The notes beneath the pieces are model-generated. The model saw nothing but the letters and a program-made list of their open reading frames with translations. It had not been told where the DNA came from and did no database searches. The translations under genes and the position numbers were made by a program. From contig JBCLBO010000001.1 in the NCBI GenBank assembly GCA_038916785.1, positions 69,987 to 133,986 on the forward strand: 64,000 bases of DNA, written 5' to 3'. Below, in pieces: positions 1-64,000 of the stretch (its first letter is position 1; each line of letters opens with the position of its first letter). Origin of the DNA: Candidatus Hydrogenedentales bacterium (GTDB lineage: Bacteria; Hydrogenedentota; Hydrogenedentia; Hydrogenedentales; GCA-2746185).

Positions 1-1076
1 CACGGTCGCTTCTCGCGGACTGTTGCGGACTTTTCAAGAAAGCATTCATTCAGTCGGTGAAAGCCTTTCGCTTTCAGCTGCGGAGATCGTTGGCATAGTG
101 GCTGGGCGCTTTTGGGATATCCGTGATTGAGGTGAAGAGTGAATTTTTCTGAATTTACAGCGCCGCTTGGTCTTTTGGCTGCGAATCGGCGGATTGTTAC
201 CTCGATCTTGAAAATACTCAAGTCGGGCCTCGCGTACTGTGAACAATAGCGTGTTTCCAGTTCTATCTCGTCCAGCTTATCTTCCAAAAAGTCGTAGAAA
301 CTCATGCGCTCGCCCTTGATTGTAACGACGAGTTCATGTTGTTCGGGATAGACGCTGTAGACCAAAAAGAGAGATCCCTCTCGTAACTCAAAGCGGGAAA
401 AACTCTTGGCATAGGCATGAGCAAGCTTGCTTGCGTCAGAAATTCGGTGGCCATTGGCAACATTCTTTGGAACGCGCTCTTCGTTTTCGGAAAGTTCGTC
501 GCCGAGTCGGAGCATTGCTGCAAGTAGCAATAGTCGTGGAGGACCTATACCGTCTACTTCGATACTCCGAAAAGTGTCCTTGTCATACTCGGGATGGGAG
601 CCACCGTGGACACGCGCTACGTCGTAGATTTGCTGCGTCGCCGCAGGTACGAACAGGTCTTTGTGATCTTGGATAACGACGTAGCACCGGTCGGCATGGT
701 CCTTTCGTTTGACAACATTTTGCGCATCGTGTACGTGCGCAGCGGACAGCAGAATATATGCTTCCAATGGAGAGATTGGAGTTCCTGGCGTGCTAGTCGC
801 CTCTTCAGCCAACTTGTCGAGGCTCTTGATCAGATCGAAAATATGTTGACACCCGTGAACGGTGTAGAGGTTGGGGGCAGTTCCGTCACTTCTCGTCAAT
901 TCACTCATAGCCAAGCCCAAATCAACGTATGGGTGTTTACTGGCAAAGAAGGAAGTCTCAAGCGCGCGAAAAAAATTCAGATACGTTTGGGCTTCGGCAT
1001 GATCAGGATCCGTAACATTACGGGACGCCTGTTCCAGCAGGGAAACTAGAAAGCCATTTGTTCTGTAAATACTCAT
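1..1076 (-). CDS. HD-superfamily phosphohydrolase (HD-CE-like), 3' end runs off the window; not in the ORF track
   Basis: Manual translation from the ATG at 1076 (ATGA overlap with the MTase stop) gives 358 codons with no stop: MSIYRTNG...NLYTVHGCQHIFDLI...EAYILLSAAHVHDAQN...ARVHGG...LLAAMLRLGDELSE, an H...HD...H...D pattern. Confidence 0.8.
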   Translation of the reverse strand, partial: MSIYRTNGFLVSLLEQASRNVTDPDHAEAQTYLNFFRALETSFFASKHPYVDLGLAMSELTRSDGTAPNLYTVHGCQHIFDLIKSLDKLAEEATSTPGTPISPLEAYILLSAAHVHDAQNVVKRKDHADRCYVVIQDHKDLFVPAATQQIYDVARVHGGSHPEYDKDTFRSIEVDGIGPPRLLLLAAMLRLGDELSENEERVPKNVANGHRISDASKLAHAYAKSFSRFELREGSLFLVYSVYPEQHELVVTIKGERMSFYDFLEDKLDEIELETRYCSQYARPDLSIFKIEVTIRRFAAKRPSGAVNSEKFTLHLNHGYPKSAQPLCQRSPQLKAKGFHRLNECFLEKSATVREKRP

Positions 1077-2146
1077 TGGAGCATTATTCCGCGGAAGACA
1101 GCTTCGGATAATTTCGGCGGCACCATATTCCCGACCTGCTGTTGCTGAAATCCTATCGTGCCACTGAAACAGAAATCGTCAGGCACTGATTGAATTCGTG
1201 CAGCTTCGCGAATCGAAAGGCCTCGATTCTCGGTGGGGTGAATTAGCATGTTTTTCCTAAAATTTCCTATCACTACTGATGGCTTTGCAGGATCAAGTCG
1301 GCGGTAAATCCATGCATGGCAACGTTCGCGATCGGTGTAATTCCGAAATAGCGATTCGGGTACGTCCTCCCAGTTTCCGCCAGGAGGCACGTGCCGATAG
1401 CGCTCAATGATGTGTGTAGCGCTTTTCGTCACTAGGTTTCCGCGCACCGTCCGACAACCATTTCGCAAACCCCGGACGTACTTGCTGGTCGCCTTAGCCT
1501 TGTAGGGCAGTTCATCGACATTCGAACCGTTGTCGAGGGTTGGCAAATCCCGAATTGCCGTACGGACCGAGACTGCCTTACCAACATGAGGAGTTGGAAA
1601 ATCATAAGAGTGACCAGTCCGTGAACCAACAAAGAAAGCCCTGGTTCGACTCTGGGGCACTCCGAAGTCGCGAGCATTGAGCAATTGAAAGGCGGTTGTA
1701 TACCCGATTTTCTCCAATGCTTTGAGCACGGAAATTACAAATCGACCGCCTTCGGTCTCAGTGATTCCCTTAACATTTTCCATAACGACCCAATCGGGCT
1801 TCCATTGCTTAACGAGACGCACGAATTCCTTGAATAGCCAATTATTCGGGTTTTGAGCGTTGCGCGTTTTCTGGTTGGAAGTAGAAAACCCTTGACACGG
1901 CGGACCGCCAAAAATTACAGACATCGCACCACGCGGTTTTGGAGGTAGAGTCTTCAAGGCTCTTATGTCGCCAACATGCATCGGGATGTCGGGAAAGTTC
2001 AACTGATAAGTGGCAGCAGCTTTCGAACACTTTTCGACTGCGAAAATGACATCCACTCCGGCTCGCGTGGCTCCTAAAGTCATTCCGCCTGCGCCACAAA
2101 ATAAATCTATGCCGACCAATCTTTTTTGATTTTTCAGTCGATGCAT
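1073..2146 (-). CDS. DNA (cytosine-5)-methyltransferase
   Basis: Motif I DLFCGAGG, catalytic GGPPCQGFS, ENV, QSRTRAF, HP...RGLSIREAARIQ, GNMVPP. Confidence 0.96.
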   Translation of the reverse strand: MHRLKNQKRLVGIDLFCGAGGMTLGATRAGVDVIFAVEKCSKAAATYQLNFPDIPMHVGDIRALKTLPPKPRGAMSVIFGGPPCQGFSTSNQKTRNAQNPNNWLFKEFVRLVKQWKPDWVVMENVKGITETEGGRFVISVLKALEKIGYTTAFQLLNARDFGVPQSRTRAFFVGSRTGHSYDFPTPHVGKAVSVRTAIRDLPTLDNGSNVDELPYKAKATSKYVRGLRNGCRTVRGNLVTKSATHIIERYRHVPPGGNWEDVPESLFRNYTDRERCHAWIYRRLDPAKPSVVIGNFRKNMLIHPTENRGLSIREAARIQSVPDDFCFSGTIGFQQQQVGNMVPPKLSEAVFRGIMLQ

Positions 2147-2232
2147 AGTGGCAGAGAGATCCTAAAGGGCAGGAAACATACACCATCAGAGTCTATAATG
2201 CGAAACTGTACACCTATATGCAAACGAAAGCG

Positions 2233-3246
2233 TTACGACACCTTCACCAACTGTTTCCCCATATTCTCGCCCTTGAGCATTCGCATGAAGGCTTTGGGGG
2301 TGTTTTCTAGGCCGTCGAGAATGTCTTCGCGGTATTTTAGTTTGCCTTCTTTTAGCCATTGGCCCATTTGCTGGATGCCTTCGGGCCAGCGATTCATGAA
2401 GCGGGAGACGATGAAGCCTTCTGCCCGGGCTTGTTTGACGAGGAGGGTCATGTAGGTGGAGCGGGGGCCCATGTCGGGTTTTTCTAGGTTGTATTGCGAG
2501 ATGACGCCGCAGATGCTGATGCGGGCGAAGTTGGCTAGGTTCATGAAGACGGCGTCGGTCATTTCGCCGCCGACGTTGTCGAAGTAGCAGTCGATGCCTT
2601 TGGGGCAGAGTTCGCGGATTTTTCCGGCGAAGTCTTTGGTGGGGACGGTTTTGTAGTTGAAGGCGGCGTCGTAGCCGCAGTCGTTGAGGAGGTACTTCAC
2701 TTTGTCATCGGAGCCGGCGCTGCCGACGACGCGCAGGCCTTTAATCTTGGCGATCTGGCCGACGATCGCGCCGACCGCTCCGGCCGCGCCGGAGACGTAC
2801 GCGGTCTCGCCGGCTTTGGGCGTGCAGATGTCGAGGAAGCCGAAGTAGGCCGTCATGCCGGGCATGCCGAGGACGCCGAGCGCCATGGAGATGGACGCGA
2901 GGCGCGGGTCGAGCTTTTGGACGTCGGCGCCGGTGCTGAGGTGGTAGTCCTGCCAGCCCCACATGCCGAGGACGGCCTGGCCTTTGGGGAACTCGGGGTG
3001 GTTCGACTCGACGACTTCGCCAACGGCGCCGCCGGGAATGGGCTTGCCGATTTCGAAGGGGTCGACGTAGCTGCGCACGCCGGTCATGCGGCCGCGCATG
3101 TAGGGATCGACGGAGAGGAATTTGGTGCGGACGACGAATTGGCCGGGGCCGGCTTTGGGCATGGGCAGTTCGAGTTGCTTGAAGTCGGAGTCTTTGGGAA
3201 AGCCGGCGGGGTGTGCGGCCAGCGCGATGGCGCGATTGGTGGACAT
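2233..3246 (-). CDS. NADP-dependent oxidoreductase (CurA/prostaglandin reductase-like MDR)
   Basis: LSVDPYMRGRM, GMPGMTAYFG, SGAAGAVG, YFDNVGG; start moved to MSTNRAI at 3246. Confidence 0.92.
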   Translation of the reverse strand: MSTNRAIALAAHPAGFPKDSDFKQLELPMPKAGPGQFVVRTKFLSVDPYMRGRMTGVRSYVDPFEIGKPIPGGAVGEVVESNHPEFPKGQAVLGMWGWQDYHLSTGADVQKLDPRLASISMALGVLGMPGMTAYFGFLDICTPKAGETAYVSGAAGAVGAIVGQIAKIKGLRVVGSAGSDDKVKYLLNDCGYDAAFNYKTVPTKDFAGKIRELCPKGIDCYFDNVGGEMTDAVFMNLANFARISICGVISQYNLEKPDMGPRSTYMTLLVKQARAEGFIVSRFMNRWPEGIQQMGQWLKEGKLKYREDILDGLENTPKAFMRMLKGENMGKQLVKVS

Positions 3247-3463
3247 GGTGTGCAGTCTCCCTGGGTGAGAAAAGGGGATTGTCTCAGGCGGCGCGAGGCG
3301 GGTCAAGGTTTTACCGCTTTCAAATTGCTGGGTCAAAGGTCGTTAGTGAGTCCCTCCGGGACTGAGGTTTGCCGAGGCACGGGGCCGTATATATAGTGAG
3401 CGTGAAGCGCGGAAGATCAAGGGTCGACTACGAGCACGATTACGATAGGGGCTGGGGATTCTG

Positions 3464-4567
3464 ATGGCGGGCGTTATTCTCGATAAGGTGTCGAAGGTGT
3501 TTCCCGGCGACGTGGTCGCCGTGAAGGATTTTTCGATGGAGATCGCCGACGGCGAATTTGTCGTGCTGGTCGGGCCGTCGGGCTGTGGGAAATCGACGAC
3601 GCTGCGGATGATCGCGGGGCTGGAGGAGATTTCGTCGGGCGAGGTCCGGATCGGCGATCGCGTGGTGAACGAGGTCGAGCCGAAGGACCGTGATATCGCG
3701 ATGGTCTTTCAGAATTACGCTTTGTACCCCCACATGACCGTGTACAAGAACATGGCGTTTGGGCTGAAACTGCGCAAGATTCCTCGCAAAGAAATCGATG
3801 CGAAGGTGCGCGAGACGGCGCGGGTGCTGGGCATCGAGGAGTTGCTGGGGCGCAAGCCGAAGGCGCTCTCGGGCGGTCAGCGGCAGCGCGTGGCGGTGGG
3901 CCGGGCGATCGTGCGCGATCCGAAGGTGTTTCTGTTTGACGAGCCGCTGTCGAACCTGGACGCGATGCTGCGCGTGCAGATGCGCGGCGAGATCGGAAAG
4001 TTACATAGGCGTCTCGGCACGACGATGATCTACGTGACGCACGATCAGGTCGAAGCGATGACGATGGGCGACCGGATCGTCGTGATGCTGGGAGGGGAAA
4101 TCCAGCAGATCGCGACGCCGATGGATTTGTACAGGAAACCTAAGAACAAATTTGTGGCCGGATTCATCGGCACGCCTCCGATGAATTTCTTGGACGGCAC
4201 CCTGCGCGGGCAGAACGGCGCGTTACGATTTGTCGCGGGCGATGGGGTCGCGCTGGACGTCGATCCGCGGAGCTATCCCGGTCTCGGCCGCTACGAGGGC
4301 AAGCAGATCACGATGGGATTGCGCCCGGAGGCGTTTATCGAGAATCCGTCCCAGGCTGCGGTGGCCGGCAAGAGCCTGACGGCCATCGTGACGCTGGTCG
4401 AGCCGCTGGGCGCGGAGACCTATCTCTACCTTGACGCCGCGGGCCACGCGCTGACGGCACGCGTCTCGGGCGATGTGCAGCCGCGGACGGCATCCGCTCA
4501 CGTGCTGGACGTCGATATGAGCCGAGCGCACTACTTTGATCCGATCACCGAGGCGGCGATAGTTTAG
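3464..4567 (+). CDS. Carbohydrate ABC transporter ATP-binding protein (MalK/MsmX family)
   Basis: [37 protein letters not shown]-terminal TOBE-like region. Confidence 0.95.
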
Positions 4568-4782
4568 CCGCGAGCACGTCCGGCAGAGAGGCTGCGGCAT
4601 GTCCAATAGTCCAAAGACGCGATACGCCAAGAGCGGCGCTCGATTTCTCGACTGTTTTTTTCGACAACGTTCGGGGAAGGGCGGAGGGGCTGATCGGGTG
4701 AAACGAGGGCTGCGGGAGGACTTTGACGAAAACGGTCGATAGGGCCTGGAATTGGCGCAGTTCTCGTTGAGGTCACATTTCG

Positions 4783-4838
4783 TAAGTGCCTGAAAACAAT
4801 AGAGTTATGTATGCACTGCGATGTGGCACAGAATATGC
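4783..4838 (+). promoter_or_regulatory. sigma54 promoter (TGGCACAGAATATGC, 4824-4838) with upstream IHF-like site (4783-4807)
   Basis: GG-N10-GC spacing; upstream TAAGTGCCTGAAAACAATAGAGTTA resembles WATCAANNNNTTR. Confidence 0.65.
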
Positions 4839-4849
4839 CCTGGATGGGT

Positions 4850-5024
4850 GGTTGCGAGAGTTGATACCCAGCGGTCGCCCTGGCCGCGACAGGCATCCCC
4901 CCGACGCCTGATTGGGTTGAGAGCTTCGTGGCCGAGTTAGTAGTCCCCTGCCCTCCAAGGGCGATGCCCTTGGGGCGGGAGCACGGAGACCGGACCGCAG
5001 CGCGGGCCGGCCTCCACTTTTTTT
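4850..5024 (+). ncRNA. Candidate structured sRNA or attenuator leader
   Basis: Follows the sigma54 promoter; consecutive hairpins (GTCGC/GCGAC, AGGC/GCCT, CCAAGGGC-GAT-GCCCTTGG), then a GGAGACCGGACCGC/GCGGGCCGGCCTCC hairpin and T7. Confidence 0.5.
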
Positions 5025-5074
5025 GGGGTTGTGCGCAGTCTGTTATCCTCGCGCGGGAAGCTGGGGGAGCGCGC

Positions 5075-6076
5075 TTGGCCGTCACATCGCTGGAACCGTT
5101 CGCCGATCGCCGGGTGTTGGTGCTGGGCGGCTTGGGCTTCATAGGGAGCACGCTGGCGATTCGCTGCGCGGAGGCGGGCGCCCGGGTGACGGTGCTCGAT
5201 TCGCTGATCAACCACGGCGGCGGCAATCCCGTGAATCTGGCCGGGTACGAGAGCCGGATTCGAGTCATTATCAACGACATCCGGGATTTCCTGCTGATCA
5301 ATCCGGTGGTGGTCGAGCAGGATTTCATTTTCAATTGCGCGGGGCACACCTCGCACGCCTATTCCATGCGCGATCCGTTTTTGGACATCGACATCAATTG
5401 CAAAGGGTCGATGAATATATTGGAAGCGCTGCGCGGGGCGAAGTCGCCGGCGCGGATCGTGTACGTGGGGACGAGTACGCAGTGCGGGCCGATGCTGCGC
5501 GATCCGATCGACGAGGAGCACCCGGAGTATCCGCTGGACATCTATTCGGCGAACAAGAGCGCGGCGGAGAAGTATCATCTGATTTACCATCGCGCGCATG
5601 GTCTGCGGACGACGGTGGTGCGGTTGGCGAACGTGTATGGCCCACGGGCGAACATTAAGAATCCCCACGGCGGCGTTCTCAATTATTTCGTGGGGCTCGC
5701 GCTGCAAGGCAAGGACCTGACGATTTACGGCGAGGGCACGCAGCGGCGCAACGTGCTGTATGTGGATGATTGCGTGGACGCGATTCTTTCGGTGGCGGCG
5801 AGCGATGCGGGGCTGGGGCAGACGCTGTTCGCGGCGGGTGACGAGGAATATACGGTGGCGGAGTTTGCGGCGCGGCTGGTGGATATCCTGGGCCGCGGGG
5901 CGGTGAAACACGTGCCGTGGCCGGAGAACTGGGTGTCGATGGACGTGGGCGACGTTTCGGTTTCCAGCGCGCGCATCCGCGAATTGATTGGGTGGCGGCC
6001 GACGACGCCGCTTGAACTGGGAATCCGCAGGACCTGGGAGTATTTTTTGGCGCGACTCGAACGGTATTTGAAGTAG
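5075..6076 (+). CDS. NAD-dependent nucleotide-sugar epimerase/dehydratase (extended SDR)
   Basis: [13 protein letters not shown] (YxxxK), NVYGP; TTG start at 5075 after GGGGGAG. Confidence 0.9.
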
Positions 6077-6195
6077 GGACGCTGAGCGAGGGTGGAGTTT
6101 CGGGTGAGTGAGATTGCGTCGTCGGCCGCAGAACTGAGCGCGTGAGTGAGGGGCGGATCGCTGGCGCGGCCCCCTCGCAATGACGGGAGACAGCG

Positions 6196-7173
6196 ATGTA
6201 TATCGAAGTGGTCGGTGCAGGGAGCTGGGGGCTGGCGCTGGCGCGGGTGGCGGCGTTGAACGGCCATCGCGTGCGCTTGTGGTGCCGGGCGGAGGACGGG
6301 CCGGAGCAACTGCGCGAGTCGCGGACGAGTCCGGTGTATCTGCCAGGCGTGAAACTCCCGGAGTCGGTCGAGATTTCACTGGACGACGATCCGTCGGTGG
6401 ACATCGCCGTGCTGGCAGTGCCGTCGCATGTGATGCGCACGGCGGCGGAGTTGCACCGGTTCTCGGAGAAGACGATTCGAGTGAGCGTGGCGAAGGGGAT
6501 CGAAAACGAAAGCCTCCAGCGGATGTCGGAAGTGATCCGCGAGGTGAGCGGCACGCGGCGGATTGTGGTGCTGTCGGGACCGAGCCATGCGGAGGAAGTG
6601 GGGAAGGACTTGCCGTGCAGCGTGTGCGTAGCGGCGGAGGACATGGACCTGGCGTCGATCGTGCAACAGGCGTTTATGAGCGCGGCGTTCCGCGTGTATA
6701 CGACGCCGGATGTCGTGGGCGTGGAGCTGGGCGGATCGCTGAAGAATGTGATCGCTATCGCGGCGGGCGTGTGCGACGGGTTGGCGCTGGGGGACAACGC
6801 GCGGTCGGCGCTGATCACGCGCGGACTCGCGGAGATGTCCCGGCTGGGCGTGGCGATGGGGGCGGACCCGCTCACCTTCGCGGGGCTCAGCGGCATGGGC
6901 GATTTGATCGCGACGTGCACGAGCACGCACTCGCGCAATCACAGCGTGGGCACGCGGATCGCCAAAGGGATGACGCCGGAGCAGGCGGTAGCGGCGTCGC
7001 CGATGGTGGCGGAGGGTGTGCGGACGTCGAAGTCGGTGCATGCGCTCGCGCGGCGGCACCTTGTGGAGATGCCGATTTCGGAGCAGGTATACCGCGTGCT
7101 CTTCGAGGGCGCGGACCCGCGCGAGGCGATCGTGGAGCTGATGACGCGCGAGGCGCGGACGGAGCTGGGGTGA
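6196..7173 (+). CDS. gpsA: NAD(P)H-dependent glycerol-3-phosphate dehydrogenase
   Basis: GAGSWG, AKGIE, LSGPSHAEEV, GGSLKNVIAIAAG, GLSGMGDLIATC..SRN. Confidence 0.96.
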   Translation: MYIEVVGAGSWGLALARVAALNGHRVRLWCRAEDGPEQLRESRTSPVYLPGVKLPESVEISLDDDPSVDIAVLAVPSHVMRTAAELHRFSEKTIRVSVAKGIENESLQRMSEVIREVSGTRRIVVLSGPSHAEEVGKDLPCSVCVAAEDMDLASIVQQAFMSAAFRVYTTPDVVGVELGGSLKNVIAIAAGVCDGLALGDNARSALITRGLAEMSRLGVAMGADPLTFAGLSGMGDLIATCTSTHSRNHSVGTRIAKGMTPEQAVAASPMVAEGVRTSKSVHALARRHLVEMPISEQVYRVLFEGADPREAIVELMTREARTELG

Positions 7174-7199
7174 GTGGACCTAGTGGACGGAGTGGGGCG

Positions 7200-7664
7200 A
7201 TGAACGGGGACGCGGTGCAGGAACTCATGCATATCAAGACCTGCTTCGGGTGTGGCACTGAGAATGCCCTCGGATTGCAACTCAAGACGCGCTGGAACGG
7301 TACGGAGGGCGTCTGCCATTTCGAGCCGCGGCCACACATGGTGGCGGCGCCGGGCGTGTTGAATGGAGGGATCATCGCGACGCTGATCGATTGCCATTCG
7401 GTGAGCACGGCGATGGCGCACTTGTATCAGGCCGAGGGCCGGGCATTTGGATCGGAGCCGGGGATTTGGTGCGTGACGGCTTCGCTGAACGTGGATTTTA
7501 GGCGGCCTACTCCGGCGGATCAGCCGATCGAATTGCGCGCGCGGGTGACGGCGGACGATCGAGAGCGCGGCCGCGTCACGGTTGGGTGCGTGCTGAGCGC
7601 GGCGGGCAAGGAGCGGGCGGTGGGGACGGTGGTGGCGGTGCGGCTGAGGGAGAGCCGGGGGTGA
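7200..7664 (+). CDS. PaaI-family hotdog-fold thioesterase
   Basis: CFGCG..N..GL, GVLNGGIIATLIDCH, VTASLNVDFRRPTP; start at ATG 7200. Confidence 0.88.
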   Translation: MNGDAVQELMHIKTCFGCGTENALGLQLKTRWNGTEGVCHFEPRPHMVAAPGVLNGGIIATLIDCHSVSTAMAHLYQAEGRAFGSEPGIWCVTASLNVDFRRPTPADQPIELRARVTADDRERGRVTVGCVLSAAGKERAVGTVVAVRLRESRG

Positions 7665-7719
7665 CGGGGGATGACAGTTGTAGGGAATGTCGCGGGAGGG
7701 TTGGGATTTTCTGGTGGAT

Positions 7720-7756
7720 GAGATTGCTTCGTCGCAAGCGCGCTCCTCGCAATGAC
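7720..7756. repeat. REP-like intergenic repeat ending in AATGAC
   Basis: GAGATTGCTTCG...CTCGCAATGAC; related copies at 6171-6186 (partial) and 56299-56326. Confidence 0.6.
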
Positions 7757-7859
7757 GGTTTAGGCGGGGTTTTCAACGGAGCAACCTTCTATCATTTGCG
7801 CAAGCATCTCTGGATTCCTTTGTGTTCCACGTCATACACTCGAAGCCTGCCGAAGAAAG

Positions 7860-7915
7860 GCAATCGGCATACCACGGGACGAAAGGCATACAACTCCTTT
7901 ATTTGCAATGAGTTA
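7860..7915 (-). promoter_or_regulatory. sigma54 promoter on the minus strand (TGGTATGCCGATTGC, 7874-7860) with IHF-like site (7892-7915)
   Basis: Close match to TGGYAYRNNNNTTGC; TTGCAATGAGTTA matches the IHF core CAANNNNTTR. Confidence 0.65.
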
Positions 7916-8113
7916 GGCCTAGTGATGGCCCGAAGGATCGTTCCGAATCTTGGCGAGAAAATCCACGGCGTGGACAAATTCGCTAAATTTCGCCCGCAAC
8001 TCGATCGTGATCGACCGGGCGCATCCCGCGCGAGTTGCGGCGATGGTGGGGCGTGCCTAGAATGGCGAGTTCGCGCGCGAGCTTGGCGCGTTGAGGTTTG
8101 GAATCGCACCTAG

Positions 8114-8956
8114 ATGACCTTCCGCATTCCCATACTCTGGTTGATTACAGCCGCCGTGTCCGTGGCCGCGACTCTGACCTTCGCGATTGCCTTTTATCCA
8201 CGCGGCGCCACGGAGGAAGAGAAGTACGCCGTTGCTGCGCAGCGCAAGAAGGCGTACGACACGATCGGCCAGGGCACGCAGGAATACTCCGCGGGAAAGA
8301 TCGACGCCGCGGTCGCCAAGTACCGCGAGGCGCTAACGATCGATCCCAAGGTAAGTTCCGCCTACTACCTAATCGGGACGACGGAGCTTAACGACGACAA
8401 GCTGAATGAAGCGGTGGCGCAGTTCGACCAGGCGCTCGCCTTCGACAAATATCCGGAACACATCTACAACAACCGCGGCGTCGCGCGTATGCGCCTGGGT
8501 GACACGAAGGGCGCGCTCAGCGATTTCGACGAAGCGCTTGCGCTACGCCCTTCGATGCTGCGACCGCGGATCAACCGCGGGCTGCTTCGACTTCAGCAGG
8601 GGGACGCGGCGGCGGCGGTCCAGGATCTAGACAGCGTGATCGCGGCGTGTGCGACGCCGGCCGATGGCATTGTGGCCTATGTCGGGCGCGGCATTGCGCG
8701 GGCAAAGCTCGGCGACCTGGCGGGCGCGGAAGCGGACCTCTCACTGGCGCGCGAATGGGCCGAGGGGAAGGAGCGCGTGCTCAATATTCTGCGAAACCGC
8801 GCGGCGCTGCGCGAGCTGAAGGGCGATGGGGTGGGCGCGCAGGTGGACCGCGCGGAGTATGAGCGCCTGAAGGAGTTGCCGGAGACGAGCAAAGAATTCG
8901 TGCGCCCGCTGAAGGGCGCCGGCGATCCAACAAACGGAAGGGACGGCCAGCGATGA
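8114..8956 (+). CDS. Membrane-anchored tetratricopeptide repeat protein
   Basis: N-terminal TM helix; TPR motifs ([18 protein letters not shown]). Confidence 0.88.
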
Positions 8957-10191
8957 ATTTCGAGTATTCGCCAAAGGTGCAGGATTTACGCAAGCGACTC
9001 ACCGCGTTCATGGATGAAAACATTTATCCGAACGAGAAACTGGTCCATCAGCAGCTCGAGGAAGGCGATCGGTGGCAGCCGCTGCCGATCATCGAAGAGC
9101 TCAAGCCCAAAGCGCGCGCGGCCGGTTTGTGGAACCTCTTCTTGCCGGAGAGCAAGGCGGGCGCGGGGCTGACGAACCTGGAGTACGCGCCGCTGTGCGA
9201 GATCATGGGCCGCGTCCCCTTTGCGCCGGAGGTCTTCAATTGCTCCGCGCCGGACACGGGAAACATGGAAGTGCTCGAGCGCTACGGCAATGAGGAGCAC
9301 AAGATGAAATGGCTCAAGCCGCTGCTCGCGGGCGAGATTCGTTCCTGCTTCGCCATGACGGAGCCGGCCGTGGCCTCGTCCGACGCGACGAACATAGAAT
9401 CGTCGATCGAGCGCGACGGCGACGAGTACGTGATCAATGGGCGCAAGTGGTGGACCTCGGGCGCGGGCGATCCGCGCTGCAAGATCGCGATCTTCATGGG
9501 CAAGACCGATCGCACGGCGCCCTCGCACACGCAGCAGTCGATGATCCTCGTGCCGATGGACACCAAGGGCATCACGATCAAGCGGATGCTCACGGTGTTC
9601 GGGTACGACGACGCGCCGCACGGGCACGGCGAGGTGGTCTTCGACAACGTGCGCGTGCCGGCGTCGAACCTCCTCCTCGGCGAAGGCCGCGGCTTCGAAA
9701 TTGCCCAGGGGCGCCTCGGGCCGGGCCGCATTCACCACTGCATGCGCACGATCGGCGTGGCGGAGCGCGCGCTCGAGCTGATGTGCAAGCGCGTCGAGGA
9801 GCGCGTGGCCTTTGGCCGCCACCTCGCGGAGATGGGTACGATTCGGGCGAACATCGCGCAGTCGCGCATCGAGATCGAGCAGGCCCGCCTGCTCACGCTG
9901 AAGACCGCGGCGATGATGGACACGGTCGGCAACAAGGTCGCGCGCAAGGAGATCGCTATGATCAAGGTGCTCGCTCCGAATGTCACGCTGCGGGTGCTCG
10001 ATCGCGCGATCCAGGCGCACGGCGGCGCCGGCGTGTGCCAGGACTTTTTCCTGGCGAAGGCCTATGCCGGCACGCGCACGCTGCGCTTGGCGGACGGACC
10101 GGACGAGGTGCACCTGGAGACCATCGCAAAGGTCGAGCTCAAGGAACAACAGAAGCTCCGGCAGTCGCGCCAGCAGCCCGCGCGCGTCTGA
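8953..10191 (+). CDS. Acyl-CoA dehydrogenase (ACAD10/11-like)
   Basis: [59 protein letters not shown]. Confidence 0.96.
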
Positions 10192-10209
10192 CGCGGAGGG
10201 AGGATCGCC

Positions 10210-11784
10210 ATGATGGCTTCACGAACGGTGGCCGGCCTCGCCGAGGACGCCCTGCAACGGCTGGGCGAGCGCGATTCGCTGCTGTTCCAAGGCGAGCGCG
10301 TCTCGAATGTGACGATTCTGGATCGCGCGCGAAGATTGCAGCGGGCCTTCGCGGGGCTCGGCCTGGGCAAGGGCGACATCGCCACGATCTGCATGGTGAA
10401 TCACCCGCTGGTCTACTCGGTCTTCGGCGGCATCTTTCGTACGGGTGGCACGGCGGTGCCCATGATGTTCCAGCTTACGCCCGCCGAATTGACCTACATC
10501 ATTGGCCACACCGAGGCGCAGGGCGTCGTCACGGACGCGACGCTGGTGGGAAAAGTCCGCGAGGCGGTGAACGGGCTCTCGCATGTGAAGTGGATTGCCG
10601 TGCTCGGCGGGCCGGACGATCCGGCCGCGACGCCCCGGGAGTATTCGCTGGAGGGATTGCTGCAGGCCGCGCCGCAACTCGAGTTGCCGCCGATGGCGAG
10701 CGAAGACGTGGCGCTGATGCTCTACACCTCCGGTACGACGGGGCGTCCCAAGGGCGTGATGCTCAGTAACCGAAATCTCATGGCGATGGCCGAGGCGTCG
10801 CTCGACGCGCAGCAACTCCATGCGCGGCCGCACCCGATGATTACGCTTTCGGGCATGCCGATGGCCCACATTTTCGGCGTGGGAGTCATGATCGGCGGCT
10901 ACACGTATCCCAAAGAGTATCCCGCGCCCATCACGATCCAGGAAGTGTGGTTCGAGGCGGAGAAATTCATGCAACTCATCCAACAATACAAGGTCACGGA
11001 CATGCCGGCGGTGCCGACGATGCTGGCGATGATGCTCGCGCATCCGAACGCGGGGAAGTACGACATTACGTCGCTCGTAAAGGTCGATGTGGGGGCTGCG
11101 CCGCTACCGGTCGAAGTGGCGGATGCGTTTTCGCAGAAGGCCCAGTGCTATATACGACAGCTCTACGGCATGACCGAGAACACGGGTGTCGCCAGTGCCG
11201 GGCGCATTAACCAGCCCTATCGCCGCGGATCGGCGGGCCTGCCGTATTGCAATGTGGAGCTGCGCATCTACGACGACAACGACAACCCGCTGCCGGCGGG
11301 ACAGGCCGGCGAGATTGTCACGCGCGGGGCGTCGGTGATGAAAGGGTATTTCAAGGACCCCGCGGCGACGGCGGCGGCGATGCGCGGCGGCTGGCTGCAC
11401 ACGGGCGACATTGGGCATCTCGACGCGGATGGCTGGCTGTATGTGATCGATCGCAAGAAGGACATGATCATCAAGGGCGGGGAAAACGTATTTCCCGCCG
11501 AAATCGAAAACGTGCTCTACCGGCATCCTGCGGTCGCGGAGGCGGCGGTGATCGGTGTGCCGCACAAACTGTACGGCGAGGACATCGTTGCGTATGTAGT
11601 CAAGCACGCCGGGAACGACGCCACGCCCGAGCAGATCATCGCTCACGTCAAGAAAGACGTCTCATCATTCAAAGCGCCGTCGCAAATCTTCTTCATCGCG
11701 CAATTGCCGAAGAGCGGCGTCGGCAAGATTCTGCGCCGCGAACTCCGCGACCGGTACGCCAAGGAAGCCGCGGCCGCGAAATAA
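10210..11784 (+). CDS. Long-chain fatty acid/acyl-CoA ligase
   Basis: YTSGTTGRPKG, YGMTE, LHTGDIG, DRKKDMIIKGGENV, LPKSGVGK. Confidence 0.94.
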   Translation: MMASRTVAGLAEDALQRLGERDSLLFQGERVSNVTILDRARRLQRAFAGLGLGKGDIATICMVNHPLVYSVFGGIFRTGGTAVPMMFQLTPAELTYIIGHTEAQGVVTDATLVGKVREAVNGLSHVKWIAVLGGPDDPAATPREYSLEGLLQAAPQLELPPMASEDVALMLYTSGTTGRPKGVMLSNRNLMAMAEASLDAQQLHARPHPMITLSGMPMAHIFGVGVMIGGYTYPKEYPAPITIQEVWFEAEKFMQLIQQYKVTDMPAVPTMLAMMLAHPNAGKYDITSLVKVDVGAAPLPVEVADAFSQKAQCYIRQLYGMTENTGVASAGRINQPYRRGSAGLPYCNVELRIYDDNDNPLPAGQAGEIVTRGASVMKGYFKDPAATAAAMRGGWLHTGDIGHLDADGWLYVIDRKKDMIIKGGENVFPAEIENVLYRHPAVAEAAVIGVPHKLYGEDIVAYVVKHAGNDATPEQIIAHVKKDVSSFKAPSQIFFIAQLPKSGVGKILRRELRDRYAKEAAAAK

Positions 11785-11805
11785 CTTCACCGGGAGTGGG
11801 CGCTG

Positions 11806-13338
11806 ATGACGGAAGCGGGAGTGCAACTGGGCGATCGTTTCGTGCCGCAGGCGGAGATTCTACGGCGGGTCGCCCAAGGCGCCTCCGGGCTGCGTGCGCT
11901 AGGCGTGGGCCGCGAGGATCGCGTGGCGATCATGCTGCGCAACGACGTGGCCTATATCGAAGCCAGCCTCGCCGCGCGCATCGTAGGCGGCCTCCCCGTA
12001 CCGATCAATTGGCACCTAAAACCCGAGGAAGTCGCCTATATTCTCGAAGATTCCGGCGCGAAGGTGCTCGTGATCCACTCGGATTTGCTGCGCGAGATTC
12101 ACGCGGCGATCCCCGTGGGAATGCAAGTGATCGAGGTCTGCGTCCCCGAATTTTTGCGTCAGGACTACGGCGTCGCCGATCCCGGCCCGGCAGGACTGGC
12201 CGGGGCGCAGGAGTGGGACTCGTTCATCGCGCGACATGCGCCCTGGTCCACCCCGCCCGATGTCGAGACCTCGAGCATGATCTACACCTCCGGCACGACC
12301 GGCCGGCCCAAAGGCGTGCGCCGGCAATCGGCCACACTCGAGCAGTACCAGGAAAACGTAAGGATTGTCGGCGGCATCCTCGGCGTGTCGCCCGGGATCC
12401 GCACGGTGATACCCGCGCCGATGTACCACGCGGCGCCAAACACCTACAGTATTTTTGCAGTGCAGCAGAACGCCTTTGTCGTCCTCATGCCGAAATTCGA
12501 CGCGGAGGAACTGCTCGCGATCATTGAGCGGCGCCAGATCACGCACTTCCAGGCCGTGCCCACGATGTTCGTGCGCCTGCTGAAACTCCCGGAGGCCGTG
12601 CGGCGCAAGTACGACGTCAGCTCGCTGCAATACGTCATTCACGCCGCCGCCCCGTGTCCGCCGGAGGTGAAGAAGGCGATGATCGAGTGGTGGGGGCCGA
12701 TTATCTGGGAGTACTACGGCAGCACGGAGATGAGCGCGGTCACGCACTGTTCCTCGGCCGATGCGCTGCGGTTCCCCGGCACGGTGGGCAAGGCAGTGCC
12801 GGAGGCGACGGTTAAAATCCTGGACGAGCAGGGCAACGAGTGCGCGCGCGGCGTGCCGGGCCAGGTCTACGGCTGGCTGCACACCACGACGGATTTCACG
12901 TATCAGAACGATCCCGAGAAGCGCCGCCGGATCGAGCGCGACGGCCTGATCACCTGCGGCGACATTGGCTATTTGAACGACGAAAATTTCCTGTTCCTCT
13001 GCGATCGCGCGAACGACATGATCATTTCGGGCGGGGTGAACATCTACCCCGCCGAAATCGAGTCCGTCCTGATCAATTTTCCGGGTGTCCACGATTGCGC
13101 GGTCTTTGGCATTCCGCACCCGGACTTCGGCGAGTCCGTGATGGCGGTGGTCGAGCCGCAGCCGGGCGCGCGGCTGAGCGAAGACGCGATCCGCGCGTAT
13201 CTGCGCGAGCGCGTGGCGGATTACAAAGTCCCGCGGACCATTGAATTTCGCACGGGCCTGCCGCGAGAAGATTCCGGGAAGCTGTTCAAACGCAAGCTCC
13301 GCGAGCCATACTGGCAGGACGCCGGCCGAAGGATATAG
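11806..13338 (+). CDS. Acyl-CoA synthetase (AMP-binding)
   Basis: YTSGTTGRPKG, YYGSTE, GDIGY, DMIISGGVNIYP, LPREDSGK. Confidence 0.94.
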   Translation: MTEAGVQLGDRFVPQAEILRRVAQGASGLRALGVGREDRVAIMLRNDVAYIEASLAARIVGGLPVPINWHLKPEEVAYILEDSGAKVLVIHSDLLREIHAAIPVGMQVIEVCVPEFLRQDYGVADPGPAGLAGAQEWDSFIARHAPWSTPPDVETSSMIYTSGTTGRPKGVRRQSATLEQYQENVRIVGGILGVSPGIRTVIPAPMYHAAPNTYSIFAVQQNAFVVLMPKFDAEELLAIIERRQITHFQAVPTMFVRLLKLPEAVRRKYDVSSLQYVIHAAAPCPPEVKKAMIEWWGPIIWEYYGSTEMSAVTHCSSADALRFPGTVGKAVPEATVKILDEQGNECARGVPGQVYGWLHTTTDFTYQNDPEKRRRIERDGLITCGDIGYLNDENFLFLCDRANDMIISGGVNIYPAEIESVLINFPGVHDCAVFGIPHPDFGESVMAVVEPQPGARLSEDAIRAYLRERVADYKVPRTIEFRTGLPREDSGKLFKRKLREPYWQDAGRRI

Positions 13339-13485
13339 CGGGCCCATTTTTGTCACCGCGTTCAGATCTGTGCGCCACCGGAGCGCACTTCTTCCCCAAT
13401 TTTGCACCGCCGCCGCTCCCGCGAATCCCGCATTCTGCTTGCGATTCATTGAGTTTGGAATGTTTCGCGCACCTGGCCCGAATGC

Positions 13486-13500
13486 TGGCACTCCGGTTGC
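13486..13500 (+). promoter_or_regulatory. sigma54 promoter TGGCACTCCGGTTGC
   Basis: Near-consensus -24/-12 element about 100 nt upstream of the EBP-like gene. Confidence 0.7.
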
Positions 13501-13596
13501 TCAATCCGCGCGGACAAAGTATGCCCATCTTGGAGCGGGGAGCGGTTTAGCCCGGTGCTTGGAGGCGTGGCGCGGCGGCGTCCGAAGGAGTGTGTC

Positions 13597-14922
13597 GTGG
13601 GGATTGGGGTGGCGCTGGTGATTGGCGACGACCACACGCTCTCGTCCGACCAGGAAGAAAGCCTGGCGGGCGCGGGGATCGCGGTGTCGCATGCCGATGA
13701 CGTGCCGCGGGTCGATTCGGAGGAGGCTTCGGCGTGTGACGTCGTTCTCGCCAGTCTTCCTGACGGTGATGCCCGTGATTCAGGCCGTTTCGATCGGCTG
13801 CATTCCTTGGCTATCCGCGTTCCACTGATTCTGTTGGCCGACGAGGACCACCTGTCCGATGCATATGCGATCGCTGGAGACGCGGCATTCGATTGCCTGC
13901 CGCGATCCGTGACCGGCGCGTGGCTCACGCACAAGGTGCATCAAGCCCTGCAACAGCGCCGAGCGGGATACCTCGTGGGGGCGCCACACACCGCGGTGCT
14001 CGGGGGCGTGAAGCAGAGCGCGACACTCGAGGGCCGGGGCCCCGCGATCGAACGCGTGCGCCGCGCGATCGGCGAGGCCGCGCGATCGAACATGCCCGTC
14101 ATGATCCACGGAGAGACCGGGAGCGGAAAGGACGTGGTGGCGAGGTTGATTCACGAGGCGTCGCGTGAGGCCTCCGGTCACGGCGCCTTCATTAAGGTCA
14201 ATTGCCCGTCGTATCCAGACGCATTGCTGGAAGACGAACTCTTCGGCGGCCCCGTGACCGCCGGCGGGCCGGCCAGACCGGGCCGCCTCGAACTGGCTTC
14301 GCGCGGCACGCTGCTGCTCGACGAGATCGCGGAGATCGAATCGGGGACCCAGGCGCGCCTGCTGGACGTGTTCGAACCCGAGCACACGGCCGGGACCGCC
14401 TGGAACGTGCGGCTCATTTCGACGACCAGTTCCACGCGTGACCAGTTGTATGCGCGCGGCGGATTTCGTCACGACCTTTACTTTCGCTTGAACGGCTATA
14501 CGATCGAGCTGCCGCCACTACGCGATCGCCCGGAGGACATCTCTATCCTGGCCGATTTCTTTCTCGCCAAGTATGCCCCGCTCAGCGGCGGCCGCGCGCT
14601 GGAGGCGCCGCCGCGCGCGCTGGCACGGATGACGCAGTATGGCTGGCCCGGCAATGTCCGCGAGCTGGAAGTGGCTGTCAAGCGCTTCACCGTGAGCGGC
14701 GACGAAAGCGCGCTGACCTCAACCTTTGTCAAGGCTGAACTACCTCTGGACGAAATGAGCGGCGGCGACCGCTACCACGAGAGCGAGCGGCGCGTGATCC
14801 TCTCCGCGCTGGCCGAGACCCGCTGGAACCGCCGCAAGGCGGCGAGAATCCTCGGCATTAGTTACAACACACTGCGCCGCCGCATCGAGCGCTACCACCT
14901 CGACCTCCAAGTCGAGAACTGA
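13597..14922 (+). CDS. NtrC-like AAA+/Fis-HTH regulator with a degenerate receiver domain and no GAFTGA motif
   Basis: GETGSGKD, LLLDEI, FRHDLYFRL, PPLRDR, WPGNVREL, C-terminal NRRKAARILGISYNTL; ELFG is followed by GPVTAGGPA; GTG start after AAGGAG. Confidence 0.88.
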   Translation: MGIGVALVIGDDHTLSSDQEESLAGAGIAVSHADDVPRVDSEEASACDVVLASLPDGDARDSGRFDRLHSLAIRVPLILLADEDHLSDAYAIAGDAAFDCLPRSVTGAWLTHKVHQALQQRRAGYLVGAPHTAVLGGVKQSATLEGRGPAIERVRRAIGEAARSNMPVMIHGETGSGKDVVARLIHEASREASGHGAFIKVNCPSYPDALLEDELFGGPVTAGGPARPGRLELASRGTLLLDEIAEIESGTQARLLDVFEPEHTAGTAWNVRLISTTSSTRDQLYARGGFRHDLYFRLNGYTIELPPLRDRPEDISILADFFLAKYAPLSGGRALEAPPRALARMTQYGWPGNVRELEVAVKRFTVSGDESALTSTFVKAELPLDEMSGGDRYHESERRVILSALAETRWNRRKAARILGISYNTLRRRIERYHLDLQVEN

Positions 14923-15032
14923 ATCGCCTCCCCTAGTCCAGAGACATTTCCAATTCCTGATGAAGACCTCTCCGGCCTTGTCATTCTGAATCCCCCACGG
15001 GCCATCGCCGGAGTTTGTAGAAATGAAACGCG

Positions 15033-15085
15033 TCCGGCAGGGTAGGGCGGTCATGACCCGCCCTACCCTGCCGGAAGCGTTTTCT
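15033..15085 (+). terminator. Long REP-derived hairpin with T-run
   Basis: TCCGGCAGGGTAGGGCGG-TCATGAC-CCGCCCTACCCTGCCGGA; the core recurs at 59615-59639. Confidence 0.65.
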
Positions 15086-15344
15086 TAACAGCGATAGTAC
15101 ACACCAAATGTTTATTTGCGTATTCTTCGCGTATTTCGTCCGTTCGATGCCGGTCCGTCAGCCGTTTTCCTCGACGCTTCCGCGGGTTTCACAAAATAGT
15201 TTGTCAGACCTGACAACTCGCCATATCCAGGCGCAAAACCTGCCCAGGCCGGTCACCGTGAACTGGGCGAGTAGTGCCCAGCTTGGGCACCTCCCACGAC
15301 CCTCGGGACGAAATTTTGCTTGCGCAGTCTCTCCGAAATCCGCG

Positions 15345-15414
15345 TAAGTCCAGTCGTGCCAATCATTTAGCATCGATTAACATTTCTGTACCAGAAAGCT
15401 GGCACGGTGTTTGC
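15345..15414 (+). promoter_or_regulatory. sigma54 promoter TGGCACGGTGTTTGC (15400-15414) with IHF-like site, driving the tad operon
   Basis: Exact TGGCACG-N4-TTGC; CCAATCATTTA upstream. Confidence 0.85.
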
Positions 15415-15464
15415 CCTTCGTTCACCACGCCCGAAGCGAGTAAGTGCGGGGGTGGGGACAAACA

Positions 15465-15854
15465 GTGATTGCGCAAAGTTGCGATTTGGAAAGACGGTTG
15501 AAGCATGAACAACGGCTCGCCGCGCGCTACCGGTTTTTCGTTTCGGTCGTGATGGTCGCGCCGACCCAGGGAGGCGTGAGCGTCCGCCAGATTTTGGACG
15601 AGACGCTGCGCGAGTGCGACGAGATTTTTGTGCTCGACGAAGGCCTGGCGATCTTGATGCCGCACACAACCTTGCAAGATGCGACGCACGCGGTGGACCG
15701 GTTCAAGGCGTTCTGCACGGAGCGGATCGACCTGCGGTTCTCGATCGCGACCTACCCGACGGACGACGCGGCGCTCGGATTGCTCGAGCGGGCGCGCGAA
15801 CGGCTGGCGGAAGCCAAGTCGGGCGAGTTTGGCGAAGTAGTGATCTCCGGGTAA
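15465..15854 (+). CDS. Stand-alone degenerate GGDEF-fold protein retaining RxxD
   Basis: E..RA.RY..SVVMV, LRECD, LAILMPHT..DA, SIATYPTD, LLERA..RL.EAK; the GG(D/E)EF motif is absent. Confidence 0.7.
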   Translation: MIAQSCDLERRLKHEQRLAARYRFFVSVVMVAPTQGGVSVRQILDETLRECDEIFVLDEGLAILMPHTTLQDATHAVDRFKAFCTERIDLRFSIATYPTDDAALGLLERARERLAEAKSGEFGEVVISG

Positions 15855-15886
15855 TGGGTCCGGAGTTAGCAAGGAGGAAGTGGAAC

Positions 15887-16063
15887 ATGAATCAAGTGCA
15901 GAGCGTGAAGCATGGCCTGATGCGCGAGGCGGACGGGTTTGAAGGCGCTGAATACGCCTTCGTGACCGTCCTGATCGTGGGTGCAGTGCTCGCGGCAATC
16001 GCGGCCCTCGGCGTCGCGCTGAACGGCGACGTGGCCACGCTCTCGCAGGTGATTCACATCTAG
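15887..16063 (+). CDS. Flp-like type IVb pilin (divergent)
   Basis: 58 aa, G-FEGA-EY Flp motif followed by a hydrophobic helix; AGGAGG RBS. Confidence 0.75.
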   Translation: MNQVQSVKHGLMREADGFEGAEYAFVTVLIVGAVLAAIAALGVALNGDVATLSQVIHI

Positions 16064-16155
16064 TTGATGTCTATAGCGCCCGCGTTGTGCAGGCGCTGAG
16101 CATAGGGTTCAGGAGTCCCACGGGCTCCTCATCCCACAACAAAGGAGTAAGGAAA

Positions 16156-16326
16156 ATGTCGAAAGTTTTCAAGAAGTTCGTGCAGGACGAGGCCGGTCTG
16201 GAAACGGTGGAATATGCCGTGATGACCGCCCTGATCGTCGCGGCGATGGTTACGGCCATCGGGCTGCTTGCCGCCGCGGTTACGGGTCGCTTCGGCGAAA
16301 CCCAAGCCGTCATCAACGGCATCTAA
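16156..16326 (+). CDS. flp: Flp pilin
   Basis: 56 aa, F..DE.G-LETV-EY followed by a hydrophobic helix; AAGGA RBS. Confidence 0.92.
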   Translation: MSKVFKKFVQDEAGLETVEYAVMTALIVAAMVTAIGLLAAAVTGRFGETQAVINGI

Positions 16327-16331
16327 TTTCC

Positions 16332-16937
16332 ATGTCCGGATTGCTGCCCAATCTATTTCACGCCGCTCAGCGGAGTGAATTTCCCCTCGGGGAAGGCAGC
16401 ACACTGCTTGTCCAGTGGGGCGTCGTACTCGGCGCCTCGCTGGCGGCAGCGGTGTGGGACTTGCGCTCCCGGCGCATCCCGAACGCGCTAACGCTCCCCC
16501 TGTTCCTCACAGGCGTTGCGTTCAATGCATGGGTTGGAGGCATCACCGCCGCGTCGCTCAGTGTGGGCGGCGCGGCGGTGGCCGCACTACCGTTTTTGCT
16601 GCTCTTCGTTTACGCCGGCGGCGGCGCGGGCGATGCCAAGCTGATGGGCGCGGTTGGCGCCTGGCTCGGCCTCGCCCAGGGTGTCGCGGCGCTACTGATG
16701 GTCGTCATCGCGGGCGCCGTCTTGGGCCTTGCGCAGGCGGCCTGGCAGAAAAAGTTTTTTCACGTCACCGGGCGCATGGCCGACTTGAGCCGCTCCTGGG
16801 TCGCGATGATTTCGGCTGGGCATCGCCCCGTGATCACGCAATTGGACGACGCGCAGCCGCTTCAAATGCCCTACGGAGTTTCGATCTTTACCGGCGTCAC
16901 CTTCGCCGCTCTGGGAGTCATGCTGTGGAACGCCTAA
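16332..16937 (+). CDS. cpaA: A24 prepilin peptidase
   Basis: WDLRSRRIPN, GAGDAKL, MPYGVSI. Confidence 0.92.
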   Translation: MSGLLPNLFHAAQRSEFPLGEGSTLLVQWGVVLGASLAAAVWDLRSRRIPNALTLPLFLTGVAFNAWVGGITAASLSVGGAAVAALPFLLLFVYAGGGAGDAKLMGAVGAWLGLAQGVAALLMVVIAGAVLGLAQAAWQKKFFHVTGRMADLSRSWVAMISAGHRPVITQLDDAQPLQMPYGVSIFTGVTFAALGVMLWNA

Positions 16938-17362
16938 ATCGACGCGCTGCATTCGGCCGGCGCCTGCGCGATGAGCGCGGCCTCGCCCTGGTCGAAACCG
17001 CGATCGTCATCCTGCTGCTGCTGTTCATCACCTTCGCGATGATGGAATTCAGCTGGCTCTTCCACCGCATTCAGCAAATCAACAACGGCGCGCGCGAAGG
17101 CGCGCGCCTCGCGGTACTCCCCGATCGCACTGCGGGGGAAGCCATCGCGCGGGTCAACACGTTGATGGCCGGCTTCGGCATCGCGGGCGCTACCGTCACG
17201 GTCAATCCGGCCGATACCTCCAATCTGGCGTCAGGCGCTCTGATTAAGGTCACTGTGAAAGTCCCGGTGAGAAACGTGATGCTGACCGGGCTGTTTCTAG
17301 CGCAGAGTTTCTTGGGTGGAAACTTGAGTACATCGGCGACGATGGCCAAGGAGAGTCCATAA
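16925..17362 (+). CDS. tadE: TadE-like pseudopilin
   Basis: RG-LALV-E, hydrophobic helix, AREGARLA; GTG start at 16925. Confidence 0.88.
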   Translation: MERLNRRAAFGRRLRDERGLALVETAIVILLLLFITFAMMEFSWLFHRIQQINNGAREGARLAVLPDRTAGEAIARVNTLMAGFGIAGATVTVNPADTSNLASGALIKVTVKVPVRNVMLTGLFLAQSFLGGNLSTSATMAKESP

Positions 17363-17446
17363 GGATTGGTGCGATTCTTGCACCTTAGGGCAGGGGTCCA
17401 GACGACAAACGGCCTGAAAACGGCCAACGGTTCTAGGAGAAGTCCA

Positions 17447-18439
17447 ATGAAGATCAGGTGGTCGATCGTATTTCTAGGCTTGTTTGGCGTGGTGGCGGCC
17501 GTCGCCGCTGCCGTCATCACCGCCAGTCTGAGTGCCCAGGGCATTCAGGCGGTGGGCCCCGCAGCTCCGCGCGAAGTGACAATTCTCGTCGCTGCGCACG
17601 ACTTGCGGGCCATGGAAGTCATCACCGAGGACGACGTTGTGGCAAAAAAAATCCCCGAAAAAGTAGCGACGGACTCCCAGTATTCGGATCCGACCCAGGT
17701 GGTCGGGCGCATGTTAAGCCTCTCAGTCAAGCAGGGTCAGCCGCTGGCGAAGAATTCGTTCCCCGCCGACGGATCGGGCCTGCTGCTCGCCGCGCATCTG
17801 CCGCACGGCCAGCGCGCGGTCACGCTTTCGCTCGACGATCACGCTGGGCTCGAGCGGATCATCTACCCCGGTTGCATCGTCGACGTCGTTGTCTCGTTCA
17901 CGCTTGACGCGAGCGACGACATCGGTCGGGCCGTGTCGACGACGATGTTGCAAAACATCGAAGTGCTCGCGGTCGAGGACAGCACCGTGGTGAACAAGGA
18001 AAACGCGGAGACGGAGGAGGCGCGCTCGACCCGCAGCAGTACGCGCCGCTTGCTGGTGACCGTGATGGTCAATTCCAAGCAAGCCGAAGCGCTTCAGCTC
18101 GCGGTGGAGCACGGCAAAATCTCGCTGGCGATGCGCAACCCCGCGGACCTCGCGGATGCGACGTCGGATGCGACGGTGCTGGCTGAAGGGCAGTTGGCGC
18201 AGTTGGCGCAACTGCTGGGTCCCAAGGTCGGTCACGGTGACCGCCTCGAAGAACAAGCGATCGCGCAGGTCGCGTCCGGGGCCGATGACTCGCAGCCGGC
18301 GGCCGCGCTTGAACCGTTAAAGGAAACCGTTGCTTCGGCGACGCCTGAATACAGCGCGCCCAAGGGCCCGAGCCCGTGGGAAATCGAGGTCTTTCGCGCG
18401 ATGAGCAAAGAAACCACGTTTATCCCGGCCCAGAATTAA
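17447..18439 (+). CDS. cpaB: Flp pilus assembly protein CpaB/RcpC
   Basis: SAF domain (VAAHDL), G.RAVTL, PG.IVDVV, LQNIEVLAV, GKISLAMRN. Confidence 0.93.
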   Translation: MKIRWSIVFLGLFGVVAAVAAAVITASLSAQGIQAVGPAAPREVTILVAAHDLRAMEVITEDDVVAKKIPEKVATDSQYSDPTQVVGRMLSLSVKQGQPLAKNSFPADGSGLLLAAHLPHGQRAVTLSLDDHAGLERIIYPGCIVDVVVSFTLDASDDIGRAVSTTMLQNIEVLAVEDSTVVNKENAETEEARSTRSSTRRLLVTVMVNSKQAEALQLAVEHGKISLAMRNPADLADATSDATVLAEGQLAQLAQLLGPKVGHGDRLEEQAIAQVASGADDSQPAAALEPLKETVASATPEYSAPKGPSPWEIEVFRAMSKETTFIPAQN

Positions 18440-18459
18440 CCGGTAGGGGAGGAGAGATT

Positions 18460-20037
18460 GTGAACACCGTAAACGGACTCGAAGTTACGCGGCGCGCGCG
18501 GCGCGCCCTGGCGGCGGTACTCGCTTCGATGGCGACGGGCGCGCTGGGCGTCTACGCGCAAGAAGCGCCGGTCCGGTTGACCAGCGAAGGCCCGGTGGCT
18601 GTCAGCAAGGAGCTGAACTTGAGCGTGGGCCAATCGGCCGCGTTGCGCTCCTCGTGGAACATCAAGCGCGTCTCCGTCGCCAATCCTGAAGTGGCGGACG
18701 TGGACGCGCTCGAGACGAACGAGGTGCTGGTCATCGCCAAGGAAGTCGGCAAGACCGACCTCATCCTGTGGGGCGACAACGGCGAAGTCTTTACGACCTC
18801 GGTCGCCGTCGACGTCGACATCAAGCAGCTCAACATAGACCTAGTGTCGCTGTTCCCGCGCTCCACGGTGCAGGTCACGCGTTCGCAGGACGTATATTTC
18901 GCCCGGGGCATCTTCGATACGGCCGACGAGGCGCGCCAGTTGGGCGAGTTCCTCAATGCGGCCGAGATCAAGTTTGTCGATATGACCAGCGTCGCGGGCC
19001 TGCAGCAGGTCATGATTAAGGTGACCGTCGCCGAGGTCAATCGCGTGGCGATCAAGAACATGGGCACAAACATCCTCAAGGCCGGCGAAGACTTCTTCGG
19101 CGTGAGCATGCCTGGGCCTTCGGGCGGCGGCGCGCCCAATCAGTTCCCGATCATCCCCGGCGGCAACGCGAGCTCAGGCAACCTCCCCTTCACCTTTGGG
19201 GAAAGCGCGGTCAGCCCCTTCAACACGCTTATCCTCGGATTCCCGAATGCGGACCTGGCCTTCTTCGTCGAGGCACTTGCCGAAAACCAGTTCCTCAAGA
19301 TCTTGGCGGAGCCGACGCTGATTGCGCTGAGCGGTCAGGAAGCCAACTTCCTGGCCGGCGGCGAATATCCGATTCCCGTCGCGCAGGGCGGTGGGAGCGG
19401 TTCGGTCTCGGTCGAGTACAAAGAGTTCGGTATCCGCCTGAGCTTCACGCCTACCGTGTTGGGCGATGGGCGCATCCGCCTCAAAGTCGCGCCGGAAGTC
19501 AGCGACATCTCCAACCTGGGCGCGGTCGAAATCCAGGGTTTCCGTATCCCCTCACTGCTCACGCGGCGTGCCGAGACGGTCCTCGAAATGTCCAGCGGCC
19601 AGACCTTCTCGATGGCCGGCCTACTCAGCCAGAGCGTCGCCGCGCGCAACTCGCGCACGCCGTTCCTGGGCGATCTGCCGGTCCTCGGCCAGCTCTTCCG
19701 CTCGGTCAGCTATCAGAAAGGCGAGAGCGAACTGGTCATCCTCGTGACGCCGACGCTGGTCGAGCCGCTGGACCACGCGACGCGCCGTCCGGTGCCCGGC
19801 GACTTGCATGAATCCCCGAACGACTGGGAGCTCTTCGGCTTGGGCAAATTCGAAGGCCATACGAAGACGGCCAAGAGCGATGACGCCGATGCCGCCGCCA
19901 CCGCCGACCTTGGCGAGATCGAAGACCTCAAAGGTCCGGGCGCGTGGGCGGGGTACTACGACGACAAGCAGCCGGGCCAGAAGACCGCCGGCGCGGTACA
20001 GGAAGCCAAAGTCGAAGTCGAGACGCTGAACAACTAG
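18460..20037 (+). CDS. cpaC: Tad secretin CpaC/RcpA
   Basis: QVMIKVTVAEV, LAEPTLIALSGQEANFLAGGEYP, PFLGDLPVLGQLFRS, ELVILVTP. Confidence 0.95.
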   Translation: MNTVNGLEVTRRARRALAAVLASMATGALGVYAQEAPVRLTSEGPVAVSKELNLSVGQSAALRSSWNIKRVSVANPEVADVDALETNEVLVIAKEVGKTDLILWGDNGEVFTTSVAVDVDIKQLNIDLVSLFPRSTVQVTRSQDVYFARGIFDTADEARQLGEFLNAAEIKFVDMTSVAGLQQVMIKVTVAEVNRVAIKNMGTNILKAGEDFFGVSMPGPSGGGAPNQFPIIPGGNASSGNLPFTFGESAVSPFNTLILGFPNADLAFFVEALAENQFLKILAEPTLIALSGQEANFLAGGEYPIPVAQGGGSGSVSVEYKEFGIRLSFTPTVLGDGRIRLKVAPEVSDISNLGAVEIQGFRIPSLLTRRAETVLEMSSGQTFSMAGLLSQSVAARNSRTPFLGDLPVLGQLFRSVSYQKGESELVILVTPTLVEPLDHATRRPVPGDLHESPNDWELFGLGKFEGHTKTAKSDDADAAATADLGEIEDLKGPGAWAGYYDDKQPGQKTAGAVQEAKVEVETLNN

Positions 20038-20084
20038 ACGGTTGGAATCCAGGGCCGGAAGGCCGGCCCAAGGGGGACGTGGCG

Positions 20085-21275
20085 ATGAAAATCAAGAACA
20101 ACATACTGGTGCTGACGAGCGACGTGGACACGGAAACTACGCTCCGCATCCTGCTGGCCTCGGACGAGTGCACGGGCGATATCCAGGTGTATCGCAGCCT
20201 CGAAGCGCTGGCGGTGGCCCTCGATCGCGCCCTGGCGCCGGTGGTGCTGGTGGATATCGATCCCGATCCGCGCGGGCTGCTGGATCGCCTCGAACCGCTT
20301 GTCAACCAGTATCTCAATACAAAGTTCGTCGTGCTTGCGCGGGAACTGAAGAACGACATCGTGCTTCAGGCGATGCAGGTGGGCGTGCGCTACGTGCAGC
20401 TTAAAGAACGCATCACCATCGAGCTGCCGCCGATCATTCAGCGCGTCATGTCCAATGCCCCCTCCAACGGCCGGCACCTGGGCTCCGCGATCACGGTCCT
20501 GTCGGCCGGCGGCGGCGCGGGAGGCACGACGATCGCAGTCAATCTGGCCAACGAACTGCAGATTCTGTGCGGCGAGCCTGTGCTCATCACCGATCTCGAC
20601 TACGCCTACGGCGCGGTCGCCGCCTACTTGGAGTTGGAAGGCAAATACGGTATTGCCGACGTGCTCAGCCACGACGGCGCCATAGACGCCGATCTCGTGG
20701 AGACGACCTCGGTGCGCCATTCGGATTCTATCCGCGCGTTGTTGAGTCCCGCGAGCGTGAGCTTCGGGCGCCACAGCGTCATCAACCAGGAGCGTCTGGG
20801 CGAAGCGATCGGCGCCTGCAAAGCCCGCCACAGGTTCACGGTGTTCGATGCACCCCGAATCTCGATGGACGCCGCTGCCACTCTCGCCATTGAAAGCGAG
20901 GCGACGCTCATCGTGTTACAGCCGGTGGTGAAGGACATCCGGGTGTCGCGCAACATGATCCAGGCCCTGCTCGATCGCGAGGTCCCGGTCGAGCGGATCA
21001 AGCCGATCCTGAACCGGTACCGCAAGCGGCGCGAAATTGTCAGCGTCGAAGAGGTCCAGAAGGCCCTCGGCGGCGTTGCGCCGATCTGCCTGAGCAACGA
21101 CTACATTGCCGCAAGCAACGGGAACAACTACGGAAACTTTCTGTCGAATTCGGCGCCGCGTTCGGCGCTGCGCAAGGACGTTATGGAACTCGCTTCGATG
21201 TTCTCCTCGGCCGAGGAGAAGCGCGGTGCCGAAGCGGACAAAGCGTCGTCGGCGTTTCGCCGTCTGACCGTGTGA
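20085..21275 (+). CDS. cpaE: CpaE/TadZ (atypical receiver + MinD-like ATPase)
   Basis: N-terminal receiver-like domain, deviant Walker A GGGAGGTTIA, DLD..YG. Confidence 0.9.
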   Translation: MKIKNNILVLTSDVDTETTLRILLASDECTGDIQVYRSLEALAVALDRALAPVVLVDIDPDPRGLLDRLEPLVNQYLNTKFVVLARELKNDIVLQAMQVGVRYVQLKERITIELPPIIQRVMSNAPSNGRHLGSAITVLSAGGGAGGTTIAVNLANELQILCGEPVLITDLDYAYGAVAAYLELEGKYGIADVLSHDGAIDADLVETTSVRHSDSIRALLSPASVSFGRHSVINQERLGEAIGACKARHRFTVFDAPRISMDAAATLAIESEATLIVLQPVVKDIRVSRNMIQALLDREVPVERIKPILNRYRKRREIVSVEEVQKALGGVAPICLSNDYIAASNGNNYGNFLSNSAPRSALRKDVMELASMFSSAEEKRGAEADKASSAFRRLTV

Positions 21276-21279
21276 AGGG

Positions 21280-22614
21280 GTGGCCATGAACGAGCGTAAC
21301 ACTAAATCAAACGACGAACTGAAGGTGACGGTCCACGCGCGCATGTTGGAGCGCCTCGACTTCCAGCAAGCGCGTCACATGCCGGTCGAGCAACTCTACC
21401 AGGAGTGCTCGCGGCAGATTGACCAAATCCTCTCGGAGATGAACCGGCCGCTGTCCGCACCGGAGAAGGCGCAGTTGATCCGCGAAGTGCTCGACGCCGT
21501 GTTCGGCATGGGCCCGATCGAGGAATTTCTCCGCGACCCCGAAGTGAGCGACGTGCTCGTGAACGGTCCAGACCAGATTTACATTGAAAAGCACGGCGTG
21601 CTGCTCAAGACCAACGTGCGCTTCCGCGACAGCGAACAGGTTTTGCAGGTCATTCAACGCATCGCCGCGCAGGTCGGCCGCCGAATCGACGAGAGCTCGC
21701 CGATGCTGGATGCGCGCCTCAAAGACGGATCGCGCGTGAACGCGATCATCCCGCCGCTCTCCCTGACCGGGCCCACGCTCAGCATCCGCCGCTTCGGCAC
21801 GATTTCGCTCGACACGCGCCCGATGGTCGAAGCCGGCTCGTTCACGGACGACATGGCCCAGTTCATGGAGGCCTGCGTGCGCGCGAAACTGAGCGTCCTG
21901 ATCTCCGGTGGTACGGGCTCGGGTAAGACGACGCTGCTCAACGTGCTCTCGCGCTGGATTCCGAACGACGAGCGCGTGGTCACGATTGAAGACGCGGCGG
22001 AGTTGCAGTTGCAACAGGACCACGTGGTGCGTCTCGAAACCCGCCCCGCGAACGTCGAGGGCAAGGGCGAAGTCTCGCAGCGCTCGCTGCTGAGAAACTG
22101 CCTGCGCATGAGGCCCGACCGGATCATCATGGGTGAGGTGCGCGGTGCCGAGGCGCTGGACATGTTGCAGGCGATGAACACCGGTCACGAAGGTTCAATG
22201 ACGACGGTGCACGCCAACAGCCCGCGCGACGCCTTCACGCGTCTGGAAAACATGGTCAGCATGGCCGGCCTGAATTTCCCGATCATGGCTATCCGCCAGC
22301 AGATATCTTCCGCGATCGACATTCTTGTCCATATGATACGCCTCACCGGCGGACGCCGCAAACTTGTGTCCATCGCCGAAGTGACCGGCATGGAGCAAGA
22401 CACCGTGCTGATACAGGAAATCTTCCGCTTCAAACAGTCAGGTATCGGCCCGGACGGGCACGCCAAGGGTATGTTCGAAGTCTGCGGCATCCGCCCGACC
22501 GTGATGCCGCGCATCGAGGCTGAGGGCATCACCTTCCCCGACGGCTTTTTCCAACAACGCACAATCGCTCCGGGTACGCCGCACGTCAAGGGCAAGGAGG
22601 TGGCGCGTGTTTAA
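21280..22614 (+). CDS. tadA: Tad ATPase CpaF/TadA
   Basis: GGTGSGKTT, TIEDAAEL, LRMRPDRII.GEVRG, MNTGHEGS. Confidence 0.97.
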   Translation: MAMNERNTKSNDELKVTVHARMLERLDFQQARHMPVEQLYQECSRQIDQILSEMNRPLSAPEKAQLIREVLDAVFGMGPIEEFLRDPEVSDVLVNGPDQIYIEKHGVLLKTNVRFRDSEQVLQVIQRIAAQVGRRIDESSPMLDARLKDGSRVNAIIPPLSLTGPTLSIRRFGTISLDTRPMVEAGSFTDDMAQFMEACVRAKLSVLISGGTGSGKTTLLNVLSRWIPNDERVVTIEDAAELQLQQDHVVRLETRPANVEGKGEVSQRSLLRNCLRMRPDRIIMGEVRGAEALDMLQAMNTGHEGSMTTVHANSPRDAFTRLENMVSMAGLNFPIMAIRQQISSAIDILVHMIRLTGGRRKLVSIAEVTGMEQDTVLIQEIFRFKQSGIGPDGHAKGMFEVCGIRPTVMPRIEAEGITFPDGFFQQRTIAPGTPHVKGKEVARV

Positions 22615-23605
22615 TCTCGACGAGTTCTTCGGCGTCAGTCCGGTCGCCTTAATTACGGCAGTGTCGGTGTTCGCGCTCGTGTGCTCGGTGTGGTTTATCG
22701 GGACCACGGTCGTGTATATCCGCCGCACCCGCCGCGAGAAGAAGATCGCGGACCGGCTGAACATGGAGCTCGACGCGTCGTCCAAGGTGCGCACGTTGCG
22801 CCTGTGGCACAACGGCCGCAGCGGCACCACGACCGTGCTCGATCAGATGACGCCCGGCCTGATCGCCCGTTGGCTGGAACGCACGCGCAGCGGCTTGAAC
22901 TGGGGCGGACCGGTGGCGACCTTGGCGCTGTTCCTAATTTCGCTGATGCTGGTCGGGTTCATCCTGGCGTATGTGCTGACGCAGAACATTGTGGTCGCGG
23001 CCGCCTTGCCCGCGCTGCTTCCCTTCGTCATCAATTTCATTGTCGCAAGCCGCACGACGCGCAAAGAAGCGCTATTCGAGCGTCAGTTGGCCGACGCGCT
23101 GGGCGTGGCGACGCGATCGCTGCGCGCGGGTCAGCCGCTGATGGCGGCGTTCCAGGTGATCGTGGAGGAGCTCGAGCCGCCGGTGAGCTTGGTATTCGCG
23201 GAGATCATTCAGCAGCAGCAGTTGGGCAAAAACCTCGAGGAGTCGATCCGCGCGGCGACCGCTAAATCGCACAGCGACGACATGAAGCTCTTTGCCGCCT
23301 CGACCATTATCCAGATGCGCAGCGGCGGCAATATGGCGGACATGATGGACCGGCTCGTGGCGGTCATCCGCGACCGCATCCGCCTGCAACGCCGGGTGCG
23401 CGTGCTCACGTCGCAGGCGCAATTTAGCAAGCGCGTGCTCATCGCCATTCCGTTTATTCTCATTCTTATGCTCCTGCTCTCGAACGCGGACTATCTCGCG
23501 CCGCTGGTTGAGACCGAAATGGGGCGCATCCTCCTGGGGCTCGCTGTGGCGTTCCTGGTCGTTGGTTCGTGGGTCATGAACAAGATGACGGTTCTCAAAT
23601 ATTGA
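22607..23605 (+). CDS. tadB: TadB inner-membrane platform protein
   Basis: FERQLADAL...SLRAG, SGGNMA, T2SSF-like TM pattern. Confidence 0.92.
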   Translation: MFNLDEFFGVSPVALITAVSVFALVCSVWFIGTTVVYIRRTRREKKIADRLNMELDASSKVRTLRLWHNGRSGTTTVLDQMTPGLIARWLERTRSGLNWGGPVATLALFLISLMLVGFILAYVLTQNIVVAAALPALLPFVINFIVASRTTRKEALFERQLADALGVATRSLRAGQPLMAAFQVIVEELEPPVSLVFAEIIQQQQLGKNLEESIRAATAKSHSDDMKLFAASTIIQMRSGGNMADMMDRLVAVIRDRIRLQRRVRVLTSQAQFSKRVLIAIPFILILMLLLSNADYLAPLVETEMGRILLGLAVAFLVVGSWVMNKMTVLKY

Positions 23606-23636
23606 GGGGTTTCTCCGAAACACGGGGATTGACGAT

Positions 23637-24560
23637 ATGACAATCATGATGAGCTCGACAGCGGTACTCATCGCGGTACTGACGTTCACCGCGGTGCTGT
23701 GCATCGGCGGGGCCTTCATTGTGGCCGGCGGGGCGCAGCGCCAACGGCTCATGGCGCGCCTGCGGCCGCGTTCGCAGGTGCAGGGCGATGCGTCGCTCTC
23801 CATGCGCGCGTTCTTTGCGCGCATGTTCTCCCGCGTGGGCAAGAGAGTCTCGCCCAAGGGGCTATCGGTCGGTCTTCAAAAACAGATGGTCCATGCCGGA
23901 TTCTACAGCCCCGGCGCGGGCGTTATCTTCATCGGAATCAAGGCGCTGCTCTTCGCGGCGGCCGTCGTCGTCTTCGGCTTCGCCACGACCTTGGTGAGTT
24001 ATCCGCTTCCAATGGAAATGATGGGGGCGATCAGCCTCTCCGGCCTGATGTCCTTCGTGCCGAACCTGTTCCTGGGCCTGCGCATCAGTCAGCGTCAGCA
24101 GGAAATCCGCCGGCATTTGCCTGACGCGATCGACCTCCTGGAGATTTGCGTCTCCGCCGGTATGGGTCTGGATCAGGCCTGGCTCGCTGTGGAAGAGCAG
24201 GTCCGGGCCGTAAGCCAGGAACTGGCGAACGAGATCGCGCTCAGCAACCTCGAGATTCACCTCGGCGCGGATCGCGCCACCTCCATGCGCCATATGGCCG
24301 AGCGCACCGGCGCGGACGAACTCAATTCGCTCGTCGCGGTGCTGGTCCAGTCCGAGCGCTTCGGTACGAGCCTGACGGAAGCGCTGCGCGTGTTTACGAA
24401 GGACATGCGCGAGCTGCGCAGCCAGCGCGCCGAGGAAAGCGCAGAAACAATGGCGGTGAAGATGATCTTCCCGATGGTGGGGTTTATCTTCCCTGTGATT
24501 TTTATCGTTGCAGTGGGTCCGGCCGGCATCACGTTGGCCGAGATGTTTGGTAGTAACTAG
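23637..24560 (+). CDS. tadC: TadC inner-membrane platform protein
   Basis: LPDAIDLL.ICV.AG.GLD, QSERFGT, VKMIFP. Confidence 0.93.
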   Translation: MTIMMSSTAVLIAVLTFTAVLCIGGAFIVAGGAQRQRLMARLRPRSQVQGDASLSMRAFFARMFSRVGKRVSPKGLSVGLQKQMVHAGFYSPGAGVIFIGIKALLFAAAVVVFGFATTLVSYPLPMEMMGAISLSGLMSFVPNLFLGLRISQRQQEIRRHLPDAIDLLEICVSAGMGLDQAWLAVEEQVRAVSQELANEIALSNLEIHLGADRATSMRHMAERTGADELNSLVAVLVQSERFGTSLTEALRVFTKDMRELRSQRAEESAETMAVKMIFPMVGFIFPVIFIVAVGPAGITLAEMFGSN

Positions 24561-24596
24561 GCCCTGGGCCGGACGACATAGCAGGAGGCTATACAC

Positions 24597-25478
24597 ATGA
24601 ATCGCTTGGTGAAATTTGGATCGATGGCGGCGGTGATCGCTGCGACGGGCTGCACGTCCGTCGGCAACGAATACGTCTACGACGACGTGGTCGGGCAGCG
24701 CTCGGCGAACCGCGAGATGGCGACCAGCCAGTACGACGAGCAGACCAAGAATGGCGTGATCCGCCAGAAGACGGTCTTCGCGTATCACTTCGTCGCTGAC
24801 GCGCCCGCGCTCAATGAGCTGGGCGAGCACGACCTCACTATCCTCGCGCGGCACTACAAGGACAACGTCCTTCCCTATGCCGGCACGACGAACGTCATCG
24901 AGGAAGTGAAGGTGTACTTCGACTACAACGAGTCCTTCATCCGCCCAGACGCCAAACCGTCGCTCGACGGCGGCCTCGATCTGCTGGCTAAGAACCCCGG
25001 CGCGGACATCATCATCACGGGCCACGCCGACCAGCGCGGATCGCAGGAGCACAACGACGCGCTCGGCGCGAAACGTGCCGAGGAAGTCCGCCAGTACCTC
25101 GTTTCCAAGGGCGGCAACCCGGACCGCATCAAGATCGTGAGTCGCGGCAAGCTCGATGCGTCCTCCGTGACGACCGACGAGCCGGGCATGCAGCTTGACC
25201 GGCACGCCGTGTTCCAGGTCGCCGAGACGCAGGAATTCCCCGTGAACCTCAACGTCAAGCAGGGCAGCGCCTCCGAAGAATTGTATGACACGCGCCTCAA
25301 GGCCGTGCGCAGCTTCCTCGAAGCGCAGGGCGTCGATACCAAGCGCATCGCGCTGACCGACGGCTTCCCCGGCGGCGACGGCATGCCCTCGCAGCAGGCG
25401 GTCGTGTTCCTGATCAACAGCTACACGCCGGAGTCTGAGTCCAACTCGGCGAAGGCGGGATCGGATCCGAGCCCCTGA
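24597..25478 (+). CDS. Lipoprotein with OmpA C-like peptidoglycan-binding domain
   Basis: Lipobox ATGC; VYFDYNES.IR, GHADQRGS..HN.ALG.KRA. Confidence 0.85.
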   Translation: MNRLVKFGSMAAVIAATGCTSVGNEYVYDDVVGQRSANREMATSQYDEQTKNGVIRQKTVFAYHFVADAPALNELGEHDLTILARHYKDNVLPYAGTTNVIEEVKVYFDYNESFIRPDAKPSLDGGLDLLAKNPGADIIITGHADQRGSQEHNDALGAKRAEEVRQYLVSKGGNPDRIKIVSRGKLDASSVTTDEPGMQLDRHAVFQVAETQEFPVNLNVKQGSASEELYDTRLKAVRSFLEAQGVDTKRIALTDGFPGGDGMPSQQAVVFLINSYTPESESNSAKAGSDPSP

Positions 25479-25541
25479 CCCGGACGCCGGGAGTCGTTCC
25501 GTAATCCTAACGAGAGCAATCCACCAAGGGGGGACGAGGAT

Positions 25542-26162
25542 ATGTGGCACGTGATGAGACGAGCGATAGCGGGCTTGGCGATGGGCGCGCTGGCGATTAA
25601 TTTCGCCGGCTGCGCCACCACGCAGGCCGCGCAGGAGGACGGATCCTTCGGCGGGAAGGGCGATGAGCAGGCCGGCAGCCCCGCGCCGCGCGCCAACACG
25701 ATGTACGGCATGTGCCGCATCTTGCGCGCGCAGGGCAAGACCGAGCAGGCAGAGGTCGCGCTGGTCGGGCTGATGAGCCAGTTTCCCGAATTCAGCCCGA
25801 CGTATAACGACCTCGCGGAGATTCAACTCGATCGCGGGCGCCTCGACGACGCGATTCACTACCTGAGCGAGGGCCTGAAAGTCGCGCCGACGGACCCGAT
25901 CCTGCAAAACAACGCCGGTGTCTGCGCGCTGCTCAAGCACGACTACGCCGCCGCGCTCGAACATTTCCAGGCCGCGGCGGCCGTCGCGCCCTACGAGGCG
26001 CGATACAAGGCCAACATCGCGCTGGCGACCGGCCTGAACGGCGATCCGGAGCAGAGCAAAGCGCTCTACGAGGACGTCGTTTCCGCCGATGCCGCCGAAC
26101 ACAACACCCAGATCATCAAAGGTTTACTCGCTCCGCAGGTGATCACCCCGCCTACGGACTGA
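25542..26162 (+). CDS. tadD: TadD-like TPR lipoprotein (pilotin)
   Basis: Lipobox FAGC, TPR motifs, position in the tad operon. Confidence 0.75.
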   Translation: MWHVMRRAIAGLAMGALAINFAGCATTQAAQEDGSFGGKGDEQAGSPAPRANTMYGMCRILRAQGKTEQAEVALVGLMSQFPEFSPTYNDLAEIQLDRGRLDDAIHYLSEGLKVAPTDPILQNNAGVCALLKHDYAAALEHFQAAAAVAPYEARYKANIALATGLNGDPEQSKALYEDVVSADAAEHNTQIIKGLLAPQVITPPTD

Positions 26163-26199
26163 GTTGCTGCGTCCCGGAGTGAATCAAAGGAATCGAGCC

Positions 26200-27477
26200 A
26201 TGAAGCGCCTCAAACGAAACAAAGGTATCGCAACGATCTGGGCGGCCATCACCATGCTGGTGCTGATCGGTTTTACCGCCCTCGCCGTCGACATCGGCCT
26301 TGAGGTGTGGACCGCGCAGCAGTTGCAGATCGTGGCGGACGCGTCGGCCTTGGCCGGCGCGCATTTCGTGCGCACGGACCCAGTCAAGGCGCGCGACCAG
26401 GCGGTGTTGGTGGCGCTTTCCAACGTCGCCGGCGGCGTCAAAATCAAAGTCGACCGGAACGACGCCAACGCTCCCGGCGGTGATGTCGTGTTTGGCCGCT
26501 ACGACCGCACCAATAGCACCTTCGATCCCGCCGCTGTTTGGCCGAACGCGGTCAAGGTCACCGCGCGGCGCACCGCGGCCTCGCAGAACGGCGCGCTCGT
26601 TCTCCACTTCGCACGGGTGCTGGGTTTCAACAGCGCCGACATACAGCGCGACGCCATCGCCATGCACGGTGGCGGCACCGGCACGGGCATGCTAATCCTG
26701 GGCAACGGGGAATGTGCGCTCACGATCCGCGGCAATCCCACCGTCAATCTCTTCAACGGCGCGGTCCAGGTCAATTCAACGAACAGTTGCGGCACCTGTC
26801 TTTCGGGTAACCCGGAAATCCTGGCGTCCGAATTCAATTTGGTCGGCGGCTTCTGCTTGACCGGCGTCACCGAGGACGAAGTCCCGCCGCTGAACACAAA
26901 TCAGCAGGCGATCGCGGATCCGCTTGCGGACCTGCCCGCGCCGCCGATCGGCGCTCCGAGAGTCCCGGGCACGATCTCCGGCGGCGGTATTAATAATTGG
27001 TTGCCCGGTTATTACCCCGGCGGTATCGACCTGACCGGAGGAACCCACACCCTCGCTCCCGGAATCTACATTCTTGGCGGCAAAGGAATGAACATCGGCG
27101 GTAGTACGACATTCATGGCGGATGGCGTGATGTTCTACATCCTGGAGGGACCGGTCAATATCAGCTCGGGCACACTCCGGATCACGCCGCCGGACCCGGA
27201 CCTTTACAGCTACACCGGCGTGGACATTTACGAAAGCATCGCGATTTTCCAAGCGCGCACCAATACGGCTGCCGGCACGATCATCGGCACCGGGGATATG
27301 GATTTCCAGGGCACGTACTACTTCCCGAATAACAAGATCAATCTCGGCGGCACGACCAACCAGTTCGGCGACCAGTTTATCGCCTGGTCGGTCGAGATTT
27401 TCGGCAACGGCCTGATCGAGCTCGCCGCCGACGGCAGCATTCCCTCGCCGGGACGAAGGGTCTTCCTCGTGGAATAA
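26200..27477 (+). CDS. tadG: TadG-like pseudopilin/tip protein
   Basis: KG-IA.., ALAVDIG, LQ..ADASALAGA; Gly-rich beta C-terminal region. Confidence 0.85.
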   Translation: MKRLKRNKGIATIWAAITMLVLIGFTALAVDIGLEVWTAQQLQIVADASALAGAHFVRTDPVKARDQAVLVALSNVAGGVKIKVDRNDANAPGGDVVFGRYDRTNSTFDPAAVWPNAVKVTARRTAASQNGALVLHFARVLGFNSADIQRDAIAMHGGGTGTGMLILGNGECALTIRGNPTVNLFNGAVQVNSTNSCGTCLSGNPEILASEFNLVGGFCLTGVTEDEVPPLNTNQQAIADPLADLPAPPIGAPRVPGTISGGGINNWLPGYYPGGIDLTGGTHTLAPGIYILGGKGMNIGGSTTFMADGVMFYILEGPVNISSGTLRITPPDPDLYSYTGVDIYESIAIFQARTNTAAGTIIGTGDMDFQGTYYFPNNKINLGGTTNQFGDQFIAWSVEIFGNGLIELAADGSIPSPGRRVFLVE

Positions 27478-27545
27478 GCGTCGCCCTACATCGCCCTCAA
27501 AGCCGGTGGCCAATCAGCCCCCCTGAATATCCGCCGGCTTTATCC

Positions 27546-27584
27546 GAACGCGGCAGCACCCCCCCGCTGCCGCGTTCTTTTTTT
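27546..27584 (+). terminator. Intrinsic terminator of the tad operon
   Basis: GAACGCGGCAGC...GCTGCCGCGTTC followed by T7. Confidence 0.9.
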
Positions 27585-27857
27585 GCTGTAAGTCTAAAGC
27601 CCTCTAACAAATCCCAACCCTCGTAGCATGGGCGGCTCGTCCATGCGGGTGCCCGGCAATCGAATCGGACAAAGTGAGAAGCGTTTAATCTCGCAAATCT
27701 TGTAAATCCCGTAAATCCTGTCCGCCCTTGTTCGCGGCCGCGGGAAGACCGTTTTCGTTGTGCAGCCTCCGGCGATGGCCGGTGGTGAACTCAGAATGAC
27801 GAGTTAGGCGAGGCCTCCAACACGAATCGGAAGTGTCTCGGAATTATGAGAGGCCAT

Positions 27858-28080
27858 TCAGGTAGCGACTTTCTTGTCCTGACTAAAGGTGAGCCGGTTG
27901 CCGAAGGGATCCGACGACTTCCATCTCTGTCGTTCCCCAGGGCTGATCGCAGATGCCGGGATTCATGTTTGGATTGGGCCGCGAGCGCAACTCACGATGG
28001 AGCGCGTGTACATCGTCGGTGACGATGTACACGCGCGCGCCCGGCGTGCAGTCGCCCCAATGCTCGGTGAGGTGAAGGAT
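27858..28080 (-). pseudogene. 5'-truncated, frameshifted VOC/glyoxalase (bleomycin-resistance-like) remnant
   Basis: ILHLTEHWGDCTPGARVYI...DQPWGTTEMEVV/fs/DPFGNRLTF; stops upstream. Confidence 0.75.
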
Positions 28081-28203
28081 CGCCTATCATGCCTCGCCAA
28101 TGTGCCGGCCGCTCCGCCGCCCGCTTTCTAGCGTGAGGCCGCAGCGTGCCCGCGCCCCGGTCCGGCACGACTTGAATTGTGGCCTTGCGCTATTATTCGG
28201 CCC

Positions 28204-29601
28204 ATGGCCCCTGCACACACGCCCGACACCACTGCGCGCGCGCATGCGGCGCTGGCCGACGCGATCGGCGCGCAGCGCATCTCCGCGTCGAGCGGCGACC
28301 GCGAACAGCACGCGCGTGATCAATCGACGCTGCCGGCGCGGATGCCCGACCTCGTCGTGTGGCCGGAGACGACCGAAGACGTCAGCGCCGTGTTGCGCTA
28401 CGCGAATGAGCACGGGATTCCCGTCGTCGCCTGGGGCGCGGGCACGAGCCTGGAAGGCAATCCCATTCCCGTGCGCGGCGGAATTGTGCTCGACTTCCAG
28501 CGCATGGACCGCGTCGTAGCCGTCCACGCGCAGGACTTCCAGGTCACGGTCCAGCCGGGCGTGCTCTACAAGGACCTCAACCGCGACCTCGGCAAGCAGG
28601 GCCTCTTCTTCGCGCCCGATCCCGGCGCGAACGCCAGCATCGGCGGCATGATTGCGAACAACGCCGCCGGCATCCGCACGGTGAAGTACGGCGCGACGCG
28701 CGACAACGTCCTCGCGCTCGAAGTCGTCCTCGCCGACGGCACCATCGTCCGCACCGGCTCGCGCTCGGTGAAGCAGTCCGCCGGATACGACCTCACGCAC
28801 CTGATCGTCGGCTCCGAGGGCACCCTCGCCATCGTCACCGAGGCCACGCTCAAGCTCGTGCCGATCCCCGAGCACTTCAGCGCGATCGTCGCCGCGTTTC
28901 CCTCCGTCGAGAATGCCGTCGAGGCGGTCTACGCCGTCATGGCTTCCGGCCTCGAGCCCGGCGCGATGGAACTCGTTGACACCTCCGGCATCCTGATGAT
29001 GAACAAGGACGAGGGCATGCACTTCCCCGAACTGCCGCACATCTTCATGGAGTTCAGCGGCCCCGACGCCTCCGGCGTGAAGTCACGCACGGAAGCCGCC
29101 GAGGCCTGCTGCCGCGAGAACCAGTGCGTGCAGCTCGCCGCCGGCCTCGACCGCGAATCGCGCCAACGGCTCTGGGACGCGCGCCACCACTTCTACGAAA
29201 TCCTAATCCGCAACCACCCCGGCCAGGGCCGCTACGTCGCCGACGTCGCCGTCCCCATCTCCCACCTGCCCGAGCTCATCCGCCGCACGCGCGTCATCCT
29301 CGACGAAGTCGGCATCGAAGGCCAGATCATCGGCCACGCCGGCGACGGCAACCTCCACGTCACGCTCTTCTACCCAATGGAAGACGCCGCCGCAGCAGCC
29401 CGCGCCAAAGAAACCAACACCCGCCTAGTCCAGGCCGCCCTCGACCTCGACGGCACCTGCACCGGCGAACACGGCGTAGGCATCGGCAAAATGCACGTAA
29501 TGCAGCGCGAACACGGCGACACCGGCCTCGCCCTAATGAAAGCCATCAAGCAAACGATGGACCCGAAGGGCATCCTCAACCCGGGGAAAGTACTGCCGTA
29601 G
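28204..29601 (+). CDS. FAD-linked oxidase (GlcD/D-lactate dehydrogenase family)
   Basis: GAGTSLEG, ASIGGM, GYDL..L.VGSEGTL, GHAGDGNLH, GEHGVG, DPKGILNPGK. Confidence 0.93.
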   Translation: MAPAHTPDTTARAHAALADAIGAQRISASSGDREQHARDQSTLPARMPDLVVWPETTEDVSAVLRYANEHGIPVVAWGAGTSLEGNPIPVRGGIVLDFQRMDRVVAVHAQDFQVTVQPGVLYKDLNRDLGKQGLFFAPDPGANASIGGMIANNAAGIRTVKYGATRDNVLALEVVLADGTIVRTGSRSVKQSAGYDLTHLIVGSEGTLAIVTEATLKLVPIPEHFSAIVAAFPSVENAVEAVYAVMASGLEPGAMELVDTSGILMMNKDEGMHFPELPHIFMEFSGPDASGVKSRTEAAEACCRENQCVQLAAGLDRESRQRLWDARHHFYEILIRNHPGQGRYVADVAVPISHLPELIRRTRVILDEVGIEGQIIGHAGDGNLHVTLFYPMEDAAAAARAKETNTRLVQAALDLDGTCTGEHGVGIGKMHVMQREHGDTGLALMKAIKQTMDPKGILNPGKVLP

Positions 29602-29606
29602 AGCAC

Positions 29607-29638
29607 TTTAGCCACGGATAAGTACGGATTGGACGGAT
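29607..29638 (+). repeat. Left imperfect inverted repeat bounding the island
   Basis: TTTAGCCACGGATAAGTACGGATTGGACGGAT; 27/32 identical to the reverse complement of 35186-35217. Confidence 0.8.
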
Positions 29639-29957
29639 TGCCACCCCACGAACTGCTGGAACTGAACGCCAGTCGTGGACGGGATTCGGCCGTAGAAACC
29701 TCCTACATAGATGCGCAGTCTGTTGCCCTCGGGTCGGCGCGGAAACCGGGGAAAACTCTCGGTGCGAAACAAGGTCTTGGAGTGGACCTCACGGACGAAG
29801 CGGACTTCGTTGGGAAGAGCGGGTGCGAGACAAGGGTCCTTTGCTTGTCAGTACTGGGAAAATTTCGACGAAAGTGCAACAGGACGTGGCGTGTCTGCGC
29901 AAGCGAACACGGTAAGATTTGACAGGGAACTGTCAGCGCCGTATCCTCCACCTCAAT

Positions 29958-30290
29958 ATGACTGAGAATACTGAAATCTTAAAGGAAATCCGCGATCTTC
30001 TACGACTGATGGCCGAGCCTGTGCTCGCGAAGCGCGATGAACGACTTCGGTCATCGCTTCACGAGGTCATAGGAAAGAGTAAACAGAAAGCCCAGGCGGT
30101 CGTTCTCATGGACGGGATGCGCTCACAAGCTGCCATTCGAAAGGACTGCGGGATCGACGATGGAAATTTGAGCCGCTTGGTCAAGGCATTGCGCGCGGCG
30201 GAATTGATCGGTTCAGACAACAAACACCCTAAATTGGTGTTTCCCGTGCCTGCGAATCTCCCCGATACTGTTTCTAAGGATAAAGGATGA
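29958..30290 (+). CDS. Small helix + winged-HTH protein, paralog 1
   Basis: LKEIRDLLRL..EP, MDGMRSQ..I...CGI..GNLSRLVK.L..AELI. Confidence 0.85.
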   Translation: MTENTEILKEIRDLLRLMAEPVLAKRDERLRSSLHEVIGKSKQKAQAVVLMDGMRSQAAIRKDCGIDDGNLSRLVKALRAAELIGSDNKHPKLVFPVPANLPDTVSKDKG

Positions 30291-30634
30291 GCGCCGAATC
30301 CGCACAAATGATGCGCGTATTAACAGAGATGCGCGATCTTCTCCGTCTGATCGCTGAGCCAGCTATCGCCGAGCGCGATGAGAAACTACGAAAAAAATTG
30401 CGCGATATTGCCGGAAGTGCAACGGGGAAAAAGGCGAAGGCCATTCTTATGATGGATGGTACAAGGAATCAGGCAGGGATCGTCAGCGAGTGTGGAATAA
30501 ACCAGGGCGATCTGAGCCAGTTGGTGAAAAAGTTAAAGGCTGCGGAACTACTGGCAGGCGGTCCCAAACAGCCACAACTCGTTATTTCAATTCCCATAAA
30601 TTTCTTCGAACAGAAAGAGAACTCTGATGAGTGA
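30287..30634 (+). CDS. Small helix + winged-HTH protein, paralog 2
   Basis: LTEMRDLLRLIAEP, MDGTRNQ..I..ECGINQGDLSQLVKKLKAAELL; ATGA overlap. Confidence 0.85.
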   Translation: MSAESAQMMRVLTEMRDLLRLIAEPAIAERDEKLRKKLRDIAGSATGKKAKAILMMDGTRNQAGIVSECGINQGDLSQLVKKLKAAELLAGGPKQPQLVISIPINFFEQKENSDE

Positions 30635-30968
30635 CGATTCCAGCGAACTCCTGGAGACTGTCCGTAAGATTTACGGATTATTGGAACTGCTCGCAGAAGA
30701 AAAGATTGCTCAGTGCGATGCCAAGCAGCGCGCCGAACTTCGCGAGATCGTCGGATCCAGCAAGCCCAAACAAAAATCAATCTTCCTAATGGATGGCACG
30801 CGGAATCAGAAACAAATCCACGAAAAGACATCAGTCAATCGGGGCCATTTGAGCACGATGGTTGGAAAACTACACAAAGCAAAGTTGCTTGTTGGTGACA
30901 CAGCTAAACCTCATTTGGCCATTTCGATACCCTCTACATTTTTTGAAGCCAATGCAAAAACAGAGTGA
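30627..30968 (+). CDS. Small helix + winged-HTH protein, paralog 3
   Basis: LETVRKIYGLLELLAE, MDGTRNQKQI...TSVNRGHLSTMVGKL; 8-nt overlap. Confidence 0.85.
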   Translation: MSDDSSELLETVRKIYGLLELLAEEKIAQCDAKQRAELREIVGSSKPKQKSIFLMDGTRNQKQIHEKTSVNRGHLSTMVGKLHKAKLLVGDTAKPHLAISIPSTFFEANAKTE

Positions 30969-31298
30969 CGACAAGCTGTTGGAAGTACTAGTCGAAATTC
31001 GCAACTGGATTCGCGTGGCGGCGCACGTCCGGTGAAGACTTTGCTCGAAGCAGCGCTTCCCGACTCGAAATCGCGCATGGCATACCAGATGCTCGACGGC
31101 GGCGTGTCAATGGACCAAGTGCGCATCGCTTGCAAGTTGAGCCCGAACGCTTTAGTCGCCATGGCGAACCGCTGCGCCTCAATGGGCCTAATGGAGATCA
31201 ACCACGACAACGACAAGAAGCGCCTTAGGCTCTTCGACTTGGCCGATTTTGGTCTAGTTGGTCTTAGCGAGTCGACTAAATCAGGAGAGAAGTCGTGA
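30952..31298 (+). pseudogene. Small helix + winged-HTH protein, paralog 4, with an apparent 1-nt frameshift near 31027
   Basis: ATG 30952 gives MQKQSDDKLLEVLVEIRNWIRVAAH then a stop at 31033-35; the -1 frame continues PVKTLLEAAL...MLDGGVSMDQV...GLME. Confidence 0.7.
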
Positions 31299-31693
31299 GC
31301 GACAAGCGACTCAAGAAGGATGCGGTCGAGGTCTCGTCACAACCGATTCTAGATGAGCTTGTCGCAATCAAAGATCGTTTGAACGCCATCGAGACGATTC
31401 AGAGTATCTCCAACGCGTCAGTTGTGAGAAAATATGTTGAAGAGCACCTTAAGACAAAGGACGCGAGAAAAATAATGACTGAATGCGAAACACCTCGAAC
31501 TCGCTCCCATTTGCAAACGCATTTCGCTTATAAAAGTGGTCCAGCTCTTGATTATCACCTAAAGCCGCTACGTGAAGCCGACCTATTGCGTCAGGCGATT
31601 GAAGAGCATGGCACCATCGTTTTTGAGTGGAGTAATCTCTTTCGGCGGCTTCCGAAATCTGCGATCAAGGGTATTCTCGCCGGTGGCAATTGA
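31295..31693 (+). CDS. Small helix + winged-HTH protein (ArsR-like HTH), member 5
   Basis: ILDELVAIKDRL, ..PALDYHLKPLREADLL; GTGA overlap, GGAGA RBS. Confidence 0.8.
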   Translation: MSDKRLKKDAVEVSSQPILDELVAIKDRLNAIETIQSISNASVVRKYVEEHLKTKDARKIMTECETPRTRSHLQTHFAYKSGPALDYHLKPLREADLLRQAIEEHGTIVFEWSNLFRRLPKSAIKGILAGGN

Positions 31694-31717
31694 TTCCTGA
31701 CATCCGAGCCCGTAGCT

Positions 31718-32275
31718 ATGGCCAATAAGAAGGCTGAATCGAAACCAAGCGAGCGTAAGAAACTTCCTGTCAAAACGCGCGATCTACTTCTAACCGAATG
31801 CGGCTACCGTTGCGCAGTGCCTACTTGCCGGAACATCCTCGCTTTGGACATGCATCACATCTGGGAAGTGCAAGCAGGCGGCCCTGACGACCCGTCAAAT
31901 CTTATTGCGCTGTGCTCATACTGTCATGACATGTACCATCGCGGCAATATCACTGCCGAATCCGTTTACACTTACAAGGCGATGCTAGTCGCTATTTCGC
32001 GAGCATTCGATATTGATGCCATCGATAGATTGTTGTTCCTGGATTTATGCGCGGAGGACTTACTAGTGGTATCTGGCGACGGTCTGCTGCACTTCGGGCG
32101 TCTAATCGCGGCTGGACTGGCGACCTTTCAGCAAAAGGCGAACAACAACTGGCAGATCGTGACCTACACCGTGAACATTTCAGACAAGGGTCACCAAATC
32201 ATTGACGCTTGGAAACAGGGCGATCGCACGCGACTGAAAACTGTGATGGGCGGGCCGGTGCCGGGCGGGGGTTAA
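31718..32275 (+). CDS. HNH endonuclease (Zn-binding) with a C-terminal extension
   Basis: RCAVPTC...MHHI...GG....NLIALCSYCHDMYH. Confidence 0.92.
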   Translation: MANKKAESKPSERKKLPVKTRDLLLTECGYRCAVPTCRNILALDMHHIWEVQAGGPDDPSNLIALCSYCHDMYHRGNITAESVYTYKAMLVAISRAFDIDAIDRLLFLDLCAEDLLVVSGDGLLHFGRLIAAGLATFQQKANNNWQIVTYTVNISDKGHQIIDAWKQGDRTRLKTVMGGPVPGGG

Positions 32276-32382
32276 CCTGTGTATCTGGGAAGACGCTAAC
32301 CCGGGTCTGAAAGATCATCAAGCGGGCCGCTAGCTACAGCCGGCGCATGTGAACTGCAGTGTCGGGCCGATGGAGAGAGGTC

Positions 32383-32798
32383 ATGAAACGCACTTGGACG
32401 ATCATCGGTGTACGCGACGTGCCGCGTAGCTTCAACTGGTATCAGTTGCTCTTCGGCCAGCCTGAGACACCACCGGGCCATACCTACTTTGGTCAGATCC
32501 TCGATTCGGATGGAACGGTCTTGCTCTGTCTTCACCAATGGGGCGCGCACGAGCACCCGTCGTTGATGATCCCAGATGCGGCGACGCCCGGCAACGGGCT
32601 CCTCTTGTTCTTTCGTGTCGACGATTTCGATAGGGCCCTGAAACGGGACGCGCGCTCGTCGCCCGGTTCGAAGAGGAGCGGCACGTGAACCCGAATACTC
32701 GAACGCAGGAGTTCTCACTCCGGGATCCAGACGGATATTACGTCACCATCAGCGCGTTCTCTTCGCTCGAATTAGAGGGCCCCGGGACGCCGGCCTAA
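32383..32798 (+). pseudogene. VOC/glyoxalase family protein, frameshifted near 32650
   Basis: MKRTWTIIGVRDV..S..WY..LFG...GNGLLLFFRVDDFD/fs/EFSLRDPDGYYVTI; stop TAA lies inside GCCTAAC. Confidence 0.8.
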
Positions 32799-32854
32799 CA
32801 AACGCATGCAGTCGACCCATAAAGTGTAGATCGCATTATGGAGCACCCTGTGCC

Positions 32855-32944
32855 ATGGTCTTTATCGACACATCCAAACTAAAAATCATCGAGCGCAAGC
32901 CCGGCTGGTTCGGCCGCTATTTCCATTCGTCGAACATAACCTGA
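32855..32944 (+). repeat. Direct repeat copy 1 (cupin-like gene 5' fragment)
   Basis: MVFIDTSKLKIIERKPGWFGRYFHSSNIT*; near-identical to 34319-34410. Confidence 0.75.
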
Positions 32945-32952
32945 GCGCCGTA

Positions 32953-34122
32953 TCAAAAAAGATCAACGGTGCCCGACGCGACCTCGCCCCACGGAACAAT
33001 CTCGATGGCGGAAGATAGTCGTCGGCGCTCTTGCGACATTGAAATCACGATACCCCGGCGTAATCCCAAGTCCTTCATGCAGCTTTGCAAGCCTGCCACA
33101 TCGTATTGATTCACCGTCGTGCTTAGCTTGATCTCGATGGCTAAGACCCTCCGCCCGTCGACCACCAGCAAATCGACCTCCGCACCTGCCTGGGTGCGCC
33201 AGAAATAAAACTCCGGCCGGACCAAGCTGCGCGTGGCGAGGCTGATAATTTCCTCGATGACCAAGCCCTCGAACGACGCGCCACGCTTGGGCCAGGTCTT
33301 CAGTTCGTCCGGGCGGCGCAGGCCCGCCAGGAAATGCAGCAGGCCGCTGTCGCGTACGTAGAGTTTGGGGCTCTTCGTCAAGCGCTTCTGCACATTGGCG
33401 AAATACGGCTGAAGACGCCGGATCATGTACGCGCCTTCAAGCACATCCAGGTCGTGCGATACCGTGGGCGATGTGACGGTCAGCGATCGCGCGAGGTCGG
33501 AGACGTTCAACAAATTCCCATGGACGTGTGTGAGCATCGTCCACAGTCTGCGGAGTCGCCGCTGCGGAAGCCCAAGACCGAGCGCGGGAAGGTCCCGCTC
33601 CAGAAACGTCGATACGTACGCGCCAAACCACTCCTGACGTGCACGCGCGTTGCGCAGTGCGTGAATGGGAGGGTACCCGCCCCAGAACCAGCGGTCCGCC
33701 GCGTGCCGGGTTTTCGTCAATTCCATGGACGTAAACGGAGTAAGTTCAAGCAGCGCGATGCGACCCGCAAGCGTCTCTGACACGGACCGCATGAGTTCCG
33801 GGCTGGCGGATCCAAGCAGGACAAACCGGCCCTTCCGCGCCGACCGATCGATCATGTGGCGCAACACCGGGAAGACTTCAGGCAGGCGTTGCGCCTCATC
33901 AAGTATCACTTTGCTCGAATGTTCGTCGAGAAATCCTTCGAGATCGGCCTCCAAAAGCGCTACGTCGGAGGGCCGCTCGAGATCAAGATATGTCCAGTCC
34001 GGAAGTGCGTGGCGCACGAGTGTGCTCTTCCCGCACTGGCGCGGACCCAGCAGAAGCACCGCCGGGAAGTCGCGCAGTAGCTGGCGAAGGCGATCGACCT
34101 GATATCGGGAGATGTATCGCAT
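32953..34122 (-). CDS. AAA_14 ATPase with DUF4143 and a C-terminal PD-(D/E)xK-like domain
   Basis: GPRQCGKST, ILDEAQ, LLGSAS, ETLAGR, GGYP, KSPKLY..DSG, FWRT..GAEVDL...IEIK. Confidence 0.93.
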   Translation of the reverse strand: MRYISRYQVDRLRQLLRDFPAVLLLGPRQCGKSTLVRHALPDWTYLDLERPSDVALLEADLEGFLDEHSSKVILDEAQRLPEVFPVLRHMIDRSARKGRFVLLGSASPELMRSVSETLAGRIALLELTPFTSMELTKTRHAADRWFWGGYPPIHALRNARARQEWFGAYVSTFLERDLPALGLGLPQRRLRRLWTMLTHVHGNLLNVSDLARSLTVTSPTVSHDLDVLEGAYMIRRLQPYFANVQKRLTKSPKLYVRDSGLLHFLAGLRRPDELKTWPKRGASFEGLVIEEIISLATRSLVRPEFYFWRTQAGAEVDLLVVDGRRVLAIEIKLSTTVNQYDVAGLQSCMKDLGLRRGIVISMSQERRRLSSAIEIVPWGEVASGTVDLF

Positions 34123-34318
34123 ACCTTGTATTATTATACATTAACTTTTAAAATGCAAGGTATGTTTTTGGCGAGAGAACCTTGAAATTCCGAGGGCGAC
34201 CTTCGAATTTTCAAGGTTCACAAGTACCCACTAACGGCGGCAAACCCTCTATTTCGGTCGACTTTCAGAGAGGCGCGGCACTGTATATGTTGTAGACCGG
34301 CGTACGGAGCTCTGCCGC

Positions 34319-34440
34319 ATGCCCTTCATCAACACATCCAAACTAAAAGTCATCGAGCGCAAGCCCGGCTGGTTCGGGCGCTACTTCCATTCGCCGAGCA
34401 TGACCTTCGTGCATTAGGAGTTGAGAAGGGATCGCATCCA
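34319..34440 (+). pseudogene. Direct repeat copy 2, cupin-like gene remnant
   Basis: MPFINTSKLKVIERKPGWFGRYFHSPSMTFVH* then decays. Confidence 0.65.
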
Positions 34441-34998
34441 GCGCTACCTTGAAATCTCGAAGGACGCCGCCGAAATTTCAAGGTACCCGTTTTCGATGGT
34501 TTTCCGGAACTGGCTCTCATAAAAGCCGTTCTCACGTCGCGGTCCGCCCCGCGCCAAACAGCCCCAGCCTCACACGGGTGGGGCGGGCGTCCTCGCCCGC
34601 CTTGAATCCCTGCCTCAGGGGACCCGCGCAAGTGCGGCAAATCCTTGTTGCACTTTTGAGCGCGCTTTCACAGTTTCGCCAATCAAATTACCCTTGTTCC
34701 GCGCTCTCAACAGGAACGCGGCCTTCGACGATGTTCGACGCACATTTTCGCGCCCCATTGTTTCCCAGCGTCCGCGCCGGCTCGCCCACCCTTGTTCCGC
34801 ACCTCGTCATTTCCCGTCAGTTCCCCAGTGCAACAAGCCGCCCACTCTATAGAGGACGTCACGCGGGCCACGATGCCCGCGCCACCTACTTTCTTTCTGA
34901 GTAGAAAGAAAGTAGGCAAAGAAAGACTGGTTCGCAGACCGATCGCGGGTGGGCGCAAAGAGCGAGATGCTTCGCTGCTAAGAAAGTAGTGGGTCGTT

Positions 34999-35069
34999 GT
35001 AGGGGCGGCCCCCTGTGGCCGCCCTGGGACTCCGGCGTGCACCGGGCGGGGACGGGGCCCCGCCCCCAC
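34999..35069. repeat. REP doublet (GTAG/GTGG-footed palindromes)
   Basis: GTAGGGGCGGCCCCCTGTGGCCGCCCT, nearly identical to 40701-40727, plus an inverted related unit. Confidence 0.75.
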
Positions 35070-35185
35070 GATCGCGGGGTACGCTTTCTTGACACAAACT
35101 CCGGCGATGGCCGGTGCGGAACTCAGAACGACAAAAACCAGGGAGGATCACGGACTATCGTTGCAGGCTATGTCAGTGGGATGTG

Positions 35186-35217
35186 ATCCGTCAAATCCGT
35201 GTCGATCCGTGGCTAAA
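35186..35217 (-). repeat. Right imperfect inverted repeat bounding the island
   Basis: ATCCGTCAAATCCGTGTCGATCCGTGGCTAAA. Confidence 0.8.
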
Positions 35218-35275
35218 ACGCGGTTGACCTTATCCACATCCAACCGTATCCATCGGCGGATGGGTATCGGTTTCG

Positions 35276-36586
35276 TCAGGTTTTCGGCCAGGTTTCGCGT
35301 GCGTGCTCGATCGCCTGCTCGCGAGATGTGAGTGTGCCTTCGAGTTGGAGGTCTTCAATGGTACGGAGGATTTCGGCAAATTTTGGGCCTGGCGCGTAGC
35401 CGAGCGCGATGAGATCGTCGCCGGTGAGTAGCGGCGTGGGGCGGACCTCCTCGGGGCCGAGGCTGGCGGCGCGATCGCGCAGCCACTCGTAGGTGTCCAT
35501 GCGGCGGTGGCTGGAGGCGCAGTCGATGCGGAAGAGTTCGAGGAGTTCCGGAAAACCTTCCTCGCGGATAAGGCGCTTGAGTTTGCTCTCGCGCATCTCG
35601 CGCGCGGCCGACACGCGCATGTGTTGCGCGACGAGCCACACGACGCGGTCCGCCTCCGCGTTCGACAGCCGCAGCCGCGCGCAGATATCGGCGGCCATCG
35701 TGGCGCCGACTTTTTCGTGGCCGTTGAATCGGATGCGGTCCTCGAAGGTCTGCGTGCGCGGCTTGCCGACGTCGTGCAGGAGCACGCCGAGCGCGAGCGT
35801 CGCTGTCGGCGCGTCGAGCAGGTCGAGCATCTTCAGGGTGTGTACGAAGACGTCGCCTTCGGGGTGATACTCCGGCGGCTGCTCGACCCCTTTCATCGCG
35901 GAGATTTCCGGCAGGAGCTGCGGCAGGAGGCCCGATTCGGCGAGCAGCATGAACCCGCGGTGCGCGTGGGGCTGCGTGAGAATGCGCAGCAATTCGTCGC
36001 GCACGCGCTCCGGGCTGGTCTTTTTGATGAGGTGGGCGAGTTCCTTTAGCGCGGCGTAGGTCTCGGGGTCGATTTCAAAGTCCAGCTTTGATGCGAAGCG
36101 TACGCAACGGAGCAGCCGCAGGTGGTCCTCCATGAAACGGTCGCGCGGCACGCCGACCGCGCGGATGACCTGCTTCGCCAGGTCGTCCCGCCCGCCGGCG
36201 TAATCGATCACTTCGTTCTTGATCGGATCGAAGAAGAGCGCGTTCACCGTGAAATCGCGGCGCAGCGCGTCTTGCTGTTCGCCGCGGAACTCGACCGACA
36301 CCGGGCGGCGGCCGTCGAGGTAGGGGCCGTCCCAGCGGAAGGTCGCCACTTCGATTTGCACCTCGCCGAGCTGGACGATCTGCACACCGAAGGCCTTGCC
36401 GACGCCGATCACGCGCTTGAACAGCCGTTCGACTTCGTCCGGCTTGGCGGATGTGGCGACATCGAAGTCTTTCGGATGCCCGCCGAGCAGTTCATCGCGC
36501 ACGCAGCCGCCCGCGAAGAGCGCGCGATGGCCCGCGCGGGCCAGTGTCTGGCAGACGCTAAGCGCGGCCTCGCGTGCGGTACTCAC
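35276..36586 (-). CDS. cca: CCA tRNA nucleotidyltransferase with HD domain
   Basis: AGGCVRD, DFDVAT, EVATFR, RRDFTVNA, EDHLRLLR, HPEGDVFVHT, LHDVGK; GTG start overlapping the upstream stop. Confidence 0.92.
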   Translation of the reverse strand: MSTAREAALSVCQTLARAGHRALFAGGCVRDELLGGHPKDFDVATSAKPDEVERLFKRVIGVGKAFGVQIVQLGEVQIEVATFRWDGPYLDGRRPVSVEFRGEQQDALRRDFTVNALFFDPIKNEVIDYAGGRDDLAKQVIRAVGVPRDRFMEDHLRLLRCVRFASKLDFEIDPETYAALKELAHLIKKTSPERVRDELLRILTQPHAHRGFMLLAESGLLPQLLPEISAMKGVEQPPEYHPEGDVFVHTLKMLDLLDAPTATLALGVLLHDVGKPRTQTFEDRIRFNGHEKVGATMAADICARLRLSNAEADRVVWLVAQHMRVSAAREMRESKLKRLIREEGFPELLELFRIDCASSHRRMDTYEWLRDRAASLGPEEVRPTPLLTGDDLIALGYAPGPKFAEILRTIEDLQLEGTLTSREQAIEHARETWPKT

Positions 36587-39195
36587 GATTGCGGCGCGTC
36601 CTGCGAGGACTGCTCGCCCGCGGATGCGGCGTCCGCCTCGCCGCGCAACGCCTTCGCTTCGCGCATTCGCCTCAGGTGCCGCGCGCGGTATTCTGAATAG
36701 CCCCAGTAGATCAGCGCGCCGGGCACGGTCAGCGCAAAGACGGTGAGGAAGCGTGGAATCAGCGCGAGCCTCGATAGATCGTGCAACAACACTCGCCCGA
36801 CTACGAAGCCCATGTAGACAATGAGCGCGGCCCAACGATATCGACGCTCCCAGAACACCAACCCGAGCAGCATCGCGGCGAGCGCGCCGCCGAGCCAGTA
36901 CAGGGTGAGCGAGCGCTCCGGCGCCCAGCGCCAGAGCCCCAGCAGGCCGATCATGACGGCAATCACAACGATGGCGCTACGCAGCAGGTCCGCCCACGGG
37001 CCATAGCGGCCGTACTTGCGCTCCCAGAGCAGGCAGGCGCGCTCGGCCGTCGCGTAGAACAGCATCGCGGCGACGAGTCCACCGAGCACGCCGCGGTCGC
37101 CGTGGTGATCGAGGGCGGGGTCGAGCAAGTAGCGCGCGTAGCTCCACGAGGCCAGGCTCAGCGTGAGTACGCCGCCGAAGCGCAGGCCCGCCAGCTTCGT
37201 CGCGCTGCCGGAGAAGAGCATGAAGACGGCGAGGCCAAGTCCGCCGACGGCAGTGATCGACGCGTCCAAGCGCCGCTCGGCGAGCGTAAATAACATCAAC
37301 ACCGCGGCCATGAAGGGAATCGACGCCATGGCGTCGTGCTCCCATTGCGTGCCGCCCTGGATGCGGCGCAGGTAACGCTCCCAGAGGTATCCGCCGGCGA
37401 AGGTCAGCAGCGCGACGCTGAGCGCGTAAGGCACGAAGAACGGTTGATTCTCGAAGCCGGGCACGTTGAGGACGAGGAAGGTGTGGTAGCACGCGTGCGA
37501 GCCGATGAGCAGGAGCACGCTGGCGACCTCGACTTGTGGCGCGGCGAGAATGAGGCCGACGAGCGCCATAAGGATGCCCTCGCCGGCGAGGAGGAAGGGC
37601 ATGCGCGGGTCGCTGCCGAGATCGAGAATGGTGATCGCCATCAGCGCGAGCGCGGCCGCGCTCGCGTGGAGGAGCGCCATGGCCCAGCCGGAAGCGTCGA
37701 GCCGGGTGTCGGCGAGGAACCATTGCCCCTTTACCTCGCGGCGCTCCGGCGGCAGCTTGACGACGTAGTGGTGATAGAACCATGCGATGATGCACCACAC
37801 GAAGGCCGTGCCAACGGACGAGAACCATCGCGCCGGCATGACGTAGCCGAGGACCTCGACTTCGCGGTCTGACGGAATCGCCAGCAGGCAGCCCGCCAGT
37901 GTGATCAGGAGCAGGCCCTGGCCGAAGAGTTTGAAGATCACCAGACGGCTGCGGCGGTAGGACAGCGCGAGCCCGAGGCACTCCACGGACATCGCGACGA
38001 GCAGCCACTCGTGCGAGAGGTAGGACTGGAGCGCCAGAGTGAATACGATGAAGGCCTTCGCGGCGAAAATCTGGAAGAGATAGTTTCGCGGCTGGCCGGC
38101 GAAATTCGCGTAGGCTGCGAACACCATGAACATCGCCGTCTGGACGAAGCGGAAGGCCCACTCGACGTCCGGATAATGGGCGCGGACGGACAGCCACGTG
38201 AGCGCGAGGTAGACGAAAGAGTTCACGCCCGCCATCGGCGCGACGGTCCGCCGATACTCGCCGGTCCGGTGCGCGTCGGTCACGCAGGCGATCGAGAATA
38301 CCCCGAAGATCAGCGTGAGGAAGGCGTTCGAAATCCAGAAATATTGGTCCTCGGTGACGTCCAGCTCCAGCGGCCGCACTACGAAGAAATAGACGTACGT
38401 GATTTGCGTCGCGATGAGCGCGGCCCAGGTGAAGATGAGCCAGCGGTGCGTGAGGTGAAAGACGAGCGCGATGATCGCCACGACGGAGCAGGTGACGAGG
38501 GCGTAGACAATGTTGTCCTGGGTGAGGCTGTCGGCGAGACTCAACACGACCGTGTAATAAATGAGGAAGAGAGAGATGCCGGCGGCCGCCTCGCTGCGGC
38601 GGACGTGCGTGATCACCGCCACGAGGATCAGCGCCGCCGCCAGCACGCCGATGCCGAGCCGCGGGTCGTCGAACAACTGCGTCGTTTGAAGGAAGAAGGC
38701 GGCGTAGGTCGTGAAGTAGAGCGCCGCGAGGCCGCAGCCGAGCACGGTCTGCGGAAAGAGGTTTTCATCGCGCCGCCTGAGAAGCCCGTAGGTGACTGCG
38801 CCAGCCGCGATCGCGTATCCCAGCCCGATTTTCCAAATGGCGCCCAGCGTGTCGTCCTGCACCGTGATCATCGCGCCGAGGACGAAGAGGGTCATGAACA
38901 GCACGGCGACGATGCGCCCGAGCCAGATGCCGCCGACGCGCGACTCGAAGGACTCGCCCTCCTCGCCGCCGATCGCGCGGCCGACCGCTTCGCGCACGCC
39001 CTCCGACAGCGGAGGCTTCACCGGGCGCGGCTGACGTGGTCGGCGCTTGCGCGGGGTGGTGTCCTCCGCGGGGACTTGGTTTTCCGGTTTCGAGAGCAGG
39101 ATTTCGACGAGGCCCGAAAGCTCGCGCACTTGCGCCTCGAGATCCCCGATCCGGTGATGGTCGTCGCCCGGTTTCTGTGGCGATTCGTTGGCCAA
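36583..39195 (-). CDS. Large polytopic membrane protein (DUF2339-like)
   Basis: ESRVGGIWLGRI motif followed by about 20 hydrophobic segments. Confidence 0.8.
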   Translation of the reverse strand: MANESPQKPGDDHHRIGDLEAQVRELSGLVEILLSKPENQVPAEDTTPRKRRPRQPRPVKPPLSEGVREAVGRAIGGEEGESFESRVGGIWLGRIVAVLFMTLFVLGAMITVQDDTLGAIWKIGLGYAIAAGAVTYGLLRRRDENLFPQTVLGCGLAALYFTTYAAFFLQTTQLFDDPRLGIGVLAAALILVAVITHVRRSEAAAGISLFLIYYTVVLSLADSLTQDNIVYALVTCSVVAIIALVFHLTHRWLIFTWAALIATQITYVYFFVVRPLELDVTEDQYFWISNAFLTLIFGVFSIACVTDAHRTGEYRRTVAPMAGVNSFVYLALTWLSVRAHYPDVEWAFRFVQTAMFMVFAAYANFAGQPRNYLFQIFAAKAFIVFTLALQSYLSHEWLLVAMSVECLGLALSYRRSRLVIFKLFGQGLLLITLAGCLLAIPSDREVEVLGYVMPARWFSSVGTAFVWCIIAWFYHHYVVKLPPERREVKGQWFLADTRLDASGWAMALLHASAAALALMAITILDLGSDPRMPFLLAGEGILMALVGLILAAPQVEVASVLLLIGSHACYHTFLVLNVPGFENQPFFVPYALSVALLTFAGGYLWERYLRRIQGGTQWEHDAMASIPFMAAVLMLFTLAERRLDASITAVGGLGLAVFMLFSGSATKLAGLRFGGVLTLSLASWSYARYLLDPALDHHGDRGVLGGLVAAMLFYATAERACLLWERKYGRYGPWADLLRSAIVVIAVMIGLLGLWRWAPERSLTLYWLGGALAAMLLGLVFWERRYRWAALIVYMGFVVGRVLLHDLSRLALIPRFLTVFALTVPGALIYWGYSEYRARHLRRMREAKALRGEADAASAGEQSSQDAPQS

Positions 39196-39301
39196 TCGCG
39201 GCCCCCAAGTCCTGTCGCTACCGTATCTTAGGTCTTAAACATTATACTGATCGCGTGGATCGTGTGCGAAGCCGAATCGCGCCCGTCAGGATTCCTACCC
39301 T

Positions 39302-39460
39302 ATGCTGCATTTTGTCGCCATCCTCGTCATGATCGCGGGCCTCGGCGCGTCTTTCCTCACGTACATCGGAACGATGCACTACGGCGCGTTGAGCACTTGG
39401 CTCATCGTCGCCGGCGTCGGTATCGCAGTGACCGTCTTCACGCGGCGTTCGGGCGATTGA
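39302..39460 (+). CDS. Small 52-aa two-TM membrane protein (not in the ORF track)
   Basis: MLHFVAILVMIAGLGASFLTYIGTMHYGALSTWLIVAGVGIAVTVFTRRSGD*; host-like codon usage; ends 14 nt before hemE. Confidence 0.65.
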   Translation: MLHFVAILVMIAGLGASFLTYIGTMHYGALSTWLIVAGVGIAVTVFTRRSGD

Positions 39461-39474
39461 GCGGACCCCGCAGC

Positions 39475-40500
39475 ATGGACCCGTACACGAACGGACTATT
39501 CGCCCGCGCGGCGCGCGGCGAGGCGACGCCCCGCCCGCCGATCTGGCTGATGCGCCAGGCGGGACGCACCGACCCTCAGTACAACGCGCTGCGCGAGCGC
39601 GACGGCCGGCCGCTGGAGCAATTGTTCGCCGATCCGGACGCCGCAGCGGAGATCTCGCTGCTGCCGAAACGCATCGGCGTGGACGCGATCATCTATTTCC
39701 AGGACATTCTCACGCCGCTCACGCCGATGGGCTGCCCCTTCGTGTTCCGGCCCGGGCCCGTCACCAACGCGCCGATCCGGGATGCGGCGGACGTTGCCAA
39801 GCTGCGAAAGTTTGATGTTGCCGCGGAACTTCCCTTTATCGCGCAGACCTTCAAGAACGTTACGCGCTCGCTGAACGGCGAATTGCCGGTGCTCGGTTTT
39901 GCCGGCGCGCCGGTCACGCTGGCGGTTTTCATGATCGAGGGCAAAAGTTTCGGCCACACCGCGGCGAAGGCGCTCGACTTTTTCGAGCAGCAGCCCGTGG
40001 CGACCCGGCTGCTGCTCGATTGCCTGACCGAAATGACGATTGAGTATCTGCGATACCAGATCGAATCCGGCGCGTTTGCGGTGCAACTCTTCGAGTCCGC
40101 GGCCAACCTCCTCACGCCCGCGCTCTACCGCAGCCTTGCGCTGCCTACGCACCGGCGCATCTTCGACGCGCTGCGGGGCAGCGCGCCGACGATCATGTTC
40201 GCGCGCGAGTGGGAGGACGTCGCCGATCTGCACGCCTCCGGCGCGGACATCCTGAGCATCCACAGCCGCGGCACGATCGCCGACGCGCGCGAGGTCGCCG
40301 GCCAGGACCGCGTCATCCAGGGCAACCTCAGCAACCGGCTCCTCTGCGAAGGGCCCCTCGCCGCCATCGAACGCGAAGCCCGCGCCATCGTCGAGTCCGG
40401 CGCCAGAAAGGGCCACCTCTTCAACCTCGACCACGGCCTCCTGCGCGAGACGCCTTTCGAACACGTCGAGCATCTTGTGCGTTTCGTCCGCAGCCTCTAA
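39475..40500 (+). CDS. hemE: Uroporphyrinogen decarboxylase
   Basis: PIWLMRQAGR, DAII..DIL, GFAGAP.TLA, QGNL, FNLDHG. Confidence 0.93.
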   Translation: MDPYTNGLFARAARGEATPRPPIWLMRQAGRTDPQYNALRERDGRPLEQLFADPDAAAEISLLPKRIGVDAIIYFQDILTPLTPMGCPFVFRPGPVTNAPIRDAADVAKLRKFDVAAELPFIAQTFKNVTRSLNGELPVLGFAGAPVTLAVFMIEGKSFGHTAAKALDFFEQQPVATRLLLDCLTEMTIEYLRYQIESGAFAVQLFESAANLLTPALYRSLALPTHRRIFDALRGSAPTIMFAREWEDVADLHASGADILSIHSRGTIADAREVAGQDRVIQGNLSNRLLCEGPLAAIEREARAIVESGARKGHLFNLDHGLLRETPFEHVEHLVRFVRSL

Positions 40501-40510
40501 GCGAAAAAGT

Positions 40511-40601
40511 AATAGACAGGATTAACAGGATTTAGCAGGATTTAAGGAACCGATTCATCAATCCTGTAAATCCTGAAAGGATCATGTCAATCCTGTCTAT
40601 T
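40511..40601. repeat. Miniature element of 9-nt-period repeats in inverted arrangement
   Basis: AATAGACAGGATTAACAGGATTTAGCAGGATT...AATCCTGTAAATCCTG...AATCCTGTCTATT; 13-bp perfect terminal IR. Confidence 0.75.
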
Positions 40602-40700
40602 TGCCCTTCGTCATTCGAAGCGCGACATGATCGCCTTCGAGTTGACCTCGTCCGGGGCTTGGCCGCGGGCGGGCGCACTAGCGGTCAACGCGCGCGATCC

Positions 40701-40772
40701 GTAGGGGCGGCCCCCCGTGGCCGCCCTGCGTCGACATGCGCGCCTAGGGCGGCCACGGGGGGCCGCCCCTAC
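40701..40772. repeat. REPIN (two inverted GTAG REPs)
   Basis: GTAGGGGCGGCCCCCCGTGGCCGCCCT...AGGGCGGCCACGGGGGGCCGCCCCTAC. Confidence 0.85.
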
Positions 40773-41200
40773 GGTGACGTTGCGAGCGAGAGAATCCATT
40801 CGCGGATCAGCGCCACGCCCTCGTCGTGGACGATGGTGCGGCCGATCTGCGGCATGCGGATGAAGGGGTGCGTCGAGCCGAGGCGCGTGAGCAGGAAGGA
40901 CGCGTCGGGGTTGCCGGGGACGATGGCGTAGTTGCGTCCGCGCGAGGCGTTGCCGGCCGCGGTCGGCTTGTGAAATACGCCCGGCCGGTGGATGAGCGCC
41001 TCGTCCAGCGTGAACACGAGTTGCGTCGGCCCCGCGAGACCTTTCGGGTTGTGGCACTGCGCGCAGTTGATGTCGAGGTAGCCTAGCGCGCGCTGTTCGA
41101 GCGTGCCGCTCGCGGGATCGTTCCACACATACGCCGCGCCGACCCAGCCCTCCGGCGCGTGGATGAGCAGCCGCGTTTCGATCAGCCGGCGGCCCGACGC
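40769..41200 (-). pseudogene. Remnant of an SO2930-like c-type cytochrome
   Basis: IETRLLIH..GW.GAAYVWN joined directly to DP..TLEQRALGYLDINCAQCH...MPQIGR; upstream stop and no proper start. Confidence 0.7.
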
Positions 41201-41226
41201 TCATGAGCGCGATAAACGCAACAAGG

Positions 41227-41782
41227 GGGAGGGTCGCGCTCCCGCGCGACCGCGTGCGCACCGGCGATCTCACCATTGAAGATCAAACAACTCGCCCTGA
41301 AAGGGCCAATCCTCTGACCTGGCAACCAAGCCATGCCTCACCGGATTATTTCGGACGTACTCCCATTTCTCGGCGTACTGTATTGCCGTCCGCATTCTCG
41401 TGTCCCATTGATTTCTTTGCCACCTCTCTTCGGGTCGCCCGCGCGATCGGGTGAACTGGGACTTCCAATACTTCATCCATGCGTCCAGATCGAGTTCGCT
41501 CTCTCCTGGCACGGCAAACAGGCGGATATGATCGGGCATCACGACGTAGCGCGCGATGTGCCAGGCGTCGGCGCGCTTCCAGGCGCCGAGAACCAGGTCG
41601 TGACACTCGGGATTCGCGAGCCACGGCTCGCGGTCTTTCGTACAGACCGTGACAAACACGATCGTTGGAGTGTCAATGGCGACGTGAACGCCGCCGGCCG
41701 GGCGCTTTCTGATTGGAAGTTTCGGGTTGTCAGGCATGGGGTTGCCTCTAATTATTCGGTCGCGCGGGAGCGCGACCCTCCC
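41227..41782. mobile_element. REPtron: RAYT gene flanked by perfect 26-bp inverted GGAG-type REPs
   Basis: GGGAGGGTCGCGCTCCCGCGCGACCG (41227-41252) and its exact reverse complement (41757-41782). Confidence 0.88.
41270..41737 (-). CDS. REP-associated tyrosine transposase (RAYT, IS200-like Y1)
   Basis: FVTVCT, YVVMPDHIRL, WQRNQWD, YVRNNPVRHGLV...DWPF. Confidence 0.9.
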   Translation of the reverse strand: MPDNPKLPIRKRPAGGVHVAIDTPTIVFVTVCTKDREPWLANPECHDLVLGAWKRADAWHIARYVVMPDHIRLFAVPGESELDLDAWMKYWKSQFTRSRGRPEERWQRNQWDTRMRTAIQYAEKWEYVRNNPVRHGLVARSEDWPFQGELFDLQW

Positions 41783-41799
41783 GGGTTCGTCCGTGCACT

Positions 41800-42897
41800 C
41801 TATTTCTTCAAGATTCCGCCGCGGCTGGAGCTTAGGTAGATGCCCTTGAGGTTCATTTCGAGTTCGTCGGAGTTGTCGGAGTTCTTGATCGCTTCTTCGA
41901 GCGTGACCAGATCCTTTTTGACGAGCTCGACGAGCGACATGTTGAAGGTCTGCATGCCCGCTTCACGGCCCCCCATGATCGCCGTGGGGATCTGCTTGTT
42001 CAGGCCGTCGCGGATCAGCTGCGCGATGGCCGGGTTGACGTACATGATCTCGACCGCGGGCACGCGGCCATTGCCGTCCTTCGAAGGAACGAGACGCTGC
42101 GCGACGGTGCCCTTGAGCTGCAGCGCGAGTTGCGAGCGGATCTGGTTGTGCTCCACCGCGGGGAACATGTCGAGGATGCGGTCCATCGTCAGCATGCAGT
42201 TTGTCGTGTGCAGCGTCGAGAAGACCAGGTGGCCCGTTTCCGAGGCGGACATCGCCGCGCTGAAGGTCTCCTGGTCGCGCATTTCGCCGATGAGAATCAC
42301 GTCCGGGTCTTCGCGCATCGCCGCGCGCAGGGCCGTCTTGAAGTCCTTCGTGTCAATGCCGATCTCGCGCTGGGTGACGACGGATTTCTTGTTCTGGTGA
42401 AGGAACTCGATCGGGTCTTCGAGCGTGATGATGTGATCGCGGCGCGTGCGGTTGATGCGATCGATGATGCTGGCGAGCGTGGTGGATTTGCCGGAACCCG
42501 TCGTGCCGGTGACGAGGATGAGCCCGCGGCGCATCGTGACGACGTGCTCAAGGCCGGCGGGTAGATTCAGTTCCTCAAACTTGAGGATCTTCCCCTTCAC
42601 GTGGCGCATGATGATGCCGATCGAGCCGCGCTGCTTGAGCACGTTCACTCGGAACCGCCCCAGGCCCGGCACGCTGAGCGCGACGTCGGCGTCGCCGGTT
42701 TCGTCGAAGTGGGCGCGCTGGTGCGGCTTGAAGATTTCCTCGAGAAACTTGTCCGTGTGCTCCATCTTCAGCGGAGTTTCACTGAAGGCGCGCATCTCGC
42801 CGTCCACGCGGCAGGCGGGCGGGCTGCCGACGGCGAGGTGGACGTCCGAGGCACCGTGTTCAACGGCGTAGCTGAGGATGTCGTGAAGAGATGGCAT
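41800..42897 (-). CDS. pilT: PilT/PilU family retraction ATPase
   Basis: ASDVHL, GTTGSGKSTT, TLEDPIEF, AMREDPDVILIGEMRD, TGHLVFSTLHT, GMQTF. Confidence 0.93.
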   Translation of the reverse strand: MPSLHDILSYAVEHGASDVHLAVGSPPACRVDGEMRAFSETPLKMEHTDKFLEEIFKPHQRAHFDETGDADVALSVPGLGRFRVNVLKQRGSIGIIMRHVKGKILKFEELNLPAGLEHVVTMRRGLILVTGTTGSGKSTTLASIIDRINRTRRDHIITLEDPIEFLHQNKKSVVTQREIGIDTKDFKTALRAAMREDPDVILIGEMRDQETFSAAMSASETGHLVFSTLHTTNCMLTMDRILDMFPAVEHNQIRSQLALQLKGTVAQRLVPSKDGNGRVPAVEIMYVNPAIAQLIRDGLNKQIPTAIMGGREAGMQTFNMSLVELVKKDLVTLEEAIKNSDNSDELEMNLKGIYLSSSRGGILKK

Positions 42898-42957
42898 GGG
42901 TGTAATTCCTCCGCAACCGCACGAAGTATAACAAAACTGTAGATGCCGAAACGGCGG

Positions 42958-43758
42958 CTACGCGGGTTCCTCGGGTGCGGCCATGCCGAGGACGTGGTAG
43001 CCGCTGTCGACGTGGAGGATTTCGCCGGTCACGCCGGAGCTGAGGTCGGACAGGAGATAGACGCAGGAGCGCGCGACATCGTCCTGGGTGACGTTGCGGC
43101 GCAATGGCGCGACCTGCTCGGTGAGGCGCAGCATCTGGCGGAAGCCGGGGAACGCCGCGGACGACAGCGTGCGCAGGGGGCCGGCGCTGATGCAATTGAC
43201 GCGAATGCCGCGCGGGCCGAGGTCCGCCGCGAGGTAGCGCGCGGAGGCCTCGAGCGCGGCCTTGGCGACGCCCATGACATTGTATTTCGGAATAACTTTC
43301 TCGCTGCCGTAGTACGTCATCGCCGCGATGCTGCCGCCGGACGCGGGGAAGAGCGGCTCCGCAGCGCGGGCCAGCGCGACGAGCGAATAAGCCGAGATAT
43401 CGAGCGCGAGCGCGAAGTGGTCGCGCGGCGTATCGACATAGCGCCCTTTGAGGTCGTCGCGATCGGCGTACGCGACCGAATGAATCAGGAAGTCGAGGTG
43501 GCCCCACTTCGCGCGGATCGCGTCGAAGAATCCCGCGATCTCCGCGTCCTTCGTCACGTCGCAGGGCGCCATCAGCGCGCCGGGCATGGCCGCGTCGATC
43601 AGCGCTTTTACGCGCTTCTCCTGCGCCTCACCGAGATAGGTGAAGGCGAGTTCCGCGCCCTGCGCGTGGCAGGCCCCGGCGCAGGCCCACGCGATGGACT
43701 TGTCGTTGGCGACGCCGGTGACAATGCCTCGTTTGCCGGCGAGTAGGCCTTGGCTCAA
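42958..43758 (-). CDS. fabI: Enoyl-ACP reductase
   Basis: GVANDKSIAW, DISAYSL, YNVMGVAKAALE, ISAGPLRTL. Confidence 0.96.
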   Translation of the reverse strand: MSQGLLAGKRGIVTGVANDKSIAWACAGACHAQGAELAFTYLGEAQEKRVKALIDAAMPGALMAPCDVTKDAEIAGFFDAIRAKWGHLDFLIHSVAYADRDDLKGRYVDTPRDHFALALDISAYSLVALARAAEPLFPASGGSIAAMTYYGSEKVIPKYNVMGVAKAALEASARYLAADLGPRGIRVNCISAGPLRTLSSAAFPGFRQMLRLTEQVAPLRRNVTQDDVARSCVYLLSDLSSGVTGEILHVDSGYHVLGMAAPEEPA

Positions 43759-43921
43759 GGTTTAATCCCCCGAATGCGACGGTGCGCGGTGCGCATTGTA
43801 GCCGCAGGGGATAGGGCCGCGCACGGTCCCGTCCGCGGCCGCAAATTGACTGAACCCCGCGGCGCGATTATCGTATAGCGCCTGACCGGGGGACGGCGGG
43901 AAATAACGGAGGAAGTCTTTC

Positions 43922-44851
43922 ATGGCGAAGATGGACGCGGGTCGCTTTGCGTATTTCGACGGGGATTTTCGGCCGATCGAGGACGCGAAGGTAAGCATTT
44001 TGACCCACGCGTTTAACTACGGCACCGGGCTGTTCGAGGGGATTCGCGGGTACTACAGCGCAGCCGAGGACAAGGTGCTGATTTTTCGGTTGAAGGAACA
44101 CGTCGATCGGCTCACGCGCAATTGCAACATCCTGTGCATGGACATCAAGGAGACCGCGGCGGACATCGAGCGGATTTGCTGCGAGCTGGTCAAGAGGAAC
44201 GGTTTCAAGGAGGACGTCTACCTCCGGCCAATTATCTACAAGAGTGAGCATTCCCTCGTGCCGAAGCTGAAGGGGATCGAGTCCAAGTTTTGTTGCTGGA
44301 ACATCAAGCTCGGCGACTACGTCAACGTGGACACCGGCTTGGACGTGTGCGTCTCGTCCTGGCGGCGCGTTTCGGACAACGCCATCCCCGCGCGCGCGAA
44401 AACGACCGGCAGCTATGTCAATTCCGCGCTGGCGCGCAGCGAGGCCGAGCTGGCCGGGTTCGATGAGGCCATAGTCCTGCAGGAAGACGGCATGGCCTCC
44501 GAAGGCAGCGCGATGAACATTTTTATGGTGAAAGACGGAAAGCTGATCACGCCGCCCGAGAACGGCGACGTGCTCGTGGGGATCACGCGGAACTCCGTGA
44601 TTGAAATCGCCAATGAAGAATTGGGAATGCACGTGGTCGAGCGGCCGATCGCGCGCACGGAGTTGTACCTGTGCGACGAACTCTTCTTCACCGGCACGGG
44701 CGCGCAAGTCGCCCCGGTGCGCTCCGTCGATCGGCGACTGATCGGAAACGGGAAACCGGGGCCGGTGTCGAAGAAACTCCAGGACATCTACTTCGAGGTC
44801 GTGCAAGGCAAGGTCGCCAAGTATCGCCGCTGGTGCACGCCGGTCGAGTAG
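43922..44851 (+). CDS. ilvE: Branched-chain amino acid aminotransferase
   Basis: HAFNYGTGLFEGIR, AKTTGSYVNS, EGSAMNIF, GITR, FFTGTGAQV. Confidence 0.95.
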   Translation: MAKMDAGRFAYFDGDFRPIEDAKVSILTHAFNYGTGLFEGIRGYYSAAEDKVLIFRLKEHVDRLTRNCNILCMDIKETAADIERICCELVKRNGFKEDVYLRPIIYKSEHSLVPKLKGIESKFCCWNIKLGDYVNVDTGLDVCVSSWRRVSDNAIPARAKTTGSYVNSALARSEAELAGFDEAIVLQEDGMASEGSAMNIFMVKDGKLITPPENGDVLVGITRNSVIEIANEELGMHVVERPIARTELYLCDELFFTGTGAQVAPVRSVDRRLIGNGKPGPVSKKLQDIYFEVVQGKVAKYRRWCTPVE

Positions 44852-44872
44852 CTCCGCGCGCGTGGTGTATAG

Positions 44873-45583
44873 TTGCGGCCGGGGCGATCCCGCGGAGTCA
44901 GCGTCTTGTCGCATTCCGTTTCCGAATCCGAACTCCGCGCGTGCATGTGCGAGATTGGCCGGCGCATGTATGCGCGCAATCTCGTCGCCGCCACCGACGG
45001 CAACATCAGCGTGCGCATTGGCGAGGGCCGCTTTTTGTGCACGCCCAGCGGCTCGGCCTGCGGCTTCATGCATCCGCATGAAATGGTGATCGCCGACGCC
45101 CACGGCAAGAAACTCGAAGGCGAAGGCCGGGTCTCCTCCGAATTTTTCACCCACCTCGCGGTATATGAGCAGCGGCCGGACATCCAGGCCGTCGTGCACG
45201 CACATCCGCCGATCACCGTTGCCTTCACCTTGGCAGGGTGTTCGCTGACGGATTTGGTGTTGCCGGAGGTCGTCTTCGCAGTGGGGGGGATTCCCACCGC
45301 GCCCTACGCTACGCCCGGCACGCGCGAAGGGGCCGATGCCGTCCGAGGACTCGCCGCGCACTGCGACGCGCTGCTGATGGATCGGCACGGCGCGCTCACG
45401 ATGGGGGTGAGCCTGATGGATGCGTATTTGAAGATGGAAAAGATTGAACACGCCGCGGCAACGTTGCTCGCGGCGCGCTCATTGGGAAATATTCGAACGC
45501 TCTCTGGGGATGAGATGCAGCGGATACTCAACGCGCGGGTGGCCTACGGGGCGACGGGTAAGCTGTATCTTCCGAAGGATTAG
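44873..45583 (+). CDS. Class II aldolase/adducin family protein (start may be 44906)
   Basis: DGNISVR, TPSG, SSE...H..VY..RPD..AVVHAHP, HGA. Confidence 0.92.
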   Translation: MRPGRSRGVSVLSHSVSESELRACMCEIGRRMYARNLVAATDGNISVRIGEGRFLCTPSGSACGFMHPHEMVIADAHGKKLEGEGRVSSEFFTHLAVYEQRPDIQAVVHAHPPITVAFTLAGCSLTDLVLPEVVFAVGGIPTAPYATPGTREGADAVRGLAAHCDALLMDRHGALTMGVSLMDAYLKMEKIEHAAATLLAARSLGNIRTLSGDEMQRILNARVAYGATGKLYLPKD

Positions 45584-45845
45584 TGACGTTATTATTAGGG
45601 GGGCAGATTCTTCGGGAAGTCTCTTGAAATTACTGCTAATTATATGTAAAATACGCCTCGTGCGTTCTCGGAACCAATTGAACGCTGTGGTATGCTCTGC
45701 GTCATATAGTTAGGGAAGCACGATTTTCCGTCCGCCGGGCCGTGGGGCTAGGTGTTGTCTCCAAAGTCCTGGGCTGCGGGGTCTATATAGTGCCAGACGA
45801 GGAATGTCGTATGCGAGTGCATCTCGGAGCGGAGCCTTACGCGCA

Positions 45846-46862
45846 ATGAGCGACGATGTCTCATCAGAAAAGATGCGGGTGTGTCCGAGTTGCCGTATGC
45901 AGATCAGCGTGCTGGCGACGAAGTGCCGTTTCTGCGGCGAGGAAGTCGGCAAGCCCAAGGACGAGACGCGCACGCTGTCGATCCACGATCTGGGCGGCGA
46001 ACATGTGTATCACAAGGCGCCCTCCGGCAGCGTGATGGAAGCCATCGAGGCCTTCCGCGTCGATGAGGCGCTTCAACAAAGCAGTCCGCTTGGCGCCCTC
46101 GATTCACTCGATCTCGGCATTGACCCGAACCAAAAGATTCCGGGTTCCGGGAACGCGCCTTCGGCCTTCGACGTGGAGTATCGTCCCACGCCATCGGCGA
46201 GTTCGAAGGCCAAGAAGGCCGTGCCCAAGAGCAAGACCGGATTGATTGCGGGGATCGCGTTGGGGGCCGTGGTCGTGATCGCGGCGGTCACGGCGGGTCC
46301 GCTGGTGCTCAGTAGGTTCAACCAGCCCGAGGTGGATCCCAACGCGGTCGTTTACGTGAACCGTGCGCCGGGCATTCTGCGAGACGGCGGTCCGGCGATC
46401 GACGCCTTGACGGCGGCGGTCGACGCGATCGGGCAAGGGGACAATCCGAAGAACCGGCGGATCGCCGAGGAAGCAGTGGCGGCGCTCGAAAAGGAAGTGA
46501 TGGAAAAATTGAACGCGGCCCCCTTCGACACCGCAAACCTGAATGCGGCGTCCAGCTTGGCGACCCGCGGCGCCGATCTGTATCCGAGCGAAGTGACCCG
46601 GCGGCTAGTCTCGGAGACGAAGGACGACAATCGTATGTACAAAATGGTGCTGGTGAATATAGATTCCGAGACGGATACCGCCACGTTCAAGCTGCTGGAG
46701 GACGGAGCGCCGGACGTGAGCGTACGCGAGAAGGAATACGTCTCGGCGCGCTTTTTGGTCCGCAGCATCGTGGGCCGCAAGTCCGTCACGCTGGTGGACA
46801 CGAGGCGGTCGAATCGGGCGGTGATGTACGAAGTGGGCAGTCCGCCCCTGCCGGCACACTGA
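45846..46862 (+). CDS. Hypothetical membrane protein with N-terminal zinc ribbon
   Basis: CPSC..CRFC, one central TM helix. Confidence 0.75.
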   Translation: MSDDVSSEKMRVCPSCRMQISVLATKCRFCGEEVGKPKDETRTLSIHDLGGEHVYHKAPSGSVMEAIEAFRVDEALQQSSPLGALDSLDLGIDPNQKIPGSGNAPSAFDVEYRPTPSASSKAKKAVPKSKTGLIAGIALGAVVVIAAVTAGPLVLSRFNQPEVDPNAVVYVNRAPGILRDGGPAIDALTAAVDAIGQGDNPKNRRIAEEAVAALEKEVMEKLNAAPFDTANLNAASSLATRGADLYPSEVTRRLVSETKDDNRMYKMVLVNIDSETDTATFKLLEDGAPDVSVREKEYVSARFLVRSIVGRKSVTLVDTRRSNRAVMYEVGSPPLPAH

Positions 46863-46909
46863 CGGGCGCGGGAATTCCGGAATCGGAAGTGCCGGAGGGA
46901 GTGGGGGCC

Positions 46910-47503
46910 ATGCGGGCAGTCGGGTTCTTGAAGTATGCCGCGGCGATGGTCGCGCTGTGTGCCGCGGGGTGCGCGAGCACGGGCGGCACTTCGGCGGCGG
47001 GTGCGGCTTCGTCCGCTCCGACTCAGGAAGAGCTGCAAGCCAAGCTGCACGCGTCGGTCGAAGAAGAAGTGGCGAGCGCGCGCAAGAGCCAAGGTGCGGC
47101 GCGCAACGCGATCATTTACAAGCGGCCCTATTACTACAAGGAATATTTTGAATTCCCCGGCGGCGAGCCGGTGTATTCGCTCGATTTTACGGAGAAGGAA
47201 TCGCGCACGGTGCCGCTGACTGCGGAACTGGAAGTCGAAAAGGTGCGCTACGCGACGCGATTTAAGACCGAGCGCGACGCCGTGCAGGGCGACGAAAACT
47301 ACCTGCGCAGCCACGGCATCAATTACATCTCCTACGAGCTGCGCAACGGCGAGTGGCGGCGCGTGGGCGATCTTTTTCTGGCCGACTCGACTCAGGAAAA
47401 TATTGGAGGCGAGTGGACGCAGATTAATGAAGAAAAGCGGCCCGCTGCGCTTGTCGAAACCGAGTCCAAGGGCTGGTTCGAGCGGCTGAAGTTCTGGAAG
47501 TAG
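46910..47503 (+). CDS. Hypothetical lipoprotein
   Basis: Lipobox AAGC after a hydrophobic signal; KGWFERLKFWK tail. Confidence 0.75.
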   Translation: MRAVGFLKYAAAMVALCAAGCASTGGTSAAGAASSAPTQEELQAKLHASVEEEVASARKSQGAARNAIIYKRPYYYKEYFEFPGGEPVYSLDFTEKESRTVPLTAELEVEKVRYATRFKTERDAVQGDENYLRSHGINYISYELRNGEWRRVGDLFLADSTQENIGGEWTQINEEKRPAALVETESKGWFERLKFWK

Positions 47504-47512
47504 GCCGGGCGC

Positions 47513-48811
47513 TTGGGTCCCGCGGAGCCAGAGGCGCATCCCTCGCGCGGCATAGCCGCCGGATTGGCCATCGTCGCGCTCGCCGCCGCGTGGGTCCTTC
47601 TCGGCACGCGCCCCGAGCGATCATACGGGGACACGCTTTTCAGCCGCCTTGCGACCGTCTATTCACTCTCCGAATACGGCCGCTGGGCGATCGCCGATCC
47701 CGCGATCGGACTCTCCAACCCCTTCGAGCCGCGCACGATCGATAAAGTCGAGGTCGATGGCCGCATCGTGTCGAGCAAGCCGCCGCTGCTACCGCTGCTG
47801 ATGATGTCGGAGCTGCTCGTGCTGAGTCCCGTTACAGGCTGGTTGTTGGAGGATCCGCCGGACCTGAAGCGGGCCGTGTGGATACTCACGCTGACCTGGT
47901 CCGGGTTGCCGTTTGTACTGATGATCCTGTGCGTGTGGCTCACCGTGCGCCGATGCCTGCCCGGCAGCACCGCGGCGCCGGCCTTCCTTGCATTCGCCGC
48001 GGCTGCGGGCACGCAGGCGGCCGTGTATGCCACCGTGTTCAACAACCACGTGATCGCCGCCGCGGCCGTGTCCGCGAGTTTTCTCTTCGCGCTTCGGCTC
48101 CACGAGCGGGAAGCCTGGCGAGACGCCGCCGCATTTGGACTCAGCGCTGGTCTCTGCGCGACGATGGACATCCCTACGGCGATTTACCCCGCGCTGCTCG
48201 GGCTGTGGCTGGCGCGCACGCGGCTGCGCGTACTCATGGTCTTCGCGGCGCCCGCGGCGGCGCTGCTGATTGCGATACAAACCGCCGCGCTGTTGGCTGC
48301 AACCGGAAGCCCGCTGCCGGTGCAGATGCACGGCGACTGGTACTTGTATGAGAGCAGCTACTGGCGCAATCCCGGCGGCGTCGACGCCTTGGCCGATCCC
48401 AAGGGCCACTACCTCTTTCACATCACGCTGGGCCGCGTCGGCCTGTTCTCGCTGTTTCCGGTGACCCTGCTGGGCCTTGCGGGTCTCGTCGCCGCGCGCC
48501 GGAATGGCGACGTGCGGAGTAGAGCAATTACGGCGATCGGTGCAGCGGCCTCCGCGATACTCTTGGTCTACTACGCCTTGACGACGAACAACTACGGCGG
48601 CGAGGCCTTTGGTTTTCGCTGGTCGATTGCCGTCGCCCCCGTCATGTTGGTGATGGCGGCGCCGGCGATGGCCCGCGTTCGCCGCCCGTGGCAATGGTGC
48701 CTGATCTTCGCGATGTTGGCCGTCTCGGTTTTCTCCGCCATGCAGGGCGCTCAGCACCCGTGGCAGACCAACACCGAATGGACAACGCGGATTTTTGGCG
48801 CGAGTTTATAG
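47513..48811 (+). CDS. Polytopic membrane protein, GT-C glycosyltransferase-like
   Basis: SRLATVYSL, DK..V.G...SSKPP, FNNH, YGG..FG.RW; many TM segments. Confidence 0.65.
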   Translation: MGPAEPEAHPSRGIAAGLAIVALAAAWVLLGTRPERSYGDTLFSRLATVYSLSEYGRWAIADPAIGLSNPFEPRTIDKVEVDGRIVSSKPPLLPLLMMSELLVLSPVTGWLLEDPPDLKRAVWILTLTWSGLPFVLMILCVWLTVRRCLPGSTAAPAFLAFAAAAGTQAAVYATVFNNHVIAAAAVSASFLFALRLHEREAWRDAAAFGLSAGLCATMDIPTAIYPALLGLWLARTRLRVLMVFAAPAAALLIAIQTAALLAATGSPLPVQMHGDWYLYESSYWRNPGGVDALADPKGHYLFHITLGRVGLFSLFPVTLLGLAGLVAARRNGDVRSRAITAIGAAASAILLVYYALTTNNYGGEAFGFRWSIAVAPVMLVMAAPAMARVRRPWQWCLIFAMLAVSVFSAMQGAQHPWQTNTEWTTRIFGASL

Positions 48812-48860
48812 GCCGGGTCTGCGAACGCGGCGACCCCGTTTCCGCCGCCGGCTTCCCCCG

Positions 48861-49994
48861 TCAGCGGGTGGGTATCGAAACGCCGGTCCGCCGCGGTTGC
48901 AGATATTTCCTCCTCCACCGCCGTTGGACGGGCGCCTCGAAGTACCTGTAGATGAGAAAAGATAGGAGCAGCGTCGAGCCCATGAACGCGAGGAAGAAGG
49001 CCGGACTGTACAGGGGAATTTTCTGGCCCAGCGCCGAATAGGCCAGCGCGACGCCGACTTGCAGCGGGAAATGGATGAGATAGCTCGAATACGTCATGTT
49101 TCCGGCGGCTTCGACGAATTTGCGCGACCATTCGGGGACGCCCACATTTTCGCACAGGACATAGAGTAGCGGAGGGGTGCAAATCAGAAGAAAAAAGAAG
49201 TGAAAATATTTCCAAGTGTACACCGCGGGGTAGCGGCCGAGGAACGCCGCGAACAGGAGACCGGCCATTGCGATCGCACTGATTCGCAATTCTGTTTTCC
49301 GGAGCGTGAAGGTCTGACTGAGGATCGCCGCGATGCCTCCCGCGTAGAAAAATGCGAGGCAGTCGAGCACGGGGTGGCGGATGTCGATGAGCTTCGCCGC
49401 CGCGCACGCGAACACGATCGCCACGTTTATTCTCACCGATCCGCCCGCGCGGCGGAGGATGAAGTAGAAGAGGAAATAGACGAGGACTTCGGCGGAGATG
49501 GACCACACGGGACTGTTGAAGCTATAGCCTTTCAGCAAACCCCAGTGGCTCGCCATGAACAGTTGCAGAGCGAACCGAGGCAGGTCGTTGTGCCGAAATA
49601 CGAAATAGGAATCGTTTACTTGGAAGTAGGCCAATTGCAAGGCCGCTACGAGGAGGAGCGTCGCCAGGTGAAGCGGGTAGAGGCGGGAGAATCGTAGAAC
49701 GAAGAACTCCCGTCCGCCGACGCGCCGGCTGGCGATCGATTCGCGGTACTTCCAAAAGAAGATATATCCGCTGATGCACCAGAACACTTGCACGCCCAGG
49801 TAGCCGTAGCGATAGAAAAGTTCGAAGGTGCGGTAGAACGGCTGGCCATACAAATCGAAGCCGATGGGCCGAAGTCCGGCGTACGAGAAATGTTGGTAGT
49901 GCCAGATCAGCATGGCGAAAGCCGCGACGAAACGAAGAATTTCGAGCCCGGCAAGTTTCTGGCCGGATCGGGAGAGATTGCTTGTCGGCATCAT
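48861..49994 (-). CDS. Acyltransferase-3 family (OafA-like) O-acyltransferase
   Basis: GLEILRFVAA..LIWH, GVQVFWCISGY, RFSRLYPL, NSPVWSISAE, YSSYLIHFP, YRYFEAP. Confidence 0.92.
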   Translation of the reverse strand: MMPTSNLSRSGQKLAGLEILRFVAAFAMLIWHYQHFSYAGLRPIGFDLYGQPFYRTFELFYRYGYLGVQVFWCISGYIFFWKYRESIASRRVGGREFFVLRFSRLYPLHLATLLLVAALQLAYFQVNDSYFVFRHNDLPRFALQLFMASHWGLLKGYSFNSPVWSISAEVLVYFLFYFILRRAGGSVRINVAIVFACAAAKLIDIRHPVLDCLAFFYAGGIAAILSQTFTLRKTELRISAIAMAGLLFAAFLGRYPAVYTWKYFHFFFLLICTPPLLYVLCENVGVPEWSRKFVEAAGNMTYSSYLIHFPLQVGVALAYSALGQKIPLYSPAFFLAFMGSTLLLSFLIYRYFEAPVQRRWRRKYLQPRRTGVSIPTR

Positions 49995-50220
49995 CGGCGG
50001 TGGTGGTGAATCGACACACTCAACTCGGACGAGCGCGAGGCGCGCTGATCGGCCGCGCAGGAGGATACCGAAATGATCAGGAACGGGCAACGGCGGCACC
50101 CGCGATGGCGCGCCGCCGGCAATGAGTGCATAGGACATTGGCAGGCGGCGACTGCGGGTTGGCCGGAGATCGGAACCACCGGGCGGTGCCTGGTGTTTAT
50201 AACGACCGTTAGGTATACTT

Positions 50221-50934
50221 ATGGCCATGTCAAACGCTACCGCCGAAACACCGCTTCACACTGACGACTCCGCCCGGCATCGGGTGGCTGAGTCAGCGTT
50301 AAAGCTTTTTGCGGCAAAGGGTTACGCAGAGACCTCCGTCCGCGAAATTATCGAAGCGGCTGGCGTGACCCGGCCCGTGCTCTATTACCACTTCGTGAGC
50401 AAGGCCGAGCTTTTCTGCTGCCTGATCGAGGCCGAATTCGCCCGGCTATACCAGGAGATGGACGCGATCCTGGCGCGGCGGTCCGGCTGCCAGGAGCGGT
50501 TGAAGGCGCTCATCGGCCTGGTTTTCGACGGGGCCGAGCGCTCGCCCGAGACGGTGCGGTTGCTCTTGCGATTTTTCTTCGCGCCGCCGGATGAGCCGAT
50601 GCGGATCGACAGCGAGCAACTCGCGCAAGAGCGATTCGCGCGCATTACGAAAATTATGGAAGACGGCCTGGCGAGCGGCGAGATTGGTGGCGGCGAGGCC
50701 GGTGCGCTCGCGCTCGCTTTTTCCGGGCTCATGGATATGCACGCAATGGGCAAGGCGCGCCATCCCGAAGTGAAATTGTCGCCGGCGCTGGGTGATGCGC
50801 TCGTGGATCTGTTTATGGACGGCGCGCGCGGCGCGACTGCGGCGAGGACCGCCCTCCCGCACGTGTTCGGGCCTGTGCTGCCGTCCAGCGCAACGCGCGC
50901 GGCGGGACTTAAGAAAGAAAAGAGGAAGCCATGA
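50221..50934 (+). CDS. TetR/AcrR family regulator
   Basis: ALKLFAAKGY.ETSVREI..AAGVTRPVLYYHF.SK. Confidence 0.93.
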   Translation: MAMSNATAETPLHTDDSARHRVAESALKLFAAKGYAETSVREIIEAAGVTRPVLYYHFVSKAELFCCLIEAEFARLYQEMDAILARRSGCQERLKALIGLVFDGAERSPETVRLLLRFFFAPPDEPMRIDSEQLAQERFARITKIMEDGLASGEIGGGEAGALALAFSGLMDMHAMGKARHPEVKLSPALGDALVDLFMDGARGATAARTALPHVFGPVLPSSATRAAGLKKEKRKP

Positions 50935-52007
50935 AGAAGTTTTTTCAGAGTCTACTGATCATCGGCGCACTGGCGCTTGTGGGCGCGGGAATCGTCGCGG
51001 GGGTGTGGGCCGCGCAACTGGCCAAGCCCGAGGCGGTCATCGAGAAGCCGGACACGACGACGGCGGTGTCGATTCAGGTGATCGAACCTCGGCGCGTGGA
51101 GAACCGCATTTATCTGACCGGTCTGGTGGAGGCGTGGGAGGCAGTCACGATTAGCGCCGAAATCTCCGGCCAGATTGAGTGGCAGGGTCTGGAGGAGGGC
51201 GACCCGGTGGCTATGGGCCAGGAGATACTCCGGATTAGTACAACGTCAATTCAGGCGAGGCTCGATCAGGCGCGGGCCGAGCAGACTCTGGGCGCGCAAG
51301 ACTTCGAGCGCGTGCATGAATTGCGCGAACGCGGCATCAGTTCGTCTCAAGAATATGATCGCGCATCGGCCAATCGCGACGCGGCGTCGGCGAGGCTTCG
51401 CATGGCCGAGATCGATTTCGCGCATAGCGTGATCAAGACGCAAATGCCGGGCGTGATCGATCGGCTTTACAACGAAGCGGGTGAATTCGTTGCCGTGGGC
51501 AAGCCTTTGGCCAGGGTGGTCCAGGTCGACAAGCTCAAAGTGCTGGTGGGAATTCCCGAGCGGGATGTTGCGCGTTTCCATACGGGCGATACCGTGGCGG
51601 TGCGCTTTGATGCCATGCCGGACGACACCTTCGACGCGAAAATTTTCCGCGTCGCCACTACGGCTGAACCCGCCACGCGCACGTTTAGGACGGAGATTGA
51701 AGTCACCAACCCGGCGGGGGTGCTCAAGCCCGGGATGATCGCGGTCGTGGCGCTGGTGCGGGAGGCATTCCCGCAGGCCATAACGGTACCCATGTTTTCC
51801 GTGTTGAGCCGTCCCGAAGGGCTGTTTGTGTTCATCGAGATCGAGGCGAAAGCGGTGATGCGCGCGGTTGACGTGGGTTTCTTTCAGGGCGGCCAGGTGC
51901 TCATCACGCGCGGCTTGAACGCAGGCGACCGGCTCATCTCCGTGGGTCAGCGCTCATTGCGCGACGGCGAAAGCGTGCGGGTCGTCCCGGCGGTGGGCGC
52001 GTCGTGA
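50931..52007 (+). CDS. RND efflux periplasmic adaptor (MFP)
   Basis: N-terminal TM, ISAEISGQI, alpha-hairpin, TRTF, LKPGM, GL.AGD. Confidence 0.92.
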   Translation: MKKFFQSLLIIGALALVGAGIVAGVWAAQLAKPEAVIEKPDTTTAVSIQVIEPRRVENRIYLTGLVEAWEAVTISAEISGQIEWQGLEEGDPVAMGQEILRISTTSIQARLDQARAEQTLGAQDFERVHELRERGISSSQEYDRASANRDAASARLRMAEIDFAHSVIKTQMPGVIDRLYNEAGEFVAVGKPLARVVQVDKLKVLVGIPERDVARFHTGDTVAVRFDAMPDDTFDAKIFRVATTAEPATRTFRTEIEVTNPAGVLKPGMIAVVALVREAFPQAITVPMFSVLSRPEGLFVFIEIEAKAVMRAVDVGFFQGGQVLITRGLNAGDRLISVGQRSLRDGESVRVVPAVGAS

Positions 52008-55000
52008 AGCTGACCGATTTCAGCGTCGATCGGAGCATCACGATAGTGGTGTCGCTCGTGCTCATCGTAGTGGTGGGCCTCTATTGCTGGCGGACGCTTC
52101 CGCGCGAGACCGAACCCGAGCTCGTCATTCCGATCGCAATGGTGACGGTTCACTACGAGGGCGTGTCTCCGCAGGACATGGAGACGCTGGTGACGATGCC
52201 AATCGAGCGCAAGCTCACCGGCATTTCCGGCGTCAAGAAGGTCACGTCCACGAGCAACGAGGGGATGGCGGCTGTCGTCGTCGAATTCGAAGCGGACGTG
52301 AATATCGACGACGCGATCCAGAAGGTCCGGGACAAGGTCGATATGGCGCGCGGCGAGCTACCCGAAGAGGCCGACGACCCCATTGTCACGGACATCAATA
52401 CGGCGGAGCAGCCGATCATTCAAGTCAACCTGACCGGGCCTATCGATCGGGTCGAGCTGACGCAAATCGCGGAGCGGCTGCAGGACGAGATCGAAGGGTT
52501 GCCCGGCATTTTGGCGGCGGACATCATCGGCGGATTCGAGCGCGAAATTCAGATCGTGGTCGATCCCGCGCGGGCGGCGGGATACGGAGTGTCGCTCGCC
52601 GATCTCGCCCAGATAGCGTTCCAGGAAAACGTGAATGTGCCCGCAGGCTCGATGGAGATGGGCCAGGGGAAGTACATTTTGCGCGTGCCGGGGGAGATCG
52701 CGGGCGCGGACGATCTGCGGGACCTTGTTGTCAAACGCGGCGAGACCGGTATCGTCTATCTGCGGGACCTGGCGGAAATTTCGGAGGGGTTCAAGGACCC
52801 GCAGAATTACGCCCGGCTCGATTTCGAGCCGTCGGTTTCCCTCGTGATCCGCAAGCGCGCGGGGGCGGACGTGGTGAAGGTGTCGCAGAGCGTGCATGAC
52901 TTGCTCGATGAGGCCAAGAGCATGCTGCCGCCCGAAGTGCGGACCAATGTCACGCTCGACGAGTCCAAACGCATCCATGAAATGGAGCGGCAACTCCTTA
53001 ACAGCATTCTGAGCGGACTCATACTGGTGTTCGGCGTCATCCTGATGTTCCTGGGCCCCGCCAACGCCTTTTTCGTGTCGCTGGCGATTCCGCTTTCCAT
53101 GTTGATTACCTTTATCGTGATGTATTTGTACGGCATGACGTTCAACATGGTGTCGCTGTTCAGTCTGATGGTGGCGCTGGGCATGCTGGTGGACAACGGC
53201 GTCGTGGTGGTGGAGAACATTCACCGCTTCATCCAAATGGGGTATTCGCGCATCGAAGCGGCGAAGTTGGGCGCGAGCGAGGTGGCGTGGCCGATCATCG
53301 GATCGACGGCGACGACGGTGGCCGCCTATTTCCCCTTGATCTTTTGGCCCGGCATGATGGGCAGTTTCATGAGTTTGCTGCCGAAAACGGTCATCATTTG
53401 CTTGATCGCCTCGTTGTTTGTCGGGCTTATGGTCAATCCCGCGCTGGCCTCGCGCTACGCCCGCGTCCGCAGAGCGGCGGCGGGCGAGACGCGCGAATCG
53501 CGCACGATGCGGTTCTACGGATGGGTATTGCGGCGCGCGCTGGAATGGCGGGCAGTGTCGGTCGCGGGGATGGTAGTAATCATTTTGACCATCGTGGGGG
53601 TGTGGGCGGCCGGGGCGCAGTTCGAGTTTCTCAATACCGTCGAGCCGGATCGCGCGAACATAAACATCGAAATGGCGGAAGGCACGAACCTTGACGCGAC
53701 CAACGCGGTGATCAAGGCCGTCGAAGAAATCGTCCACGGCGACAAGGACCGCGTGGACTACATCGCTTCGAGCGTGGGTTCGCTCGGGGCCAACGTGCGC
53801 GAGGGTATGCCGGGATCCAACACCAGCTCGAACAAGAGCAACATCGGCCGCGTGGCCCTCGTGTTTCCCGCGCCCGAGACCATGGATGTAGCGCCCTCGC
53901 AAATCGTGGCGCGGCTTCGGGGTTCATTCGGGGCGATCCCCGGCGCGGAGATCCGGATCGGCCAGACCGTCATGGGGCCGCCGCCTGCGCCACCGGTGAA
54001 CATCGAGCTGGCGGGCGAGGATTTTGGCGTCTTGAATGGGATTGCGCAAGAGGTGAAGAAGCGTATTCAGGACGTGAATGGGTTGGTGGATCTGCATGAC
54101 GACACGGAGCGGGGCAAGCCCGAGGTGCGGGTCGTGGTCGATCGTCAGAAGGCGAAACTCGCCGGTCTGAACACGCAGTATATCGGCGCGACGGTACAGG
54201 CCGCGATTCACGGCCGCAAGGCGGGCGAGTATCGCGTCGGGGACGATGAGTACGATGTGACGGTGAAATTTCCGAAGTGGTTTCGCGAGGACGTATCCTA
54301 CGTGGAAGGGATGGCGCTGACGAACGCGCGCGGCGAAGGCATCCCCTTCTCGTCGGTAGCGCGTCTCGAGTATGGCGTCGGCCCGGGAACAATCAAGCGG
54401 ATCGATCGCAAGCGGACGGTGACCGTGATCGGCGAGGCGCAGGGCCGCCCCGGCTCCGAAGTGCTGCAGGAGGTGCGTGAACGCCTGGCGGACCTTCCGC
54501 TGCCTGCGGGATACACGCTGTCCTTTACGGGCGAGCGCCAAAATGTCGACGAGTCCGCGGCCTTCATGCAGAACGCGTTTGTGGTCGCCCTGTTGCTGAT
54601 TTCGCTGCTTTTGATTCTGCAATTCAATTCCATTGTTCAAACGTTGATCATCATGTCGGCGGTGATCTTGTCGCTCGGCGGCGTGTTTCTCGGCCTTCTC
54701 GCATTCGGCTTGCCGTTCGGTTTCCTGATGACAGGTATCGGATGCATCAGTCTTTCCGGAATTGTCGTGAACAACGGCATCGTCCTGGTCGACTTTATCA
54801 ACGTATTGCGCAGGGAGGGCGTCGCGTTGCACGAGGCGATTATCACTGCCTCGAAGCTGAGACTGCGGCCCGTACTGCTCACGGCGGCCACAACGGTGCT
54901 CGGCCTCGCGCCGCTGACTTTCGGCGTCAGTATCGATTTCTGGAACCTGAGCATTTCGACCGGCGGCACTCAATCGGCCTTCTGGAAATCGATGGCCGTG

Positions 55001-55150
55001 GCGCTGGTGTTCGGACTTACATTTGCAACGATGTTGACGCTGATAATCGTCCCCGTGTTGTATAGCCTGTCGGTCACTGTACCGCAGCGACTCTTCGGCC
55101 GGACGCTGTCGCCGCCGGCAATCCCCAGTGCGGAGCCGGTCGCCAAGTAG
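52004..55150 (+). CDS. RND efflux transporter permease (AcrB family)
   Basis: 1048 aa; GMLVDNGVVVVEN, GIVVNNGIVLVD, RLRPVLLTA. Confidence 0.95.
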   Translation: MKLTDFSVDRSITIVVSLVLIVVVGLYCWRTLPRETEPELVIPIAMVTVHYEGVSPQDMETLVTMPIERKLTGISGVKKVTSTSNEGMAAVVVEFEADVNIDDAIQKVRDKVDMARGELPEEADDPIVTDINTAEQPIIQVNLTGPIDRVELTQIAERLQDEIEGLPGILAADIIGGFEREIQIVVDPARAAGYGVSLADLAQIAFQENVNVPAGSMEMGQGKYILRVPGEIAGADDLRDLVVKRGETGIVYLRDLAEISEGFKDPQNYARLDFEPSVSLVIRKRAGADVVKVSQSVHDLLDEAKSMLPPEVRTNVTLDESKRIHEMERQLLNSILSGLILVFGVILMFLGPANAFFVSLAIPLSMLITFIVMYLYGMTFNMVSLFSLMVALGMLVDNGVVVVENIHRFIQMGYSRIEAAKLGASEVAWPIIGSTATTVAAYFPLIFWPGMMGSFMSLLPKTVIICLIASLFVGLMVNPALASRYARVRRAAAGETRESRTMRFYGWVLRRALEWRAVSVAGMVVIILTIVGVWAAGAQFEFLNTVEPDRANINIEMAEGTNLDATNAVIKAVEEIVHGDKDRVDYIASSVGSLGANVREGMPGSNTSSNKSNIGRVALVFPAPETMDVAPSQIVARLRGSFGAIPGAEIRIGQTVMGPPPAPPVNIELAGEDFGVLNGIAQEVKKRIQDVNGLVDLHDDTERGKPEVRVVVDRQKAKLAGLNTQYIGATVQAAIHGRKAGEYRVGDDEYDVTVKFPKWFREDVSYVEGMALTNARGEGIPFSSVARLEYGVGPGTIKRIDRKRTVTVIGEAQGRPGSEVLQEVRERLADLPLPAGYTLSFTGERQNVDESAAFMQNAFVVALLLISLLLILQFNSIVQTLIIMSAVILSLGGVFLGLLAFGLPFGFLMTGIGCISLSGIVVNNGIVLVDFINVLRREGVALHEAIITASKLRLRPVLLTAATTVLGLAPLTFGVSIDFWNLSISTGGTQSAFWKSMAVALVFGLTFATMLTLIIVPVLYSLSVTVPQRLFGRTLSPPAIPSAEPVAK

Positions 55151-55245
55151 CGCGTTCTGACCTCGCGATCGGCGCCCTGGACTCCGGCGCCATTTTTCCG
55201 CACAATCACGCCGCGATCGAGGTATCGCAAGATGAGGATCTCTTC

Positions 55246-56034
55246 ATGGAAGTCATCATCCGGCCGACCGCGGACGCGGCGGCGGGCCTGGTCGCGGCGC
55301 TCGTGGCCGCCAGCGTGCGGGAGAATCCGCGGCTGGTGGTCGGCTTCGCGACGGGCCGAACGATGGAGCGCGTGTACGCCTTGCTCGTGAGCGAGCACCG
55401 CGATCGCGGGCTTAGTTTTTCTGGAATCACCACCTTCAATCTCGATGAATACACCGGGCTGCCCGCCAACAGCCCCGATACGTACCGCAGCTACATGCAC
55501 GAGCGGTTCTTCCAGCGCATTGACATCAATCCGGCGAACACGCACCTGCCCGACGGAAACGCCGCCGATTTGGATGCCGAGTGCGCGGCCTACGAAGAAC
55601 GCATCGTGGCGGCCGGCGGGATCGACCTGCAACTGCTCGGCATCGGCGCGGTGGGGCACATCGGCTTCAACGAGCCGCTCTCCGCGCTGCGCTCGCGCAC
55701 GCGGGTGAAGGCGCTCTCGCCAAAGACCATCGAGCAAAACGCGGCCTCGTTCGGCGGCGATGCAAACAAAGTACCCCGGCGCGCAATCACGATGGGGGTC
55801 GGCACGATCCTCGACAGCCGCCGCGTGCTGCTGCTCGCCACCGGCTCGGACAAGGCCGAGATCATCGCCAAGGCCGTCGAAGGTCCCGTCACGAGTATGA
55901 TCTCCGCGTCTGCGCTGCAATTGCATCCGCGCTGCACGGTCATCGTCGACGAAGCCGCCGCAGTCCGGCTCACCCAGCAGGAATACTACCGCTGGATATT
56001 CGCGAACGAGCCCGAGTGGAAGGCGTTCCACTGA
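55246..56034 (+). CDS. nagB: Glucosamine-6-phosphate deaminase
   Basis: GFATGRT, TFNLDEY, GGIDLQLLGIG..GHIGFNEP, AITMG, SALQLH. Confidence 0.96.
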   Translation: MEVIIRPTADAAAGLVAALVAASVRENPRLVVGFATGRTMERVYALLVSEHRDRGLSFSGITTFNLDEYTGLPANSPDTYRSYMHERFFQRIDINPANTHLPDGNAADLDAECAAYEERIVAAGGIDLQLLGIGAVGHIGFNEPLSALRSRTRVKALSPKTIEQNAASFGGDANKVPRRAITMGVGTILDSRRVLLLATGSDKAEIIAKAVEGPVTSMISASALQLHPRCTVIVDEAAAVRLTQQEYYRWIFANEPEWKAFH

Positions 56035-56384
56035 GTCCTCGAGAAAGCCCTCGTCCGCAGATGACGCAGATGGGCGCAGAGGGCGGAAGTGCACCAGAGC
56101 ATTTTAACAAATCATCGATACGATCGGGACCAGACTCCCGTCAATTGTATTGCGATTATCGGTGTCCATCTGTATCTATCGGTGGATAATTTGCTCTAAA
56201 TAGCCAGTGGCATACCTGGATCACTTCACTGTGCAGAAATAGATCGCGCCGGGCCCGTTGCGGACAGATCAGGGTATGTCTTTCGGCGGACCGGCGGGGA
56301 GATTCTTCGCTACCGCTCAGAATGACAAAAGTGAAAGTTCCAGCGTGGAGAACACACAAGTGTCTCAGATTGATCAACGGCCAT

Positions 56385-58472
56385 CTAGCGATTCACGTCG
56401 AAGCGGGCGACGAACCCTTGCGGAGTCGCGGTTGTCATTGGCAATGTAATCGTAACCGACGTTTTGCCGGTTTCCCACCTTAGGTCGCCGGGGGTGGTGC
56501 TGGTCGCGCCGATGAGTCTGTAGGGCGCGGGCACGGCGAGTGTAAATCGGGATGCGGCTCCGGCCGTCGCCGCTTGCGCGAGTTCGACGGTGAGCGTGCG
56601 CGCCTGCGGGTCCCAGTCCGCGCGGCGCAGGGCGGGAAAATCCTGGCCGAGATTGGTCCCCGTGGAAACCAGCATCGGGTGGCCCAGGAACGGCCGAAAC
56701 ACGAGGACGGCCGCGTCGCTCGCGGGAATTGTGACATCGAGCGTGTCCGCGGCGGTGCCGAGGTATTCCCGGCGCCAATAGTCATACACCGTATAGTACG
56801 CGCCCCGCGTGAAGCCGAGCCGTGCCAGCGGCAAAGCCATCGACAGCGGCGACGCGCCGTCTCGATTGAGCACCGCGGCGACGTGCACGTCGCCATCCAA
56901 CACTTTCGAGTGCAGATGGAACGCGCGCGGCGGCTGCGCGGCGAAGAGGTCGATGGGCCGCGCGGCGGAGGTGGGGGAGGGAAGCATTCGCGCCACCAGA
57001 TCGATGAGGTTGTCCTCGCCAAGGCCGGGAAGCGGGAGGATGAGTCCGCACCCCAACAGGGTCGCTGCGCTCAGCTCCGCCCGCGCTGCATCGCGGGGAA
57101 ACACCACTGAATGCCGCGCGGGCTGCGGGGAAAAGTACAGGCCATCGGCGGCCGTTGTGATGACGCCGTCCAACAGCGTGCCCGCGAGGAGGGACGGCGC
57201 GCTGCCGTAGAGGCGCGCATCGGATCCAAGCCCTTCGCGTAAGGCCTTGACTGCTTCGCGCATGGCCGGAACGGCGCCGTCGAGGCCGAGCCCGGCGATC
57301 TCGGAGACGCCGGTCGCTTCATGAAGCCGCGCGCCGAGGGCCCGCAACTCCGCCGGGCCGCGCGCCGAGTCCGAGCGGAGCGGGTTGTGCCAGAGCACGG
57401 GCGTATAGCCGGCGGCGCGAATCGCCTCCGCGATCGATCGCGCGCTCTCGATGTTCGTCGCGGAATCGTCCGGCGACACGAAGAGTACGCGGCCGATGGC
57501 TTCGAGCGGTACGCGATTGCGTACGCGGCGAAGGCGATCGGCCAGCGCTGCGGACGATTGCCCGGCGTCTTCCGAGGAAATCGCCCAGGCGTGGAGCGGC
57601 GCGGTATGCCCTGGCCCTGAGAAGCCGTTGACCACCTGCACCGCGCGCGCATAGCGCTGCAAGCCGACGGCCGGTTCCGGTTCGGAGATCGCGAGATAGA
57701 GTACCTCCGAATACAGGGACGCGCCGGGCGCGAGTTCGATCGGCGGATTGAATTCGGAGATCGCCCGAAACCGGCCCAGTGCCGAGGGGGCTTTTTTCTT
57801 TTCAGCGACCGGTTGCGCGATTTCGAGCAAGCCTCGCGCGTGATCCTGCGTGATGAATCCCGCGATGAGCGACTGGCCCGTCGCAGCGTTGAGGACCGCT
57901 ATCACGTCGTTGGAGTCCGCGGCGCCTTGCGCGGCGCCCGGCGCGCCCGAGGCCGTGCCGGAGAGGATGCGGGCCTCGTTCGTCCCCGGGCCGAGCAGGA
58001 GCATTCCCTTCCCCGGCGCGCCCACGCACCAGGGCAGCAGGGCCTTGACGCGGACCGGCTTCTTGGATTGATTCGTGTAGCCGAGCTGAACGGCGAAGTA
58101 CGGCCGCGTCGGATACGCGCGCAGCGACCATTCCCAGCCGCCGTGCTGATGAATGACGCCCTGGCCTTGGCCGAGTTTGTCCTCGACGGCGAGGCGCTCG
58201 GTCCATTTTCCGGAGGTCTTCAGGCGTTCGGGTTCGGCTTCGCCGTCGAACCAGATCATCGGGAAGGCGTCGGCGATCACTGGCGTGTCATTCGCCAAGA
58301 AGACATCGACCTGCCCATTCTTCTGGATCGAAATTTTGTACAGGTCGGTGTTGAGAGAGCGGTATTCCTTCGTCTTGCCCATCGGCTGCGCGGCAGCGGC
58401 GCCGGTGATGAGGGCGCAAAGCGCGGTGGCCACGACCAGCGTTGCTGCGCGCGGCGCGCTGCGCAGGCTCAT
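56385..58472 (-). CDS. Secreted GH36/alpha-galactosidase-like protein with a degenerate catalytic barrel
   Basis: Signal peptide; ARPIDLF, VAAVLN, VYDYWRREYLG, HPMLVST..; no IDDGW or K.DF motifs seen. Confidence 0.55.
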   Translation of the reverse strand: MSLRSAPRAATLVVATALCALITGAAAAQPMGKTKEYRSLNTDLYKISIQKNGQVDVFLANDTPVIADAFPMIWFDGEAEPERLKTSGKWTERLAVEDKLGQGQGVIHQHGGWEWSLRAYPTRPYFAVQLGYTNQSKKPVRVKALLPWCVGAPGKGMLLLGPGTNEARILSGTASGAPGAAQGAADSNDVIAVLNAATGQSLIAGFITQDHARGLLEIAQPVAEKKKAPSALGRFRAISEFNPPIELAPGASLYSEVLYLAISEPEPAVGLQRYARAVQVVNGFSGPGHTAPLHAWAISSEDAGQSSAALADRLRRVRNRVPLEAIGRVLFVSPDDSATNIESARSIAEAIRAAGYTPVLWHNPLRSDSARGPAELRALGARLHEATGVSEIAGLGLDGAVPAMREAVKALREGLGSDARLYGSAPSLLAGTLLDGVITTAADGLYFSPQPARHSVVFPRDAARAELSAATLLGCGLILPLPGLGEDNLIDLVARMLPSPTSAARPIDLFAAQPPRAFHLHSKVLDGDVHVAAVLNRDGASPLSMALPLARLGFTRGAYYTVYDYWRREYLGTAADTLDVTIPASDAAVLVFRPFLGHPMLVSTGTNLGQDFPALRRADWDPQARTLTVELAQAATAGAASRFTLAVPAPYRLIGATSTTPGDLRWETGKTSVTITLPMTTATPQGFVARFDVNR

Positions 58473-59497
58473 GATCGAATCGATATCCGACGGCCCGAAT
58501 CGCTCGACTGGTAGGCTGCAAGTGCGACCTCGAGTGCGTCCCGGCCCGCCTGACCTGTGAGGGTGTGCGGTACCTTCCCTTCGATCACATCGAGCCAATG
58601 TTTGATCTCGATGTCCCATCCGCCGCGCGTCGGCTTCGGATCGATCAGTTGCCACTGCATCGTGCTGTCGCGCCCGGCGGATGATTTTCCGGTGCACAGC
58701 GAGAGCCCTTTGGCGTAGTCGCAGATGATCGAGCCCTTAGTGCAGTAAATCTCGAAGCCCGAGAACCCCGGCGGGCTCGTCCAGCCAACTTCGATGTACC
58801 CCAGCGCGCCCTTGGCGAATTCGAGTTGCAGCAGCGCGTTGTCGTCCACCTCGATCGGCTTGATCAGCGTGACCGCGCGCGCGCTCACGTTTTTCACCGG
58901 GCCCATGAACCAATGGCAGAGATCGATCGCGTGGATGCCCATGTCGAGCATCGCGCCGCCCTTGGAGAGCGACTTTTTGTAGAACCAACTGTTCTTCGCC
59001 CAACCGGGATAGGGCCCGCCATGCGCGAAGCGCACCCGGATCATAAAAGGCGTGCCGATGGCGCGCCGCGCGAGCAGTTCCTTGCACTTCTGCGGCCCCG
59101 TGAACATCCGGTGCGAGAATCCGATCATCAGCTTCTTGCGCGCGCGGCGCGCGGCGGCGAGCATCTTGTCCGCCTCGCGCAGCGTCGCCGCCATGGGTTT
59201 CTCGCACAAGACATGACACCCGGCATCCAGCGCGGCGATCGTCTGTTCCGCGTGAAAGACATTCGGCGTGGCGACGCTGACGACATCCAGCGACTCATTT
59301 GCGAGCATGTCGCGATAGTCGGTGTAGGCGGCGAGCTTGCCGAATTTTTCGATGACCTCGCCGTGGCGCTCGCCAGCGGGATCGGCAAAGGCGACCAGCC
59401 TGGCGCGCTTGTCTTTCTTATACCCTGGAAAATGCAGGGCCTGCGTGATCGCGCCCGCGCCGATCACGCCCACCCGGTATGGTTTTTTCGCTGGCAT
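58469..59497 (-). CDS. Gfo/Idh/MocA family oxidoreductase
   Basis: GVIGAG, ATPN..H, HVLCEKPM, GGAMLDMGIH.ID. Confidence 0.93.
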   Translation of the reverse strand: MPAKKPYRVGVIGAGAITQALHFPGYKKDKRARLVAFADPAGERHGEVIEKFGKLAAYTDYRDMLANESLDVVSVATPNVFHAEQTIAALDAGCHVLCEKPMAATLREADKMLAAARRARKKLMIGFSHRMFTGPQKCKELLARRAIGTPFMIRVRFAHGGPYPGWAKNSWFYKKSLSKGGAMLDMGIHAIDLCHWFMGPVKNVSARAVTLIKPIEVDDNALLQLEFAKGALGYIEVGWTSPPGFSGFEIYCTKGSIICDYAKGLSLCTGKSSAGRDSTMQWQLIDPKPTRGGWDIEIKHWLDVIEGKVPHTLTGQAGRDALEVALAAYQSSDSGRRISIRS

Positions 59498-59879
59498 TTC
59501 GATGGCCCCCGCGTGCAGGTCTGGCGAAAGTCTACTGAGCGATCGGAATCTGATCAATGCACTGTTCAATCCGCGATCGACCCTGTAAGTTTCGTTCGCG
59601 GGATACGGCGACGCTAGGGCGGTCATGACCCGCCCTACCGTAAACCGTAGGTATGAAGAGGATTTGAATTTTGCGAAACGTTCGTGTATTGTACCGGATC
59701 AACGTAAGTCCTACTGCTTAGGTAGGGGGAAGCGGTTCTGTTAGTAATTGCTCCTTCCCTACGTTCGCCTCAGATTTTGGGCACCTTTCCTTCGGTTAGT
59801 TCCCACCATTGCCGGCGCTGAGCACAAGGGGTATTCAGCCCACGGCCGACTTAGATTCGGTCCAATGAAGGGAACAGCC

Positions 59880-61373
59880 ATGTCTTTTAACGCACTTCAC
59901 ATCCACCCGCGCCTGACCGAGATTCTCACGAATCAGCGCATCACCGAGCCGACGCCTATCCAGGCCAAGGCCATCCCGCCCGCGCTCGAAGGGCGCGACG
60001 TGGTCGCCATCGCGCAGACTGGCACGGGCAAGACGCTCGCGTTCGGCCTGCCCGCGATCACGCGGCTAGCGAAGGACAAAAGCCCGGGCACGCGCATGCT
60101 CATCTTGACGCCGACGCGCGAGCTCGCGCACCAAATCCAAGCAGTGCTCAGCCCTCTCGGCGAGCCGTACGGCCTCAAGGCCGCGTGCGTCTACGGCGGC
60201 GTCGGTTTCGAGCCGCAGACCCAGGCGCTGCGCAAGGGCACGCCGATCATCATCGCTACGCCCGGCCGCCTGCTCGATCACATTGGTCGCGGCAACGCAA
60301 AATTCGACCATCTCTCGATCCTCGTGCTCGACGAAGCAGACCGCATGCTCGACATGGGATTCATGCCGGACATGAAGCGGATCATCGGCAAGCTGCCGAA
60401 GGACCGCCAGACCATGATGTTCTCGGCGACCTTCCCCGACGAAATCGCGAAGCTCGCCGGCGAATTTCAGCGCGACCCAGTTCGCGTGGAAGCGGGGGCA
60501 ATTTCCAAGCCGCTCGACGCGGTGACGCAAACAGTGTACACCGTCCAGGCGGACCGCAAGATGGAGTTGCTCTCCAAGGTGCTCGGCGGGGCCGGCGTGG
60601 ATACCGCGCTGGTTTTCATCCGCACGAAGCACCGCACGGATCGCATCGCCAAGGTACTCAAGCGCGAAGGCTTCAAGGCGCAGGCCATTCACGGCGGACG
60701 CTCGCAGAGCCAGCGCCAGCAGGCCTTGGACGGATTCCGCGACGGCAAGTTCAATGTGCTCGTGGCGACGGATGTCGCCGCGCGCGGGCTGGACATCAAC
60801 GGCATCACGCACGTGATCAACTTCGACATTCCGAAGACGACGGAAGACTACGTCCACCGCATCGGCCGCACGGCGCGCGCAAAGGCCAAGGGCGACGCGG
60901 TCACCTTCGTGTGTCCCGAGGACGCCAAGGCGCTGCGCGACATCGAGCGCGAACTCGGTAAGGAAATTCCGCAAGCAGAGTGGGAGGGCGCGGTGGTGCT
61001 GCCCGCGGGCCATGGTCATTCGCACGCGCCGCAGAAGCAGCGCCAACCCCAGCACGGGCAGCGTCAGCAACAACATGGCCGCCAACAGCCCAAGCAGGGT
61101 CGCGGCCAGGGAAACGGCAGTGGACGCGCGCACGGACGATCCAGCGGCGGACAAGCCCCGGCGCGCCACACGAACGACCGGACCGGCGCGCCGCATCAGC
61201 GGCGTGAACCCGCCGCAGCGCATGCAACCGCCGCCGGCCACAAGCACGAAGGCGGACGCAAGCACGACGACAAGTTGCGCGCGCCCAGCGTCGTATCGAA
61301 AAACAATACCACGCGCCGCGAGCCGCGGCCGCTCGGCCAGTTCTCGCGCCCCAAGATCAAGCGTCCCGCGTAA
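59880..61373 (+). CDS. DEAD-box RNA helicase (RhlE-like) with a disordered basic tail
   Basis: PTPIQ, AQTGTGKT, PTRELA, TPGRL, DEAD, SAT, TDVAARGLD, HRIGRTAR. Confidence 0.96.
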   Translation: MSFNALHIHPRLTEILTNQRITEPTPIQAKAIPPALEGRDVVAIAQTGTGKTLAFGLPAITRLAKDKSPGTRMLILTPTRELAHQIQAVLSPLGEPYGLKAACVYGGVGFEPQTQALRKGTPIIIATPGRLLDHIGRGNAKFDHLSILVLDEADRMLDMGFMPDMKRIIGKLPKDRQTMMFSATFPDEIAKLAGEFQRDPVRVEAGAISKPLDAVTQTVYTVQADRKMELLSKVLGGAGVDTALVFIRTKHRTDRIAKVLKREGFKAQAIHGGRSQSQRQQALDGFRDGKFNVLVATDVAARGLDINGITHVINFDIPKTTEDYVHRIGRTARAKAKGDAVTFVCPEDAKALRDIERELGKEIPQAEWEGAVVLPAGHGHSHAPQKQRQPQHGQRQQQHGRQQPKQGRGQGNGSGRAHGRSSGGQAPARHTNDRTGAPHQRREPAAAHATAAGHKHEGGRKHDDKLRAPSVVSKNNTTRREPRPLGQFSRPKIKRPA

Positions 61374-61395
61374 ACCAAAGATCGACATCGTAACG

Positions 61396-61430
61396 GCGCT
61401 CCCGGACTTCGGTTCGGGAGCGCTTTTTTG
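61396..61430 (+). terminator. Intrinsic terminator
   Basis: GCGCTCCCGGAC-TTCG-GTTCGGGAGCGC followed by a T-run. Confidence 0.9.
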
Positions 61431-61587
61431 ATTGGCGTTGAAGGTCAAAAGCTCATCGGACATGAACGCACGGTCTCTCTCAGCGACCCTTGCGAGACCT
61501 CTGCGCCCCCTGCGGTTAAATCCCCAATCGTTTCAAATTCGTACAAGCCACCATCGGAATCGAGCGAATCGCCGTCCATATCCGTCA

Positions 61588-61631
61588 TAAGTCCTTTATT
61601 AACAACGACTAACTCTTGGCACCCCGATTGC
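61588..61631 (+). promoter_or_regulatory. sigma54 promoter TGGCACCCCGATTGC (61617-61631) with IHF-like site, upstream of clpB
   Basis: GG-N10-GC consensus 43 nt upstream of the clpB ATG. Confidence 0.75.
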
Positions 61632-61673
61632 CTTTTACCCGCCAAGTCTTCGTGCAATTAGGAGAGAATCAAC

Positions 61674-64000
61674 ATGCGATTGGACAAACTGACCATCAAA
61701 GCCCAGGAAGCCGTCTCCGAGGCGCTCGACGCTGCCTCGCAACGCGGCAATCCGGAGATTGCGCCGCTGCATCTGTTGCACGCGCTCGTCTCGCAGAAGC
61801 AGGGCGCGGTGGCGAGCATCCTGCAGCGCGTCGGCGTAGCGCCGGAACAGGTGCTGGCGCAAGTCGAGAAGAAAATCGAGGGTCTGCCACGCACCTCGGG
61901 CGCCGGCGCACAGCCCAGCATCGGCAGCGCCGGGCAGAAGGCATTCGACGAAGGCTGGAAGGTCGCACGTGGACTGAAGGACGAATACCTCAGCACCGAA
62001 CACATTTTTCTCGGCATCCTCGCGCTCGCCGGCGATCCCGCGGGGCAGATTCTCTCGCAGGCCGGCGTCACCAAGGACGCCGTGCTCGCGGCGCTACGCG
62101 ACGTGCGCGGCAGCCAGCGCGTCACCGATCCGAACGCCGAAGCACAATACGACGCCCTCACGAAATACACGCGCGATCTCACGCAACTTGCGCGCGCCGG
62201 AAAACTCGATCCGGTCATCGGGCGCGACGAGGAAATCCGCCGTGTGATCCAAGTGCTTTCCCGCCGCAAGAAAAACAACCCCGTGCTCATCGGCGAACCC
62301 GGCGTCGGCAAGACGGCCATCGTCGAGGGCCTCGCGCAGCGCGTGGTGGCCGGAGACGTGCCGGACAACCTCAAAGACCGCCGCGTGGTGACGCTCGACA
62401 TGGGCGCGCTCGTGGCCGGCGCGAAGTACCGCGGAGAATTCGAGGAACGTCTGAAGGCCGTTCTGCGCGAGATCGAAGAGGGCTCCGTTCCTGTCATCCT
62501 GTTTATCGACGAGCTGCACACGATCGTCGGCGCGGGCGCGGCCGAAGGCGCGATGGACGCCTCCAACATGCTCAAACCCGCCCTCGCGCGCGGCGAACTA
62601 CACTGCATTGGCGCGACCACGCTGAACGAATACAAAAAGCATATCGAGAAAGATGCCGCGCTGGAGCGGCGCTTCCAGCCGGTGATGGTGGGCGAGCCGA
62701 ATGTCGAAGACACGATCGCCATACTGCGCGGCCTCAAAGAAAAATACGAGGTCCACCACGGCATTCGCATCGAAGATACCGCGCTGGTGGCTGCTGCCGT
62801 ATTGAGCAACCGCTACATCGCCGACCGATTCCTACCCGACAAGGCAATCGACCTGATCGACGAGGCCTCTTCGCGCATTCGCATCGAGGCCGAAAGCATG
62901 CCCTACGACATTGACGTGCTCGAACGCCGCCGCCGCCAGCTCGAAATCGAAGTGCTCGCGCTGAAGAAGGAAAAAGACAAGGCCAGCGTCGAGCGGCGCG
63001 AGACCATCGAAAAAGAAATGGCGGAGTCGCAGGAGAAACTCAGCGGCTTGAAGTCTCAGTGGAAGGCCGAAAAAGAAGTCGTGGAGGCGATCCGCAAGAT
63101 TAACGAGCAGATCGACGAAGCGAAACGCCAGGAAGAAATCGCCGAGCGCCAGGGCAATCTCGGCAAAGTGGCTGAGATCCGCTATGGCACCCTGGTCGGC
63201 CTGCAGAAAAAGGTTGAGGAGGAGCACAAGCGCCTCGTCGAGGTGCAGAAGAACGGCAGCTTTATCCGCGAGGCCGTGACCGACGAAGACATCGCCAAGA
63301 TCGTCTCCAGTTGGACCGGCATTCCCGTCGACAAGATGATGGAAGGCGAAGCCGAACGGCTCATCAAGATGGAAGACGAACTGCGCAAGCGCGTCGTGGG
63401 TCAGGAAGAAGGCCTGCGCGTTGTGGCGGACGCCGTCCGCCGCGCGCGCGCAGGTTTGAAAGACCCTGACCAGCCGATTGGCTCGTTTATCTTTCTTGGT
63501 CCGACCGGCGTCGGCAAGACGGAACTCGCGCGGGCGCTCGCGGAGTTGATGTTCGACGACGAGAAGGCGATGGTGCGCCTCGACATGAGCGAATACGGCG
63601 AGAAGCACACGGTCGCACGCCTGATCGGCGCGCCTCCGGGCTACGTGGGCTACGAGGAAGGCGGGCAGTTGACCGAGGTGGTCCGCCGCCGGCCCTACAG
63701 CGTGATCCTGCTCGACGAGATCGAGAAGGCGCACCCGGACGTGTTCAACGTGCTCCTGCAATTGCTCGACGACGGACGCCTCACCGACGGCCAGGGCCGC
63801 ACCGTCGACTTCCGGAACACCGTCGTCATTATGACCTCGAACATCGGCTCGGAAATTTTCCAACAGGGCGACATGGGCGAGGAATCGCGCGAATATGTCC
63901 TCGATCGCCTGCGCAAGCACTTCCGGCCGGAGTTCCTGAACCGTGTCGACGAAGTGGTTGTGTTCCAGCCGCTCAAGCGGGAGCAGATCCGCAGCATCGT
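61674..64000 (+). CDS. clpB: ATP-dependent chaperone ClpB (3' end beyond the window)
   Basis: [34 protein letters not shown], coiled-coil M-domain, [24 protein letters not shown]. Confidence 0.96.

What the first reader, a model, noticed from the sequence alone, without database searches (positions are those of the whole stretch)
29958..32275. Operon of five related small helix+winged-HTH proteins ending in an HNH nuclease: candidate undescribed defence/conflict system
Seen in sequence: five consecutive 110-132 aa ORFs with overlapping start/stop codons (4, 8, 17 and 4 nt). Each begins with an amphipathic helix (LKEIRDLLRL / LTEMRDLLRL / LETVRKIYGLLEL / LVEIRNWIRV / LVAIKDRL) followed by a wHTH-like unit. 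ORFs 1-3 share MDG.R(S/N)Q..I....G.LS..V..L..A.L.G...P.L...P; ORF4 has MLDG. A Zn-HNH endonuclease follows 24 nt later, and its C-terminal half (LIAAGL...YTVNISDKG..I..W) also looks wHTH-like. The block is visibly lower in GC than the backbone. I do not recognise this architecture among named defence or toxin-antitoxin systems. Inference: diverged, translationally coupled paralogs suggest a stoichiometric hetero-oligomer, assembled through the N-terminal helices, that presents several DNA- or protein-sensing wHTH heads and restrains or triggers the HNH subunit.
Basis: partly seen in the sequence, partly recalled or inferred. Interest (0 to 1): 0.88.

Follow-up and report, generated by a model that had tools for sequence, protein, structure and literature searches.

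The report
Mobile wHTH-array plus HNH nuclease cassette
A small, self-contained gene cassette of several related DNA-binding-type proteins followed by a DNA-cutting enzyme has spread between distant soil bacteria, matches no described system, and is a reasonable but unproven candidate for a new bacterial defence or conflict module.

Summary
Window 29958-32275 carries five tightly packed small genes and a Zn-HNH nuclease gene with their own promoter, at GC 0.51 in a 0.60-0.63 backbone. Two corrections apply. ORF4 is broken by a one-base gap. Only ORF1-3 are clear paralogues; ORF4 is a weak one, and ORF5 and the HNH tail are wHTH-like only by fold or weak hits.

The cassette is conserved. 15 of 17 evaluable genome loci, from at least six phyla, have an ORF5-type gene upstream of the HNH gene. 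49 of 50 metagenome loci have the HNH gene next to ORF5. Proteins are 65-87% identical, dN/dS is 0.06-0.19 where measurable, and flanks are unrelated.

The number of small genes varies from 2 to 5. The nuclease gene stands alone in two genomes and is inverted in four loci. A fixed six-part complex is therefore unproven, and the complex prediction gave no verdict.

No Pfam (at threshold), NCBIfam or PHROGs family fits the small proteins, and no PADLOC system fits any of the six. The HNH domain is closest to the McrA-type type IV restriction enzymes. Best reading: an uncharacterised restriction-like conflict cassette, confidence 0.42.

The parts
29919..29947 (+). sigma-70-type promoter of the cassette (TTGACA, 17 nt, TATCCT), 10 nt before the ORF1 start codon
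   Evidence: 10 of 12 matches, best site in 29500-32700. The same TTGACAGG...GTATyCT arrangement lies before the first gene in L006, L071, L078 and L101. Conservation between loci begins only about 45 nt before the ATG.
29958..30290 (+). ORF1 (O1), 110 aa, N-terminal helix + wHTH; always the first gene of the array
   Evidence: The O1 clade holds only first-position genes in the tree. 84% identical to the L006 orthologue.
30287..30634 (+). ORF2 (O2), 115 aa, helix (3-42) + ArsR/MarR-like wHTH
   Evidence: AF2 pLDDT 84. VIA best Z 7.0 to TFE-alpha and 6.8 to SmtB. 302 homologues among 324 candidates; the 119 listed besides the window's own protein are 67-79% identical.
30627..30968 (+). ORF3 (O3), 113 aa, paralogue of O2 from a duplication within one sublineage
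30952..31035 (+). ORF4 N-terminal fragment (27 aa, the helix), ending at a premature stop caused by a frameshift
   Evidence: one-base gap after 31026 relative to L010, L011, L012 and L014.
31032..31298 (+). ORF4 C-terminal fragment (88 aa from a GTG, the wHTH part with the MLDG motif)
   Evidence: Intact orthologues are 110-122 aa. hhalign to O1/O2 gives probability 71-82%.
31295..31693 (+). ORF5 (O5), 132 aa, basic tail + helix + ArsR-like wHTH; lies beside the HNH gene in 49 of 50 evaluable metagenome loci
   Evidence: (HTH_20 E 0.0025, below threshold).
31718..32275 (+). HNH-wHTH nuclease gene, 185 aa
   Evidence: Pfam HNH E 2.7e-10. 988 homologues among 1276 candidates; the 119 listed besides the window's own protein are 72-87% identical.
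31799..31942 (+). Zn-finger HNH catalytic core (residues 28-75: C32, C37, H46, H47, N61, C66, C69, H70, H74)
   Evidence: These residues are invariant, or nearly so for C69, in 38 sequences. Closest solved sequences are ScoMcrA 5zmm (E 2.5e-5) and EcoKMcrA 6ghc (E 3e-5).
32003..32233 (+). C-terminal winged helix-turn-helix domain of the nuclease (residues 96-172)
   Evidence: AF2 block pLDDT 74-90 over residues 101-170. VIA Z 7.3, rmsd 1.9 A, 64 residues aligned to 2jtv; Z 7.2 to MarR-DNA 5h3r.

Best explanation
This is a self-contained, horizontally transferred conflict cassette of about 2.35 kb, most likely restriction-like.

Shown:
- One sigma-70-type promoter lies 10 nt before the first gene of a tightly packed array of small, mildly basic proteins. 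Each has position-specific identity: O1, O2/O3, O4, O5.
- An N-terminal helix plus an ArsR/MarR-like winged helix is modelled for O2, and inferred from sequence and weak hits for the other small proteins.
- After a short spacer comes a 185-aa nuclease with an intact McrA-type Zn-HNH core and its own C-terminal winged helix.
- All genes are under purifying selection.
- The cassette is rare among species-representative genomes, sporadic, and found in at least six phyla with unrelated flanks.

Inferred:
- The HNH-wHTH protein is the effector. It cuts DNA that its winged helix, and those of the small proteins, recognise.
- The small proteins are DNA-binding partner subunits. They either direct the nuclease to particular DNA (foreign, modified or structured) or keep it off the host's own DNA.
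- They probably associate through their long N-terminal helices.

The benefit to the host would be exclusion of phages, plasmids or other incoming DNA.
For: (1) Conserved linkage. 15 of 17 evaluable genome loci have an O5-type gene directly upstream of the HNH gene. 49 of 50 metagenome loci found through O5, with at least 650 nt downstream, have the HNH gene next to it.

(2) Purifying selection on all six genes. dN/dS is 0.06-0.19 in the 15 of 36 pairs whose synonymous sites are not saturated; the other 21 pairs are saturated.

(3) Horizontal spread as a unit. Cassette GC is 0.51-0.58 in 10 loci whose flanks are 0.55-0.68; three other loci differ in cassette or flank GC (L019 0.43, L010, and the window, whose right flank is 0.60). 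Apart from a DUF1801 gene directly downstream in L006 and L009, no flanking gene is shared next to the cassette across 19 loci. Hosts include Alphaproteobacteria, Planctomycetota, Acidobacteriota, Chloroflexota, a Patescibacteria member and Gammaproteobacteria. Only the source genome itself was positive among 135 genomes of the window's phylum and among 401 of the phylum of L017 (an Acidobacteriota MAG by its record title). A clean empty site shows a 3,467-nt insertion between two abutting genes.

(4) The nuclease looks active. Zn-binding Cys and the H/N/H residues are invariant or nearly so in 38 sequences. Its HNH domain is nearest to the type IV restriction enzymes ScoMcrA and EcoKMcrA, to NCBIfam PT-DNA_restrict (5.4e-8, below cut-off) and to PADLOC mREase_IV (2.5e-5).

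(5) Fusions of a winged helix with HNH, GIY-YIG, PD-(D/E)XK or PLD nucleases are experimentally shown modification-dependent restriction enzymes (PMC11037411, abstract and passages read).

(6) Fold and charge fit nucleic-acid binding.

(7) Variable-hotspot context. At the orthologous position a close relative of R. palustris BisB18 carries a low-GC NACHT NTPase gene, and a close relative of the Devosia host a low-GC KAP NTPase gene. In the window the neighbour is a DUF4143 ATPase matching PADLOC candidate PDC-S01 (E 2.7e-101), inside a 5.6-kb stretch that had no match in the same-genus genomes searched.

(8) Small-gene junctions overlap (median -5 nt, n=196), whereas O5 to HNH has a median +28 nt spacer (n=62).
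Against: - No functional data exist, and no known defence family matches the small proteins.
- Defence-island association is weak. Of 141 neighbouring proteins scanned against PADLOC at E<=1e-8, the listed families map to a few proteins: MzaA in 3 members and one member each for the rest, with 16 of the 25 rows being PD-T4-6 kinase models. Ten large neighbours checked singly gave one hit.
- Many cassettes sit among housekeeping genes, for example after groEL in L019.
- At a third hotspot (L017 against G203) the alternative content is not obviously defence-related.
- The array size varies from 2 to 5 genes and O4 is dispensable in 5 of 39 arrays.
- The nuclease occurs alone in 2 genomes, so the small proteins are not strictly needed for its tolerance or activity.
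- No tblastn hit was found in the phage or plasmid collections.
- The window's own O4 is frameshifted, so this copy may be partly decayed.
Confidence: 0.42

Rival explanations
1. Addiction (toxin-antitoxin-like) module. The HNH nuclease is a toxin. The small helix-wHTH proteins are labile antitoxins and/or autorepressors that bind it or its promoter. The cassette persists and spreads because its loss kills the cell, and any phage exclusion would work by abortive infection.
For: - It is a small autonomous cassette with its own promoter, sporadic distribution and insertion between housekeeping genes without any mobility gene.
- The DNA-binding-type small proteins lie upstream of an enzyme gene, as in type II TA operons.
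- The small genes are tightly coupled.
- A promoter-overlapping inverted repeat (TGACAG-N4-CTGTCA) in the window could be an operator.
Against: - The nuclease gene exists alone in 2 of 17 evaluable genome loci, and with inverted orientation in 4 of 50 metagenome loci. This is hard to reconcile with a toxin that needs co-expressed antitoxins.
- Two to five different, position-specific 'antitoxins' kept under purifying selection are not a TA feature.
- The inverted repeat is not conserved in other loci.
- One array (L124) lacks the nuclease.
Confidence: 0.18
2. The HNH-wHTH protein is an autonomous single-chain nuclease, either a type IV modification-dependent enzyme or a site-specific one. The small wHTH proteins are only transcription regulators of the cassette or of host genes, not subunits.
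For: - Solo HNH-wHTH genes occur in L020 and L022, and a 42%-identical full-length relative without the array lies in a viral contig (L034).
- Single-chain winged helix-nuclease fusions work alone as restriction enzymes (PMC11037411).
- A short spacer precedes the HNH gene in most loci (median +28 nt, range -11 to +80).
- Convergent orientation occurs in 4 loci.
- The small proteins resemble ArsR/MarR repressors in fold.
Against: - O5 and the HNH gene are adjacent in 49 of 50 loci.
- The O1-3 family has only 163 clusters in 1.84 billion representatives. 148 of the 149 listed representatives checked classify as O1, O2 or O3; one is an O1/HNH chimera and one very long representative was left out. 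No link to other gene contexts was seen in the loci examined.
- Four or five separate regulators for one 185-aa enzyme is unparsimonious.
- The genes are position-specific orthologues under strong constraint.
Confidence: 0.2
3. The cassette has a non-conflict function, such as a niche-specific regulatory or chromatin-like module: nucleoid-associated helix+wHTH proteins with a DNA-processing HNH enzyme used in repair or recombination.
For: - The oligomerising-helix plus DNA-binding-domain plan recalls nucleoid-associated proteins such as Sso10a, which appears among the fold hits at Z 5.8.
- Many loci sit in housekeeping surroundings.
Against: - Extreme sporadic distribution: only the source genome itself in 135 and in 401 genomes.
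- Foreign GC in almost every host.
- Replacement by NACHT or KAP NTPase islands in close relatives.
- It had no match in the same-genus genomes searched.
Confidence: 0.1
4. A purely selfish homing-type element. The HNH enzyme cuts a specific empty site and the cassette is copied in by repair.
For: - HNH enzymes are common homing endonucleases.
- The HNH gene alone forms a roughly 0.55-kb island of foreign GC in two genomes.
- One empty-site comparison shows a precise insertion between two genes.
Against: - Insertion sites and flanks differ in every lineage, so there is no common target.
- The inserted segments also carry other DNA: a DUF1801 gene and host repeats in L006.
- Synonymous sites are mostly saturated between copies, so spread is old rather than an active sweep.
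- Homing does not explain the conserved array.
Confidence: 0.05

Closest known systems
McrA-type type IV restriction endonucleases (EcoKMcrA, PDB 6ghc; ScoMcrA, PDB 5zmm)
   Same: Same subtype of Zn-finger HNH core. These are the two best solved-sequence matches (E 3e-5 and 2.5e-5). The nuclease is joined to a DNA-reader domain, needs no methyltransferase partner and can stand alone.
   Different: The protein is much smaller (185 aa against 287 and 561). It is almost always accompanied by 2-5 small wHTH genes.
Winged helix-nuclease fusion endonucleases (DpnI, HhiV4I, the wH-HNH enzyme SruGXI), 6mA-dependent type IV enzymes (PMC11037411)
   Same: A winged helix is fused to an HNH nuclease in one short chain. 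They are horizontally mobile, usually lack a methyltransferase neighbour, and show restriction by modification sensing (abstract and passages read).
   Different: Those enzymes are wH-HNH (224-283 aa) or PUA-wH-HNH, whereas this one is HNH-wH. A relationship between the winged helices was not shown; DpnI-type chains were not among the 50 listed fold matches, which is inconclusive. Those enzymes are single-chain, and no array of small wHTH genes is described in the passages read (the term 'operon' occurs 0 times in the text).
ArsR/SmtB and MarR families of winged-helix transcription repressors
   Same: Fold of the C-terminal 65-70 residues of O2 and of the HNH tail (Z 6-7). Sub-threshold Pfam hits to MarR_2, HTH_20 and HTH_5. 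Small size and basic charge.
   Different: No Pfam or NCBIfam model reaches its cut-off. A single 40-residue N-terminal helix replaces the usual dimerisation helices. The proteins occur as ordered arrays of 2-5 paralogues next to a nuclease, not as a single autoregulator next to a target operon.
Type II toxin-antitoxin and restriction 'controller' modules
   Same: Small DNA-binding proteins are encoded upstream of, and tightly coupled with, a potentially harmful enzyme on a mobile, promoter-bearing cassette.
   Different: There are several distinct upstream proteins instead of one. The enzyme gene is viable alone in two genomes. No PADLOC or NCBIfam TA family matched at a significant level; the best was TumA at E 0.013 for the O5 N-terminus.

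Membership tests
HNH endonuclease superfamily (Pfam PF01844) | Profile match above the curated cut-off | tested here: met
   40.7 bits against a cut-off of 21.4, E 2.7e-10, residues 28-75.
HNH endonuclease superfamily (Pfam PF01844) | Catalytic His, Asn and His, and the four Zn ligands, are present and conserved | tested here: met
   C32, C37, H46, H47, N61, C66, H70 and H74 are invariant and C69 is at least 90% conserved in 38 sequences.
McrA-type type IV restriction endonuclease | HNH core related to EcoKMcrA/ScoMcrA | tested here: met
   These are the best two solved-sequence hits, E 2.5e-5 and 3e-5, covering only the HNH core. NCBIfam PT-DNA_restrict scores 32.3 bits, below its cut-off of 180.
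McrA-type type IV restriction endonuclease | N-terminal modified-DNA reader (McrA-N, SRA or sulfur-binding domain) | tested here: not met
   Only about 27 residues precede the HNH core. The only other domain is a C-terminal wHTH. No sequence match lies outside the HNH core.
McrA-type type IV restriction endonuclease | Cleavage depends on DNA modification | not testable with these tools
   This needs nuclease assays on modified and unmodified DNA.
wH-nuclease fusion modification-dependent endonucleases (DpnI/HhiV4I/SruGXI type) | Winged helix and nuclease domain in one chain | tested here: met
   HNH core at residues 28-75 plus a wHTH at 96-172. The order is opposite to the described wH-HNH enzymes.
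wH-nuclease fusion modification-dependent endonucleases (DpnI/HhiV4I/SruGXI type) | Winged helix homologous to the 6mA-sensing wH clade | tested here: inconclusive
   The fold hits are generic MarR/PadR/ArsR winged helices at Z 5.5-7.3. DpnI-type chains are not among the 50 rows listed, which does not exclude them.
MarR / ArsR-SmtB transcription factor families | Family profile match at the curated threshold | tested here: not met
   The best scores are MarR_2 at 18.8 bits (cut-off 27), HTH_20 at 18.2 (27) and HTH_5 at 13.5 (22). There are no NCBIfam hits for O1-O3.
MarR / ArsR-SmtB transcription factor families | Winged helix-turn-helix fold | tested here: met
   The O2 model has pLDDT 84 and scores Z 7.0 (TFE-alpha), 6.8 (SmtB) and 6.7 (HlyU). 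This was modelled for O2 only. O1 and O3 follow by homology. O4 and O5 rest on weak sequence evidence.
Any defence system in PADLOC-DB v2.0.0 | Component proteins match the system's models | tested here: not met
   The small proteins have no hit better than E 0.002. The HNH protein has only generic HNH-domain hits (mREase_IV 2.5e-5, DpdF 3.9e-5, ZorE 0.012). DefenseFinder models were not available.
Type II toxin-antitoxin system | The toxin gene is not maintained without its antitoxin gene | tested here: not met
   The HNH-wHTH gene stands alone with an intact frame in L020 and L022.
Freestanding homing endonuclease gene | Insertion at one conserved target site | tested here: not met
   Apart from a DUF1801 gene downstream in L006 and L009, no flanking gene is shared next to the cassette among 19 loci. 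Four lineage comparisons show different sites.

The most novel reading that the evidence does not exclude
A split, combinatorial restriction enzyme. Each small helix-wHTH protein (O1, O2/O3, O4, O5) is a distinct reader of a different DNA feature, such as a base or backbone modification, a structure or a sequence class. Each docks through its N-terminal helix onto the HNH-wHTH nuclease. One small nuclease is thereby aimed by a variable set of 2-5 interchangeable reader subunits, which would be a multi-subunit counterpart of the single-chain reader-nuclease type IV enzymes. The variable array size, the position-specific orthologues, the mosaic recombination between cassettes (O1 and HNH 83% but O5 62% nucleotide identity between the window and L006) and the viable solo nuclease all fit such modularity.
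Probability: 0.12. Interest if true: 0.85.

Novelty: new variant of a known kind. Interest (0 to 1): 0.6.

Why it matters
If the cassette is a defence or restriction-like module, it adds an architecture not found in the catalogues searched here: an ordered array of small winged-helix proteins serving one minimal HNH nuclease. At only 2.3 kb it would be easy to test and to move between hosts.

Its conservation is unusual for conflict genes, which normally diversify fast: 65-87% protein identity from Alphaproteobacteria to Acidobacteriota, Planctomycetota, Chloroflexota and a Patescibacteria member. That points to a conserved, universal target such as a DNA modification or structure.

It also shows how a promoter-bearing cassette without any mobility gene ends up between housekeeping genes in unrelated genomes.

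If the small proteins turn out to be programmable readers for a compact nuclease, they could be of practical use.

If it is only a regulator set plus an ordinary nuclease, the finding is a well-defined new protein family and little more.

Tried and rejected
- Complex prediction: O2 + O4 (L012) + O5 + HNH, each with an alignment and with HNH as partner. The verdict was 'no answer' (score 0.00, mark 0.32) and controls were not run. This is neither support nor evidence against binding.
- Sequencing runs: none was listed for window 29900-32300, and no RNA holder was listed. Read laying was therefore not used. The O4 frameshift could not be checked against reads, and expression could not be examined.
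- Foldseek against PDB gave only weak winged-helix hits (E above 0.1) for both models. The VIA wide search was used instead.
- tblastn of the HNH protein found nothing in the plasmid collection (E limit 1e-10) or the phage collection (E limit 1e-5).
- IMG/VR gave one distant full-length relative and four matches to the HNH core only.
- Rfam and tRNA scans of the whole window found nothing.
- No terminal direct or inverted repeats bound the cassette. An attC-like or transposon-like end was not seen, but it was not searched for with a dedicated model.
- The search for longer fused forms of the small proteins gave one 212-aa tandem form. Among the representatives there was one O1/HNH deletion chimera; other long forms are over-extended ORFs. 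These single cases were not used as evidence of interaction.
- Profile searches of O2 and O5 against solved structures gave nothing below E 0.19.
- The weak O5 N-terminus hits to TumA antitoxin (E 0.013) and PDC-M44A (E 0.0023) were rejected as probable coiled-coil noise.
- The MzaA hits among neighbours (3 members) could not be assigned to loci. My guess at the proteins was wrong, and the point was dropped.
- The inverted repeat over the window's -35 box was rejected as a conserved operator because other loci lack it.
- An integron-cassette reading was considered but not tested.
- Supplementary files of the papers were not consulted. The supplements of PMC11037411, PMC10853773 and PMC12839542 list many HNH architectures and could hold this one.
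- Literature: four searches found no paper describing this array. Only listings were seen, except PMC10853773, PMC12839542 and PMC11037411, of which passages were read. DefenseFinder was not available.

Full report
WHAT IS THERE. Between 29919 and 32275 the window carries a promoter-like site (TTGACA, 17 nt, TATCCT) followed by six tightly spaced genes on the + strand:
- O1, 29958-30290
- O2, 30287-30634
- O3, 30627-30968
- O4, in two pieces: 30952-31035 and 31032-31298
- O5, 31295-31693
- after 24 nt, a 185-aa HNH protein, 31718-32275

GC is 0.507 against 0.631 and 0.601 on the flanks.

O4 is broken. Aligned with four orthologues, the window lacks one base after position 31026. Eleven orthologues are intact. 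I could not tell a real mutation from an assembly error, because no sequencing run was listed.

ARE THE SIX RELATED?
- O1, O2 and O3 are unmistakable paralogues (blastp 1e-22 to 1e-34; hhalign 1e-36 to 1e-45).
- O4 is probably a diverged member (probability 71-82% against O1 and O2, 12% against O3).
- O5 and the C-terminal half of the HNH protein show no profile similarity to the rest.

At fold level the plan is shared. AlphaFold2 gives O2 a 40-residue helix followed by a winged helix (pLDDT 84), with ArsR/SmtB-like matches at Z 6-7. It gives HNH residues 96-172 a winged helix matching MarR-type domains (Z 7.3, rmsd 1.9 A over 64 residues). These Z values are middling and show a common fold, not a family. 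O5 rests on sub-threshold HTH_20 and HTH_5 hits and on language-model neighbours that are ArsR/MarR-like. All six proteins are mildly basic.

THE NUCLEASE. Pfam HNH is met. The Zn ligands and the H-N-H residues are invariant or nearly so in 38 sequences. The nearest solved sequences are ScoMcrA and EcoKMcrA, both type IV restriction enzymes, followed by IscB. NCBIfam's best hits, all below their cut-offs, are IscB and the phosphorothioate-DNA restriction endonuclease.

CONSERVATION AND SPREAD.
- Homologues: the O2 search returned 302 proteins among 324 candidates. The HNH search returned 988 among 1276. The listed ones are 67-87% identical and come from many sources.
- Genome loci: a pattern scan of one genome per species gave 18 loci, in Alphaproteobacteria (including R. 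palustris BisB18 and a Devosia isolate), Planctomycetota, Acidobacteriota, Anaerolineaceae, a Moraniibacteriota MAG, Steroidobacteraceae and a Bordetella MAG.
- Of the 17 evaluable loci (L018 starts inside the HNH gene), 15 have an O5-type gene directly upstream of the HNH gene. Four have the full O1-O2-O3-O4-O5 order. Two (L020, L022) have the HNH-wHTH gene alone.
- Metagenome loci: starting from O5 instead, a metagenome scan gave 121 confirmed loci, of which the best 80 were kept. Of the 50 with at least 650 nt downstream of O5, 45 have the HNH gene on the same strand, 4 have a more divergent HNH-wHTH gene on the opposite strand, and 1 has none.
- Of the 39 arrays complete at the upstream end: 13 are O1-O2-O4-O5, 8 are O1-O3-O4-O5, 5 are O1-O2-O3-O5, 4 have all five, 4 are O2-O4-O5, and 5 have other forms with 2-5 genes.
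- A tree shows that O1 is always the first gene. O2 and O3 arose by a duplication in one sublineage, the one the window belongs to.
- Small-gene junctions overlap (median -5 nt, n=196), while the HNH gene follows O5 after a median of 28 nt (n=62).
- dN/dS is 0.06-0.19 in the 15 of 36 pairwise comparisons where synonymous sites are not saturated. The genes are therefore functional and the copies old.
- Between the window and L006, O1 and HNH are 83% identical in DNA but O5 only 62%, so cassettes recombine.

A MOBILE UNIT WITHOUT MOBILITY GENES.
- Cassette GC stays near 0.51-0.58 in most hosts, whatever the host GC.
- Apart from a DUF1801 gene directly downstream in L006 and L009, flanks share no gene next to the cassette across 19 loci.
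- Sequence similarity between loci starts only about 45 nt before the first ATG, at the promoter.
- The cassette is rare. Only the source genome itself was positive among 135 genomes sampled from the window's phylum and among 401 sampled from the phylum of L017.
- The same-genus relatives that were searched have no match to window 29600-35200, and their flanks lie on different contigs.
- For L006 a relative shows the empty site. There, 3,467 nt (cassette, a DUF1801 gene and host repeats) lie between two genes that otherwise abut.
- In L021 an integrase gene is adjacent, and in L011 an IS66 element. Elsewhere nothing of the kind is present.

CONTEXT.
- At the orthologous position, a close relative of BisB18 has a low-GC 781-aa NACHT protein.
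- A close relative of the Devosia host has a low-GC 1,124-aa KAP NTPase.
- A relative of the L017 host has two unrelated ORFs.
- In the window the next gene (32953-34122, minus strand) is a DUF4143 ATPase that matches PADLOC candidate PDC-S01.
- Against this, a PADLOC scan of 141 neighbouring proteins gave few hits, and many loci are housekeeping.

The defence-island signal is therefore suggestive at most.

WHAT IT IS NOT.
- No PADLOC system fits, and no NCBIfam or PHROGs family fits the small proteins.
- The O1-3 family has only 163 clusters among 1.84 billion representatives. It has no other domain partners apart from two one-off fusions.
- There are no hits in the phage or plasmid collections.
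- Four literature searches found no description.

MOST LIKELY MECHANISM. Winged helix-nuclease fusions are shown to be modification-dependent restriction enzymes (PMC11037411, passages read). wHTH+SRA+HNH proteins are the phosphorothioate- or methyl-sensing McrA type (PMC10853773, passages read).

By analogy, and given the solo copies, I take the HNH-wHTH protein to be a DNA-targeting effector that can work alone. I take the small, co-translated, position-specific helix-wHTH proteins to be DNA-binding partners that aim or gate it.

The shown steps are the gene content, linkage, selection, fold and mobility. Everything about binding, target and phenotype is inferred. The rivals are an addiction module, an autonomous nuclease with mere regulators, a non-conflict role and a homing element. 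They are weighed in their own sections.

VERDICT. This is a real, well-conserved and apparently undescribed cassette. The proposed fixed hetero-oligomer is neither supported nor excluded, and the variable array size and solo nuclease argue for a looser, modular relation. Interest 0.6.

Noticed in passing
window 3-2146 (minus strand): A second low-GC island (GC 0.50) at the window's start holds a C5 cytosine DNA methyltransferase-like ORF (1073-2146; the FCGAGG, PPCQ and ENV motifs are read by eye) and an adjoining ORF of more than 358 aa that runs off the window. It is probably a restriction-modification pair. A 5mC methyltransferase in the same genome bears on what an McrA-like nuclease could tolerate.
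   Followed up: partly
window 32953-34122 (minus strand): A DUF4143/AAA_14 ATPase matches PADLOC candidate PDC-S01 (E 2.7e-101). It lies inside the same 5.6-kb stretch (29600-35200) that had no match in the same-genus genomes searched.
   Followed up: partly
window about 34970-35136 and 34885-34928: A roughly 165-nt repeat is present in at least 8 other contigs of the same genome at 89-93% identity. A roughly 44-nt piece recurs in related genomes. It looks like a REP- or MITE-like element.
   Followed up: no
L047 2078-4423 (minus strand) and L052 1008-4382: Low-GC single-gene islands encode a 781-aa NACHT protein and a 1,124-aa KAP-family NTPase. They occupy, in close relatives, the exact hotspots that hold the cassette in R. 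palustris BisB18 and the Devosia isolate.
   Followed up: partly
L110 2259-2840, L122 1015-1548, L125 4392-5072, L127 1424-2104 (all minus strand): A divergent subfamily of the HNH-wHTH gene lies convergent to the array instead of co-directional.
   Followed up: partly
L006 6226-6576: The O4 orthologue in this long-read MAG reads out of frame for about 25 codons and then returns to frame. This means two compensating frameshifts or sequencing errors.
   Followed up: no
L006 7550-8044 and L009 1576-1866: A DUF1801 gene directly follows the HNH gene in an alphaproteobacterial and a planctomycete locus (66% identity over 71 residues). It may be an occasional seventh gene, or DNA carried over from a donor.
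   Followed up: partly
protein P0301 (172 aa): A natural chimera joins the first 65 residues of an O1 to residues 79-185 of the HNH protein. That amounts to a cassette with everything in between deleted.
   Followed up: no
L034 3290-4000: A 42%-identical full-length HNH-wHTH relative lies in an IMG/VR contig beside a 741-aa ORF (not run against any family library). It has no small wHTH array.
   Followed up: partly
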